From: Stegostoma tigrinum
Lineage: Eukaryota
Reading direction: 5' to 3'
Assembly (NCBI RefSeq): GCF_030684315.1
Contig: NC_081396.1
Span: forward strand, 4,030,001 to 4,094,000
Length of the DNA: 64,000 nucleotides
The notes below the pieces were generated by a model. It was not told the DNA's origin. It was given only the letters and a program-made list of their open reading frames with translations, and made no database searches. A program made the position numbers and the translations under genes. Below, in pieces: positions 1-64,000 of the stretch (positions are counted from its first letter, which is position 1; every line of letters starts with the position of its first letter).

Positions 1-65
1 ACAAGTGAATAGAGGAGAAGTTAAATGAAATAAAACCCAAAACACTGCGTTTGCTGTAAATGAGA

Positions 66-208
66 NNNNNNNNNNNNNNNNNNNNNNNNNNNNNNNNNNN
101 NNNNNNNNNNNNNNNNNNNNNNNNNNNNNNNNNNNNNNNNNNNNNNNNNNNNNNNNNNNNNNNNNNNNNNNNNNNNNNNNNNNNNNNNNNNNNNNNNNNN
201 NNNNNNNN
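66..208. other. Assembly gap (143 N)
   Basis: Run of N characters. Confidence 0.99.
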
Positions 209-329
209 TTGATCATCACGCACTACCTCAGATACCCCATTTGCTGAAAAGTTTAAAGTGACTGAACTGCAAAAGTGACTCTGTAATCTGTAATTACAGG
301 ATTAAAATGAAACTCTCATTAAAACAAAA

Positions 330-1510
330 AGCCCTGTTGATGAAAGCATGTGAAGCAGCTTTTTGACATCCTGAGTTGTGAAACTCCTCGGAGTGGACCC
401 TTCTGACTAATTCCAATCGAACACGTCAGAAATTTGATCTGTCTGAAAGGAAATTAGGTCTTTGGAAGCCAAAAAAATTCAATTGTTTCACCATGAATTT
501 AAAAATCCTATTTCAGCTAGCGCAGTTCCAACTGTAGTTGCAGGGCGTTCCGATATAGTTGGGGTAAATCTCCCAGGGCAGTGATCACCATTGACTCCTG
601 GTTCCATGAAGTGTCTTGGATTGGGGAACGACATGGGCGAGGTGGTGTCTTTGTTATTGTCTGATGCTGCCACGCCACAGAAACTTGACTGATATTCGGC
701 GTTCTTCCAACTTGATCACCACTTAGAAGAGGTAGAGAACATACTGTTAGCAGTATGTGCCCTCATGGTAGATAATACAATTTGCATCACGATACAGGCA
801 ATGAAGGACACATAGCTGCCGAGTTTGAAACAAAAAGAAATGACCCATACATTCTTTGATTATATTCGCACGTGTGATGTCGTCATTGCTGTATCCAGTA
901 GCATTCTTTGACTGTTGTTAATTATCCGTGGGGATGTGGTGGAGAGTTGTTTTCTTCTACCTTTATTGACATGACAAAGCAGATACTCACAGTCTTGTTT
1001 GGACGGGTGTGTTAGGCCCAGCAATATCGTGAAGAAGCAGCAATATCGTCAAACACAGAGAACAATTGCACTTGGCCTCATTGTCTTTCATTTGGTGCCC
1101 TGTCCTTCTCCGTGGTAGAGGTTGTGGGCTCAGAATTTTCTGGGTGTGGAGTCTGGCTGAGTTTCTTCAGTCGAACTCGCAGTGAACTAACAACAGCCCC
1201 TCTGCATTAGAAGTGGTGAATATTCCACGTGATAAATGGAATGCCAGACAAGTGCATTCCTTCGTGCTGCATGGTGCCAAGCTTCTAAAATGCAATTGAA
1301 GCTTCACTCATACAGAAAACTGGACTGATTCCACTCACACTCTGTCCAGTGCCTTGCTGATGGTTAGTGCTTGGTGGCAGCAGGTAAATTACTTGCCGAA
1401 AATGTCTACCATGCTCTTGGTGCATGGTAAATCATGTTCTTTTTTTTCAATGATAGTATGTTTATGATGTGGGATTCAGCAATGATAATAATATTATCAA
1501 GGGAAATATT
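330..1510 (-). mobile_element. Decayed L2/CR1-clade LINE fragments
   Basis: Reverse-complement similarity to the plus-strand LINE copies at 17-18 kb and 25-28 kb. Confidence 0.5.
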
Positions 1511-2679
1511 TAAAGTTATTCTTTAGGCAGATGGAATACATTTGGCACAAGTGCGTTATTTAACTTATTTTCCATTGTCAATGCATGTCAGAATATTTTC
1601 TCTTGGAAGAAGGTCGCTGCAGAAGCGCCAAGAGAAGCAGTGGACGATATCTGTGAGAATCCCTGCCACCATTGACCTCATGCCAATTGTTTGGAAGTTT
1701 GAACTGAGAATGAGCAATAATCTGAATTCTAGAGGCCTCTGAAAATATGTGGTCCTCCATTTAGAATCAGAGACTTTGGTGAATTATGGTTAGCTGCTAA
1801 ACATTTCGCCAGGAATGATTCAACAAATTAACAAATGTGATTTAACTGTCAAATTGACACAAATATCACCGCAAAAACTCTATTTTCTCAGTTTGAACAT
1901 CACTGCCTCACACTCTGTCCTCAACTTCCACTGATATTGATAACCCCCACACTGTCACATAGCCATTCACTCTAGAATGCATGAGCTCATTCACGCGAAA
2001 ATGCCACACATTCCAAGATAATCATTTACTCAGCTGGACATGTACTCTCGATTCCTTACAATCAATTCCCCTTCTACCAATCTGCACATGGTCCATTTAT
2101 ATCTGGCCCTGACCCTACCTGTCACCAGACTGGGGTGCACTCCCGCACACATGATTTCAACGCCTGCATCATTGAACATTCATCTTCCCCAACCAAACTG
2201 CGAGCATTTCTTTCCACTTTTACTGCCTGACACTTTGCTAAACAGCGAGATTTGCTTTGTGCTTGATGCCCTCTTGCCACTTCATTACTGTGATCATCTC
2301 CCACCTAAACAGTCCCGCATACTGCAGACCTGGGAAGCCTGCACTTTCCACACCTACAATATTTCCACTAAAACGGCACTTCACCTAACAATTTCCACTC
2401 AGCAAACTGGTTCCTCGTAACCACAAGCATTTGCCTGGATTCTAAATGACCAAGCTACGTGCATGCCAGCTCATCCAGCAGCCACGCAACACAACAAAGC
2501 CGACCAGCTCACACTCTTACCCCTCACCGCCTCACCATCTGCGAACTTCGAGCCTGATCCATAATAGGGTCCCAGAATTATAGTGCCATGCATTATAGCA
2601 ACCTCCCCCTCAGTTCAAATCATCAATGCCGAAAGTATTCACAAATTAAAGTAAATCAATTTTCATACATTTGGTGCAC

Positions 2680-3450
2680 ATACCTCTAAAGCTGTTCATG
2701 TTCTTGCCGAAATGCCTCTTTTAATGGTTAACATGTACCTGCATCTACCACTTCTTCTGCCAGTTCATTCCATATACCTACCACCATCTGTGTGAAAAAG
2801 ATTCCCACAGGTCCCGTTTAAAAACTCCTCTTAGTTTTGAGCACCTCTGCAAAAGGAAAATAAGGAAAACCTTTGCTATTACCCTTACCTATTACCGCCA
2901 TGATACTGCAAACCTTTGTAAACTCACGAATTAATCTTCTAAAATCATGGGATTAAAAGAAACGTCCAGAGTAAACAATGTCTCTCCATCACTCAAAATC
3001 TGAAGTCTCAGTAATATCCAGCAAATATTTTCTGCACTCTTTCTTACTTACCGAGGTTATTCGTGCAGCAGGTCAACAAAACCTAAACACTGTCCTCCAA
3101 AAGTGGCCTCACTAATGTCAGGTACAGCCGCAACTTGGCGTGTTGACTCTTGTACTCAACGCTATAACCAATGAACAAAAGCATGCCAAATGCCTTCATC
3201 AACACTCTATCGGTCACACCTCTTTCAAGGAACAATGTATCTGTATCCCTAGGTCTCTCTGTGCGACAATTTTCCCCAGTGATCGACCATTAACTGTATA
3301 ATTCATACCCTGGTTTGTCTCATCTCAATACAACAACATAAATTCAACTGAGTTAAACTCATTCACTCCTCAGCCGATTGATCCTGAGAATCAAGATCCA
3401 GTTGAACCTTTAGAAAATGTCCCTCATTGTCCACTTTATGACTGTTTTTT
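2680..3450 (-). mobile_element. Decayed CR1 LINE 3' fragment
   Basis: Same motifs as the young CR1 at 14 kb (ccttcctatagc / tccaaaagtggcctcac-like). Confidence 0.6.
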
Positions 3451-5359
3451 TGACATCACAAACTTGATAACAGTTCAATGTTTTCAAGTATCAATACCGA
3501 ATATTGTGCCCTGTTCATATTTTCCCTCATAACCACTGTTTTCATCATTCCTTAAACAATTAATAGATTCCTTGAAAATATTTCACGTTTTCACCTCAAC
3601 TACTTTCTTTGGCAGAAAATTGCAACGTTCACCACGCTCTAGTTGAACAGTAAACAACTGAGTAAAATTTTACAGGGAGGTCGGAAGACTGTTGAGCACA
3701 AGAAGTATCATGATCTCATGAACGGACAGACATTCTTAACGGGCCAAGAGGCCTTCATCGGCTTCTAATTAGTATCCTCACAACTTCATTCGGCAGTACG
3801 TTCTTAAACTATCGATGTTAAGCACCAGAGAGCACAAGAAAGATTAGCTCCAGATCACGCTTCATTTCACTTGCAATAATTTCTCTGTCCCTTTCCTATT
3901 TCCGGACCACAGATATTGAACTCACTTTCTGACAGCGCTGCAGACTTAATAATGCCACATGAAGTGCAATAAATCAAGTAGGCTGGTGACTACAAAGTTC
4001 TCAAGGAGATGTAAGAGTTCTGATGCTTCCGCCTATGTCTCAAGACACAAACAACCACTGCACGGATTGAAGCATATTTGAGGGATTTGTTGAGCGTCCA
4101 TTCAGTGACCTGGTACTGGAGAGTGTCCTTCTATGTGGTTTGACTATGTTTTCACTGAATTACCAGTACTGTCTCTTCTTTATTTAATGGGAATGAAGGT
4201 TTCCCTATTTTTTAGCATAGCAAACATATATTATTGTTGCCTGGAATAAAGAAATATACTGCTGAGTTAAAATTGTCTGATGAAGATGATTATGATGTTG
4301 GGACGGGAAACTGTCAGAGATTTAAAGTTGATTCTCATGAAACTATTCCTTCTGAAAAGACGGCTGGAGATTGGGTTACTCACTTTCAATGATTACCTGA
4401 TGTTAAGTATCACTGAACATTCTTTATTTATTTTAGCGATGAACAACTTACTTTGTTTCACTGACAAATAAACATGTTTTTAATGAAAGTAAAACAAAGT
4501 GAATGCTTGAAGCCTGAAATGAAGCCTTAAATTACTGAAGATTCTTATCAGGTCTGGCAACTGCTGAGGAGACAACGCAAAGATACATTTTCGAGCCCAG
4601 TACACCTCCATTCACCAAATCTTTTTCAAGTTTTCTGAGACAGGAACTCACATCTATTCAGTATAGCTTTGATTAAGTTTGCTTGGCTTCTGCAGGAAAG
4701 GGATTCTTAGGAGAGGTAACGGACGAACTGAGATATGTACTGAAGATTAACTGAAAATCTGCCACCATTTGCTGCAAGTGTTGGATTCAGCTGAAAGCTC
4801 TTCCTCCTTAAAAGTCAACCTCTCCTGATTAGGTACATCGTTGGTTTGATATAAAATAAGACAGGCTCAACATTGTCAAATCAAATATTCTTTGGAGACA
4901 ATTCATATGAAGATTGTTATTAATACTGTTGATCGAAGAGCAAATCAGAAGCTGGAATTTTGGTGGAGTGGAACTGAATTAGCTTCACATGCGTCAACCA
5001 AATCCCACGAGCACATTTTGCTTTTATTTAAATTAAATCGAACTCCCGCACCCCTCCACAAAATTCCACCTGATATGTCAGGCAGCGCTTGAATCAGGGC
5101 TCCATTTTGGAATTCCGACAACACACACGGAAATTGATTTTGTTTTTCCTCCGATTTAAACTGTTCAGAGATGGTATAATGTACCTCTGTAACAGACTGG
5201 AATTGAACATGGGACACATATCTCAAAGTCAGGGACACCTCCGCTGCGCTGCTAAAGACCAGGATACAATCAGCTCGACACTATCTAGGACAATACCGTG
5301 CTGCTCCGCGACAGTACATAAACCATGTTAACTGTTAATTCCATTCCGCAGACAAGCAT

Positions 5360-6500
5360 AGTCACAGAAAGCAGGGCTGGATGAACACAGCAGGCCAAGC
5401 GGCATCAGAGGAACAGGAAAGCTGAGTTTTTCTGGGTCGAGACCATTCTTCAGAAATTGGGGAAGGGAAGGGTGTTCTGAAATAAATAGGGAGGGGGGGT
5501 GGACAGAAGATGTATAAAGCAGAAGATAGGTGGAGAGAATCCTTCAACATTTCTGCCATCTGCAATCTGACGCCACGACCAAAGAACTTTTCTCTCACCA
5601 CCATTATACTCTTTGTGGAGTGGCCACACTCTCTGCGACTCCCTTGTCCGCTCCACACTGCCCTGCAAACCCACCACCCCCAGCACGTTTCCCTACAACT
5701 GAAACAAGTGTCACACCTGCCCCTACACATCTACCCACATCCCCATCCCAGACCCTCAGAAGACCTTCCACGTCCATCTGATGTTCACCTGCACATCTCC
5801 TGATGTGGCATACTGTATCCACTGTTGCCGTTATGGGCTCCTCTACATTGGGTAAACCAAGCAGTGGCTTGGGGACCACGTTGTGGAATAACTACCCTCA
5901 GTTTGCAACAAACAACTACACCTCCCTGTCGCGAACCATTTCAACTTCTCCTCCCACTAATTGGATGACATGTCCATCCTGGGCCTTCTGCAATGCTGCA
6001 ATGATGTCGCCCAAAAGCTGCAGGAACAGCATCTCATATTTTGCTTGGGAAACCTGCAACCCAAGAGGATCAATGGAGGCTTCACAAGCTTCAAAATCTC
6101 TCCTCCTGCGGCTGTATCCATAAACCAGCCCAGTTATTCCCCGCCTCCCGAGCCATTCCTCCCACCTCAAGCCCCATGCCTATCTTCTACCCACGAACCA
6201 CTTCCCGCCTCCTTGATCTATCCAATCCCTAATCCCCACCTACACTCATCTTTACTAGTTCCAAGCCCGCCTCTTCAATCTGTCTGTCTTTTCTACACCT
6301 ATCTTCTTCCTTATCCATCTTCTGTCCGCCTCCCCATCTCCCTTTTTTTCAGAATCCCCTTCCCTTTTCCCCTTTTTCCAGAAAGACGTCGAGCTGAAAC
6401 ATTAGCTTTCCTGCTCCACCTTTGCTACTTGGGCTGCTGTATTCATCCAGCTCTACACCATGTTATCTCTGATTCTCCAGCATCTGACGTTCCCCCTATC
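5360..6500 (+). mobile_element. Penelope-like element (GIY-YIG remnant) with inverted terminal segment
   Basis: ORF 5961 DDMSILGLLQCCNDVAQKLQEQHLIFCLGNLQP is homologous to the element at 29 kb; 5360-5540 is an inverted copy of the element's terminal region. Confidence 0.8.
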
Positions 6501-8485
6501 GCTACAAAAAGTTATGCAGTCTTTTCAAGAATTTAAAGAATTGTTCAAACGCACTTTGATGTTCCTCCTGAATTACACATTATCGAAAGGAACTACTGTT
6601 GAATAAAACTCGAAATCCCATTGTGATAAATTCAGTGTCATTCGATTTCAAGCCTGGGAATGTCCCTTTCCAATAGAATTATCGGTGTTGTTGTACCAGA
6701 GGATCTGCTCTTCCAAATAAAGCAAAATCTTTTGAAGCATGATTTGGTTGTTACCAGCCACACGAACAGCCACGATAGCCACAACAAGAGAGAAGATGCT
6801 AAATAAATTCTGATTCTACATTGTGCCTTCAAATATGTCACGGAAAGCTGAAGGAAGAATAAATTTTACAACACGTTATTTCCACCGCCTCGCTCAATCA
6901 AAAAACTCCCAAGACAGACACATTATTGCTAACATCCGATTTCAAAACTCCTGCAGTCTGTCTTTCACTTGTGAATCGTTCTTTCTGACTTTAGCAATTT
7001 GTTCAGAGTATTCATTTCTGAGGCGTCAATCAAATATTACACTCCTGGCAGACAAAAACATTTTTGAAGCAACAGAAGAAATTTAACTTCTTCAGATACA
7101 GGAGACGAACCAGACAAGTTACACCGTTTAACACCACTTGACAAGACAGTCAGAAATAGCACTGACACAAACTGCACAACAATCGTAATCCTTATCACAA
7201 AATTTATTTCATCCGTCACGTCAAACATAGCAGATTCACTCTAATTTAACTTTCCTAAAAGAAAATAGTCAGAGGTTTGCATTAATGCAATTGGGAGTAC
7301 TTTCACATTGAACAGAGATTACCTATTCCTTTAATAAACTTCAAAAGTCATGATGATAAACCGAATTATTTAAGTGAGACATTTCACCAAATTTACCAAA
7401 GCTCAAAAATAAATTGATAATTGTCTAAATTATGCTTTTCATATTCTAAAGAGTTCTTAAACTTTGTAGATTTTGCACGCACTATGCAAAAGCAATTTGC
7501 ACTGCATGGTGCAAAAACAATTTATGCTGAATAACGTAAGGGAAATATTTACTGTCAGAGTTGCTTTGCAATATTTAGTCAATTTTCTTATGAGCTGCTT
7601 TGCAGTGAAGGTTTAAGTTCTTAGAATGCATAAATTGGGAATGAGTTTCAAAAGGGAGTAGCCCACTTTACCTGACGTCTAAATAAATGATCATCATACT
7701 TCGCTAATGTAAACAATACAATTCATATGGCTACGTTGCATCATTGGTCAAGTAAAATAAAGTCAATATTACTCATTTTTTGTTTGAAATAATCAACGTG
7801 TTTGACACTCTGTACTTACTGCTTCTGCAAAACTGTAAACGCTGCATACGTCTCAACACATTGACATATAACTCATTCTCTGTATTTGGTGCAAGCATTC
7901 ACATGATGTGTTCATGCGTGGACAATTTTAATAAATACAAACTCTAACTTTGGTCACATAATCCCCGACATCAGTTGTTTCTTACTGAGTGATCCTTGAG
8001 TTGATATAACGTTGTAAAATGAAACAATATATTTACACCAGATGAATTGGGAAAACATCGAACACTGCGCAAATTAAATCATTCCGTTTTTTTGTTTGTA
8101 TTCCCACAAACTTAGATTAATCAGCGATATGACAGTTAATTAATAGAAGTTGTCTGTGAGAATGATTATTGCAGTGAACTTGATCGGTTTTTCATCAAAG
8201 TATTTCGGAAGAATTGTGAATTAGTGTTTGTTTCTTATTTTTCCCAGCCAGAAATCTTGTTTGTCATTGAGGACGGAATTTAAAATTGATTCTTGATCAC
8301 CGTTATGGCACGCTTTGCTCCATATTAAGAACAATTGGAATATTATATTGATGAAATTATATTCGTCTTGCTTTGTGAATTGTAAACTATACAAGGAAAG
8401 ATCTTGCGATCGAATTAGCTGATTGCAAGGCATGGATAAATTAATCTCCAACTATTATATATAATTAAAACTTGCTCCACGGGTT

Positions 8486-8701
8486 CAGAGATAATGGGAA
8501 CTGCAGATGCTGGAGAAGCCAAGATAATAAAGTGTGAAGCTGGATGAACACAGCAGGCGAAGCAGCATCTCAGGAGCACAAAAGCTGACGATTCAGGCCT
8601 CGACTCTGTTCTCTCTAATGAAGGGTCTTGGACTGAAACGTCAGCTTTTGTGCTCCTGAGATGCTGCTTGGCCTGCTGTGTTCATTCAGCTTCACACTTT
8701 G
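8486..8701. mobile_element. Non-autonomous palindromic Penelope terminal-repeat insertion with 14-bp TSD
   Basis: Inverted arms of about 85 bp; flanking direct repeat TTGCTCCACGGGTT at 8472-8485 and 8702-8715. Confidence 0.88.
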
Positions 8702-9762
8702 TTGCTCCACGGGTTGTCTGTATTTCCTGAATTTCCAACCTTTGTCATCTGCTTTTGGCCTAATATTAGGTTTTAAGAAATTTCAACTCGAATGCTGTTT
8801 ACATTCAATGAGGAAACTGGGACATTTCATTTCACCAACCATCTAAACGATGATAAAACGATGCAGCAACTAGAAACAGCTTCACAAATAATACGAATTT
8901 GACGCCCCCGAGCATTTTTATTCTCAATAGAAGAAAAATAACCAAATCACAACCTTGAGGGAGAATCATGCTTTTTTTGCAGCAGAATTGGCTCTGCAGG
9001 CATTTTCAACAGAACTGTAACATCACAAAAGAAAACTGAAATCGGAATCCAGCAAAACTACGCACCATCAAACAAGCTAATGATTAATTTATAAATCATT
9101 AACAAGACAGAGCAGCATCTGTGATTGTATGGTGACTTATTTAACAACACATAAACCTCAGCATTTCAAAAAAAACCTGCAACTCAATTTATTTCCAACC
9201 TGTTTACGTTTTGTGTTCATGTGAATTGTGAGCACTGTTCAGTAGAGCAGTTAGATCCATATATCGATTAATGACTTTAATGCCAAAACCAGATTAGTTC
9301 AATGAACACATATTACTGCATAATAATTTTGCATTATCCTAACATTTTTCTCAGTTTAGAAAGTTTTTCAATTAGGCTTTTTGAGATGTTAGTCCCAAAT
9401 TGTATTTATTTGAGGTTGGTAAGGACAGATTTTACTTATTTTACAATTAGAATGAACTTATTTAAAAACAAAATCAATGCACTAAAATGTCATTCTTTTT
9501 TACTCTTGTAACCTTCTGTGTGTCTATGTTCAGTCTGTTATCAGACAGTTGCAAATGGATACAATGATTTCAATCATTCAATCTCGCTGCATGAGTTGAA
9601 CAAATGGAAAGGATGCAGGAAAAGCAAAGAAATTAAAGATATTGGTAATGCAAAGTAATTCAGGTGGACAATCTCATCATCAGGGAAATAAACACGGCAC
9701 CAATTACAGAAAACATGAAACCCGTTTAAAACCCAGCTCTACTCCACAAAATTAATGAAAAC

Positions 9763-10025
9763 CCAAACAATTCAATTCAACAGAGTCAAGTCAAAGAAAA
9801 TCAGAATTCAATAGTCAAAACAACAAATTCAACTGAAAGAGAAAGAGAATTCAATCAACTCAAATCAACAAAATCAAAGAAAACAAATTCAGAATCCAAA
9901 CAACTGAATTCGACAGAATCAAGTAAAACAAAATCAGAATTCTGTCAGCTGAAGTGAGTTGACTGAAGTGATTTAAAATCATGCCAGTTGATCAAACCGA
10001 TCAACTCAAATCAACAGAATGAACT
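9763..10025. repeat. Degenerate ~45-bp tandem repeat in the J-C intron
   Basis: Units such as aaacaattcaattcaacagagtcaagtcaaagaaaatcagaattc and aaacaactgaattcgacagaatcaagtaaaacaaaatcagaattc; TCAAN pentamer substructure. Confidence 0.75.
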
Positions 10026-10543
10026 ATAGCACAACAAGTGTATTTCAAGAGAGAATCTAAAGTTCTTGTCAACAAAATTAACATACGAAACCACAAAGTA
10101 CAACCATGACAATAACAAAAAGTGTAGATGGAATATGTTGAATAAATTGATCATAATATTTCAGCATATTTTGTCAATTTTTAAACACTTTTAAAATCTG
10201 AACGATTCCTGTCTTCACTAAAACTTGAAGATATTGGGTGTCGCTGGCATTAATCGTTGTTTAATCGTCATACTCTTTCAGACACCTTTTTCTTCAACTG
10301 AACCAGACAAACAGTATTGTCTTCTGATTAAAATGTGAGAAACACCAAATAACTGGAAATCTCACCAGCACTTTCCTTATTTGAGGAGACTTAAATGAAT
10401 TTTATAACTACTTTGCAGAAAAGGCAATTGAAACAAAATTACGCTCACCACAGAATTCGATTTTCCTTTGAATCATGAATTGCCTAAATAAATAGACCGT
10501 TAAGACAAATATAACGTTTGCGAAGAACATTCAAGGTTCTTAC

Positions 10544-10591
10544 CTAAAGTCACCGTCACCATGGTTCCTTGTCCCCAGTAATCGAAGCAGT
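10544..10591 (-). CDS. IGHJ: JH segment, CFDYWGQGTMVTVTL
   Basis: WGQG motif; RSS immediately 5'; phase-1 donor GTAAGA at 10543. Confidence 0.97.
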
Positions 10592-10630
10592 CACAATGTT
10601 ACATTCCCTGGACGGGGTCACACAATAACT
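10592..10630 (+). other. JH 5' recombination signal sequence (23-bp spacer)
   Basis: CACAATG 10592-10598 + 23 nt + ACAATAACT 10622-10630, read on the plus strand. Confidence 0.92.
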
Positions 10631-10725
10631 GGCTCTGCACAAAACAAACAAAAACTTTCACTATTTTAAATATTCATACCCAGAGGCAAAATAAAATCAC
10701 GACAGACCTTCATCACGTTATAATT

Positions 10726-10733
10726 ATGCAAAT
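10726..10733 (+). promoter_or_regulatory. Ig octamer motif in the D2-J interval
   Basis: Perfect ATGCAAAT about 95 bp upstream of the J RSS; function not demonstrable from sequence. Confidence 0.35.
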
Positions 10734-10957
10734 AGATTCGACTCATTCTTGATATGTGATTCTAATGTTTTAGACTTCAAAGAATAACATACGAAGTGAT
10801 TGTCAATATCACCAACTACTTATCAATAATTATCGCTGATTTGACAAATTTAACCTTGATATTCAGGTAATACCCCACAGAAGTGATACGACAACACGCG
10901 TTCGGATGGATTGTAAATGTGAACACTGACACAGTTTCGAACAATTCGAGAGCAGCG

Positions 10958-11026
10958 TGTTTTTGTGCTGATCATAATTGCTGTGCAACCCAGTATGTCA
11001 CTGTGAGATGCATTATATCAAATACA
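10958..11026 (-). other. IGHD: D2 segment (coding 10986-10998, ACATACTGGGTTG) with 12/12 RSS
   Basis: Plus strand CACTGTG 10999-11005 + 12 + TCAAATACA. Minus strand CACAGCA 10985-10979 + 12 + ACAAAAACA. Frames TYWV / HTGL / ILG. Confidence 0.92.
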
Positions 11027-11336
11027 GTGATGGACTGCATACTGTAAAATACAGATACCTAATTGCTTTGACTGCAAACAAAAAAAGGTCCAGGCTTCTT
11101 TAATGATGATGCAGTGCAAAAGTTTAGCTTTTACTTCCCATTGTATTTTTATAGATGCTTGGAATATAATTTAATGTTTGGTGTCGGTTTAATGTGTCCA
11201 TCGACATGAAGAAAGTAGAACAATTTTATATATGTCTACAAATGAGCTTTACTGGAAAGCATTTTAAAGAAGTCTTACATTATTTATTGCTCCTGTTCTG
11301 ACCCTAATTGCCAATATGAACAAAACAGTTGTCAGT

Positions 11337-11416
11337 AGTTTCTGAATGACAATGTCGGTGTGAACATCACTGTGATCCCAGGTAATATCACAGTGATGTA
11401 AGCCCACACATATTCT
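11337..11416 (-). other. IGHD: D1 segment (coding 11375-11388, ATATTACCTGGGAT) with 5' 12-RSS and 3' 22-RSS
   Basis: Plus strand CACAGTG 11389-11395 + 12 + ACATATTCT. Minus strand CACAGTG 11374-11368 + 22 + TCAGAAACT. All three frames open (ILPG / YYLG / ITWD). Confidence 0.92.
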
Positions 11417-11773
11417 GCCCTCATTGCTTGATATATATTTTGTCTCGAATTCGATGTGAAATAAAGATTTAGTACTGATCATTGTGGAAAGAGTGCCAAA
11501 GCCTGTATAACACAATTAGCAGAGATTTCCTGAGGTGGCAGATATATTTATGGACAAGTCTGTAATTGATGGAACTATTTTCAGGACACAGGGCATGACG
11601 AAAACTTTACCCTATTTTGTTGGATGGTTTGTTAGTATTAATGGTTCATTTCCTCTGTGAAAGTTTGTAAGAAACAGTTTGAAGTCGACTTCATATTATA
11701 GTTGTGAATGTCACATCGAACACAAGTACTGACCGTCAATTTGCAGTGGAATCTACAAAGTGTCTCCTCGACC

Positions 11774-11812
11774 TGCTCTTGTGTGTGCCTACTCGCTGTT
11801 CCTAGCTCTGTG
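11774..11812 (-). other. VH 3' recombination signal sequence (23-bp spacer)
   Basis: CACAGAG (11812-11806) + 23 nt + ACAAGAGCA (11782-11774). Confidence 0.88.
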
Positions 11813-12117
11813 GTCTCTCGCACAGTAATAGATGGCGGTGTCTTCGATCTTCAGGCTCTTCATATCCAATGTGAAAACGTTGTTTGAAGTGTCTTTGGAC
11901 GCAGTAAATCGATCTTTAATCGCTGGCGCATAGTACTTGTTTGATGAACTATAGTAGCTAACCAGGCACTCCAGACCCTGTCCAGGAACCTGGCGGACCC
12001 AAGCCATCCATGTGCTGCCAAGATTGAACCCGCTGGTTTCACAGGTCAGTTTCAGTGAGCCTCCAGGTTGGCTGTCTCCTGCCTCCGGTTGAATCAAAGT
12101 GACCTCTGAATGAACAC
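11813..12117 (-). CDS. IGHV: Immunoglobulin heavy-chain V segment (shark IgM-type VH), open frame
   Basis: Acceptor ttttctttttgaag, then (S)[101 protein letters not shown]. Canonical Cys, Trp and YYC present; followed directly by an RSS. Confidence 0.97.
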
Positions 12118-12240
12118 CTTCAAAAAGAAAATAAAATGTTACCAGTTTTACAGATGAAATGATTCCTGAATCTTTTACATTTCAGAGGTAGCCCAACGCT
12201 GAAAAGATAACAAACAGAAACTTGGAGAAAAAGAACTTAC

Positions 12241-12289
12241 TGGAGAAGAAAGTAAGAAACAAACTGAGAAAAATCATTGACGGAGTCAT
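12241..12289 (-). CDS. IGHV: IgH leader (signal peptide) exon, MTPSMIFLSLFLTFFS
   Basis: ATG at 12289-12287; 49-nt hydrophobic exon ending in a phase-1 donor GTAAGT at 12240; 123-nt intron to the V exon. Confidence 0.93.
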
Positions 12290-12378
12290 TCTGAAAACTT
12301 CGGAGAAAAGCCTCTTTCAAGATCTTTCTAAAAAAACCCCAGATAAAGGAGTGTTCAATTACGATCCATTGACTAGAG

Positions 12379-12384
12379 TTTATA
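12379..12384 (-). promoter_or_regulatory. Probable VH promoter TATA box
   Basis: TATAAA on the minus strand about 90 nt upstream of the leader ATG; no ATGCAAAT octamer seen within about 300 bp upstream. Confidence 0.55.
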
Positions 12385-13804
12385 TGCCCATCAGAGGGGG
12401 CAGGTTTACAGGTTCCGCCTGTTGGCTTCCCGCTGGAGGCTGTGATTCGTTCATCTTACCACCTCCACAGCCCTCACAGATGGGCTATTGTATTTACACG
12501 AGGTGATTACTAAATATGGACATTTTTCAGTCCTTATGTATTTGTTATGCTATAAATCATGATTGGACATATTCCCATTTTTTTAGCGATGAAAGTTTTG
12601 TTAAATTGTTTCAGGTCTGGATCAGATTACAGTTTTTATCATTTTATTTACGACAGTAAAAATTTCAATTGAAAATTAAATTCCTTTATTTCTTGAAATT
12701 CATTAACAAGCAGATAAATCTTTTAAAAAAAAATACAATAAAATTTCTGATACTTTTTGTGGACACTCCATGTCTCTGTCACAAAACAAAATAGCAAATC
12801 ATTCATAACAGGCGTTTCTAAATTCAAGTTTCGAAACGTAATATGGACAATGTACAAAATGACCATGTTTAAAATATCTTGTACGTGACGAAATAGTTTG
12901 AACTCAGAGATGAGAAAAAAATATGCTTTTCTTGAAGAATAAAATTCTTGTAATCTTCTTCAAATTAGTCCGGCCAAAGATGATCATTTCAACATGCCCA
13001 GCGAAGGAAAACTACAAGACTGATAAATAAAACGCCAGTTTACAGTCAAACATAACAATCATAGCAAACTATTTTGAAATGGGGGAAGATGGTTCTGAAT
13101 TTCATTAGGAATTAGTGAGGTTTGTGGAATGGGCCTAGGATCGATACATGAAATTTAGCACAGAGGCTTTTGACATGATTAAGTTCGGGCAGAAGTGTGT
13201 GGAGATATAACAAAGAAGAATGTGCAGAGCATGTAATATCACGTAAAAGCAGGAAAGGTATTTGAAATCTGTACAATACACAGTTTTGGCCTCACTTGAA
13301 GTGTATCTTAGGTTTTGGGCAGCAGCTCAAGGCCTGATATAAAGCATGCCTTCAAGATCCATGAAAGTGCATCCAGTCAAAAGTGCTTTCTTTAAATGGC
13401 CTGTTATAGAAGTTGGGCAGTTTTGTTTGCTGGAGAATTGTATGACAGGTGAGTGAAAGATATGTTCAAAATAACAAGCGGATTGTAAGGGCAAATAAGT
13501 GGACCATTCGAGGCATGAAGAAGCCAAACTTCATAACACAGTACATAGCTAGGTTCTGGAAAGCACTTATTGACAATATAGTGCTGGCAGCAGGAACTGC
13601 ATTTTTCAAGAAGGCATTCAATTATTGTCTAAAATTTAAAAAAAACTTTTCAGAGGAGTAAAGCAGACAATATAGGCCGAGTGGCTCATAATGTGTTCCA
13701 ATCACTCAGTAATTCTATTCAACCAGCACAAATGCCACAAGACAGAACTGCCGTGGATGATTTCACAGCAGGTTGACAGCAACTATGCATTCCACTAAAT
13801 CTTA

Positions 13805-15415
13805 TGACAATAGACAATAGGTGTTGGAGTATGCCATTCGGCCCTTCGAGCCAGCACCACCATTCGTTATGACCATGGCTGATCGCCCACAATCGATACC
13901 CTGTTCCTGCCTTATCCCCATGACCCTTGATTCCACTATCTTTAAGAGCTCCATCCATCTCTTTTTTTGAAAATATCCAGAGATTTGGCCTCCACTGCCT
14001 TCTGGTTTAGAGCATTCCATATATCCACCACTCTCTGGGTGAAGAGGTTTTTCCCAAACTCTGTTCTAAATGGTCTACCCCTTATTTTTAAACGGTGTCC
14101 TCTAGTTCTGGACTCACCCATGCCTCCAGAGTGTCCAATCCCTTAATAATCTTATATGTCTCAATCAGACCCCTTCTCCACCTTCCAAACTTAAGTGTCT
14201 ACAAGCCCAGTCTCTCCAATCATTCAACATATGATAGTCCGGCCATTCCAGGAATTGACCTTGTAAACCTGCCCTGCACTCCCTCAATAGCAAAAATGTC
14301 CTTCCTCAAATTTAGAGACCAAAACTTCACACAATATTCCAGGTCCGGTCTCACCAGGGCCCAGTAAAGCTGGAGAAGGACATCTTTGCTCCTATACTCA
14401 ATTCGTCTTTTTATAAAGGCCAGCATGCTATTAGCTTCCTTTACTGCCTGTTGTACCTGCATGCTTGCTTTCATTGACTGATGTATAAGAACACTTAGAT
14501 CTCGTTGAACATCCCCTTTACCTAACTTTACTGTATTGAGATAGTAATCTGCCTTCCTGTTCTTGCCAAAGTGGATAACCACACATTTATCCATATTAAA
14601 CAACATCTGCCATGCATCCGTCCTGTCACCCAGCCTCTCCAAGTGTCCCTGTATTCTCATAACATTCCCCTCACATTTCACACTGCCACCCAGCTTTGTG
14701 TCATCAGCAAATTTGCTAATATTACTTTTAATGCCTTCATCTATGTCATTAATGTACATTGTAAACAGCTGTGGTACCAGCACCGAACCTTGTGGCACCC
14801 CACTGGTCACGGTATGCCATTTCAAAGGGGACCCGTTTATCACTACTCTTTGCTTCCTGTGAACCAGCTAATTTTCAATCCAAGTCAGTATTTTGCCCCC
14901 AATACGATGTGCCCTAATTTTGCTCACCAATCTCATATCCGGGACTTTGCCAAAGGCTTTCTGAAAGTCCAGGTAGATTATATCCACTGATTCTCCCTTG
15001 CCATCGTCATAGATACATCCTCAAAGAAATTCCAGAAGATTAGTAAAGTACAATTTCCCATTCGTAAATTCATGCTGACTCTGACCCATCCTGTTACTGC
15101 TATCCAAATGAGCCGTAATTTCATCTTTTATAATTGACTCCAGCACCCTTCCCACCACTGACACCAGACTAACCGGTGTATAATTTGCTGTTTTCTCTCT
15201 CCCTCCTTTTTTGAAAAATGGGACAACGTTAGCCACCCTCCAGTCCACAGGAACTCATGCTGAATCTATAGAATATTGGAAAATGATAGCCAATGCATCC
15301 ACGATTTCGAGGGCCACCTTCTTAAGTACTCTGCAATACAGACCATCAGGTCCCAGGGCATTATCAGCCTTCAGATCTAACAGTCCATCTAACACCATTT
15401 CCTGCCTAATATAAA
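13805..15415 (-). mobile_element. Young 5'-truncated CR1 LINE (reverse transcriptase)
   Basis: ORF 14220-14843 contains SGVPQGSVL..FADDTKLGG..LEYCVKFWS; ORF 15021-15248 contains WRVANVVPFFKKG; short CTATTGT-repeat tail at about 13805-13820. Confidence 0.92.
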
Positions 15416-16879
15416 TTCAATGAAGTTTAATGAAATTTAAACGAAGCAGTGTTGCTGTTTTTTTTTTTCTCTTTTGCCTCAAACTTCTTGCCTGTTAAAA
15501 CCTGACAAGGACTAAGGTTCCACTAAGCATAATAAACATTTGCTGTCACATTTGAGTGGAAGTTTTGCTTTTCCTGTCACCAGTACAGTGATAGATTCTG
15601 ACAAAATAAGATTGGACACACGGAACAGGGAAGTTGTTTTTTAGAACAAACACAATGCTGGCTGAAGAAATATCCGATTCAATCTCAATGCATGATTTAG
15701 CATATCACAGAATACAGTGTAATGGTGGTAAAGTCAGTGTTTAGTGCAATCAAGTTATGATTCTGTTTGATAAAGTTATGTATGAGAGTCAGACCCATTG
15801 ATATCATCCTTCAGAGTGCCGAATAATAGAGTCAAATGCAGTTTCAACATTAATGTAATTGGATTATTTTAGTCCTGGAAAATATAAAAAAAAGAGAAAA
15901 CGTTGCGTTTATACCTGCAGGTCAGGCGGCATCTCTGAAGGAAACAAAACACCAACATCAAAATTGGCGTCACTTTATTTGAACAATGAATACTTCTGTT
16001 TCTGACATTTCATTTTTCCAGAAGGTGTGTTTGGAAGCCTTTTTAGAAGGACATTAAAAACTGGAAACAGATTTGAAATATTCAAGAAGTTGGATGCACA
16101 ATTCTGCATGAGGCTTTCTATTAAGTTCAGAGTTGATTGTCCATTGTGGATAAACGTTCGCGGAGGTATGGCATAGCAGTTAATCGTGATTTGATTTATC
16201 TTGCATTTCTTTCAGTTATAATAGATGAAGTGAATGAAAAAACATGTCTTCACTTTACAGCATGTTCACACTACAAGGAGATGTTTTCCTGTGGAGACCA
16301 GAAGATTTCAAATGCCAGCCTGTTACTTAAGGAAACAATCTTTCTCTACTCAGAGTTGTGCACGGACTCTGTACTTCCCGACCAAGTGTGTAAATTTACC
16401 TAAAATTAAAATAATTTTCACTCATATTACATCTAGTCAGCAGTGAACCTAAAACACATCTGAATTTAAAATGAAACCAAAGGGCAAGAAGGTTATGTCA
16501 CTTTAGGTCTTAGCACAGTGTTATAGTAGGGAGCACACGTCAAATAAAACTGCCGAAGTTGAGTGAAAGCTTTATTACCATTGTGATTAGAACTGACAAC
16601 GTTTCAGTCAGAATTGCTTTTTGTTTCCCAACTGGAGGATAGGCAAGAAAAAAACAATGTTGGCATCCTGCCCTGGCAGATGATGGAAATTAAATTCAAC
16701 TTAAAACAACCCGGAATAAAGAGGCGACTGATACCTATGAAATCTTTGCTGATTGTCAGAAAAACAAACAAACAAAAAAAAACTGATTCACTCATGTCCT
16801 TCAGGGAAGGAAGTCTGTAATCCGACTCTGGACCATTCTCAATGGTTTAGCTTCCATGTGAAAACATGCTGGCAATACA

Positions 16880-18450
16880 AATGAAAGCTTGCACTCCAAA
16901 ATTTGCTGCTCTCCGAGCCAAGTTGTTACAGTGTAGTTACAGAACTGTAATTTACCCAACAATGAGGAAAATGGCCAATGTCGAGCTCATACAGAAAGGG
17001 CCAAATCCAGTCTGAACTATTAATGCTCAATCAGTCTGAAGTCGATTATCAGTACAAGGTTGTAAGGTGACATCAAAAACATATCGAACAGAACTTGCTC
17101 AGCAATAAATTGCTAGGTGATGCCCAATTTGGGTTCCAACTGGCCACTCAGCTCCGATTTCATTGCAGCCTTGATCTAAACATGGACAAAATAACTGATG
17201 AAGGGTCTCGGCCCGAAACGTCAGCTTTTGTGCTCCTGAGGTGTTGCTTGGCCTGCTTTGTTCATCCAGCTTCACACTTTGTTATCTTGAATTTCAAAAG
17301 TGATATGGTAACGATCGCCCTTATCGTTAAGCCTGCATTTGAATGAATGTGGCATCGAAGAGGCTGCTGAAAACTGGAATCAATGCGTATAAGTCGGCTC
17401 AATTTCTGGTGTTTGGTTTCTCACCTGATATACAGGAAGATAGTCGTAGTTTTTGGAGGTCAGTCATCTCAACTCCATTACATCTCTGCAGGAATTCCTC
17501 CAGGATAGTATCCTAAGCCCAAACATCTACAGCTGTTTCAACAATGACCTTCATTGCATCATGAGGTCAGAAGTGGGGATGTTTAAAGATTAATGTACAA
17601 TGTTGAGCACCACTGACGACTCTTCAGACACTGAAGCAGACCATGTTCAAATGCAAGAAGATGTGGATAATACCCAGGTGTGTGCTGACAAGTGGCAGGG
17701 ACCATTTGCAGCACACAAACACCAAGTTATAACTATTATGTATAAGACACAATCTCGCCATCGTCCCCTGGCATTGAACGGTGTTATCATCATAACAACC
17801 TTCACTGTCAAAGATCGGGACTTATTATTGGCAAGAAATTCCAACTGAACTTACCAAAGAAACAAATGGCTACAAAAGCAAGTGAGAAGCTGGGAAGCTG
17901 GCGAGTACCTCACTTCCTTATTTTTCAAAACCTGCCCAAAATCTCCAAGGCATAAGCGAGATTTCTAATGGATGACTCCCTATTTGTGTGAATGCATGCA
18001 GACTCAAAAACACTCAAGAAACTCGAAACCATCCAGCACAAAGCCACCCACTTCATTGGCATTACATTCACAAACATACACTCCTTCCACCGCTGATGCT
18101 CATTAACAGTTGCATGTACAATGTACAAGGTGAACTGCAGAAATTCACCAAAGATCCTCAGACATCATGTCCCAAATACTCGACCAATTCTATCAAGAGC
18201 GACAAGGGCAGCTGACATGTAGGAATGCCATCATCATCAAGGTCCTCTCCAAACCACTCACATTTCTGATTTGGAAAGATTTGACTCTTCCTTTGCTGCC
18301 ATTCGGTCAAATTCCAGAAATGACCCCGTCAGTGGCATTTTGGACTACAGTGGTTGAAAAATGAAGCCCAGTATCACCTTTGAGGATGGGCAGTAATCCT
18401 GTATGGACAAGAGACCCCCGTTTCCAGAAGATGAATTTTAAAATAATCAA
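16880..18450 (+). mobile_element. Decayed L2/CR1-clade LINE, interrupted by a Penelope terminal fragment at about 17190-17290
   Basis: RT remnants (GIPPG.., MQEDVDNTQVCADKWQ); homologous to 27.2-28.6 kb. Confidence 0.7.
17195..17225 (+). ncRNA. Minimal hammerhead ribozyme core (Penelope-associated)
   Basis: CTGATGA-a-GGGT-ctcg-GCCC-GAAAC-GTC; intact core with GUC cleavage triplet; stem I not obviously retained. Confidence 0.65.
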
Positions 18451-18779
18451 CACATGACACAGGAAGCAGAAACAATCTGTTCATTCTCGTTCTTAGCAAC
18501 AGCTTGCTATTTTTCCTAACAATCAAAGGCCACAGCACGTCGGTCGGAAAAAAAAATCACATTTAATTATCATACTCGAGCAAATTATAAATAAAATGAT
18601 GAAACACGCGACGCTGACAGAAGCTAACGTTTGTATAACAATTTTAATAGCATTTGAAATTTTGTTCAAAGTAGGAATTGTTAAGTTGTCATGGTATCTG
18701 AAATAATTCAGACAATAATCAATCGTTACAACAATCTCTTTCAAGGACAGAGGATTTCCAAATTATGAAATCAGAATAC

Positions 18780-19090
18780 AGTAAATTCCTTAGATAGTGG
18801 AATCAGGCGATTTGTCCAACCGAGTCCACAGTGGCTCTGCAAAGGGTATCACACCCTCACCCTTCCCATAGCGAACGCAGATAAATTACACATTCCCGGT
18901 CACTATGGGTAATGCAGAATGGCTGAGGAAACTCACTTCCATATCTTTGGGCTTGGAAATGAAACTGGAGCCGGTGGCAGAAATAACGAAAACGTGTAGA
19001 CTCCACACTGTCAGTTGCCTGCAGATGGATTTGAATGTGCGGCTTTGGCACGACTGGCAGTGCTAATCACTGAGCCACTGTTCCCTCACC
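18780..19090 (-). mobile_element. Decayed HE1-like tRNA-derived SINE
   Basis: Reverse-complement head gtggctcagtgattagcactgcc matches the copy at 54 kb. Confidence 0.6.
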
Positions 19091-20299
19091 GGTAGCTTTT
19101 GTTTGAACCTGATGATGGTCAGGGTTGCTGCAGAGAAAGGGTTCCCTTTATATATAAGATCTGTTCTCCGACACAACAAAACAACAGTGTAAAATAGCGC
19201 AATTTTTGTCCTTGTCTAGTTTAGTAAAATATCAGAATTAGATCAAACAGAATGTATCAAGCTGGGGACATGAGGGTTAGAATCTCAAGCTGATCAAAAG
19301 TATATTAAATTCGTCAGAAAGAGAGCAACAAAAAATACAAAGATCAAAACGTCAAAGGTGCAAGCTATGTATTCCAGAATGTAGAGAACCAAATGAGTTT
19401 AGTACATTGTCCAGAGACTCGTTCAACAATGTCCTGCAATCCACTTTCAACAGACCACAACAATGGACTTGTACAAGTCACTTCAATGTGATCGATGACT
19501 GCCCACGTACACTCTGCCAAATATAGGCCGCCATGGCAGATGCTTCCTCCAGATTGTACTCTAGATTTATTTTCTGATCAAAAGTGACATGTGTGGCTTG
19601 CCACCGACACAAAGAAACAGGAAGTTGTGTGTCAGATGAGAATTATACAACAGCAGCCATTTTCATGTTATCAAAGCAAACAGACTTCCTGCTTGTGAGT
19701 GTGAAAGCACACCGTCAGCCTCAGGAAAAAACTTGCAGATTGCTGTTGGTCTTAACGTTGTGTTCAATTCCATTCCGTTTTTAAGAATAAAACATATAAC
19801 ACATAACAGTAGTTAAACTGCCTATGTTAACGAAAGAGAGAGAGAGAGAGAATTAAAGCTGAGTATTATCACTGAAAAAAGTGCTAAAAGCTAATAAGTA
19901 GCTTCGCTGTCAACTTGGTCATTAAAAACATAAAACTTTATGGACGTTTCGCGCTATCACAGGCAAAAAGAAAGCAGAGTTTGCATCAGTGAACAGGTCT
20001 TTCTGCCGTTGAAATTTTCTCTGGTAATATTTTGACGTTCACTTCTTTTCATTCAGACAAGATTTCACGAAGAAATAAGATATTTTTGCTTATGTGTTGT
20101 CAGGCATAGACCGTGTCTGTTTGAATTAGAAAATTAGATGCATTTCTGAGTGAAGAGGGGAAGGTTTCCTGGATCTGATTGCCATGCCACAAAATTGCAT
20201 TAAGTTGCTATCTCCGCATTTACTTGCTACCTCAGCATTTACTTGCTACCTCAGGTAGTGGCGAAAAGTTCACGAATTTTCCATTTGTTCTGAGCTGAA

Positions 20300-23200
20300 A
20301 GAATGCACTTAAGCCGAGTATTATCAAATTAAATAAGGATAACTGATTACATGAAAGCAATTACAATGAGAACGAATTACAGTGAGTCTGTCAATCATTT
20401 AAGGGAAAAATGAACAACAAGGTAATAACATAAATTTAAGGAGATATTTCAGAATATAGGGCACAGGTAATTTCTGTAAAGTGACAAAAAACAAGAGAAA
20501 GTGTCACAAGTAATGATTAGAAATAAAGCAACAACACCTAACTCAAAGGAAGTCTACAGAATTGCAGCGGTGACAGTTCAGATGATTGGACAGAATATAG
20601 AAATGTTGAAGATTAAAAGTTAAACGTTGAAGAACATATCAGAGGAAAAATAAAACTTATCTTAGAAGATTAAACAGATAGACGTCATATTCATTACTTG
20701 AAAGTTGTAGTTAGTGAAACTGGTAACAATGAGAAGATGGACAATTAATTGAAGATACGTTACTCCAACCCTAGTTCGATGATGAGATATTAATAGAAGT
20801 GATTCGAAATCTATTTCATGCATTAGTTTTTATTTTCCAGAAATTCTGAGAATCAGGAAATGTTCCAGCAGATTGTACAGTTGTGAAATGAAGTGATGTA
20901 TTAAAAGGGGACGATACAGAGAGCAAAAAATTGGTTGGCAGTTAACTTATTGTCTGGCATAAAGAAGATGCTGGCACCTATTATTAACAAACTGCTACCA
21001 GAGAACTTCGAAACTATCAGGTGGAATCCATATTACTTTGGAATGGGATAATCATGCCATCTGTTCATTGTAGAATTTTGCCAAATAATCATACACAGTT
21101 GATAAAGCAACGGAAGCACTTAGATAACCAGAAATCAGAGAAAGCCAGACAAAGACAGACGAGGAGATGATTATTCAGATTACCGAACTTTCTTTTTGTG
21201 TAATTCAATACGATCATCGCTGATCAAACTCTGTATACTTTTGTGGTACTTCCTCTCTGTTAAGAATGTCTTTACTGAGATAAGGTAACCATGACTGCAA
21301 ACCATGCAGCTGCTACAATATAAGCAATCACCGATAGATTTTTTTTAAAGAACGCCTCTCCATGCCTGTTTTCAATACGTCTTCTAAACACGGCTAATGT
21401 TCCATTAATATTCCGAAAGTGCAATGAGTAAAGTGTCTCATCAAAGTTTGTTGCAGAACGTAAAATGTCAGAGTGAAGTGGTGCTACATTGGAACAGATC
21501 GACTTAGCTAGTCTAAAGAACAAACAGAACTTGGTGCTTTTCTGATTGCCAAGATTTAAATGAGCCATCTGGCAAGTGATCAGTCATGCGGCCTCGAGGC
21601 TGTACAGTTTTAAATGACTTGACTGAAGTGTCAGAAAGAGTGATTGATATCATACTGAAAACGCATTCATAATTGCGATTCTTCACTATGAATAGGACAT
21701 GAGGACGTTACAACGAGATAGATAACGGTGAAGTGAATGGTAGTTGTACCAATTAGAGAATCATGTCTAAATTCTTAATATGTCCATTATTTCAGGAATT
21801 GTAAAGTGGAAACAGTGATGCAGAGGCAGCAGAATTTCCTTGCACATGAATCGTACAAGGTGAAAATACAGGAATTGCAATTCCCAAGGAAAACTAACGG
21901 ACTGTTACAGTTTAGTAAGAATGGCGTTGAAAAAAAAGTACAAAGATGTACACAGTAATTTGAATGAGGTTGCATCAGCAGTCTTTGTAGGTGGATGATC
22001 CTTGTGGACGGAGGGATAGAATTACGATAGGAGAAGTTCAGCACTGATTGATGAGACTATTAATGGGCAACGTTTGGGCAGAATAGGCTGAGACAAACTT
22101 GAATTTGAACTAGGTGTTTCATTCAAACCTACAAGAACATAAAACACCCGGACATGGTAAAAGGGGAGAACACTTGTCCTCGTTTGCAATTACTGGTCAC
22201 AGACGAAAAATCAGGATTTGCCCAATGAACTGAAGTGTCAAGTAGGAATAGATATTAGCTTTCTTGTTCAAAAATCTTTGAAGCAGAGCATGTTAATACC
22301 TCTTTGTAAGGCAGTAGCAGATCCATTCTTGCGAAACAAGGTAATAAACAATTTTTAGATGTAGGCAGAGTTGCAAACTAAATATCTGAACAGGATCACA
22401 TAGTTGGGGCTTCTTGCATTTATGTTGATTTGTTTGCATTAATACGCAGTTGTACATCTAGCACTCTCGTTGTCTACCTTTGCTTAAGCATTTTGTTTTG
22501 AAGTTAACTGTATTAATGTCTATTCCATTAAGAAGTGACAAAGAATCTGGAAAGTAACTTGTGATTTCAGGTCAAATACAGATAGGCTAACTCATGAGTC
22601 AGCCAGAGGTAATACAGCAAATACTTACATGAAGCCACATTCAATACTCAGAGTGTTTTTCTGTCACAAAGCAGCAAATCAATAACTCCCACTTCTCCAG
22701 TTAACAGTGGAATAGCCTCTGTATTTGAAATTCAACGACATTCAATAAATATTTTCTTCTGATGTAGATATCACTGGCATAGATAGATTTTGTGTCCTAT
22801 CTCGAAGTCTTGATGAGTTGTGTGGCCAGATGTTTCATACCAGAACGTAGTTGAGAGTAAATAACTTTACATGATATTGCTGGCAGTTTTCCTTGAACCA
22901 CCAAACAGTAATGGAGAGATTGAATGGGAATATGTGGCACATTTCAGGAAGTGTACAAACTATCGTGCAATATTAATAACGGAAGTCAACTTCCAAAATA
23001 TTAATTGAGATAGTTACGATTGTGAATTGCGCAGAGTGGTCTAAATTCTCAACATGTGTCGATGAGAGGTTTGTTCTTAAAATCTGAAATTCGGAATTGT
23101 CGCAAGGTCCTGCCATGCAGTCCGTCATTTTACATTAAGAAGCTGAGGAAGTATTTTGGCAGTCATTTGGAGAGAATTTTAGTGATAGTGAATGCAACTC

Positions 23201-25080
23201 TGAAGGATATTATCTATCTATGGAAAGTGACAATATTCGACGAGAAAAAAAAAGTTTTGAATTGGGTCAACGTCGATTTTATTCCAAAGAAATTCAATCT
23301 GGCCAATGTAGTCACGAGAGCAATTATCCACGGGGAAACTTCCACCAGAGCACTGTGGGATTGCGCAATGAGAAATACTGAATGTGTCGGCCAAACAAAA
23401 CTCCTTGACAGGGAAGACTGTAAGTAAGAATTCCAAAGGTTACTGTATGTGGTGGAATGTAAAAGAGCAGACAAAGGAAGAGCCCACCGAAGCTTAGCAT
23501 ATCAGAAGACTGAGAAGACTGTGGACACTGTTGGAAGTTGTTTCGAAATCAATTCTGAATTTAAAGAGGGGCAATGTTAAAACCAAAAGCAATTGATTAA
23601 TATGGTAATTATCAAAAGGCAGTTTAGGAATACACAGGGAGGAAAAATATAATGACAACCAGATTAGGACCACTGCAGAAATTAAGTGGAGAAATCTTGT
23701 GGTGCTGGATGACTTTGATAGCTTTTAATGTTGCGTTTTACATCTCTATGTACGACGATGAACGATATAGAGTTAAGAATTAGATAAGAAAGCTGCGGTA
23801 TTTTCGGAAATTTCTTTTGAATGGGAAGAAGCATTTGCGTTTTTAGTGGGCATACAATTGCATAAGGCACGAGTCCGAGTATCCAGGGCAAGGAGTTTGA
23901 TTCAAAGGACACATGTAGTAATATACAAATTGCCGATGTGCAATCGACAAATGCCAGAGCACGAATGCACATCTGGCATGATAATTCAATAAATATTCAA
24001 GATTTTTTTTTACTGGCGATTGAGTTAATTATCAGTACCAGGGGAAGAATTCGGAAAAGATATCTGAGGGACAAACTTCACTAAAAGTTGTAAACGTCAG
24101 ATTTTAATAAGGAAATTCAGCCTGGCTTTAATGGAAGTGATATTATACTTTACGTGGTTGATACCATCTTCTAAGGTGGCGACGAGATGTATGGTTGAAG
24201 GTGGAAAATAGATGTAATCTGCTTTGACATTAGCAAAGATTTTGACAAGAACTTGGATCCTAAATTATTTAAGAAATTATGCAAGAAAATGCAATTTGGG
24301 AAGTCGTTTCCAAAATTTACTTTGAGGCATTAGTCAGAAGGCAGAAGTTAGTGGCCAAAGGTAGTCTTTGAGAATAAACTCGGTGTTCAGTGGTGCATTG
24401 CAAGATTTTGGTGTTGCATCCTTTGCTGTTTGTAGTGTAAATGAATGATCGATTCATAGAAGTAGGAATGTTGATCATTAAGTTTAAAAACGAAGCGAGA
24501 AACGTGCAGCAATGCAACGAGCCAGGAGGAAATCCTGAGACTAAGGTATGTTACAGATGGCAGAACAATGCAAAATATAATATTATCCCAAAACTTATAA
24601 GTGAAAGCATCTTCCAGAACTATCAATTGAAGTAAATAAATGATGCATGGTTGTTCCCTGTAAAACACATATGATAAGTGGTCTCTTGTTGTACATATCC
24701 ATTTTGTCGTGAAGGGAATGATCCAGAGGTATTGTTGGTGGAGATATAGTTGTTAATTCAGCAAACTCAGCTAACGTTCGGGGCGGCTTTTTAGAATATC
24801 ATTAAATGGTGGAATTTCAACTTAAAAACATATTTGGAGCTAAGATTCTACTGAAGACCATGAAATCATTATTAATTGTCAGAAAAAAATCAATAATATA
24901 ATTCAGGGAAGGAAAATTTTCATTCACATTGCCTAGTTTACATGCGAATTCAGCCACAAAGCAAAGTTGTTGACTGTCAAATGGTTTACCATGCCACTCA
25001 GTTTTGCCCATTGTTGCAAAATTGCTACAATGGAATGAAAATAAATGTACAACCCGCCATTGGCGAAGGCAGTGGATGAG
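20300..25080 (+). mobile_element. Heavily decayed CR1 LINE fragments (several nested copies)
   Basis: Recognisable RT-region remnants with many stop codons and frameshifts. Confidence 0.5.
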
Positions 25081-26334
25081 ATATTGGCACAAACAGCCTT
25101 GTGGGTCAAACCTGCAAAGTCCCCTCTAAAAACATCTAATGACGAGTGCCAAAGTTAGGACGGCGTAACTCAGACTGGTCAAGTAACAGACTGATAATAC
25201 ATTTGCCGTTTAACTACCATAACGCAAACAGCACTACACCAGAATACCTCATGTTCCATCAGCAGGGCATGTCCACCACAGGTGGCAGCACAGTGAGATA
25301 CAAACGGAAGGGAATTACTGTATAGCCGTCAGCATTCTTTTTGGACCCTTGAATTCTCATGGCTTGAGATTAAACATGGGCAAGGAAAGTACCTTTTGTT
25401 TACTATGTTCTGTCTTCTTTCGGCTAATGAAGAAAAATTCCTCAATGTTGGACAACATCTGCGGAAAGCATTAAAGTTGGCGAGATGCAGAATATATTCC
25501 TGGAGGGGACACTGCAACACTACTGACTAAGTATCTTTAGCCTTGAAGGACATAGCTGTTTGGCTGGGTCTGCAGCAGCTGGTGAGGAACCAGACCAGAG
25601 GGGAAATATATGCTTGAATTCATCCTTCCCAATAATCCAGCTGCAGATGCACCTGTCCGTGACAATATCAATAAGGCCAATCACCAGTCATTGTAGAGAC
25701 AAAGTATGAACTTCACATTGCGAATACCCTCCGTTGTGCTGCTTGACACACTCAGAATGCTAAATAAATGGGATAGACAAAGCAACTCATCATGTCAAGT
25801 TCTTTTTCGGAGACCCTCACAGTATTGCTGCAATAACCAGACACTGACCTGTTTAGAAAAACACAAATCATTTTATTACAAAGCAAGTACAAGCTGTGGA
25901 GAATCACTGTACTCAACCCAGCACAGAGTCTCGCAAGTAATTCTCCCCGAGCAGCGGACAGTGCCCACATTTAACACTTTACAAAAGACATGATGCATAA
26001 AACGATTTCACAATTTACAATGGCATGATACATAAAGCAATTACTACAACAGACAAAAAACAGGATAACAAACAGTTATTACATCAACGACATAATAGAC
26101 CAGGATATAGTATTGATTGTTAGTGAACTAGTTGCTAATGGCAGGAAGCGATTTCGAGTTGTTATCCGGGACAGATTGTAATTTCAAATTGCTAGTGTGT
26201 CTGGCTAGAACAAAGTCAGTGCCCTGGCCCCTTTGTCAGCGACAGAAGTTACATGCTTTCGAGGTTTCACACCTTTACAAATTTTCCCAAACCAAACACT
26301 ATTTGAAACAGTTCGATCCTAATTTTAATTCAGT

Positions 26335-26557
26335 CAGGAAGCTCAAGACAGTGTCTGCATACCGATGTGTGAGAAGATAAGGATTTACAAAAAACTTTAT
26401 ACTGAATTCCTAGCTGGGCAGGAAGCTTCGGGGCAGTGCCTGCATACCTATGTGTGAGAAGATAAGGAGTTACAAAAGCTTTATACTGAATTCCTAGCTG
26501 GGCAGAAAGGTTCAGGGCAGTGCATGCGTACCTATGTGTAGGTAGATAAGAGTTTAC
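26335..26557. repeat. 84-bp tandem repeat, about 2.7 copies
   Basis: Units start at 26335, 26419 and 26503 (caggaagcttcggggcagtgcctgcatacctatgtgtgagaagataagg...gaattcctagctggg). Confidence 0.92.
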
Positions 26558-26622
26558 TTCTATAAATTAAAGTCTCTGTACAGGAATCAAATGCAGATAA
26601 AAGGCTTTAATTTATAGAAGTA
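26555..26622. repeat. Perfect 18-bp inverted repeat with 32-nt spacer
   Basis: TACTTCTATAAATTAAAG (26555-26572) / CTTTAATTTATAGAAGTA (26605-26622). Confidence 0.92.
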
Positions 26623-28705
26623 TAGAAATCAATGGGATGTTATCACATTAACATCTTAATCACCTGGCATTAATGAGTTGATTTGGCCATTCGCATAATC
26701 AGATTTATTCTCCACCAGAATATGGTTTTGCATATTCTCCACTCAAACATTATGACCAAGAGATTTAATCAGCCCTAGTTTCATGGAAAGTGTAGGATTC
26801 CACCCCAGGAAAAGTACCAAATAAGACGTTTCAAACTTTTGAAGCGTCCATACAGGAACGATTGTTATTCCAAATAGCATAACCAGCACGTGATGGACAG
26901 AGCGAAGGGAACTTTCAATTAACATATCATATCTAACACGTCTGTGCTTTCTCATCAAATCATGAATTGAGGCGAACAAGGAAACAACTCATCCAAGCAG
27001 CAAACTCCACAGATAGTCCCATCTTCAAAGATGGAGCCTGACATATCCGCACCAATGCTAAAGTTGAAGAATTAACAGTAATCATCCACCAGAGGTGCCA
27101 AGTGGATGATACATCATGGTCTTCTCCCGTTGTCACTAATATAGCAGATAGCAGACTTCATGCATTTAGATTCTCTCCAAGGGTATTAACCTTCGGTTGG
27201 GGATGTTGGATACTGAAAAGGTTATGGGACCTGACAAGATTCTGCCATCAGTACTGACGAAACGTGCTCCAACATCCCACTCCACGAGCCAAGCCCTTAC
27301 AGCACTGTCAATGACTGGATAATGTTGAAAGGTTTTCAGTTTGGAGCAAAATACAGCCCAGCGAAATCCTGTCCCAATATGTTGCCCTCAATCATCAGTC
27401 AAGTGTTCAAAGACGCCATTAACAGTGTGACCAAGCAGTACTGGATCAGGAATCGCCTGCTCAGTGACACATTGTGTGGGCTATACAAGCGCCACTCAGC
27501 TCCTGACTGTATACAAGCCTTGGTTCAAAGATGAACAAAAACTAAGTTCCACAATTGAGGAAAGAGTGACAACAGTTGTCATCAAGCACTCATACCACCG
27601 AGTGTGGTATCGAGTGAGCTTTGGCAACACTGAATCAATGCACATCATTTCACTAACTCATTTCTGGCTGGAGACTTAACTTGCAAATAGGAAGACGGTT
27701 GTGGTTGTTTGAGTTCATTTGCCTCAGCTTCAGGACATCTCTATCACAGTTTGTGGCTCGTGTCGTTGGTCCAGTTATAAACAGTCTTCACTGGTCCAAT
27801 TATCTTCAGCTACTTCATCAGTGATCACCAGCCTATCATAAGATCAGATGTGAAATGTGCACTGTTGATGTCACAATACTCAGCATCTTCGGTAACTCCT
27901 CAGATATAGAAGTAATCTATATTGAAATTCAACAAGATCTGTCCAATATCCAGACGTAGGCTGACAATTGGCAAGGATCATTCACACCACAAAACTGCGA
28001 GAAAATCAACATTGATATTTAGAGACAATCTCACCACAGCCACCTGACATTGAACGGTGTTACCATCTCTGAATTCTCCAATCTCAAAAGTCTTGGATTT
28101 CTTATTGAATTGCAACTGAAATGGAAGCAACATATAAACGGAGTGGTGACATCATCACACCAATCTCCAGGCATACTGCGACAAGTAGCCCATCCTGCTA
28201 ATTCCCCACAGCTATCCATCATCGAAGAAGATGTGATGTCATGCCTCCCTATCTGCCTGAATTGGTGTCACGCCATTTTCACTCAAAAAGCTTGACATAA
28301 TCAGAATCAAAGCAGCCAACTTGAATGGCAGCACATCACTGAGCAACCAGTCTCTCCAAATCTGACACCGAGCTGCATATGTATATCGAATATACAGGAT
28401 ATACTGCTCAAATATACCAATATCATGAGACAGCATCTTCCTACCCCACTAGCACTTCTATCTTGAAGGATAAGAGTGTCAGAAACATTGTAACAACAAC
28501 AGCTGCTAGCTCCACCCCAAGACTCTTACCATCATTACCTGGAAGTACATCAGTACAACGAATGACTTAAAGTATATATCCTGAAAATTCCACCAGTCAA
28601 CCTCAGAGAAGATCCATGAAGCAAACTCGAGGGTTTGATAATTTGTTTAAGGAGGCATTGTGAGTAAGTGATAAGCATTCAAAAGCTGGCAGTCACTTGG
28701 CAGAG

Positions 28706-30064
28706 TGATAATGGGAACTGCAGATGCTGGAGAACGCAAGATAATAAAATGTGAGGCTGGATGAACAAAGCAGGCCCAGCAGCATCTCAGGAGCACAAAA
28801 GCTGACGTTTTGCGCCTAGACCCTTCATCAGTGAGGGGGATGGGTTGAGGGTTCTGGAATAAATAGGGAGAGAGGGGGAGGCGGATCGAAGACGGAGAGA
28901 AAAGAAGATAGGTGGAGAGGAGAGTATAGGTGGGGAGGTAGGGAGGGGATAGGTCAGCCCAGGGAAGACGGACAGGTCAAGGAGGTGGGATGAGGTTAGT
29001 AGGTAGGAGATGGAGGTGCGGCTTGGGGTGGGAGGAAGGGATGGGTGAGAGGAAGAACCAGTTAGGGTGGCAGAGACAGGTTGGACTGGTTTTGGGATGC
29101 AGTGGGTGGAGGGAAAGAGCTGGGCTGGTTGTGTGATGCATTCGGGGGAGGGGACGAACTGGGCTGGTTTTGGGATGCGGTGGAGGAAGGGGAGATTTTG
29201 AAGCTGGTGAAGTCCACATTGATACCACTGGGCTGCAGGGTTCCCAAGCAGAATATGAGTTGCTGTTCCTGCAACCTTCGGGTGGCATCATTGTGGCACT
29301 GCAGGAGGCCCATGATGGACATGTCATATAAAGAATGGGAGGGGGAGTGGAAATGGTTTGCGACTGGGAAGTGCAGTTGTTTATTGCGAACCGAGCGGAG
29401 GTGTTCAGCAAAGCGGTTCCCAAGCCTCCGCTTGGTTTCCCCAATGTAGAGGTAGCCACACCGGGTACTTTGGATGCAGTATACCTCATCGGCAGATGTG
29501 CAGGTGAACCTCTGCTTAATGTGGAAAGTCATCTTGGGGCCTGGGATAGGGGTGAGGGAGGAGGTGTGGGGCAACTGTAGCATTTCCTGCGGTTGCAGGG
29601 GAAGGGACCGGGTGTGGTGGGGTTGGAGGGCAGTGTGGAGCGAACAAGGGAGTCACGGAGAGAGTGGTCTCTCCGGAAAGCAGACAGGGGTGGGGATGGA
29701 AAAATGTCATGGCTTTAGGTGTCAGCTTGTAGATGGCGGAAGTGTCGGAGGATGATGCGTTGTGTCCGGAGGTTGGTGGTGTGGTGTGTGAGAACGAGGG
29801 GGTTCCTCTTTGGGCGGTTGTGGCGGGGGCGGGGTGTGCGGGATGTGCTGCGGGAAATGCAGGAGACGCGGTTAAGGGCGTTCTCGACCACTGTGGGGGG
29901 AAAGCCGAGGCTCCCGAAGAACTTGGACATCTGGGATGTCTCATCGTGGGAGCAGATGCAACGGAGGCAGAGGAATTGGGAATAGGGGATGGAATTTTTG
30001 CAGGAGGGTGGGTGGGAGGAGGTGTATTCTAGGTAGCTGTGGAAGTCGGTGGGCTTGAAATGTG
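28706..30064 (-). mobile_element. Young Penelope-like retroelement (GIY-YIG endonuclease, 5'-truncated) with 11-bp TSD
   Basis: ORF 29062-29583 VYCIQSTRCGYLYIGETKRRLGNRFAEHLRSV; TSD ACTTGGCAGAG at 28695-28705 and 30065-30075; hammerhead-like motif at about 28800-28832. Confidence 0.93.
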
Positions 30065-30799
30065 ACTTGGCAGAGGCAGCATTTCAGTTTCTTCCATGGT
30101 AGCCTCAGTTAATTGAAAGAATTGAAATGAAAATGCCAGCCGATTCAGCGACAATCAAGCACTTCCCAATGTTTTTGATAACCCCACATGGCTCAGTATT
30201 GTCCTTCAGAGGAGGAGGTCTGCCCGCTCTGCCTCGTCTGTCCAACTCGTTCGGCAATAAAGTGTCTGTTCTTTTACAGGCCCGAATCTGAATATAAAGC
30301 CAGTCACTCGTATTAATGCTTTTTCAGAAAGATAAACCATAATTAGTCCAGCAAGACAGTAGCTTTACTAAATGGTCAGCGATGGCCACACTCTTGGGAT
30401 GCGTAACTAACCTGTTCATATTTCAACCAAGAGTTTAAAAAGTGCAAAGTGTGCTGGAGAATAGAAATTCGAAATCAATTCAGAGTCGGGATGCTGGAAA
30501 AAGGCAATAGGTTACTCAGGTTCTGAAGAGAGATAATTTGATACCATTTTGAGATTGCTTATTTGATGCAAAGTCTCCGGCGTTCTTGTTGTAAATGTGA
30601 AAGAATTCTCACCAGTATTCCGGTCCAATATTTATTTCTGATTGAAATGTCAAATTTATTGCTCTTCTGTTTGTGACAGCTTTCTGTGCATGCCTACTAC
30701 ATTTCTATAATCAATTTGCTGTGGTAATAGCACTGGACTTGCAATTCTAAACTTCAGTCTGATGTTTAGTTGAAAGGATGTGAAATCGCATCTTTTGCT

Positions 30800-33700
30800 G
30801 TTGGTGAAATTTGAATTTAAATAAAAACTGGAATAAAAAAAAACAAGTCCAATGGGAAACATGTAACCAGAATCAATCAAAAATGCAAAAGCAATTTATC
30901 GTTCATATCTATTCGACAGGAAATCTCCAGGTTTGACTTTGTCTGGGCTTCATGTGACTTCACACGCACAGTCATGTGATTGAGTGCCTTCTGGAGTGGC
31001 AGTGACAATTGACTGAATGGCAACTTGGGACAATGACTCATTTCTGGCCAAAGCAGCAACAATTTCATTAACAGGGGGATTGAGTTTAAGAGTCGTGAGA
31101 TCTTGTTGCAGCTCTATAAAACTTTGGTTAGACGGCACTTGGAATACTGCGTCCAGTTCTGGTCGCCCTATTATAGGAAAGGTGTGGATGCTTTGGAGAG
31201 GGTTCAGAGGAGGTTTACCAGGATGCTGCCTGGGCTGGAGGGCTTATTTTATGAAAAGAGGTTGACTGAGCTCGGTCTCTTCTCATTGGAGAAAAGGAGG
31301 AGGAGAGGGAGCCTAATTGAGGTATACAAGATAATGAGAGGCATAGATCGAGTTGATAGACAAAGACTATTTCCCAGGGCAGAAATGGCTAACACGAGGG
31401 GTCATAGTTTTAAGCTGGTTGGAGGAAAGTATAGAGGGGATGTCAGAGGCAGGTTCTTTACGCAGAGAGTTGTAAGATCATGGAATACGTTGCCAGCAGC
31501 AGTTGTGGAAGCAAGGTCATTGGGGTCATTTATTAGACTGCTGGACATGCATATGGTCACAGAAATTTGAGGGTGCATGCATGAGGATCAATGGTCGACA
31601 CAACATTGTGGGCTGAAGGGCCTGTTCTGTGCTGTACTGTTCTATGTTCTATGTTCTAGCGACATTCCATGAATGAATAAAATAAAAAATAAGCATGGCT
31701 AAAACTCACAAGCTATGTCAATTAATTTCAATTGCTGTGGCACTTCCTGATGTCTCTTTCAAGTTGCTTTTTGAAAAGAAAATCTACAGTGCGCCTTTAG
31801 CAATATTGAGCTCTTCGATATGTTCCCATTAAAATGGATTAACGTTTCAATCAATTGAACGTTTACACTAAATCTAGTCGGGCATAACTTTGGCATTTAC
31901 AGTGTCTGTATGAATTCTGTGACTCAAATCCTAACCGAAATTAAGTCTTAAATTTGTGCTTATCGTTTGGATATAAATAACGTCTGTTGCAATTGATTTT
32001 CAGAAAACTTGTATTCAGTTCTCCTAACTGTCAACATGCTTAAAATAAACTTGTTTTGATTTGCAACTTTTCAATAAATAACTTCGATCATCTGGCTTTG
32101 TCTCCATCAACTCTTCGTTGAAATTAATGAAGCATGTATGTAAATAAGCACATAAATAGAACTCTCAGAATAGATCATAGAACAGCAAAAATGCAATTTA
32201 TCTTTCCCCATAAACACAGCGTGTAAGTGTTGGCAAAAATGCAAATAACTCAACAGATTTCAATCGTAGATGATATGAAACCTTCTTAAACTTTAACCTA
32301 TACGTTTATAGAATCAGAGTGATACAACCTCTAATGTACAACCAATAAATGAACCAATAATTGCGAAATTAATTGACACAGCCAATGTTTGAGTCTGTGC
32401 TTATCTATCGTTCTGACTTCTCCTGGCTTCTTTTTTTAAAATATGTGATGCCGTCTTTTCACACTCCACCATCAGTAAAAATTTTCCTCCATAACATGTT
32501 GTCAATGCCTAAACAAGATATACTTTTGTCTAACTAATGCATTTCTTTTTAGAGACATTTGAGACCATAGGGCAATTTTTTTTTCAAAAATGTATCTTTG
32601 AGTATTCAGTACCTAGGGTTTCTTGACGGGCACCGACGGAGGGGTCGTTGAACAGCATCAAAATTGTCTTGTATCGTGCCTGTGAGGCTTTACTATTCTT
32701 GTGTTGAAAGGGATTTTCATTGTATCTCACCAGTGTTGCTCATGTCTAAAGAATGCTTGATTGCACAGTGTAATGCACTTTCTGTCTATGATGAATCTTT
32801 AATGCACAGTTCATGAAATCTTGAATATTTAAGTGAAGAGGCTTCGATGTTTCAATGTGCATGTCCAAAGTGTGTGTCTATTTTTAGGGAATTTTTGATG
32901 TAGATCTATTCAGGATCCAAAACGTACTGCACTTGACACAGCAGGGATTCTATACTTCTACAATCATGTTGTTGTTTCGAACAATGTACTGGGAGATTTA
33001 TTCTGAACACAATGTGAGCTGCACAATCACTGAAAGAATCTGAAGTAACAGTGGACAGGGACCATTAACACCTACTATTGTCTTCCGAATTTCAGAATGT
33101 TTCATACCAGAATAAAATGGAACGATTTCTGACATGGAACTTTTCCGACTGAAATATCTGTTGTTTGTGTGTAGAGGTAGAAAATATATGATGTGTGTAA
33201 TGTGCATAACTTCAACAATACACATGCCAACGGTGTGTTTGATATCGGAGTTAAAATGTTATTTTACTCTGCTTTTACCTTTTCTGTAGCGCCCTTGGCT
33301 GTATTTGATAAATCTGCAAACACATTTGAAAGTGTTTGTGTTTAGTCACTGTCTTCGACAAAGGATGCAATCACATCAAAGAGGGCCAGAGGAGACCTAT
33401 GGATGCTGGCATGAAGACTTGCCTTTTTTAAATGAGGAGAAGAAATTTAAGCGCCCCTGCTGTTCTCGCAAAACATGCAATTGAGGGGAAATATAGGTCA
33501 GGCCAGTCATAATTCTGATGTCAGTAATTTAAAGCAAACGACAATTATAATGTCAAAACGATTTGAACCAGAAATTGACATTCTTCCGATGAAATTTGTT
33601 CTTCCAGTCAATGACAATATGGTTGAATAGATCTCATCCACCTCCACTTTTCAATCTTATTCTCATAAGCATAGATTCCATCACTAATTCAAAATCTGTC

Positions 33701-35350
33701 CATTTCACATTTGAAAATACCTAAGAAGCAATCTCGAAAATCTTCCATGGCAAAGATTCACTACATTCTGGGAGAAGAAAGTATCTTCTGCCTTAAATTT
33801 CTGTATTTAATTCATAGATGCCTTTGCTCCTGAAGTCTCATTGATAAGGAAACAATTGTGCATTTAGACGATCGAGGTCCCGTAAAATAATACCTACTTC
33901 AACATGTGATGACTCAATCGTCGATATTGCAATGACGACAGGCCAAAAATTCACAACCTCCACTCCCAAGACAGATCATCCATCTCCAGGATCAGTCAAG
34001 TGAAACTCCTACAGATCGCTTTGCATTCCAGTGTATCGACACTTTGATACGACGCCCAGAACAGTTCACAGTGTTCCAGTTATTGTGGGTCTAGTGCTTG
34101 CACAGTTTTAACAAAACTTATGGATTCACAGAATCATACCTTACTGAAACAAAGCCCCTCATTCCGATGTATCTGCGCCAAACATGCATGTCAATCTGGT
34201 GAATTTCCATTTGCTAGCATTTGGCTCATTCCTCTGAACTCTTCGCACTCAAAATAAAATCTAGATGCGTTTTATATGTTGTAATTGTAAACACCTTCAC
34301 CAATTCCTCTGGCAGCGGGTTCCACACACGCAGCAATCACCCCCCGATGTCCACCAGGGTGAAAGATTTACCTTCTCAGATCATTTTTAAACGTTTCACC
34401 TGTCGCCTTAATCCTATATCCTGTAGTTCTGGACTCCCACATCCCAGGAAAATGTTCTGGGTTCTTCAATCAATCAACGCTCCTTGTGATGTTATGAATC
34501 TGAATAAAGTCACATCAGCCTCCGATGCTGCAGGGGTTAAAAAAGTAATAAAACAGCCTATTCAGACCCTGTCTATAGCTACAAAACTCCAATTCTGGCA
34601 TCATCCTTGTAAACCTTTGCTTCACTGGTCTCAAGTTTAACAAATCCTTCCTATCAAAGAGCAATTAGGATTGTGCAGAGTGTTCCAAAAATGACCTCAC
34701 GGATGTCCTATATAGAAGCAACATGACATCCAAACTCCTGTATTATGACCAAAGAAGCCAAGCGTGCCAAATGCCTTCTGAACCACCCCGTCTACCTGCG
34801 ATTCCATTTTCAAGGAACTGTGCATCTGCACCCCAGGACTCTTTGATCAGCAACACTCACCAGGAGTCTTCCATTAACTGAATAAGTCCTGACCTGCTAT
34901 GCCAGACCAAATGCAACTCCTCACATTGTCTAAATTAAACGCCAACTGACACTTACAGAATTGCACTGTCATACAGCAAGAAAACAAACTCGACTGCACA
35001 ACCAATCCTTGCCGCCCACATTCCCAACCTAAATTAGTCCCACATGCCTACACTTGGGCCTTGCCAATCTTAAACTTCCTGACTCACGTTCTACAACAAA
35101 TATTTCTAAATGCTGTAATTTTATCCATATCAATCACTTCCTCTGAAACTTCATTCGGCAAATCAGCAATTCACAATATAAAATAAAAGTCATCCCGTCC
35201 TTCCTAACTGTTTCTACTCTCACAGTAAAAACATGCCAATCGTAATTTAAAAAATAAACACCACATGGAAAAAAGAAACCTGCCGTTCACCTTATCTGTA
35301 TCTCTCATGATTTTACAAAACTTCAATAAGACCACTCCGCAATCATTTCT
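30800..35350 (+). repeat. Segmental duplication copy A (paralog of about 38520-42110)
   Basis: Collinear similarity, e.g. 31660 gcgacattccatgaatgaataaaataaa..aaaactcacaagctatgtcaattaattt vs 38775 tcgacattccctaaatgaataaaataaa..aaaactcactaagctatgccaattaattt; same order of nested repeats. Confidence 0.85.
31065..31657 (+). mobile_element. Young CR1 LINE 3' end
   Basis: ORF 31103-31570 LQLYKTLVRRHLEYCVQFWSP..; (TTCTATG)n tail; absent from the paralogous site at about 38770. Confidence 0.92.
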
Positions 35351-35699
35351 GTTTGAGTGGTAAAAGCTTCACTCTATTCAGACCACCTCATTAACTGTCC
35401 ACTCCCAGAAAACGATTTAGCTTTGGGAAATGCAATTATGGAGAAACCCGAAAAGAGTAACCGGATAGAGAACAAGACCTCTTCAAGATCAATGGATCCA
35501 ACATTGCGTGGAACTGCAGATGTTGGTTCAGATACTCAAAGAGGATTTTCCGTCAGTGTCATAGTGGAGAAGGTGACATAAGCTGTGGATGTTGGTCAAA
35601 TAAGGACCGATAGCATGAACAATATCCAGATGACAGAGCAGGGTGTGTTGTAGGTCTTAAAAAGAAATAAGGTGGATAAGTCTCCGGCCCTCCATTAGG

Positions 35700-37250
35700 C
35701 GTGGCCTCGAATTTTTGGGGAAACTTGCAAAGTGATAACTGGGCACCTTCTTGAGATAGTTGCTTCATCAATAACTACAGCATGGCGACAGACTGGAGTT
35801 TAGCCACCATGGTGACACAATGAAAGAAATATTGAAAGGAAAATACAGGGATGTGTAGACAGGATCTGAGACTGACGCCTGTGCCGAGCAAGGTGTTGGA
35901 GGGGATTGTGAGGAAAATGTTTTACATGCATTTGGAAAGGCAGAAATTGGTTAGAATTCTAAATATGGCTGAGTCAATGGTAATTCGTTTCTCACTAATT
36001 TGAGTGATATTTTTGAAAGCGCGTGGAAGGGAATTGAGGAACCCAAAGCATAATACATGGTCTCTCATAAGGCTTTGAAAAGGTTTGCATGGCAGATTTG
36101 TTAACAATTTTAGAGATCATGGAATACAAGGGACGCTAATATTTGGGAAACATAAGTAACTAGATGACAGGAGACAGTGGATGGGGGTGGAGTGTTGCTT
36201 TTCAGACTGGCGTCTTATAATCAGTAGTATACTGCTCGGATTGGTGCTGGATCTTTTGCTTTTTTTTGTCATTTATGTAAATGATTTGAATGTGAATATA
36301 GCAGGAATTTTCAATAAGTTTCTGGAAGATAGCGAAATTCATCGTGAAATGGACCACGAAGAAAGTTACCTTAAGGTGTAATAAAAACGTGATAAAATGG
36401 GACATTGAGACAAAAAAGTGACAGACAGAGCAAATTTGTGTCTATTGGTACTGTTGCATTTTGATCGTACAAATCAGGGCAGAATTCGTATGCATAAGGT
36501 CCTCGGGAATGATGCCAAACAAACAGACCTTGGACTGTAGGTTCATATTTCCTCAAAAGTGGAATAACATAAATGGCAGGACAGTGAGGAGGGCATTTAT
36601 TCTGCTTACCTTTACTGGTAAGTGCAGTGAATATGGGAAATGGGACGTCATGTCAGAGTTATATAGATGTACCAAATATTGTTTTGGCCGCTTTTGGAAT
36701 ATGCATTTACTTCTGTCTCCCTGCCTGAGGAAAGATGTCTTTGAATTGAACATTTTCAGAGAGAATGTAGAAGTATTTTGCCAAATTTGGAGCGTTGTCG
36801 CATTAGGGAGAGTTCGAATAGGTTGGTATAATTTTCCTCGGAGTGTCAGAGGCTGAGTTGTGACCCTATGGAAGTTTATAAAATCATGAGGGCAATGAAT
36901 AGGGTGAATAACCAAGGTATTTTGTTCAAGTGTAGGGGTGACAAATACGAGCGAGCATAGGTTTAATTTGACAACAGAAAGATTTGGGAGAGATATAATG
37001 GGCAAATGTTTCATGGGGGTGGGGGTGTTGAATGCATGGAATGAACTGCTAGAGGAAGTCAAAGAGGTCAGTACAATTACAATACTTAAAATCACCTGGA
37101 TGCATATATGAATTGGAAAGGTTTACACGGATATGGGCAAAATGCTGGAAATTGAGGCGAGGTTAATTTAGGACATCTGGTAGCCTTTGAAAAATTCGAT
37201 GGAACAGTCTATTTCTTAGGTATACGTCTTTTTGACTCGATCCAGCCTCT
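35700..37250 (+). mobile_element. Decayed CR1 LINE
   Basis: RT and 3' remnants (ORF 36181 resembles the 'SVLGPLLFVIYINDLD' region). Confidence 0.75.
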
Positions 37251-37379
37251 CCGTATAAAGCTAAGCTTCCATGTAAATACATCTTTCCTGAGCATGCTCC
37301 AAACTAATAATATCCTTCCTATAACTTTTTCTTATATATATATCAAGTTAAAACCTGATGGCATAGTCATCATTTAACT

Positions 37380-38335
37380 GCACCCAGCCCTCAATATTGA
37401 TTCTGGAATCACGAAGTCTCATGGTTTCAGGTGAAACATGGACAAAGAAAGCACCTTCTGATTACGGTGTCTCACCTTTCTTCAGGTGATGCACAAGTAC
37501 TCCTACATGTTGAACAACATTTGGGGTAAGCATTGAAGGAGTCAATGATGCAGAATGTATCCGGGGAGTGAGAATCCAATGCACACCACTGGGCTCAGCC
37601 GCACTACTGAGCTAGTTGTTCGGGTCCTGATGGACATAACCGTTAGACTGGGCCTGCAGCTGCTGGTGAGGGAACCAACGTGCGTGAAAATATATGTTTG
37701 AACTTAGACTTCCCTACTATCTGGCTGCAGGCAATATCAAATAGGAATGATCGGCAGACAATTGTTGTGGAGATGAAGACTCAATATCATATTGAGAATG
37801 CTCTCCATTGCGTTGTTTGGCACTCTCAGCGTGCTAAATGGGAAAGACAAATTTACTCAACACTTGGCATTAATGAGGTGATTTGGCCATCGACATAATC
37901 AGAATTATTCTCCAGCGCAATCCACAACCTCATAGCTCTCACTCAAAAATGATGACCAAGAGAGGGCATCAGCCCTGGTTTAATGGAAAGTACAGGAAGA
38001 CATCCCTGGAACAGCAGTAGAGAAATGATTTCAACAGGGTCATGCTACCACAGACGGACTATTGCAATGTCAGGCAGCATAAGAAGTACGCAATGGACAG
38101 AGCTAAGCAAATAAAAAAAGTGTCAGATCTAACCGCTGTTGTGTTGCCCATCAAGGCTTGATTTGAGGTGGACACTTAAAGAACTCATCGGAGGAGCAAG
38201 CTCCACTACTATTCCCATCTTCAAAGATGGAAGAGACCAATAAATCAATGCACATGTTAAGGCTGAAGAATTGACTAAAATCATTAGCAAGAAGTGTCAA
38301 GTTAATGATCCATCCTGGCCTCCTCTCGTGATCAC
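37380..38335 (+). mobile_element. Decayed L2/CR1-clade LINE fragment
   Basis: Collinear with 25330-27150 but lacking the LTR insertion. Confidence 0.7.
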
Positions 38336-38519
38336 CAACCTGTTCCCAGTTCTGTGGAAGAGTCACCGGACTGGAAACAATAAAGTTGTTTTTCTTTTTT
38401 TTTCACAGATGCTGTCGGACGGGTGGCCTTATCCAATAACACTGTTTTTCTTCCTGTGTTACAGCTTTCACAGTTCTTATGGAGTATTATTTTACAGTAG
38501 TAATCCCACTTATTCGTGC

Positions 38520-41500
38520 AATTTGAATTAAATGAAAGTCTGGAATGGAAAAAGTAAATCTAACGGCAACAATGTAACCAGAGTCAATCGGAAATTCATA
38601 AATAGCCGGTTTGATCATGTTCATTAGAAAGGAAATCTGCAGCCATCACTTGGTCTCGCCTTCTTGCGACTTCAGAAGCACAGTAATATAAATGATTGCT
38701 TTCTGGAGTGGTCTTGGCAAACTACTGAATGGGTGGCTAAGAATAATAACTCATTCTTGCTGAGCCAACAAATGTCGACATTCCCTAAATGAATAAAATA
38801 AAACAGAAAAGTGACTAAAACTCACTAAGCTATGCCAATTAATTTAAATTGCTGTGGCAGGTCCTAATGTCGTTTCAAGCATTTTTAATGAGAATCCTAA
38901 TACAAACTTTGAGCTATGTTGAGTTCTTGGACAGGTTCTGATTAAAACGGATTAAAGTACAATGAACAGGATGTTCGAAGTAAATGCAGTCACGCAGAAA
39001 CGTTTCCTTGGCTGTGACTTCAGACACCCATGACTGAATTCTTATCCTATATTAAACTGATAATATTGTACTTATCTTTTTGTAAATAAATAACATCTGT
39101 AGCATTTAATGAACAAGAAATTTGTACTCAATTCTGCTAACTGTCAACATTCATAAATAAACTTGTTTTGATTTGAAACTTACAGATAAATAGCTTTGTT
39201 CATCTGCATTTGTCTCTACAAACACTTCTTTGAAACCACTGAAGCGTTTGTGTAAATAAATACAGAAATAGAACACTCAGAAGAGATTACAGAGCGACAA
39301 AAAACGAAATTTATCCTTTCCCACAAACACAGCACAATCTTTGAACACTAACTGACGTAAATGTGTTTTAAAACATATTGTTTTATGAGTGTACAATCAA
39401 AGTGGTATCCATTTTCACGTTTAGCAAAAATGTGCATCTCGAATTACAAGATAGATTGGCACAGCCAATGTTTCTGTATCTGCCCTTGTCTATCTCTCTT
39501 CCTCTCTTGCCATCCGGTTTTCTTGCTTTCTCCGTTTTTTTTGTCATGTGACGATGTCTTTTCCCTCTCCACCATCAGAAATTGTTTTCCTCCATAGCAT
39601 GAAGCTAACGAATAACTAACATATCCTCTTCGTCCAATTGATGTGTCGACATTTGAGTACCTGGAGCAAGGTTTTTTTCCAAAATCTGTCTTTGATTATC
39701 CAGCAATCTGCAAGTTCTTAACGGGAACAGATAAGTTGTCTTCAAAAATGACCTAATCTGACATGTATCCAAGCTGTGAGGCTTTTCTGTGATCGTGTTG
39801 AAATGGATTTTCATTGTGTCTCACCAGTATTTCACATGGCTGAAGAATGTTTGATGGCTCAGTTCCATACACGTTTCGTCCATAATTAATCTTTACTGCA
39901 TATCTTATGGAATGTTGAAAATTAAAGTGAAATGGGTGGTTACTCCCATTCGAGAATGTGGTGTACATCCTGGGAGCATTTGTTTCAAGGGGAATGTTGA
40001 ATAGAGTCCCACTCCGCTTCTGAGTCATACTATATTTTACTTGATCGTGTTAATTTGAATAAAATAGAGGGATATTTCTTCTGAATGTACTGCGTCTGTG
40101 CAATCACTGCCAGCATCTGTTGCAACAATGTAAAAAATTCTTTAATTCTTACCATTGTTTTCCTGATTTCGTAATGTCAGAAATATCATGGACAAATTCT
40201 CGCATCAAACTTTTGTGTTACAAATTTCTGTCTTCTGTTTGTAGAGCTACATAATAAATGATATGTTTAATATGTGTACATCCCTTGCCGAAAGGCCAGT
40301 AGTGTGTGCGACAGGGGAGGTTATGTGATTTTAATTTGTGTTTAACCTTATCTGCTTGTTTTGCTTTATTTGATATACATTTAGCAACAGTAAAGATATA
40401 GAAGGTTAGTGATTGCATTCGAGAAAGAATGCAATCACACCAAAGTCGGGGAGTGAAGATCTATGGATGATGTATGGCAATGTTGTTTTTTTTTCGTGAG
40501 GAATTGAACGTGATGAGCCCGGCTACTATTCTAAAACATGAAACACAGGGGAAATATGAATGAGGCATATAATAATTCTCAAATGACCAACATAGAGCAA
40601 ATGACATTAGTGATGCCAGAAGAATTGGAACCAGAAGTAGATATTCTTCTGCTACAGATTGTTCTTCCATTCAACGACATCATGTTGAACATTTAATCCT
40701 CACCTCCATATTTCAGCCTTGTCCTTGCGTGCTTTGGTTCTATGACCAATTCAACATCTGTCCTTTTCGCGTTGAACAAACATAACAATCCACCTACGAC
40801 AGCCTTCAGCAATAAAGAATTTCACAGATTCATGATATTTTGGGAGAGGGAATTCTCGTCTGCCTTAAATTTCTGATCTCTATTTTAGAAACAATACCCT
40901 TTGCTCCTAAATTCTATCACAAAGGAAATAACATTTCTTAAACAATGAATTTCCTGACAAATAATACATCTTTCAATGTGTCATCATGCAACATTCAACA
41001 TTCCATTGAGAACAGGTCCTGAAATACTCAACCTTCACTACCAAGACAGTCCTTACATCCTCGGGGTCACATGTCGATTATTTCGCATTCCACTGTATCT
41101 TCTCTTCGATACAAAGCCCAAAGCAAGTCCCGGCATTCCATCTGTTGTGTGACTCGTGCTCGTGTAGTTTTGACAAGGTGTATAATTTCATAGGATCGTA
41201 TTGTACAAACAAAACCTTTCAGTCTATCTTATTTACATGGCTGAGAGATCCCAATCTAACTTAACACCACTTGTAAGCATTTGGTCCACATTTCTCTCAA
41301 TTCTTCGCGTTCAGATATCCATCCAGGATCCTTGTAAATGTTGTAATTCTGTACATCTACATCACTTCCTCTGGCAGCCAATTCCATACACGCAGCACAC
41401 TGTGCATGAAAAAAAAACAAAGTAAAATCACTGGCAGATCCTATTTAAACATTTACCCTCCCACCTTAATAGAATGCTTATGAGTTTTGTACTCACACAC

Positions 41501-42110
41501 GCCAAAATAATGCCTTGTCTATTCAATCAAAGTCTCTTGTGATTTTATAAATCTCAAAAGGGTCATATCTCAGCCTCCGACGCTGCAGTGGAAAGTCTAT
41601 TTCGCCCCTGCCGACAGCGAAATACTACAGGTCCAGCATCACCCTCGTGAATCTTACCTTCACTCTCTCAAATTTAACAAAATCCTACCCATGTAAGTGC
41701 GACTACACTTGTGTGACGTATTCCAAAGTTTCTCACATGAATGTCCTACACAGCTGCAACATGATATCACAACTCCTACACACAAAGTCGTGACCAATGA
41801 AGCAAAATGTGCCAAATGTTTCATTCACCTTCGAGCACAGACACAACTTTGAAAGTCCGATCATTCCATGATGACCATAATCCCAATGTAAACACATGCT
41901 GACACTGGGCCCATATCCGAATGAAGCTTTCTTATTCAGTTCTCATCCAAATGTTTCCAATTTTTTAAAACTGCACTTGTATGGACCGCTTCCTCTGGAA
42001 GTTCATTCCACAAATGAACCAATCACTGTGTGAAAGAAAATGTCCTCGTGTCATTTCTAAATCTTTCTCCTCTAACCTTAAAAATATGCAATTTGGTTTT
42101 GAACCACACC
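38520..42110 (+). repeat. Segmental duplication copy B
   Basis: See copy A; homology resumes briefly at about 44300 after a CR1 insertion. Confidence 0.85.
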
Positions 42111-44296
42111 AACCTGATGGGAGGAGTGCATTTTTTGGGAAATGTTCGTAACTTGGGAACAGAAAATGGGAGCAGAGGCTATCATGGAAGAGTACTTTCG
42201 AAATGTGGAGATTGTTTAAAGAATGCACACTGCGTGTGCTTGATATGCTTTCCCCTTACAGGCAGGGAAACTGTGGTCGACAGAGGGAACGTTGATTCTC
42301 AAGAGAGATCAAATGACTGGTTAAGAGGAAGAAGGATGCTTACATAAGATTTAGCAAAAACGAATTGTCGGAAACGGCTTGCGAGGGATACAGGTTGGTC
42401 AGGAAGGAACTTAAGAAAGTGTGTAGCAAAGCTAAAAGGGGACTGGTGAAAACCTTGGCAGACAGGATAAAGGAAAACTCCAAGGGTTTTTACATGCACA
42501 GGAGCAATAAAAGAATGACCAGAGAAACTGTAGGGCCGATCGATGACTGTAAAAAGAATTTATGCACGGAACCTAAAGAAATAGGAGAGGTCCTCAATAA
42601 ATGATTTTCTTTGGTATTCACAACTGAGAGGGACTTACTTGCAGGGAATGACGGTATGAAACACATTGATCGGCGAGAGGACATGGACGTTCGAAAGCAA
42701 GATGTACTGGGAATTTTGAGGAACTTAACGATAGATAACTCCCCTGAGCCTGATGGAATTTATCCAAGGCATCTATGGGAAGCGAGGGAAGAAATCACAA
42801 GGCCTTTGGCGATGCTCTTTTCACCCGCACTTTCCACAGATATAGTACTGGAAGATTGGAGAGGGGCAAACGGCATTCGTTTGTTCATAAAAGGGAATAG
42901 GGATAACCCCGGAAATTGCAGGTTGGTTCCCCTTACTTCAGTGGTGTTCAAATTATTGGCAATCGCTCTCAGAGCTAGTATTAATGATCAATTGGATAGG
43001 CATACTTTGATGTGTGACAGTCAGCACGGATTTGTGAGGGCTTGAAAATGCCTGTGAAGCCTTATTGAATTCTTTGAAGAATTGTCCATTCTCGTGGATG
43101 AAGGTAGAGCAGTTGCTGTGGTATGCATGGATTTATGTAATGCGTTTGATGAGGTTTCCCGTGGTAGGCTCATGCTGAAAGTAAAAAGGCTTTGGACATG
43201 GGGAGACGTAGCAGATTGGATTCAGAATTGGTTGACCCTTAGAATACAAAGGTGGTAATGAACAGAAAATAGTCAACATACTGCTTAGTTATGATTGGTG
43301 TACCACAAGGATCTGTTATGCGTCCTCTTCTATTTGTGATTTTTAAAATGAATTGGATGTAATAGTGGAAAGGTGGATTAGTAAGTTCATGGACTATCAT
43401 GAACGTGAGTTATGTTGTGGATATTGCAGACGGCTGTTCGAGGTTACAAAGTGACATTAATAAGATGCAGAGCTGGTCTGAGAAGTGGCAGATGGAGTTT
43501 AACCCTGAAGAGTGAGAGGTGAATCATTTTGGAAGGACAAACTTGAAAGCAGGGTACAGTTTTAATGGAAAGGTTCTTGGCAGTGTGGAGGAGTCAGAGG
43601 AATTTTGGGGCTCATGTTCACTTTTTCCTGAAAATTGCCACCCAGGTGGATAGAGTTGTACTGAAGGCTTACGGAGTGTTAACTTTCATTACTCGAAGGA
43701 CTGATGTCAAGACCCGTGAAGTTATGCTCCAGCTATACAAAACCCTGGTGTGGCCACGTCTGGAGTATTGTGTCCCGTTCTGGTCGCCTCATTACAGGAA
43801 AATGTGGAAGCATTAGAAAGGTGTAGAGGAGATTTACAAGGATGTTGCCTGGAATGGAGGGAAGGTCTTGGGTGGACAGATTGAGAGAGATAGGACTTTT
43901 CTCTTTGGAACGATGAAGATGAGCGGTGACTTGATGGTGTTATACAATATGTTCAGAGGTATGGATAGACTGGACAGCCAGACACTTTTTTTACCACGGT
44001 TGATGTTATCTATTACGAGGTGGCATAGTTTTAAAGTGAGTGGATGCAGATATGGTGCTGACGCCAGAGATAGATGCTGTACTCAGAGAGTGGCGGGGTG
44101 TTGAAAGCTTCGCTGGAGAGGCAAAAGCTTTTGTAATCATTAGGGGGTTTTTAAGCAGCTATTAGAATGGATTATGGTGGACTGGAGAAGGAAGGTGTAG
44201 AGGTTAGGTTAACCTTACATTTTGGTTGAATGTTTGGTACAACACCATGGGCTCCAGGCCCTGTACTGTACTGTACTGTCTTAAATTCTATGTTCT
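42110..44296 (+). mobile_element. CR1 LINE, 5'-truncated and frameshifted
   Basis: ORFs 42365, 42611 (SPEPDGIYPR..DWRGANG..SQHGFV) and 43565 (LYKTLVWPRLEYCVPFWSP); tail ctgtactgtactgtac..ttctatgttc. Confidence 0.9.
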
Positions 44297-47200
44297 CCGT
44301 TGTGCAGCCTATGAACCCTTCTTCATGATTAGCTTTGCTGATCTGACTTTTTGTTGATGATTAATGTAATGCCTTTTTCCCTCTGACTCGTTGTCTTCAG
44401 AGTATTCTCTGTCGTTATTTGTAAATATTTCCATCGCCCTATGAACTTCTTCCATCAGTGTCTTCTTACCCTTTTTATTGCTTTCTTCCACCAATATGGA
44501 TTCCACATTTTGCGAAGGCGAACTCCATGTGGAAGAAATAGTTGAGGAGTTGCCGACTTAATATCATGTTTTCCAAGAATGTCTAGTGTTGTATTGTTTC
44601 AGTGGTAGTTACCCAACTATGAAAACGTGGGATCAAGCCTGAACTTTTCCAGCGGAATGTCATCACAGGTCTGAATGTGTTGATTGAATTATCTACTGTC
44701 AGTCTTCACTTCCATCTACTGGAGGAGCACAGCCATTGCATCTCCCTTCAAAATACCAACAACAGGAATCAGATGTTGATTGACAGAGAAAGCAATTTTG
44801 CTGTTGTTCCAGTTCATTGCCGTCCACTCGTGCTCCCAGGTTTTATTTAGCACATTACTGAAAATTGAAATTAATACCATGTCAAAGTTACCATTGAGCA
44901 AAATGTGTCAATTCATTGTCACATATTTTTGTTCACCGTATTTGAGAGGAAATTGCTCAGAGAATGGTATTGCAATTATTAGAGCTTTCTTATTTCACTC
45001 AAAATATCATTCATTGCCACACATGAAAAATAATGCAGAGACACCATCTCTCAAATGTCAATGTCAATGAACCTCCAGAAAGTCATACAATCATTCATCA
45101 TCCAATCCTAATCTTTCGCAACACCTTTGTCTGTCCAACTGTTTTTTTCTCTCTTTGGGCTTTATATCCCACCCTCCCCACCTCCTTATTTTCTGCAAAC
45201 ATACTGACGTTTTGCAATCAGTTCTGATGAAGAGTCGCTGGACCAAAAACGTTAACTCCTTTTTTTTATCCCTTAACAGGTGCTGATAGTCCTGTAGAGT
45301 TTCTCCAGCAACTTTTATTTTGCTCCAGGGAGTCAAAATTTGTTGTTTGAAGTGTGTTTTTTCCACCCAATTCTTAGCACGAGATGTTGTTTTGTTCCAT
45401 GTTTGTTTGGGCATGTGTTACTGTTATTCAGTGTGTGTGGATATATCTGTATATCCATGTCTTTGTCTGCGGCCGCTTGAAGAGCATTGTACTTTCTAAA
45501 AGCCAGTTTCGTTGATTGAGGGTAAAAACATTCTCAGGTCGATTTAAAGTGTTCAACTGCTCAGATTGCCTAACTTCATGCATTGGAACTTTTATACTTC
45601 CTGAAGTGATGGATTCTTCCAAGGCATTTTCTCCCACCAATAGCTCATGTAAAGCTACAGAGTGCCAGTTATGAGTTATTTACTACAGTTTTACCATCTG
45701 AACATGATGTCTGGTCATCGTCATGGTTCATATCAAAGCAATGGAAATCTTTTGTGTCACTCTCTCAGGATCTCTTCCATGTACAGTCAATATGCGGGTT
45801 CTTTCTATCATTCTTAAGCATTCCTGAAGTGGGCCTTTCGAGGCGTTCACCGGTTGCCTGGCTTTGGTAATCTTACCATGAAGAAAGTGAATTCGCCAGC
45901 AACATGCTCCCATTCTTTTGCTATATCCAATACATATTTGTTTGATATAGGCACTCTCTATTTGATCATCTGTCGGAATTCATGAGTTTTTTTTTAACGC
46001 AACTTGATATCTCTGCATTCCAACTGGGATAGTTGATACACATTCCAATTACCCTAATAACCTCGCGTGTCTCCATTTACAAAATTAAAACTACAAAATG
46101 AAGCAAGGTGCCTTTTGACTAACCCCTCCAGGATGACAAAATGCCTTGCAGTTGCTCTGAAGCAATTCAGGTTTTCCAGATAGACCCGGCATCGAATGAT
46201 GACACTGACGGATGTTGTGATATTGAGATGTGTCCCTGACACCAATAGAGCAGGTGGACAAAGTAGCAAAGATGGCATTTGAGACTCTTTCCTTCAGTTT
46301 TACTTTTTTTGTTTCTGGGTGAATGCGGGATTGTGAGTTTTACATTCTTCTGAATATAAGATGCTTAAGTTTGGGGTAGCTGTTACTTCGGAGCTGTAGA
46401 CAGGCGCGAGTGGCATCAATGGAACAGTAAAATATCATTTCATTGAAGAGATAGAATATGATCTGGTTTGGCTCACTCACACCTGCTTCTGTGTTTTTGT
46501 TGAATTTGTTGGTGGATACAGATACTTCGGTGGAGAATGACTGGACATATTTTACAGGAATGGAAATTAATATCAAAGGTAAGAAGTGACGTTTTAGTCC
46601 CAAAAAATATACTTGATAAATGTTTCAATTAGATCAGTGCCATGATTCATCTGACCACGCCAATCATCACTGCCAAGAATAATATTGAGCTCCGTGCCTC
46701 AGAAGAAGAATGCCCGGTTGTGCTTCACATTAGATTGAGTGCAGATGACAAGTAGAAGGACATCTTGATTTGTGATGGCTCTACTTTCTTCTACAGGACA
46801 TAATACGAGCAGATAGATACAGAACCTGTGCGGCATTTCTGCATCTCTGAAGACAAAAAAGAAAATCTAGACGGCAAGTATCCAATAATTTATCCCACAA
46901 AGTTCCCAGTGATAAACCACTGAAGTTTTTGTGAGCTTTAGCAATACGAGTAGCTTCAGATTCAGTAAAACACCATAGGGACGCTGGACCAGCTGATATA
47001 GACATTTACTTCCACTCAGAAGACTGTAGGAAAGCGTCATAATATAAAGTTAAAGAATGCTGACATGTATCTGGAGTTATCAGCAGCGCTGCTGATGCCG
47101 TACAGAGTGGCAATTGAGCTACAAGCACAGCTTAATCACAACATGAGAATAATAGAATCTAGCAGCGTGAACGTAATGTCTAACTGGAGATGGGGTGGTG

Positions 47201-50189
47201 GGGGAGGTGTCAGGGAAGATTGTGAATGTGAGTTCTTTCCAAAAATTTGCACATTTCATGAAAATTTAATTTGAGCAATCTGTCTGATCTATTGAGTGCT
47301 CAATACAACACGGTAGCTCTTTACAACACATTCGAGACCATTCGATGTGTAAGTCTGCAAAAAGGAATATAACGCGACACTATACATTAAAACATACAAT
47401 TATCTGGACAGAAGAGGCCCTCCTGCCCAATGAGTCTGCACAACCAAATCGACATTGGCCCCATTTTCACGGATGAGATCCATCTCCTTCAAGAGGATAT
47501 TTCCATTGTCCATTCGTGTAGTTTTTTTTAATGGTTTTGCGCTTCACTGCCTGGTCTAATCTAACATTCGCCCTGTGCAGCTCTAAAATAACTTCCATGC
47601 CCTTACGCCCTTTAAATGTTGGATTAATCTGCCCTGCCATGCAGGGGTGACACGAAGTGCAAGGAGTGGGTCTCATCCTGACCCCTCTGTCACTCTCGAA
47701 GCGTGTGTCTGTATGGCTCCCTCACTGGGAGAAATGAGGATCAGTTTCCGAAGGGGAAGTGAACACTGATTGACGACCTGAAATTCCATTTGTATTCATT
47801 GTGTTGTTCCAGATGAAAGACTAACAGGGAAAATATCATTGAGGAGAATGCTTGAAACGTCAGAGCATACAAGGCCATGAGCCAAGTGCTGTAAACTATG
47901 ACTAGAACAGTTGGATGTTGATGAACTGCAATAACACAATGAGCTGAAGCATCTTTTTCCCATGCAAGAAAAAATGTGACGAAATGGAGATACGCATATT
48001 GGGCAAAAATGATCCATGGAGTTTAAGTTGTCAAGATTCTGCCCATTTAACAGAAACATACTATTTATGAATGAGTTCAAACACAGGAAATAAGCTGCTG
48101 AGACGTCAAAACAATATCTGTCATCCCATCTTTGTCCAGGTTAATACAAAACAAAGAACTGTGGGTGCTGGAAATCTGAAGGAAAAACTGAATTTGCTGG
48201 TGAAACTCCACGTCAGGCAGCATCTGTGTGTAGAAAACGGAGTTAATTTTTTAGATCCAGTGTTCGTTCTTCACCAATAGGTTAGTTATGCAACGCCACA
48301 TTAAAATTCTGCAGTGGTAATAATAAATCATGTTTATCAGTCGAATCAGCATTTTTTGAAATATCGAACACTCTCTCTAATCAGACTACGGCATTCAATT
48401 TTACAAACTTAAGAGAAGGCTCTAATTCTCCTGCATTTCCACTAAGGTGGTGAAAGGCTCTGCTTCAATGATTTTCTTTCTGTCACTGAACAAAGGTGTC
48501 GAATGTAGAATTGTTCCTTCCAGCACCTACTTCACTACGTGTCTCTCATTGTGTGCCATGATATCGGTGAACCCACCTCACCCTCATTTATTTTCTCTGC
48601 CTAGCTGTCATATTCCAGTTTTATTCCTTCAGATGTCCGAAACTTGTAAATCATTTGTGAGTGGAGCTGCTGAGAATTTTTTATTTACTCCCTGCCTGGA
48701 ATGGTTGAGAATTGGTTTCACTTTCTGCAGATAACACGCCTGTTACTTCAGACTGATGTGAGGAGACATTACTCCCTCAACTGATTGTGAATCTTGTCAA
48801 TTCCACATGGAATTTATTACCATCAGGAAAATAATCCACAACAATTGCAAAAATTATAGAAACAGCTTTACAGTTTGTGCAACATAATGAAGGACGATGG
48901 CAGAGAAAGGGGTTGATAAGTTCGTATTGTGTGTCATTACCATTGTACTCCTCAGTCACTCTGCATTTTATCTTGCCTCACCTCGTTATTCATACCAAAC
49001 CTGCAATGAAGAAGTTACATTGTGAGCATAGGATTTTTGAAACAGAGGCACAAAAAACAATCAATTGTTATTGTTCACAAAATAACAAGAGTCAATTGAT
49101 GGGGTACAAATCCGGGCAACCAGAATGAGAATAAGAACAGGTTTAATTCAATCACAAGAAGCACATTTAGTTAATAAATGTCTTGTTCAACGTCATGAGA
49201 TTGCTCAATGGAGGGCATTTAAGAGAAACTTGCACAAGGAACATATAATTTAAGGTAAGGATACGGATGGGTGCTTGAGCCCATGGTTTCCTATTTCTGC
49301 AGCAAAGGCCTTCATCAACTTCGCCACAATGCTGTTTGTCTGTGTTTAACCATTTGCCCTTTTCCTTCAACACTCGATCACAGTATTGCGGTGTTTGATT
49401 TTTTTGTGTCCGTCTAAATCAACAAGAGTTACAAAACTCTTGATTTCCAGGCAGTTCCCAAATAAATATTCTCGACCGAACATGCATAGAAGGAGACAAT
49501 TTTTTTCGGAATTGATACAAAACGGACATTTGTATCTGAAACCTAATGGTATGAAGGGGATTTGTTCATTCTCTCGATGACAATTAACAGTGCTAATATG
49601 CAAAATATGACCTCACAAGAAAAGCAGGGTCATTGCATGATGCCAAAACGAACTCTTACAAACTGAATGCGACACCGTCTTGTGCCTATTCATCATGTCG
49701 AAGCCAACTTCACCAGTAAAGTATCTCTCTCTAAGCTTTGAAACGATTCATATCATTGCCCTGTGTTTCAGTGTGAAAATCAGCAGCAGTGATAATCTGA
49801 TGTTCAGCAAATGTACTGTATGGAGATAAATATCTGGTCAACGGTATCAAGGATCTCTTATTCTTTGTTGGATCTTGTACACATTTACAATGATTCGATT
49901 TCATAGAATATTAAAAGGGCAAGATTTACAAACTAACCGTGACACATTAATCTGATGTAGTCGCACAATTTATCACAAAAATAACATCATTAGATTTTGA
50001 ACATGGAATGAAAAGGCCGTGATCACAGTGGGGAGAAAGTACGTGTGTTGTATTTGGACAACGCCTTATGGCATTACTGCGTCATTGAATTCCCAGCTGA
50101 GACAGGGAAATGAACTCCTCTACACAATCCCCACATTACTATCGTTTCTGTCCAGTTAGACGACATTTTTCGCAATCAGACTGAGCAGA

Positions 50190-50965
50190 AAGTACGGAAA
50201 CATGTGGATTTTGGAGAGGAATTCATTTCCCTGTCTCAGCTGGTAACTCATTCACACAGTAATCCAAGTAAAAGATCGTTAAGCTACTCAGTGTGTGGGC
50301 AAGGATTTCTTCAGTCATCTGCTCTTCTGCAAAACCATTTCAATGTTCGGACTGCGGGAAATGCCATAAAAATTACATGGGACTGCTGTGCTATCAACGT
50401 GTTCATACTTGGAAAGGCTGTTGAAATGTCCAGACTTGGCATTCCTGCAACTAGTTGACATTAGTGCGAGACGTTTTAAATATGCATGCTGTGGAAATGT
50501 CATTAAACGTCTCGGGACCTGACAAACAGTCAAGGTGCTCACATGGAAGAAAGACCTTTCAAATGCCCAATCTGTGAGGTTCGCAATTAACATCCCAGGG
50601 ACGTGATGCCCCATCCAAATGTTCACATTAATGAGTGACCTTTTAAATGTCCAGATTGTGAGAAATGCTGCAAATCCACTACGGAACATTCGTTCGCACA
50701 TTTCCTTTTTGTACTGGGGAGAGATCTTTCAGGTTGTCTCTCCTTGGAACTGGATACAGGCGATTATCTCCACTCTCAGTGGACCTGCGGGTTCACACTT
50801 GGTAGAAACCATGTATCTAACCAGTGCGAGGAAAACAGTAAGCCCACTCACCCACTGTATTGACACAGAAGAGAGGCCATACCGGGGGCAGACGTTTAAC
50901 TGCTCTGTGTGAGGTCATTGGTTCACTTACTCATCCACCCAGCTGAGAGACAACATAGGTCAAAT
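50190..50965 (+). pseudogene. Decayed C2H2 zinc-finger array (shark ZNF-type) pseudogene
   Basis: Remnants SQLVTHSHS..SYSVCGQGFLQSSALL, FQCSDCGKC..YQRVHT, PFKCPIC, FKCPDCEKC, HCIDTEERP..FNCSV; many stops and frameshifts. Confidence 0.75.
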
Positions 50966-51629
50966 TATCTCAACAACGATTCGACTTTCGCGTTAATCAA
51001 ACATAGGTCTGAAAGCAGAGATTTAATATTCTGTTAAAATTCAAACAAATCAGCTTGGCATTACAATTACTTACGTAGGTCATTTTATAATGCTCGTAAA
51101 TTCCGTTCTTTTCAAAATGGTCACCCTCTCCCTGGAAGAGTATTCATCATGGACCCAGATGAACGGAGAGCACCTCTCCATGACGAATAGCATTCCGAGG
51201 AGCAACCCATGATGACAAGGGTGCAGAATGTATTCTGGGTGCAGGAGTTCAATGCCCATTGCACCGAGTGGCCCACTGGCAGCAGTTAAAGCCCGAACCC
51301 ATCAAGCCCTCAATAACTTTGCTGCGAGAATGGATCTGCAACTTTTCAGAGGAAACCAACACATGATCGGGACAGGAAGTTGCAGATGTTCAGGAGCAGT
51401 CCCCTTGAGTGGGCAGCACTTGTCAGGGAAAAAAAATGCCTTTGAGGTAAGCCCTTACACTCTGAGGGGTGTCGTTCTCATCCACAGGACAGTTCCAAGA
51501 CCTTTTGGATCTTGTACACCTTTACATGAATGCTGAAAACTATCTGAACTTGTTCAACAACATCTCCTCCTGGTTTTGATGGCCACATTGCACATGATGG
51601 TGAGCCTTCAGAAAATTTAAGAGTAAAAC

Positions 51630-52230
51630 AAGAGACCCAAAAGAACTGCAGAAGCTGTAAGTCAGGAATAAAAGCAAAATAGATGGAAAAGCTCAGCTGG
51701 TCTGGCAGCATCTGTGGAGGAGAAAACAGAGTTAACGTTTCGGGTCCGGTGACCCGTCCTCAGAACTGATGGTGGCTGGGAAAACGTCAGTTTATATGCT
51801 AAAAATAGGGACGTGTGTGGGGTAGGAAGCAAATGTTAATGGGGACTGTTAGTGACTAAGAACAGAGGGTGTGTAGTGATAGGTTATGTGGCATCAAGGC
51901 CTGGTGTGTGGTGTGGGGAGCTGGGATATGGGAGAGTTTAGGCCCTAAATTTATTGAGCACAATATTGAGTCCGTGGGCTGAAAGGTCTCCAAACGGAAA
52001 TTGATGTGTTGCTCCTCCAGCTTGCTCTGGGCTTCACTGCAACACTGTAGAAAGCCAGAGACAGAGATGTTGGCCAAGGAGCAAGGTAGTGCTTTGAAGT
52101 GGCAGGTAATAGGTAGTTCAGGGTCTTTTTTTTTCCCAGCAGAGCGTAGATGTTCTGTGAAGCAGTCGCCAAGTCGACACTTCATTTCCCCTAGATTCTT
52201 GGGAGTGCAGGTGAAGTGTTGCATTACCTG
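51630..52230 (-). mobile_element. Penelope-like element 3' fragment
   Basis: ORF 51856-52224 GEMKCRLGDCFTEHLRS..LPITCHF..KLEEQHINFRL; terminal hammerhead motif. Confidence 0.85.
51730..51767 (-). ncRNA. Minimal type I hammerhead ribozyme
   Basis: Minus strand AGTT-CTGAGGA-c-GGGTC-accg-GACCC-GAAAC-GTT-AACT: intact core, perfect 5-bp stem II, 4-bp stem I, palindromic AACGTT stem III. Confidence 0.8.
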
Positions 52231-53439
52231 AAAGTTATGGTTGGGCCTTTACTGGAATTCACAACTCACTGTTTTGTGGCCATCTCATGCCAGAGATTGA
52301 AGACCAGATATTGTATCAAGAAAATTGCATTTGTTGGTCTCAACATTGGTCAGTGCCCTAAGCTCCGTCAAGAATGCTCTTTGCTGCTTTATTTACCAGT
52401 TGGCACATAGTCTGCTCGGAATAACATATTTGTGTGATATCAAGCCCACTTTCCATACATCGCCTGCCTGGCAGGCCTTGCATTGTCTTGACCGAGTGAT
52501 CGCGCCCTTTCTCCCATTCCTACTCCTGTTTGTGTTCAATGCTGTGACAGTTGTGTACATCTAATTGGCTCAGAGGCTGTGGAGAACTTAAAATAGTGAA
52601 GATCCTGAATATGTGAACCATAAGCAGTCCATAGCCCTGATCTTCGTAATCTATCTCAATTTCCTCCTCCTGTGGAACACCTATTTTGTTCGCTTCCTTT
52701 ATTGGTTGATTTCACGTAAGAGTCACATGAGCAGCCTGAACTTGAAAGACCAGCAGTACATCCCGCAAGAAAAATCCAATTCTCTCCATATCATCAGTTC
52801 CTGTAACTGTCTCTTTAACGGTACTGTGACCCAGAACAAGTAACAAGAACAGGCGAAAAAATGCTGATGCGTCCTTTCACCACTCTACCTGTATGGTTGA
52901 AATGGCAAAATAAGTCACCCAAAACACCGCTGTGTTGCCTTTTGGTACAAATGTGTTTGAGAAAAGAAAACGCTCATTTTGAAATTAATAAGTAAGAAAC
53001 ATAAATTGTAAATTAAAGGCAAGAAGTGAAGGAGAGTCAATTCCCTTTCACAAAATGCCAAAGGAAATCTGAATGATCACGAATCTCTTGGGAGAAGTGT
53101 TGCATACCTTCTTAATGGAAGATGAAATACACCCCGTCGTCATTTCATGGAAGAACAAGGCAAGTTATCTCCATAGTCCTGAGTCAATACTTATCTTCAT
53201 GTAGAAAGCGGGAATAGGGTACTGTGTATGATAATCATCCATTATCATAACGACTTGCAGAGTTGACTGGAATATACATACGCTGCTCTTTATCTTCTTG
53301 TCTATGTTTCCATGTTAATAGTGAACAACTAAACTTGGTTTTTGCTTTTTTTTTGTGATCACTGTTCTGGTGTACTGAAACTTTACTCTGTGCACAGTCA
53401 GTGACATGGTTCTTGTTTTACAATAGGAAAGTGTTTAAT

Positions 53440-53782
53440 TTCTTTCTATTCTGTCTTTATTTCATTCTTTCTTTCTTTATTTATTTCTTTATTTCCTCCT
53501 TTCGTCCTTTACTTTATTCCTTTATTTCTGCCTTCCTTTCTCCCTCTCTTTCTTACTTTCTTTTTCTACTTCTTTCTTCCTTCTTCACTTTCTTTCATTC
53601 TTCCTTCCTTCCTTTCTTTATTTCTTGCTTTCTCTCCCTCTTGCTTTCTTTCTATCTCTCCTTCTTTCTTTTTTTCTCTCTTCCTATCTCACTCACTTTC
53701 CTTTTCTCTTTCTTTCTGTCTTTCATTCTTTCCTTCTCTCTTTCTTCCTTTCTTTATTGCCTATTTTCTTTCTTTCCTTCTG
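53440..53782. repeat. Pyrimidine-rich (TTTC/TTCC)n degenerate microsatellite
   Basis: Low-complexity tract; explains the F/L/S-rich ORF at 53401. Confidence 0.95.
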
Positions 53783-53994
53783 TTCATTATAGTTGCAAGA
53801 TAGTTAAGTTGTTGGATTGTAAGGTCTTGAGCTCATCAGAGAAACAGATATTAGAAAATGTGCCTTTTAGCTCACCATTGTTCAAGTATTTGAACACTAC
53901 GAAAGCAGGCTGTGAGTCTTGTTGTTGTCGATACCGTCAGAAATAGCATGTAGTGCAAATAGGTTTGCAGGTACAGCAAAAAATGTAACGTGAA

Positions 53995-54318
53995 GGGTGG
54001 CGTGGTGGCTCAGTGGTTAGCACTGCAGCCTCACAGCACCAGGGACCCGTGTTCGATTCCAGCCTTTTGTAACTGCCTGTGCGGAATTTGCACATTCTCC
54101 CCGTGGTCTGTGTGGGTTTCCTTCGGGTGCTCCGGTTTCCTCTCACATTCCAAACATGTGCAGGTTAGGTGAATCGGCGATGCTAAATTGCCTGTATTGT
54201 TCAGGGGTGTGTGGGTTATTTGGGATGTGTCTGGATGGGATGCTCCAGGTGGTGGTGTGGACTTGTTGTTCTGCAGGGCCTGTTTCCATATTGCAGGGAA
54301 TCTAACCTAATCTAATTT
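53995..54318 (+). mobile_element. HE1-like tRNA-derived (V-)SINE
   Basis: A box gtggctcagtgg, B box gttcgattcc, core tttgcacattctccccgt..gggtgctccggtttcctc, tail tctaacctaatctaat. Confidence 0.85.
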
Positions 54319-55724
54319 AAATTAGTGCTGTATTAAAATCTGAAGAAAGCTGCTGATTTGGGATCATTTAGCAATGAAAATATCAGATGGGCTTGTGTTC
54401 AAAACTTAAATTAAAATATTGCTTAGGTTGATATGTAATATGTTTATAATGATCTGTCAGAAAAAATCTGGACACTGATTAATTCCAGCCTCGATATCCG
54501 ATTTGTAAAAAAAGTGGTGATGGAAATGATATCAAGTTCATTCTATTCCTCAAACTCAACAACATGCTGTTGCAGGTCAGCTTGCTTACACTCCTTCTTT
54601 GCACAGTGGCTCTGTGAGTCCAGTCGGAGGTCAACAGGCTGTTCCTGAACGAAACATCTTGAGACAGAAGAGAGACAGTTTTCCCAGAGAGAGGAAGTGT
54701 TACTGGACACAAAGCATTAACTCTGATTTCCCATCACAAATTCTATCAGACCTGCTGAGATTTTCGAGCAAATTCTGCTTTTGTTCCTATTAAGCAGAAA
54801 TCGTTCACTGTTGGAAATGCCAGTAATGATACTGAAACCGTTATTGTAACAGGATTCGAAACATAATCCTCTCAATGGTTTTTGTTTTTTTTGGGCACGA
54901 ATACGAACTCTCAATTTCGAGAGCTTTCTTGCATTTCTCTGTTTATTTTACCTTTGCAACTATAGTCTGAATGATCAGAGCATAGAAAATCAGAGGTCCT
55001 CTGTCACCACTTCAACTTCTTTGAGTTAACCACAACTCTCTATTGGTGGGAGCAACTTTAGCAGATGCATTATAATCATAACACATTAACAACAATGTTA
55101 AAATAGAGAAGCTTCATTCGAAACTCGAGAGTAGATTCGATTTATTTAAGTCAAGCTTTATGTCTATATCAGGAACAAATAAACAAATTTGCTAGAGAAG
55201 CGCAGCATATGTGAATGAGGAAACAGAGCTAACATTTCGGGTCCAGTGACTCTTCCCCAGAACTGATGCTGCCAGATCTGCTGAGCCTGTCGAGCAAATT
55301 TGTTTTTGTTCCTGATTTACAGCATCCTCAGTTCTTCCAGTTTTTATTTATATCGGCATTGTCTTTTTGTGCCAATAGTTAACAGTTAACATCTGACTGA
55401 ACCTTTGCGACTTCATATTGTTAAAACCTTGTTCCATCCAAACAGTTCAGCTTATCTCTTTATTTAAATGCTTCTCTGCATTAAAATATATTGAAGCCGT
55501 GGCAAGCAAGACTAAATGGATATGCCACAATTTTCCATCAACATCTTGCATTCATTTCAGGATTCAACAATATTTCAGCTGACGGACATACACTTTTGAA
55601 TGACAACAGATGGAGATCTCTCAATTTGCTGTGCGCTGACTGCGCTATGCACGTTTATGATAACCCCATGATTACTCTGCTGTTTTTATAATCCAGGAAG
55701 ATGAGTGATTCCCAGAAATCACCC

Positions 55725-56080
55725 TACATCTTTTTATAAAATAATAGGATCATGGTGTCACTGGCTAGGCAGAATTTATTGCCAAACCTTAATTGACCAA
55801 AGAGCAATCCATAATCAACCACATTGCTGTCGGTCGAGGAGACACATGTAGGCCAGATCAGGAAAGGATGACATTTTCCTTGCCTAAAGGCCACTAATGA
55901 ACCAATTGTTTTATTTTTCCAGACAATCGACTCCGGAGTCATGGTCTCTATTCCAGATATTTTATTGATTTCAAATTCCACCATCTGACATGGTGGAATT
56001 CGAACCCGGATCCCCATAACGTTATTTTGTCTCCAGCTGAACAGTCCAGCGGTAAGAACATTAGGCCATCACCTTTCCTT
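55725..56080 (-). mobile_element. Deu-type (SacSINE-like) tRNA-derived SINE
   Basis: Reverse-complement B box gggttcgaattcc and tttaggcaaggaaaatg core; related copies at about 16.5-16.9, 30.8-31.06 and 38.5-38.8 kb. Confidence 0.6.
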
Positions 56081-56659
56081 GATGTTATTCATATTTCTAA
56101 GCTATTTTCTATCGCTTCACGGAGATCTTTGTTCAAGTATAGAATTGTTATTCTCACGATATCCTTTCTTCTTCCAAACCCTTCCCTATTGTCTATTCAT
56201 TTCATAGATTTTATTTTTCATTTTATACTATCTGCAAGCAATTTCTTTCTTTCTATCTCCAACTATTAATCTCCTTTATTCTGTATTTATTTACTAAAAC
56301 TTGTGTCACCATCTCTCCATCGTTTCAGTCACTGTTGTGTCACTGCTGGTCCCTCGATATCTTTTTTGAAATATACCTTAATTTCTCTCAAGTACTTTCT
56401 CTCTCATTCACTCAATATTTCTTTATTCTTCATTTCCTTCTCTCAATTTATTAATTTTGTTTGTTTTTGTATTGTTGCTCATGGCTCAGATGAACCAGAT
56501 CCCATAGTTTTCTCCCCGATGTGTCACAAAAAGTTCCAACACATTTAAGAGTATGAGATGTCAATAACTGTGTGTATCTGAAATTGAACTTAGGTGCAAA
56601 TTCATGATGATTCGTGATCAGCATGGATTATTCCTTTGAACTCATTGAAAACATGTAAA

Positions 56660-57170
56660 AAGCCCGAAGGCGGGCACTTACTTTTGCCTCGGATGTAGGT
56701 ATGAATTACATAGGGCAAAGGGGAGTGAATGGAGGCGAAGTAGGAAGAGATGAGTTCGTTGTGGCAGGAGCGTGTAGTGACGATGCGTCGGCAGGGATAG
56801 TTGTGCTTACGAATCTTGCGGAGTAAGTATAATTGGGCAGTGATAGGCTGGAGATCTATAAGGTTGGACATCAGGTGGGGGCTTGCGGGGTTATCAGCAG
56901 GAGGACACAAGAAACAATGAGGTCATGGATAATGTCAGACACAATACTTGATTTTTGGGCTTGTAGTGAATTTCGGATGTGGTGTCAAAGATTTGGCTTT
57001 TGGCCTTTGCAACACATAGGTACTTCCTGCAGACAAACACCTCCCCTGATTTTGTCTGCAGGATTGGTGTGGAGAGAGTGGAGAACTGCCCATTCGGAGG
57101 GAGAGAGATAGAATGGGCAAGACGTGTGGCGAAATTGAGGTGGTCATTAATTTCGGAATTCGTGCTTCAA
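56660..57170 (-). mobile_element. Penelope-like RT fragment, decayed
   Basis: LYLLRKIRKHNYPCRRIV..ELISSYFASIHSPL..TYIR resembles the Penelope RT motif YLLPKIHK..GRPIVS. Confidence 0.75.
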
Positions 57171-60100
57171 TAACTGAAGAAACAGTTTCTGGGTGAAACT
57201 ATGTCTGTGTGAACGCTTTGATGAGCTAGACTGGCTCTTCTGTAACAGTCTCAGTGATTAGCAGAGATAGTCGGAGGTGTGGTGTTTAGGTGACAGTCTG
57301 ATCAACTATAATCTGACTGACTGGCAGACCAGGCTAGACTGAATGAATGAGTCATACTCAGATTCCTAATTCGCTTGCATGTATCTGATGTTACAAATAA
57401 CTCAAGAGAATCGTGGAGAAATAGCAAGGATGTGCTCTCACATCATGATAAGTGACCCAGATCCAATTCAGCTCGAAACCAACAGACGACAGGTACTGGA
57501 GATCAGAAATAAAAACAAGAAGATATGGGAAGTCTCAGAAAGCCTGATACATCTATCGAGAGAAAAGAAGAATACAAAAAAAACAGAATTAAACTTTCTA
57601 GTTCAACTTGATTCTCCTTTGGAACCGAATAGAGTTGGTATATTATCAGTTTCAATACAGTTAAACAGGGAAGGCAGGTGGTGTGGGAAGATGAATGAGA
57701 ACAGATGTCCAACTAACAAAAAAGCTGGTGAATGACTTTAGAAACCAAGTATTCCGTCAACTAAACTGAGAAACAATGACAACAGCTGTTAAGAGAACAA
57801 ACCATCGATCAAATGCAAGTGTTGAAAACAGAATGAAAACAATGAATGAAAACAACATCTTGAAAACTAAGACACAGTTTGAGAAGTAATATCTATGTGA
57901 AAATGAAAGATACAGTTCGTGACTTCAATTTATTTAACGCTGAATTGCAAACAAAAGTGAGGAACATTGCAGTAACCTGTGGATATACCCCAAGTGTCCT
58001 TGTACCTTTCGAAATATGTTCCATTACATGGTTTAGAGAATATAATATCATTCACTTGTCACAGTAGATATTGCAGAACTGACACTGTCAGCACTCATGC
58101 AAAGTTAAACACTAGTATTAAGGATTTAATTCTTCTCCGCCTTTTCAATTAATTTTCGACCACTGGCACTGACTGTAATCCATTTCAAGGTGTCTCCAAT
58201 ACAGCGCTGCAGTGAATGGCCTCACCGCTGCACTGGAAACATTGTGTATGGATCATTTCTGACAGATAGTTGGCATCCAAAATCGTTTCTTGCTTTCTTT
58301 CATGACAAAAAAACATACCTGTCTTGTTAAAATGAGCAAGTCTCATCTGTTAAATGATGTTCTGAGTTTTGTCGGTTCTGTCACTCCCCTCCTCTCCTCG
58401 AAATTTTATCCACAAGGAAAAGTAATTACTTCATGTTTTATCCATGACAACACATGGAGCATCAACTATTTCTTGAATTCAGAAATAATTCCCTACTTCA
58501 ACGACCTCGTGTCTGTAGCTCGCTGACACTACAGTTTGTTACTGAGCCATGAGGAGAACAAGGATAGAAATCCGAAACTTACGGCACTCTGCATGTTTGA
58601 GGCACACATGGTTGAACAGGGTGTAACAGAGGTTAAACTGATGATGAAATGTTGTGTACCTTGTCCGTGACACACAATGAGGTAGTCTCAGGAAACAATC
58701 CATCGTATGAAACCATCAAATTAGCTGGATGATGGCGTCCAATTTGTTCTTTCAAACTCACAAACACAGTGTTGAAATATGGATGAAGATGCTCAGATAA
58801 TTCCGGAGCCACCAATAGAATTGCGTTGGCCAATGGAATTCTGGCAATCTTCGCGTTTTAATATTGAGCTCCATAATTGTAGAGCGTGATCACTTCATTC
58901 CATGTTCTTTACCAACTATCAAATCCCTGGCACTCTCATCACACGAGCTGCTTCATCACTGCCAAAACATTTGCATTCACAAATGATCCTTCGTGGTCAG
59001 TTTTTTCTTGCTCCCCAGCTCACCATTCGGCACATCTTTGTCTGCCTAACTGCTGTTCTCTTTGGGATCCATCTCCATCTGTCTCCATCCAACTAAACGC
59101 AAACATCTACCGCAGCCCCACCCCCACTCATTTCATTAGCCTACAGACTTCTGATTCCAGCTGTAGCTAGATCTGAAGAAGCATCACTGGAAAGGAATAT
59201 TGAGCTAGTTTTCTTTCCAAAGATGCCGGCAGACCTTCTTAATTTCTCAATCAATTTCTATTTCTGCATTTCTTTTGAGTTTTGTTGGAATGATAACACT
59301 ATTGTCTATATGTGTATTTCTATAAGCCAGTACTCCATTTCTTTGTCAATTATTTCACGATGTTACCTCATTTCCGTAGTAGATGCTGAAACGTTTGCTT
59401 CATCCCCACAGGCATTCATCTTTTTAAAGGAATCAATAGAAAGATCCAATTTTCTCCTGGAGTGTCAGGCAAATTAGTTTTCCAAATGAGGCAGAATTTC
59501 AATCAATGAGCGATACATGGGTTAAGGGCCATCCTTTATGCATCTGATTGGTTGCAAAAACAGCCTATGGTTTTCAGCCCTCTTCCTAATCAGCTCTTCC
59601 TCTCAGCATGGAGCTGCTATCAATCATCCAAGCCCCACAGTGATCTAGAGCATGCACAGCGGGATGGAAGTAAAGCCTCTGAATGTGCATAGGAGTGAGG
59701 CTGTTCATTGAGTGGGAAGTTTCAATAACATCTCTGGGAGGTCGCCAGTCCCGAATGTCAAGATGCCACTGCTTCCAGAGGTAGAGTTTGTCAAAGATAG
59801 TAGGCCTGTGATTGTCCTGAGAGCGGTCTGAGGCCCCGATTAAGATCCTCTGTGGTCGCACGTGTGTACCGCGGGGCTTCCTGTCGGCTATCTTGATGAG
59901 AACACGGCCAAATGTCATTTCTGTGACAGAATTCCTATTTTGTGTCAGCATTTTGCGTCAGCAAGAGTTTGCCAAATTCACTGTGAGAAGTCTAACTCGG
60001 AGTTTAGTGTATGAGCCCTAAAAACATGAAAAGGGAGTGAGAGTGACATCGAGGGAAAAAAACAAACAAAACCATGTAGATTGTTTTTAAATTAGCTCAA

Positions 60101-61571
60101 ACGAATCTGTCAATTTGTAGGGATGGAGAAGAAACATTCAAGATGTCAGTGACCTGAAGAGAAAACCCGTTGCTCATTGAATGACTTTTCAGTTTGTCAA
60201 CATTCGGGAGAACTGCATCCATAATTGGGATATGATGGGAGAAAACTGAGAGTTGAGGAAAGAAATGGTGAGAAAGGATTTGTATCTCAACCTACAGAAA
60301 CTAGCATTGTTTCATAAGGTTTTTTTTATAATCCTGTACTTATATTGATGTCTTTTGTAACCACCTTTTATCGAGCGGTGAAAGTTTCAGATGGAAATAC
60401 AAACCAAACAATGCATCGAAATTTGACAATTGCCTGAATTACCTGGGCCTGAATGTCATTGATGTTTAAATATATCTTCATTCTTTGGTGTTTTGAAACA
60501 GCTGTTTTCAAAAGGGTTTCGTATTACATGCGTAGGTCCCAGAGTAAGTAAAATATAACAAGCGGAGATATGTTCAGTGAGTCCAGAACAGACAGGTTCC
60601 AGACTCTGCGAAAGATTCCTTTTATTGGAGCTGAATTCGATCTTATGCCACATAGGTCTGAATGTGTCTGTATTTTCGACTGAATGTGACATTTGTGGCT
60701 GATGAGCGTTTTCTTTGGCAAGTCAGGTGGAAATGTACCCATTAGGAACTCAAGGTCTACCGATGTTGGAAGTATTGCGGTTTTAAAAAGAATTGAGTAA
60801 AATTTCTAACTCCATTGTCTGTCTTTAGCAGCCTTCTGGTCGAACAACTGTCGGGATTTTTTATAAATACTTGAAAAAAGACTGTGACCCTTTGTATATA
60901 ACAGAAAAGTTTGATGGCCTGCGGATTACGTCATCAGACGTATCGAGTAACTGATGGCTTTGGATTAATGGGCTGCAAGTTAGCGGAGCATTAAGCTACA
61001 TGACTGCATGAAACACAATCAGGCATAAGTGCTCAACATTTGGCTGTGTTCGGAGCGGGGTGTCCAAGCTTGGGAAGATGTATCATTACCAAGGGCCCTT
61101 GAAGAAAGAATTAAGTAAATGCAAGACTTGCACATATTCATTCAAGATTTATTTACTGTTTCAGACAGCATTTATATCGAAAAGTGTCTGTGGAAATTAC
61201 CAAAAATGAACATAATGACCGAATGCCACAATGAGAACATAATGCATGATTTCTCAGTTCTGAATTTTATGCTCATCGGTAACAATCACCGGAAAAAAGG
61301 ATATACGGGCTCAAGATAAAGGACAGGCAACAATTCTGAATAAGGACTAACACGAGCAAGAACACCAATTGACTCCAAACAATTGTGAAGCTACAAATTA
61401 TTGCAATAATAATTTTCCTGACGATCTCAAACAAGGTAAACTGCGAACCTATCTTTTTTTTTAATTTCTCAGGTACACGCACATAAACTGAACTTCACTC
61501 ACTGCTAGCGTCAACAGCAGCACTGATTGTAAATTTGGAATTCACTAGCCTCGAGAAACATTAAATTTTAT

Positions 61572-61580
61572 TCACTTAAC
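61572..61580 (-). CDS. IgH TM2 exon coding part (VK-stop), completing the KVK tail
   Basis: Acceptor tctttttcag followed by GTT AAG TGA; AATAAA (61572-61567) overlaps the stop codon. Confidence 0.88.
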   Translation of the reverse strand, partial: VK

Positions 61581-61718
61581 CTGAAAAAGAGTGATGAGGT
61601 AATGATTTAGAAATTTATGATCAGGGCATTCAGGTTTTAACTTTAATTCAATGACACACATTGAGATTTCACAAGCCACAATGGTCTGGTGAAGTGTGAA
61701 TGATCTCATTTTTCTCAC

Positions 61719-61846
61719 CTTCACCAGCGTGATGGCAGCACTGTAGAAAATGCCCATGAAGAACAACATGTTGAATGTAGAAGCAGTCGTCCAGATGTTG
61801 CCATTATCATCCTCGAGGTCTTCAATCCAAATATGATCTCTCGAAT
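61719..61846 (-). CDS. IgH transmembrane exon TM1 (IgM-like) of an upstream cluster
   Basis: Acceptor tgttcatag; (D)SRDHIWIEDLEDDNGNIWTTASTFNMLFFMGIFYSAAITLVK; donor GTGAGA at 61718. Acidic spacer plus the WTTASTF...YS...TLVK membrane-Ig motif. Confidence 0.93.
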
Positions 61847-62339
61847 CTATGAACATCAAATCGAGATAACGAATTTTGAATGTTCACTGATCCAACCTGA
61901 TATATCTTTATCGAAATAATGCAATCAGGATTCGTGACACTTTCTTCAAGCCGTGAGGTTGTCCTCTTTTTTTTATTGATCTCTGTCTATTACAGTGTTA
62001 GGTACTGTCAGCAATAACATGCTAACACTAATTGCACATGTTCTTCCTTTGCGATCCATGTCTGAACATTTTGATGCATTGCATCACTTAAACTGTTCTT
62101 GGAGAATACAATCATTGTTGTCTTTCTAGGAATGCTGATTGGGGATGCTTATACTAATTCCATCATTATATTTTCAATACAGGCATTGGCTACTGTTAAG
62201 TTGAAAATTGTGGTCATCACTGGGTGAGAGTTCAAATGTGCTTACTCATCATATTTATTCAGATGTGATCAGATGCTTGACAAATCAAGAGCAAAAATTG
62301 GATCCAGAATAAAATATTCTTTTTTTTGGAATGGTCCGT

Positions 62340-63445
62340 TAGTTTATTTATATTTCCAGGCTGGTGTGTGTGTGTTTTTTTCCCTTTATTGTTTGGATAT
62401 GTGGTCATGAGTGTCTCTTACTTCGCACTTGTCCACGTTGAAGCTTATGCATGACTAAATATATTCATGTTGCCTTGGTGCTGGTGTCTGCATTCACATC
62501 TTTGTGTTTGTGTAGATGAATTGTGTTCATTTCACAATGTGTAAGAATCATTATGTTAATGTGACATTTCATTCGTTGAGACCTGTCCTTAATTTCAATG
62601 ATTTTGTTATTTTTCTTTTGTGCAGTGCGATTGAAAATGTGTGTTAATGTATCGATTTCTGATTCGACCAACCTTAGATTATTTTCATGTTTGCACTACA
62701 TAAATATGTCATGTTTGTATGTCCCTTCAAATTTTGAATGAATACTTATGTGATGAAATGATTTCCTTGGAAATTCATCCTAAACCTTTTCCTGATATGA
62801 TTTCCTGTGCTGTTGCACGTGAATATTTGCTGATCTTATGCCATTCACGTTTTGTTCCAAATACTCCACTGTGTGTTGATCGACGCACTTCTGTGTCCAC
62901 ATGTGAGGCTTGTAAATTGTGTGTATATGTGACCGTGTTTATTGGCTAATCAATAACATTTAAAAGTAAGTAATTAAGCTGGCTCTTTCCTCATAACATT
63001 TTATTTCTACAAGTGAGTTAATAATGAGATTAAAATTTATCTCTCCGTTTATGCATATCGATGTGAGTGCACATGTGGGAGGATTTATCTGGGGTATTGT
63101 ATGTGTGTTTACAATTGTATGTCTTTACGTATTATGGTGTATGATTGAATATGCATTCATAAGCATTTGTGTGCTGAAGTGTGTCTATGCTTTTCATGAT
63201 TATGTATAGTTACCATCGTTTATTGGGGTGTGTTTCTATCGATGCACTGGTCTTTGTTGTGTAAGTACATATAACAGCTCATATATCAGATGCAAATATG
63301 CCTCTGCATGTATCCATGTGTGACAGCTGATCTGTATTTGCATTTATGTTTGCACATTGGTATTTCCTTCAGGTGAGATCTTGTATATGTGTGTCATTCG
63401 AGCGTCTGAGTGTTTATCCGTATCTGTGTTTGTTTATGTTTTTAA
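62340..63445. repeat. Degenerate TG-rich (CA-rich on the Ig sense strand) low-complexity tract in the intron 5' of TM1
   Basis: Dense tgtg/tatg/tttg content over about 1.1 kb. Confidence 0.7.
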
Positions 63446-64000
63446 ACTAGACTTTTTTTTCATTGTTTTGCAATGTTAATCGATTTCCAATGAGTATTTC
63501 TGATTCTGATGGTGTCGGGAACATTTTGCTCCGTTACGGGGAGATAAGCACTTTGTGGTTGACGCTTGATGCAACGCAGAATTTCTGACTCCGAGGTAAA
63601 GGCCCGAGATAAGACCTCCACGACGCCAGAAATGTATAACAATATTTCTGAGTATTTTGGATATAAAATATGTCCAAGGCACGTGAAGGAAAATGACATC
63701 CGGTGTTTGTATACCAGAACTGATTCCACGGAGTCCAGGATTTTGAGTCACAAAAGTGGAAAATAAGCTGGAATAATGCCAGTTTGGTTTTGGATTATGC
63801 AGAACAAAAGTTAGATGATTAACGGAACAAGCTTGTCCAACATGCTTCAAAAAGCAGTATGTGGCATGGAAAATTTAAAGCATTGGTCAGTGAGGAAGAA
63901 GCTGACTGTTCCTGGTAGCTATGAAATCACATTACAGTGTGCACACAATGTTAAGACTCGGAAAGGGGAGTAAGCATATCCTCCGTTAATCCTCAAACTC

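Follow-up and report, generated by a model that had tools for sequence, protein, structure and literature searches.

A germline Cys47 and a J-encoded Cys in one expressed IgM heavy-chain cluster of Stegostoma tigrinum: a possible, optional V-J disulfide

Introduction

A germline Cys at position 47 of a conventional VH is known from cattle: bovine IGHV1-10 carries the W47C change, is expressed and is mostly joined to a CDR3 with an odd Cys (Haakenson et al. 2019, PMC7366855). Among 10,869 chains, odd Cys were counted in V and D in 6338 cases and in V only in 1288 (PMC7366855). The corresponding model places the V Cys at best 8.4 Å from CDR H3 and 1.8 Å from CDR L3, these closest approaches being stated for three Cys jointly; the bond is inferred, not solved, and bonds between heavy and light chains (H-L) are raised by the same authors (PMC7366855). 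Intra-CDR3 bonds have been solved in the cattle Fabs B4 and B13 (PMC6677920).

The nurse shark IgM miniloci of Groups 1-5 are arranged as V-D1-D2-J-C, with about 1.2 kb from V to J, four CH domains and secretory and transmembrane (TM) ends (Malecek et al. 2008, PMC2435157), and rearrangement within the cluster is the rule (PMC2435157). Additional disulfides are described in two other systems: IgNAR type I has FR2-CDR3 and CDR3-FR4 bonds (PMC11641339), and the germline V Cys of camelid VHH often bonds CDR3 (PMC10439903). A survey reports FW2-HCDR3 bonds in VHH and none in conventional VH (PMC11045209). A pair made of Cys47 and a J Cys is not among the natural framework-only Cys pairs listed in PMC10641266, and PMC8692893, PMC9248892 and PMC5931798 gave nothing on it. 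The literature search, whose scope excluded the subscription papers on nurse-shark germline genes, gave no report of this pair in shark IgM.

By every feature open to test, the cluster described here is a shark IgM cluster. It shares with the nurse shark miniloci the order of segments, the V-to-J distance, the four CH domains and both kinds of ends; it differs from them by Cys47, present in none of the 13 nurse-shark mu proteins examined and in none of the 17 other V of the locus.

An earlier note on this DNA had taken IgNAR type I and camelid VHH as analogies for its unusual Cys, but the closest precedent is bovine IGHV1-10, which fits better: in both cases a conventional expressed VH has a germline Cys47, for which a pairing with a CDR3 Cys is proposed and is not absolute. 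The partner is different, i.e., in cattle it comes from several D segments, at varying positions, in a translocon locus, whereas in the shark it is fixed in the only J of the cluster, four residues before the J Trp, where it is either kept or trimmed. IgNAR type I is similar in that it too combines, in a shark V domain, an FR2 Cys of germline origin (at about 35) with a J-derived Cys. However, it has no light chain, its framework Cys each bond a separate D-derived CDR3 Cys and not one another, and the present cluster has mu constant exons and a CH1. Camelid VHH also has a germline V Cys, the extra Cys being at 33, 45 or 50, but it has no light chain and has hydrophilic FR2 hallmarks, whereas V37, G44 and L45 in the FR2 of the cluster V are conventional. 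A heavy-chain-only antibody of the IgNAR or VHH kind is rejected on the basis of the spliced CH1, the conventional FR2 and the mu-type C exons.

Results

Organization of the cluster

The window, i.e., the whole stretch of 64,000 nucleotides analysed, is G000:C55:4030001-4094000. The cluster (L001) lies on its minus strand and consists of a leader, one V, two D and one J, with a 12/23-compatible set of RSS. Its parts are given below in window positions; X5 and X6 are two of the four samples of the second study considered further on.

12241..12289, minus strand: leader exon, ATG at 12289; its splice to the V exon is found as a joint in X5 and X6
11813..12117, minus strand: IgM VH exon, open, with canonical Cys22, Trp36 and second Cys
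11966..11968, minus strand: non-canonical Cys47 codon TGC (Trp TGG in paralogs), giving GLEC
11774..11812, minus strand: V 23-RSS, heptamer CACAGAG, nonamer ACAAGAGCA, slightly degenerate; used, V joints being observed
11389..11416, minus strand: D1 5' 12-RSS, nonamer degenerate; V-to-D1 joint 11389-11815 in X5
11375..11388, minus strand: D1, 14 nt, different from the D1 of paralogs; forward frames without Cys
10986..10998, minus strand: D2, 13 nt, 12/12 RSS; forward frames without Cys
10592..10630, minus strand: J 23-RSS
10544..10591, minus strand: single JH CFDYWGQGTMVTVTL, spliced to the cluster's own CH1
10587..10589, minus strand: non-canonical J Cys codon TGC (Tyr TAC in most paralogs)

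The earlier note had described a TGC codon at 11968-11966 replacing the FR2 Trp, and a Cys at 10589-10587 in the only JH of the cluster. Both descriptions are accurate: the V exon is open, and the whole window contains one J motif and one J-type 23-RSS. Sequential position 47 of this V is also Kabat 47. The JH starts with AC-TGC-TTC-GAT-TAC-TGG (minus strand), which puts its Cys four residues ahead of the J Trp, i.e., at IMGT 114. The further statement that neither D encodes Cys holds for the three forward frames but not for D2 read inverted, which has one Cys; moreover, TAC-TG of D2 plus one added pyrimidine can also yield Cys.

The C exons extend beyond the start of the window, CH1 beginning ~600 bases past it. 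In this region (G000:C55:4029409-4019306), CH1-CH4, the secretory tail and the TM exon are all open; the C exons are 69-93% identical to nurse shark mu, and those located for the cluster do not include the short last TM exon. CH1 retains its N-terminal Cys, as in the paralogs and in nurse shark, and this Cys presumably has a role in the H-L bond. The cluster is placed inside an IgH/TCR-delta complex (cf. PMC12227049). The V nonamer (window 11774-11782) and the D1 5' nonamer (11408-11416) are farther from the consensus than in any paralog read. Two further exons were also noticed: a mu transmembrane exon at window 61713-61847 (minus strand), likely of the upstream L012 cluster, and an extra degenerate copy of a Cmu4/secretory exon at G000:C55:3897727-3898002, downstream of the TM exon of the L007 cluster.

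Reality of the two Cys codons

One study provides two DNA-like runs, X1 and X2, from two samples, either of which may be the source of the assembly. Their contigs span both TGC codons with 0 other letters. The depth of the contigs at the codons (17.9 and 20.7 against 21.2 for a unique intronic contig; 13.9 and 11.6 against 10.6) is close to the unique depth and, no other letter being found, fits homozygosity. The Cys47 codon is spanned in the second study as well: the pieces from X5, X7 and X8 are exact, and that from X6 differs by two letters, neither of them listed for this codon. X5 joints contain the J Cys codon, as does a part of the X6 depth at 10588. Both TGC codons are thus confirmed as real, as the check on read data proposed earlier was meant to establish, and base-call error is ruled out since the two DNA samples match exactly.

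Rearrangement, splicing and expression

None of X5-X8 is on record as RNA, and they are taken as transcript-derived only from their spliced and rearranged contigs. Loose ends at 12117 in contigs of X6, X7 and X8 are evidence of the leader-V splice, and those at 10544 in X5, X6 and X8 match the start of the cluster's own CH1, i.e., a J-CH1 splice. The cluster V is expressed in these four samples. Joints were assigned to it at 99% likeness and had to reach 11819, a base private to the L001 V. Every one of the 11 somatic joints whose insert length is known is in frame; with a one-third chance per joint, P is about 6e-6.

The cluster is an intact, spliced, productively rearranged and expressed shark IgM heavy-chain gene. 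This bears out the earlier view that V, D and J rearrange within the cluster. A pseudogene, or a gene never rearranged, could be suspected from the degenerate RSS nonamers, but it is ruled out by the joints (V-D1 as well as V-D-J) and by the open C exons. In X5, contigs of the DNA between D1 and D2 (window 11166-11389) were also found with a V-D1 joint, D2 being unjoined; they correspond to a transcript of a partly rearranged allele.

Fate of the J Cys during joining

Retention of the J Cys was counted on the top rows of one run, X5: 15 rows plus one in a second table, from which the V-D1 row and a row ending at 11820 (not V-specific) were dropped, leaving 14 cluster-specific V-J joints. The J Cys codon is kept in 8/14 and cut in 6/14; in one of the latter, D2 and one added base restore a Cys at that position (read by eye), and five have neither. 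The 11 known inserts, also read by eye, comprise five that keep the J Cys, the one that rebuilds a Cys and five without any CDR3 Cys. A second Cys, two residues upstream in CDR3, occurs in one of the five that keep it; five of the six Cys-bearing joints thus have their sole CDR3 Cys at the J position. Two further joints with the cluster's D1 are in frame by eye, one with J untrimmed and one trimmed and without Cys.

The three deepest contigs of the 11 (974, 585 and 433) have no CDR3 Cys, nor has the trimmed D1-bearing joint (depth 1524), and the fraction of summed depth with Cys is 0.40 for the 11 joints; contig depth is, however, a poor guide to expression. Retention of the J Cys (8/14) does not differ significantly from that of the equivalent Tyr in a small nurse-shark baseline (3/12 cDNAs; Fisher p = 0.13); when the rebuilt Cys is counted (9/14), p = 0.06. 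The Cys pair is therefore frequent but optional. As the earlier note had supposed, the two Cys are brought together in a single domain, here in about half of the joints sampled. Its reading is weakened by the frequent trimming of the J Cys in productive joints and by a retention not significantly above the nurse-shark baseline.

Paralogs and probability of co-occurrence

The genome search scored the best 150 of 221 candidates, with 34 matches listed and 30 examined. Among the matches listed, 18 IgM-type V are localized at C55 3.07-4.85 Mb; Cys47 is found in 1/18 of these V and the J Cys in 1/15 readable J, both in the same cluster. This survey, which had been advised at the outset, thus places both Cys in L001 only, and the supposed IgM "lineage" finds no support, no relative carrying both Cys having been found. 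L001 itself sits on a long branch: its V has 10 private sites, its D1 is its own and its RSS nonamers are degenerate.

A stray V Cys is found in 3/17 V: at 47 in L001, at 59 in L012, which has a stop codon, and in L014 at the position of the invariant Trp36, thereby lost. The Cys-creating share of possible substitutions is about 3% in V and 4% in J. With the empirical rates, the probability that V and J each hold a stray Cys in at least one of 15 clusters is about 0.16; we estimate that this value is lowered several-fold when the V Cys must in addition face CDR3, while a genome scan offers many chances. The co-occurrence exceeds chance only weakly.

Elsewhere, an FR2 pattern match on 284 proteins of other organisms gave Cys47 in 4/298 V domains (1/35 for chondrichthyan ones), and none of these 4 came with a readable J. 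The catshark Scyliorhinus torazame has an IgM V with Trp47 changed to Cys (P0003, GCB81270.1). In a fast tree this GLEC V groups with other carcharhiniform V, away from L001; shared ancestry is not supported, the origin of its Cys47 is apparently independent, and W47C thus recurs.

Some other genes of the family deserve mention. L014 (G000:C55:4350240-4350533) is an otherwise open IgM V in which Cys in place of Trp36 gives MYCIRQ; its RSS, D and J look normal and its product is probably non-folding. L008 and L009 (C55:4454257 and 4558394) are ~104 kb apart; their V proteins are identical, as are their D and their J, and their flanks nearly so, i.e., either a very recent duplication or an assembly duplicate. 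Germline-joined IgM clusters are: (i) L006, D1-D2; (ii) L015, V-D-D; (iii) L012, V-D1 and D2-J, with a stop; (iv) L018, VDJ with a stop at the J Trp; (v) L019 (on C54), VDJ, one base out of frame.

Geometry and light-chain partners

Trp47 takes part in the VH:VL interface, and the order of CDR H3 is coupled to it (PMC4968113), and the C-alpha distance in disulfides is 4.2-6.6 Å (PMC3039938). Structure prediction of a natural shark mu chain without alignment had a mean pLDDT of 33 and was unusable, and no solved Cys47 antibody was found among the PDB sequence alignments shown. When the CDR3 base is kinked, the Phe of Phe-Asp lies against position 47, and the residue that precedes it is directed towards VL 46/49. 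Known Fv structures thus suggest that the J position faces the light chain. Since it is the Phe, and not the preceding residue, that packs on 47, a Cys47-J bond would need a non-canonical CDR3 base; such a rearranged base is perhaps allowed by the loss of Trp47.

For the light chains, the best 150 of 986 V-set candidates were scored and 40 of the 150 hits examined, one locus being unparsed. In the 11 V examined that we take to be light-chain-like, CDR L3, FR2 and the surroundings of 46-49 are free of germline Cys; FR3 has a stray Cys in one of them. At G000:C60 7.85-8.48 Mb, L051-L056 form a family of single-exon joined domains of the VJ type with a short CDR2 region.

Discussion

The explanation we favour, with slightly less than even confidence, is that of an optional disulfide between Cys47 and the J Cys in an intact, expressed shark IgM. 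With the J Cys kept or rebuilt, a chain would be likely to have an extra disulfide from framework 2 to the CDR3 base; with it trimmed, a chain would carry a tolerated free Cys47. The two thiols would come within reach of one another, the second Cys being able to cap the first. In a shark cluster, V and J form a unit in inheritance and in rearrangement, which may be why the J change was kept. The bond would fix the CDR3 base in the space vacated by Trp47.

The points in favour of this disulfide are: (i) both Cys are in one cluster, whose gene is complete and productive; (ii) the J Cys is kept in 8/14 joints and a Cys is rebuilt in one; (iii) cattle provide a precedent for Cys47; (iv) rearrangement is within the cluster; (v) the 11 light-chain-like V examined offer no partner Cys in CDR L3 or FR2. 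The points against it are: (i) 5/11 joints have no CDR3 Cys and retention gives p = 0.13; (ii) stray Cys are common; (iii) the two CDR3 Cys of one joint could pair mutually; (iv) the cattle model leaves 8.4 Å to CDR H3 but 1.8 Å to CDR L3, and the bond would need a non-canonical CDR3 base; (v) one survey reports FW2-HCDR3 bonds in VHH and none in conventional VH.

A more ambitious version, in which the two Cys would have evolved together in cis as a hard-wired V-to-J disulfide, and J trimming by two to five bases would switch B cells between a locked and a free CDR3 base, i.e., two structurally distinct kinds of antibody from a single gene, is unlikely in our opinion. What is new with respect to cattle is the J-encoded partner fixed in cis.

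Coincidence is nearly as credible as the optional disulfide. Two independent single-base changes, TGG to TGC and TAC to TGC, would have drifted to high frequency in a divergent paralog, with thiols free or capped by small molecules and without any particular role. The long branch of L001 agrees with this, as do the stray Cys of other V, even in place of an invariant Trp, the chance of about 0.16 for a double somewhere, the independent recurrence of Cys47 and the many productive joints without any CDR3 Cys. However, the other two V with stray Cys are a gene with a stop codon and a gene without Trp36, whereas L001 is expressed in four samples; its V Cys is at the very position where cattle have V-CDR3 Cys coupling (PMC7366855), and in one joint a Cys is restored at the J position.

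An effect on the light chain seems improbable. It would consist either in one or two Cys bonds to this chain (J Cys to VL 46/49, Cys47 to CDR L3) or mainly in a restriction of pairing by the loss of Trp47. An engineered H100b-L49 disulfide, for which the literature search gave no confirmation, counts for it, together with the interface location of Trp47, the proximity of such a Cys to CDR L3 in the cattle model and the H-L bonds raised there, but no Cys was found at the relevant positions in any (0/11) of the light-chain-like V examined. Very improbable is a different pairing, the germline pair being incidental, in which the J Cys mostly bonds a junction-made or mutated CDR3 Cys, and Cys47 a CDR3 Cys higher in the loop: 1/11 joints has two CDR3 Cys and intra-CDR3 bonds are solved in cattle, but the forward frames of the D supply no Cys and 5/6 Cys-bearing joints have theirs at the J position only.

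If no bond forms, the modest interest of the cluster is to show that an expressed shark IgM can do without the interface Trp47. An optional Cys47-J disulfide, if it does form, would give a conventional antibody with light chains a germline V-J disulfide, and would be a natural case of V-J co-adaptation arising from cluster genes that rearrange only within themselves. It would also represent a convergence with cattle at position 47 and a candidate new means of stiffening the CDR3 base.
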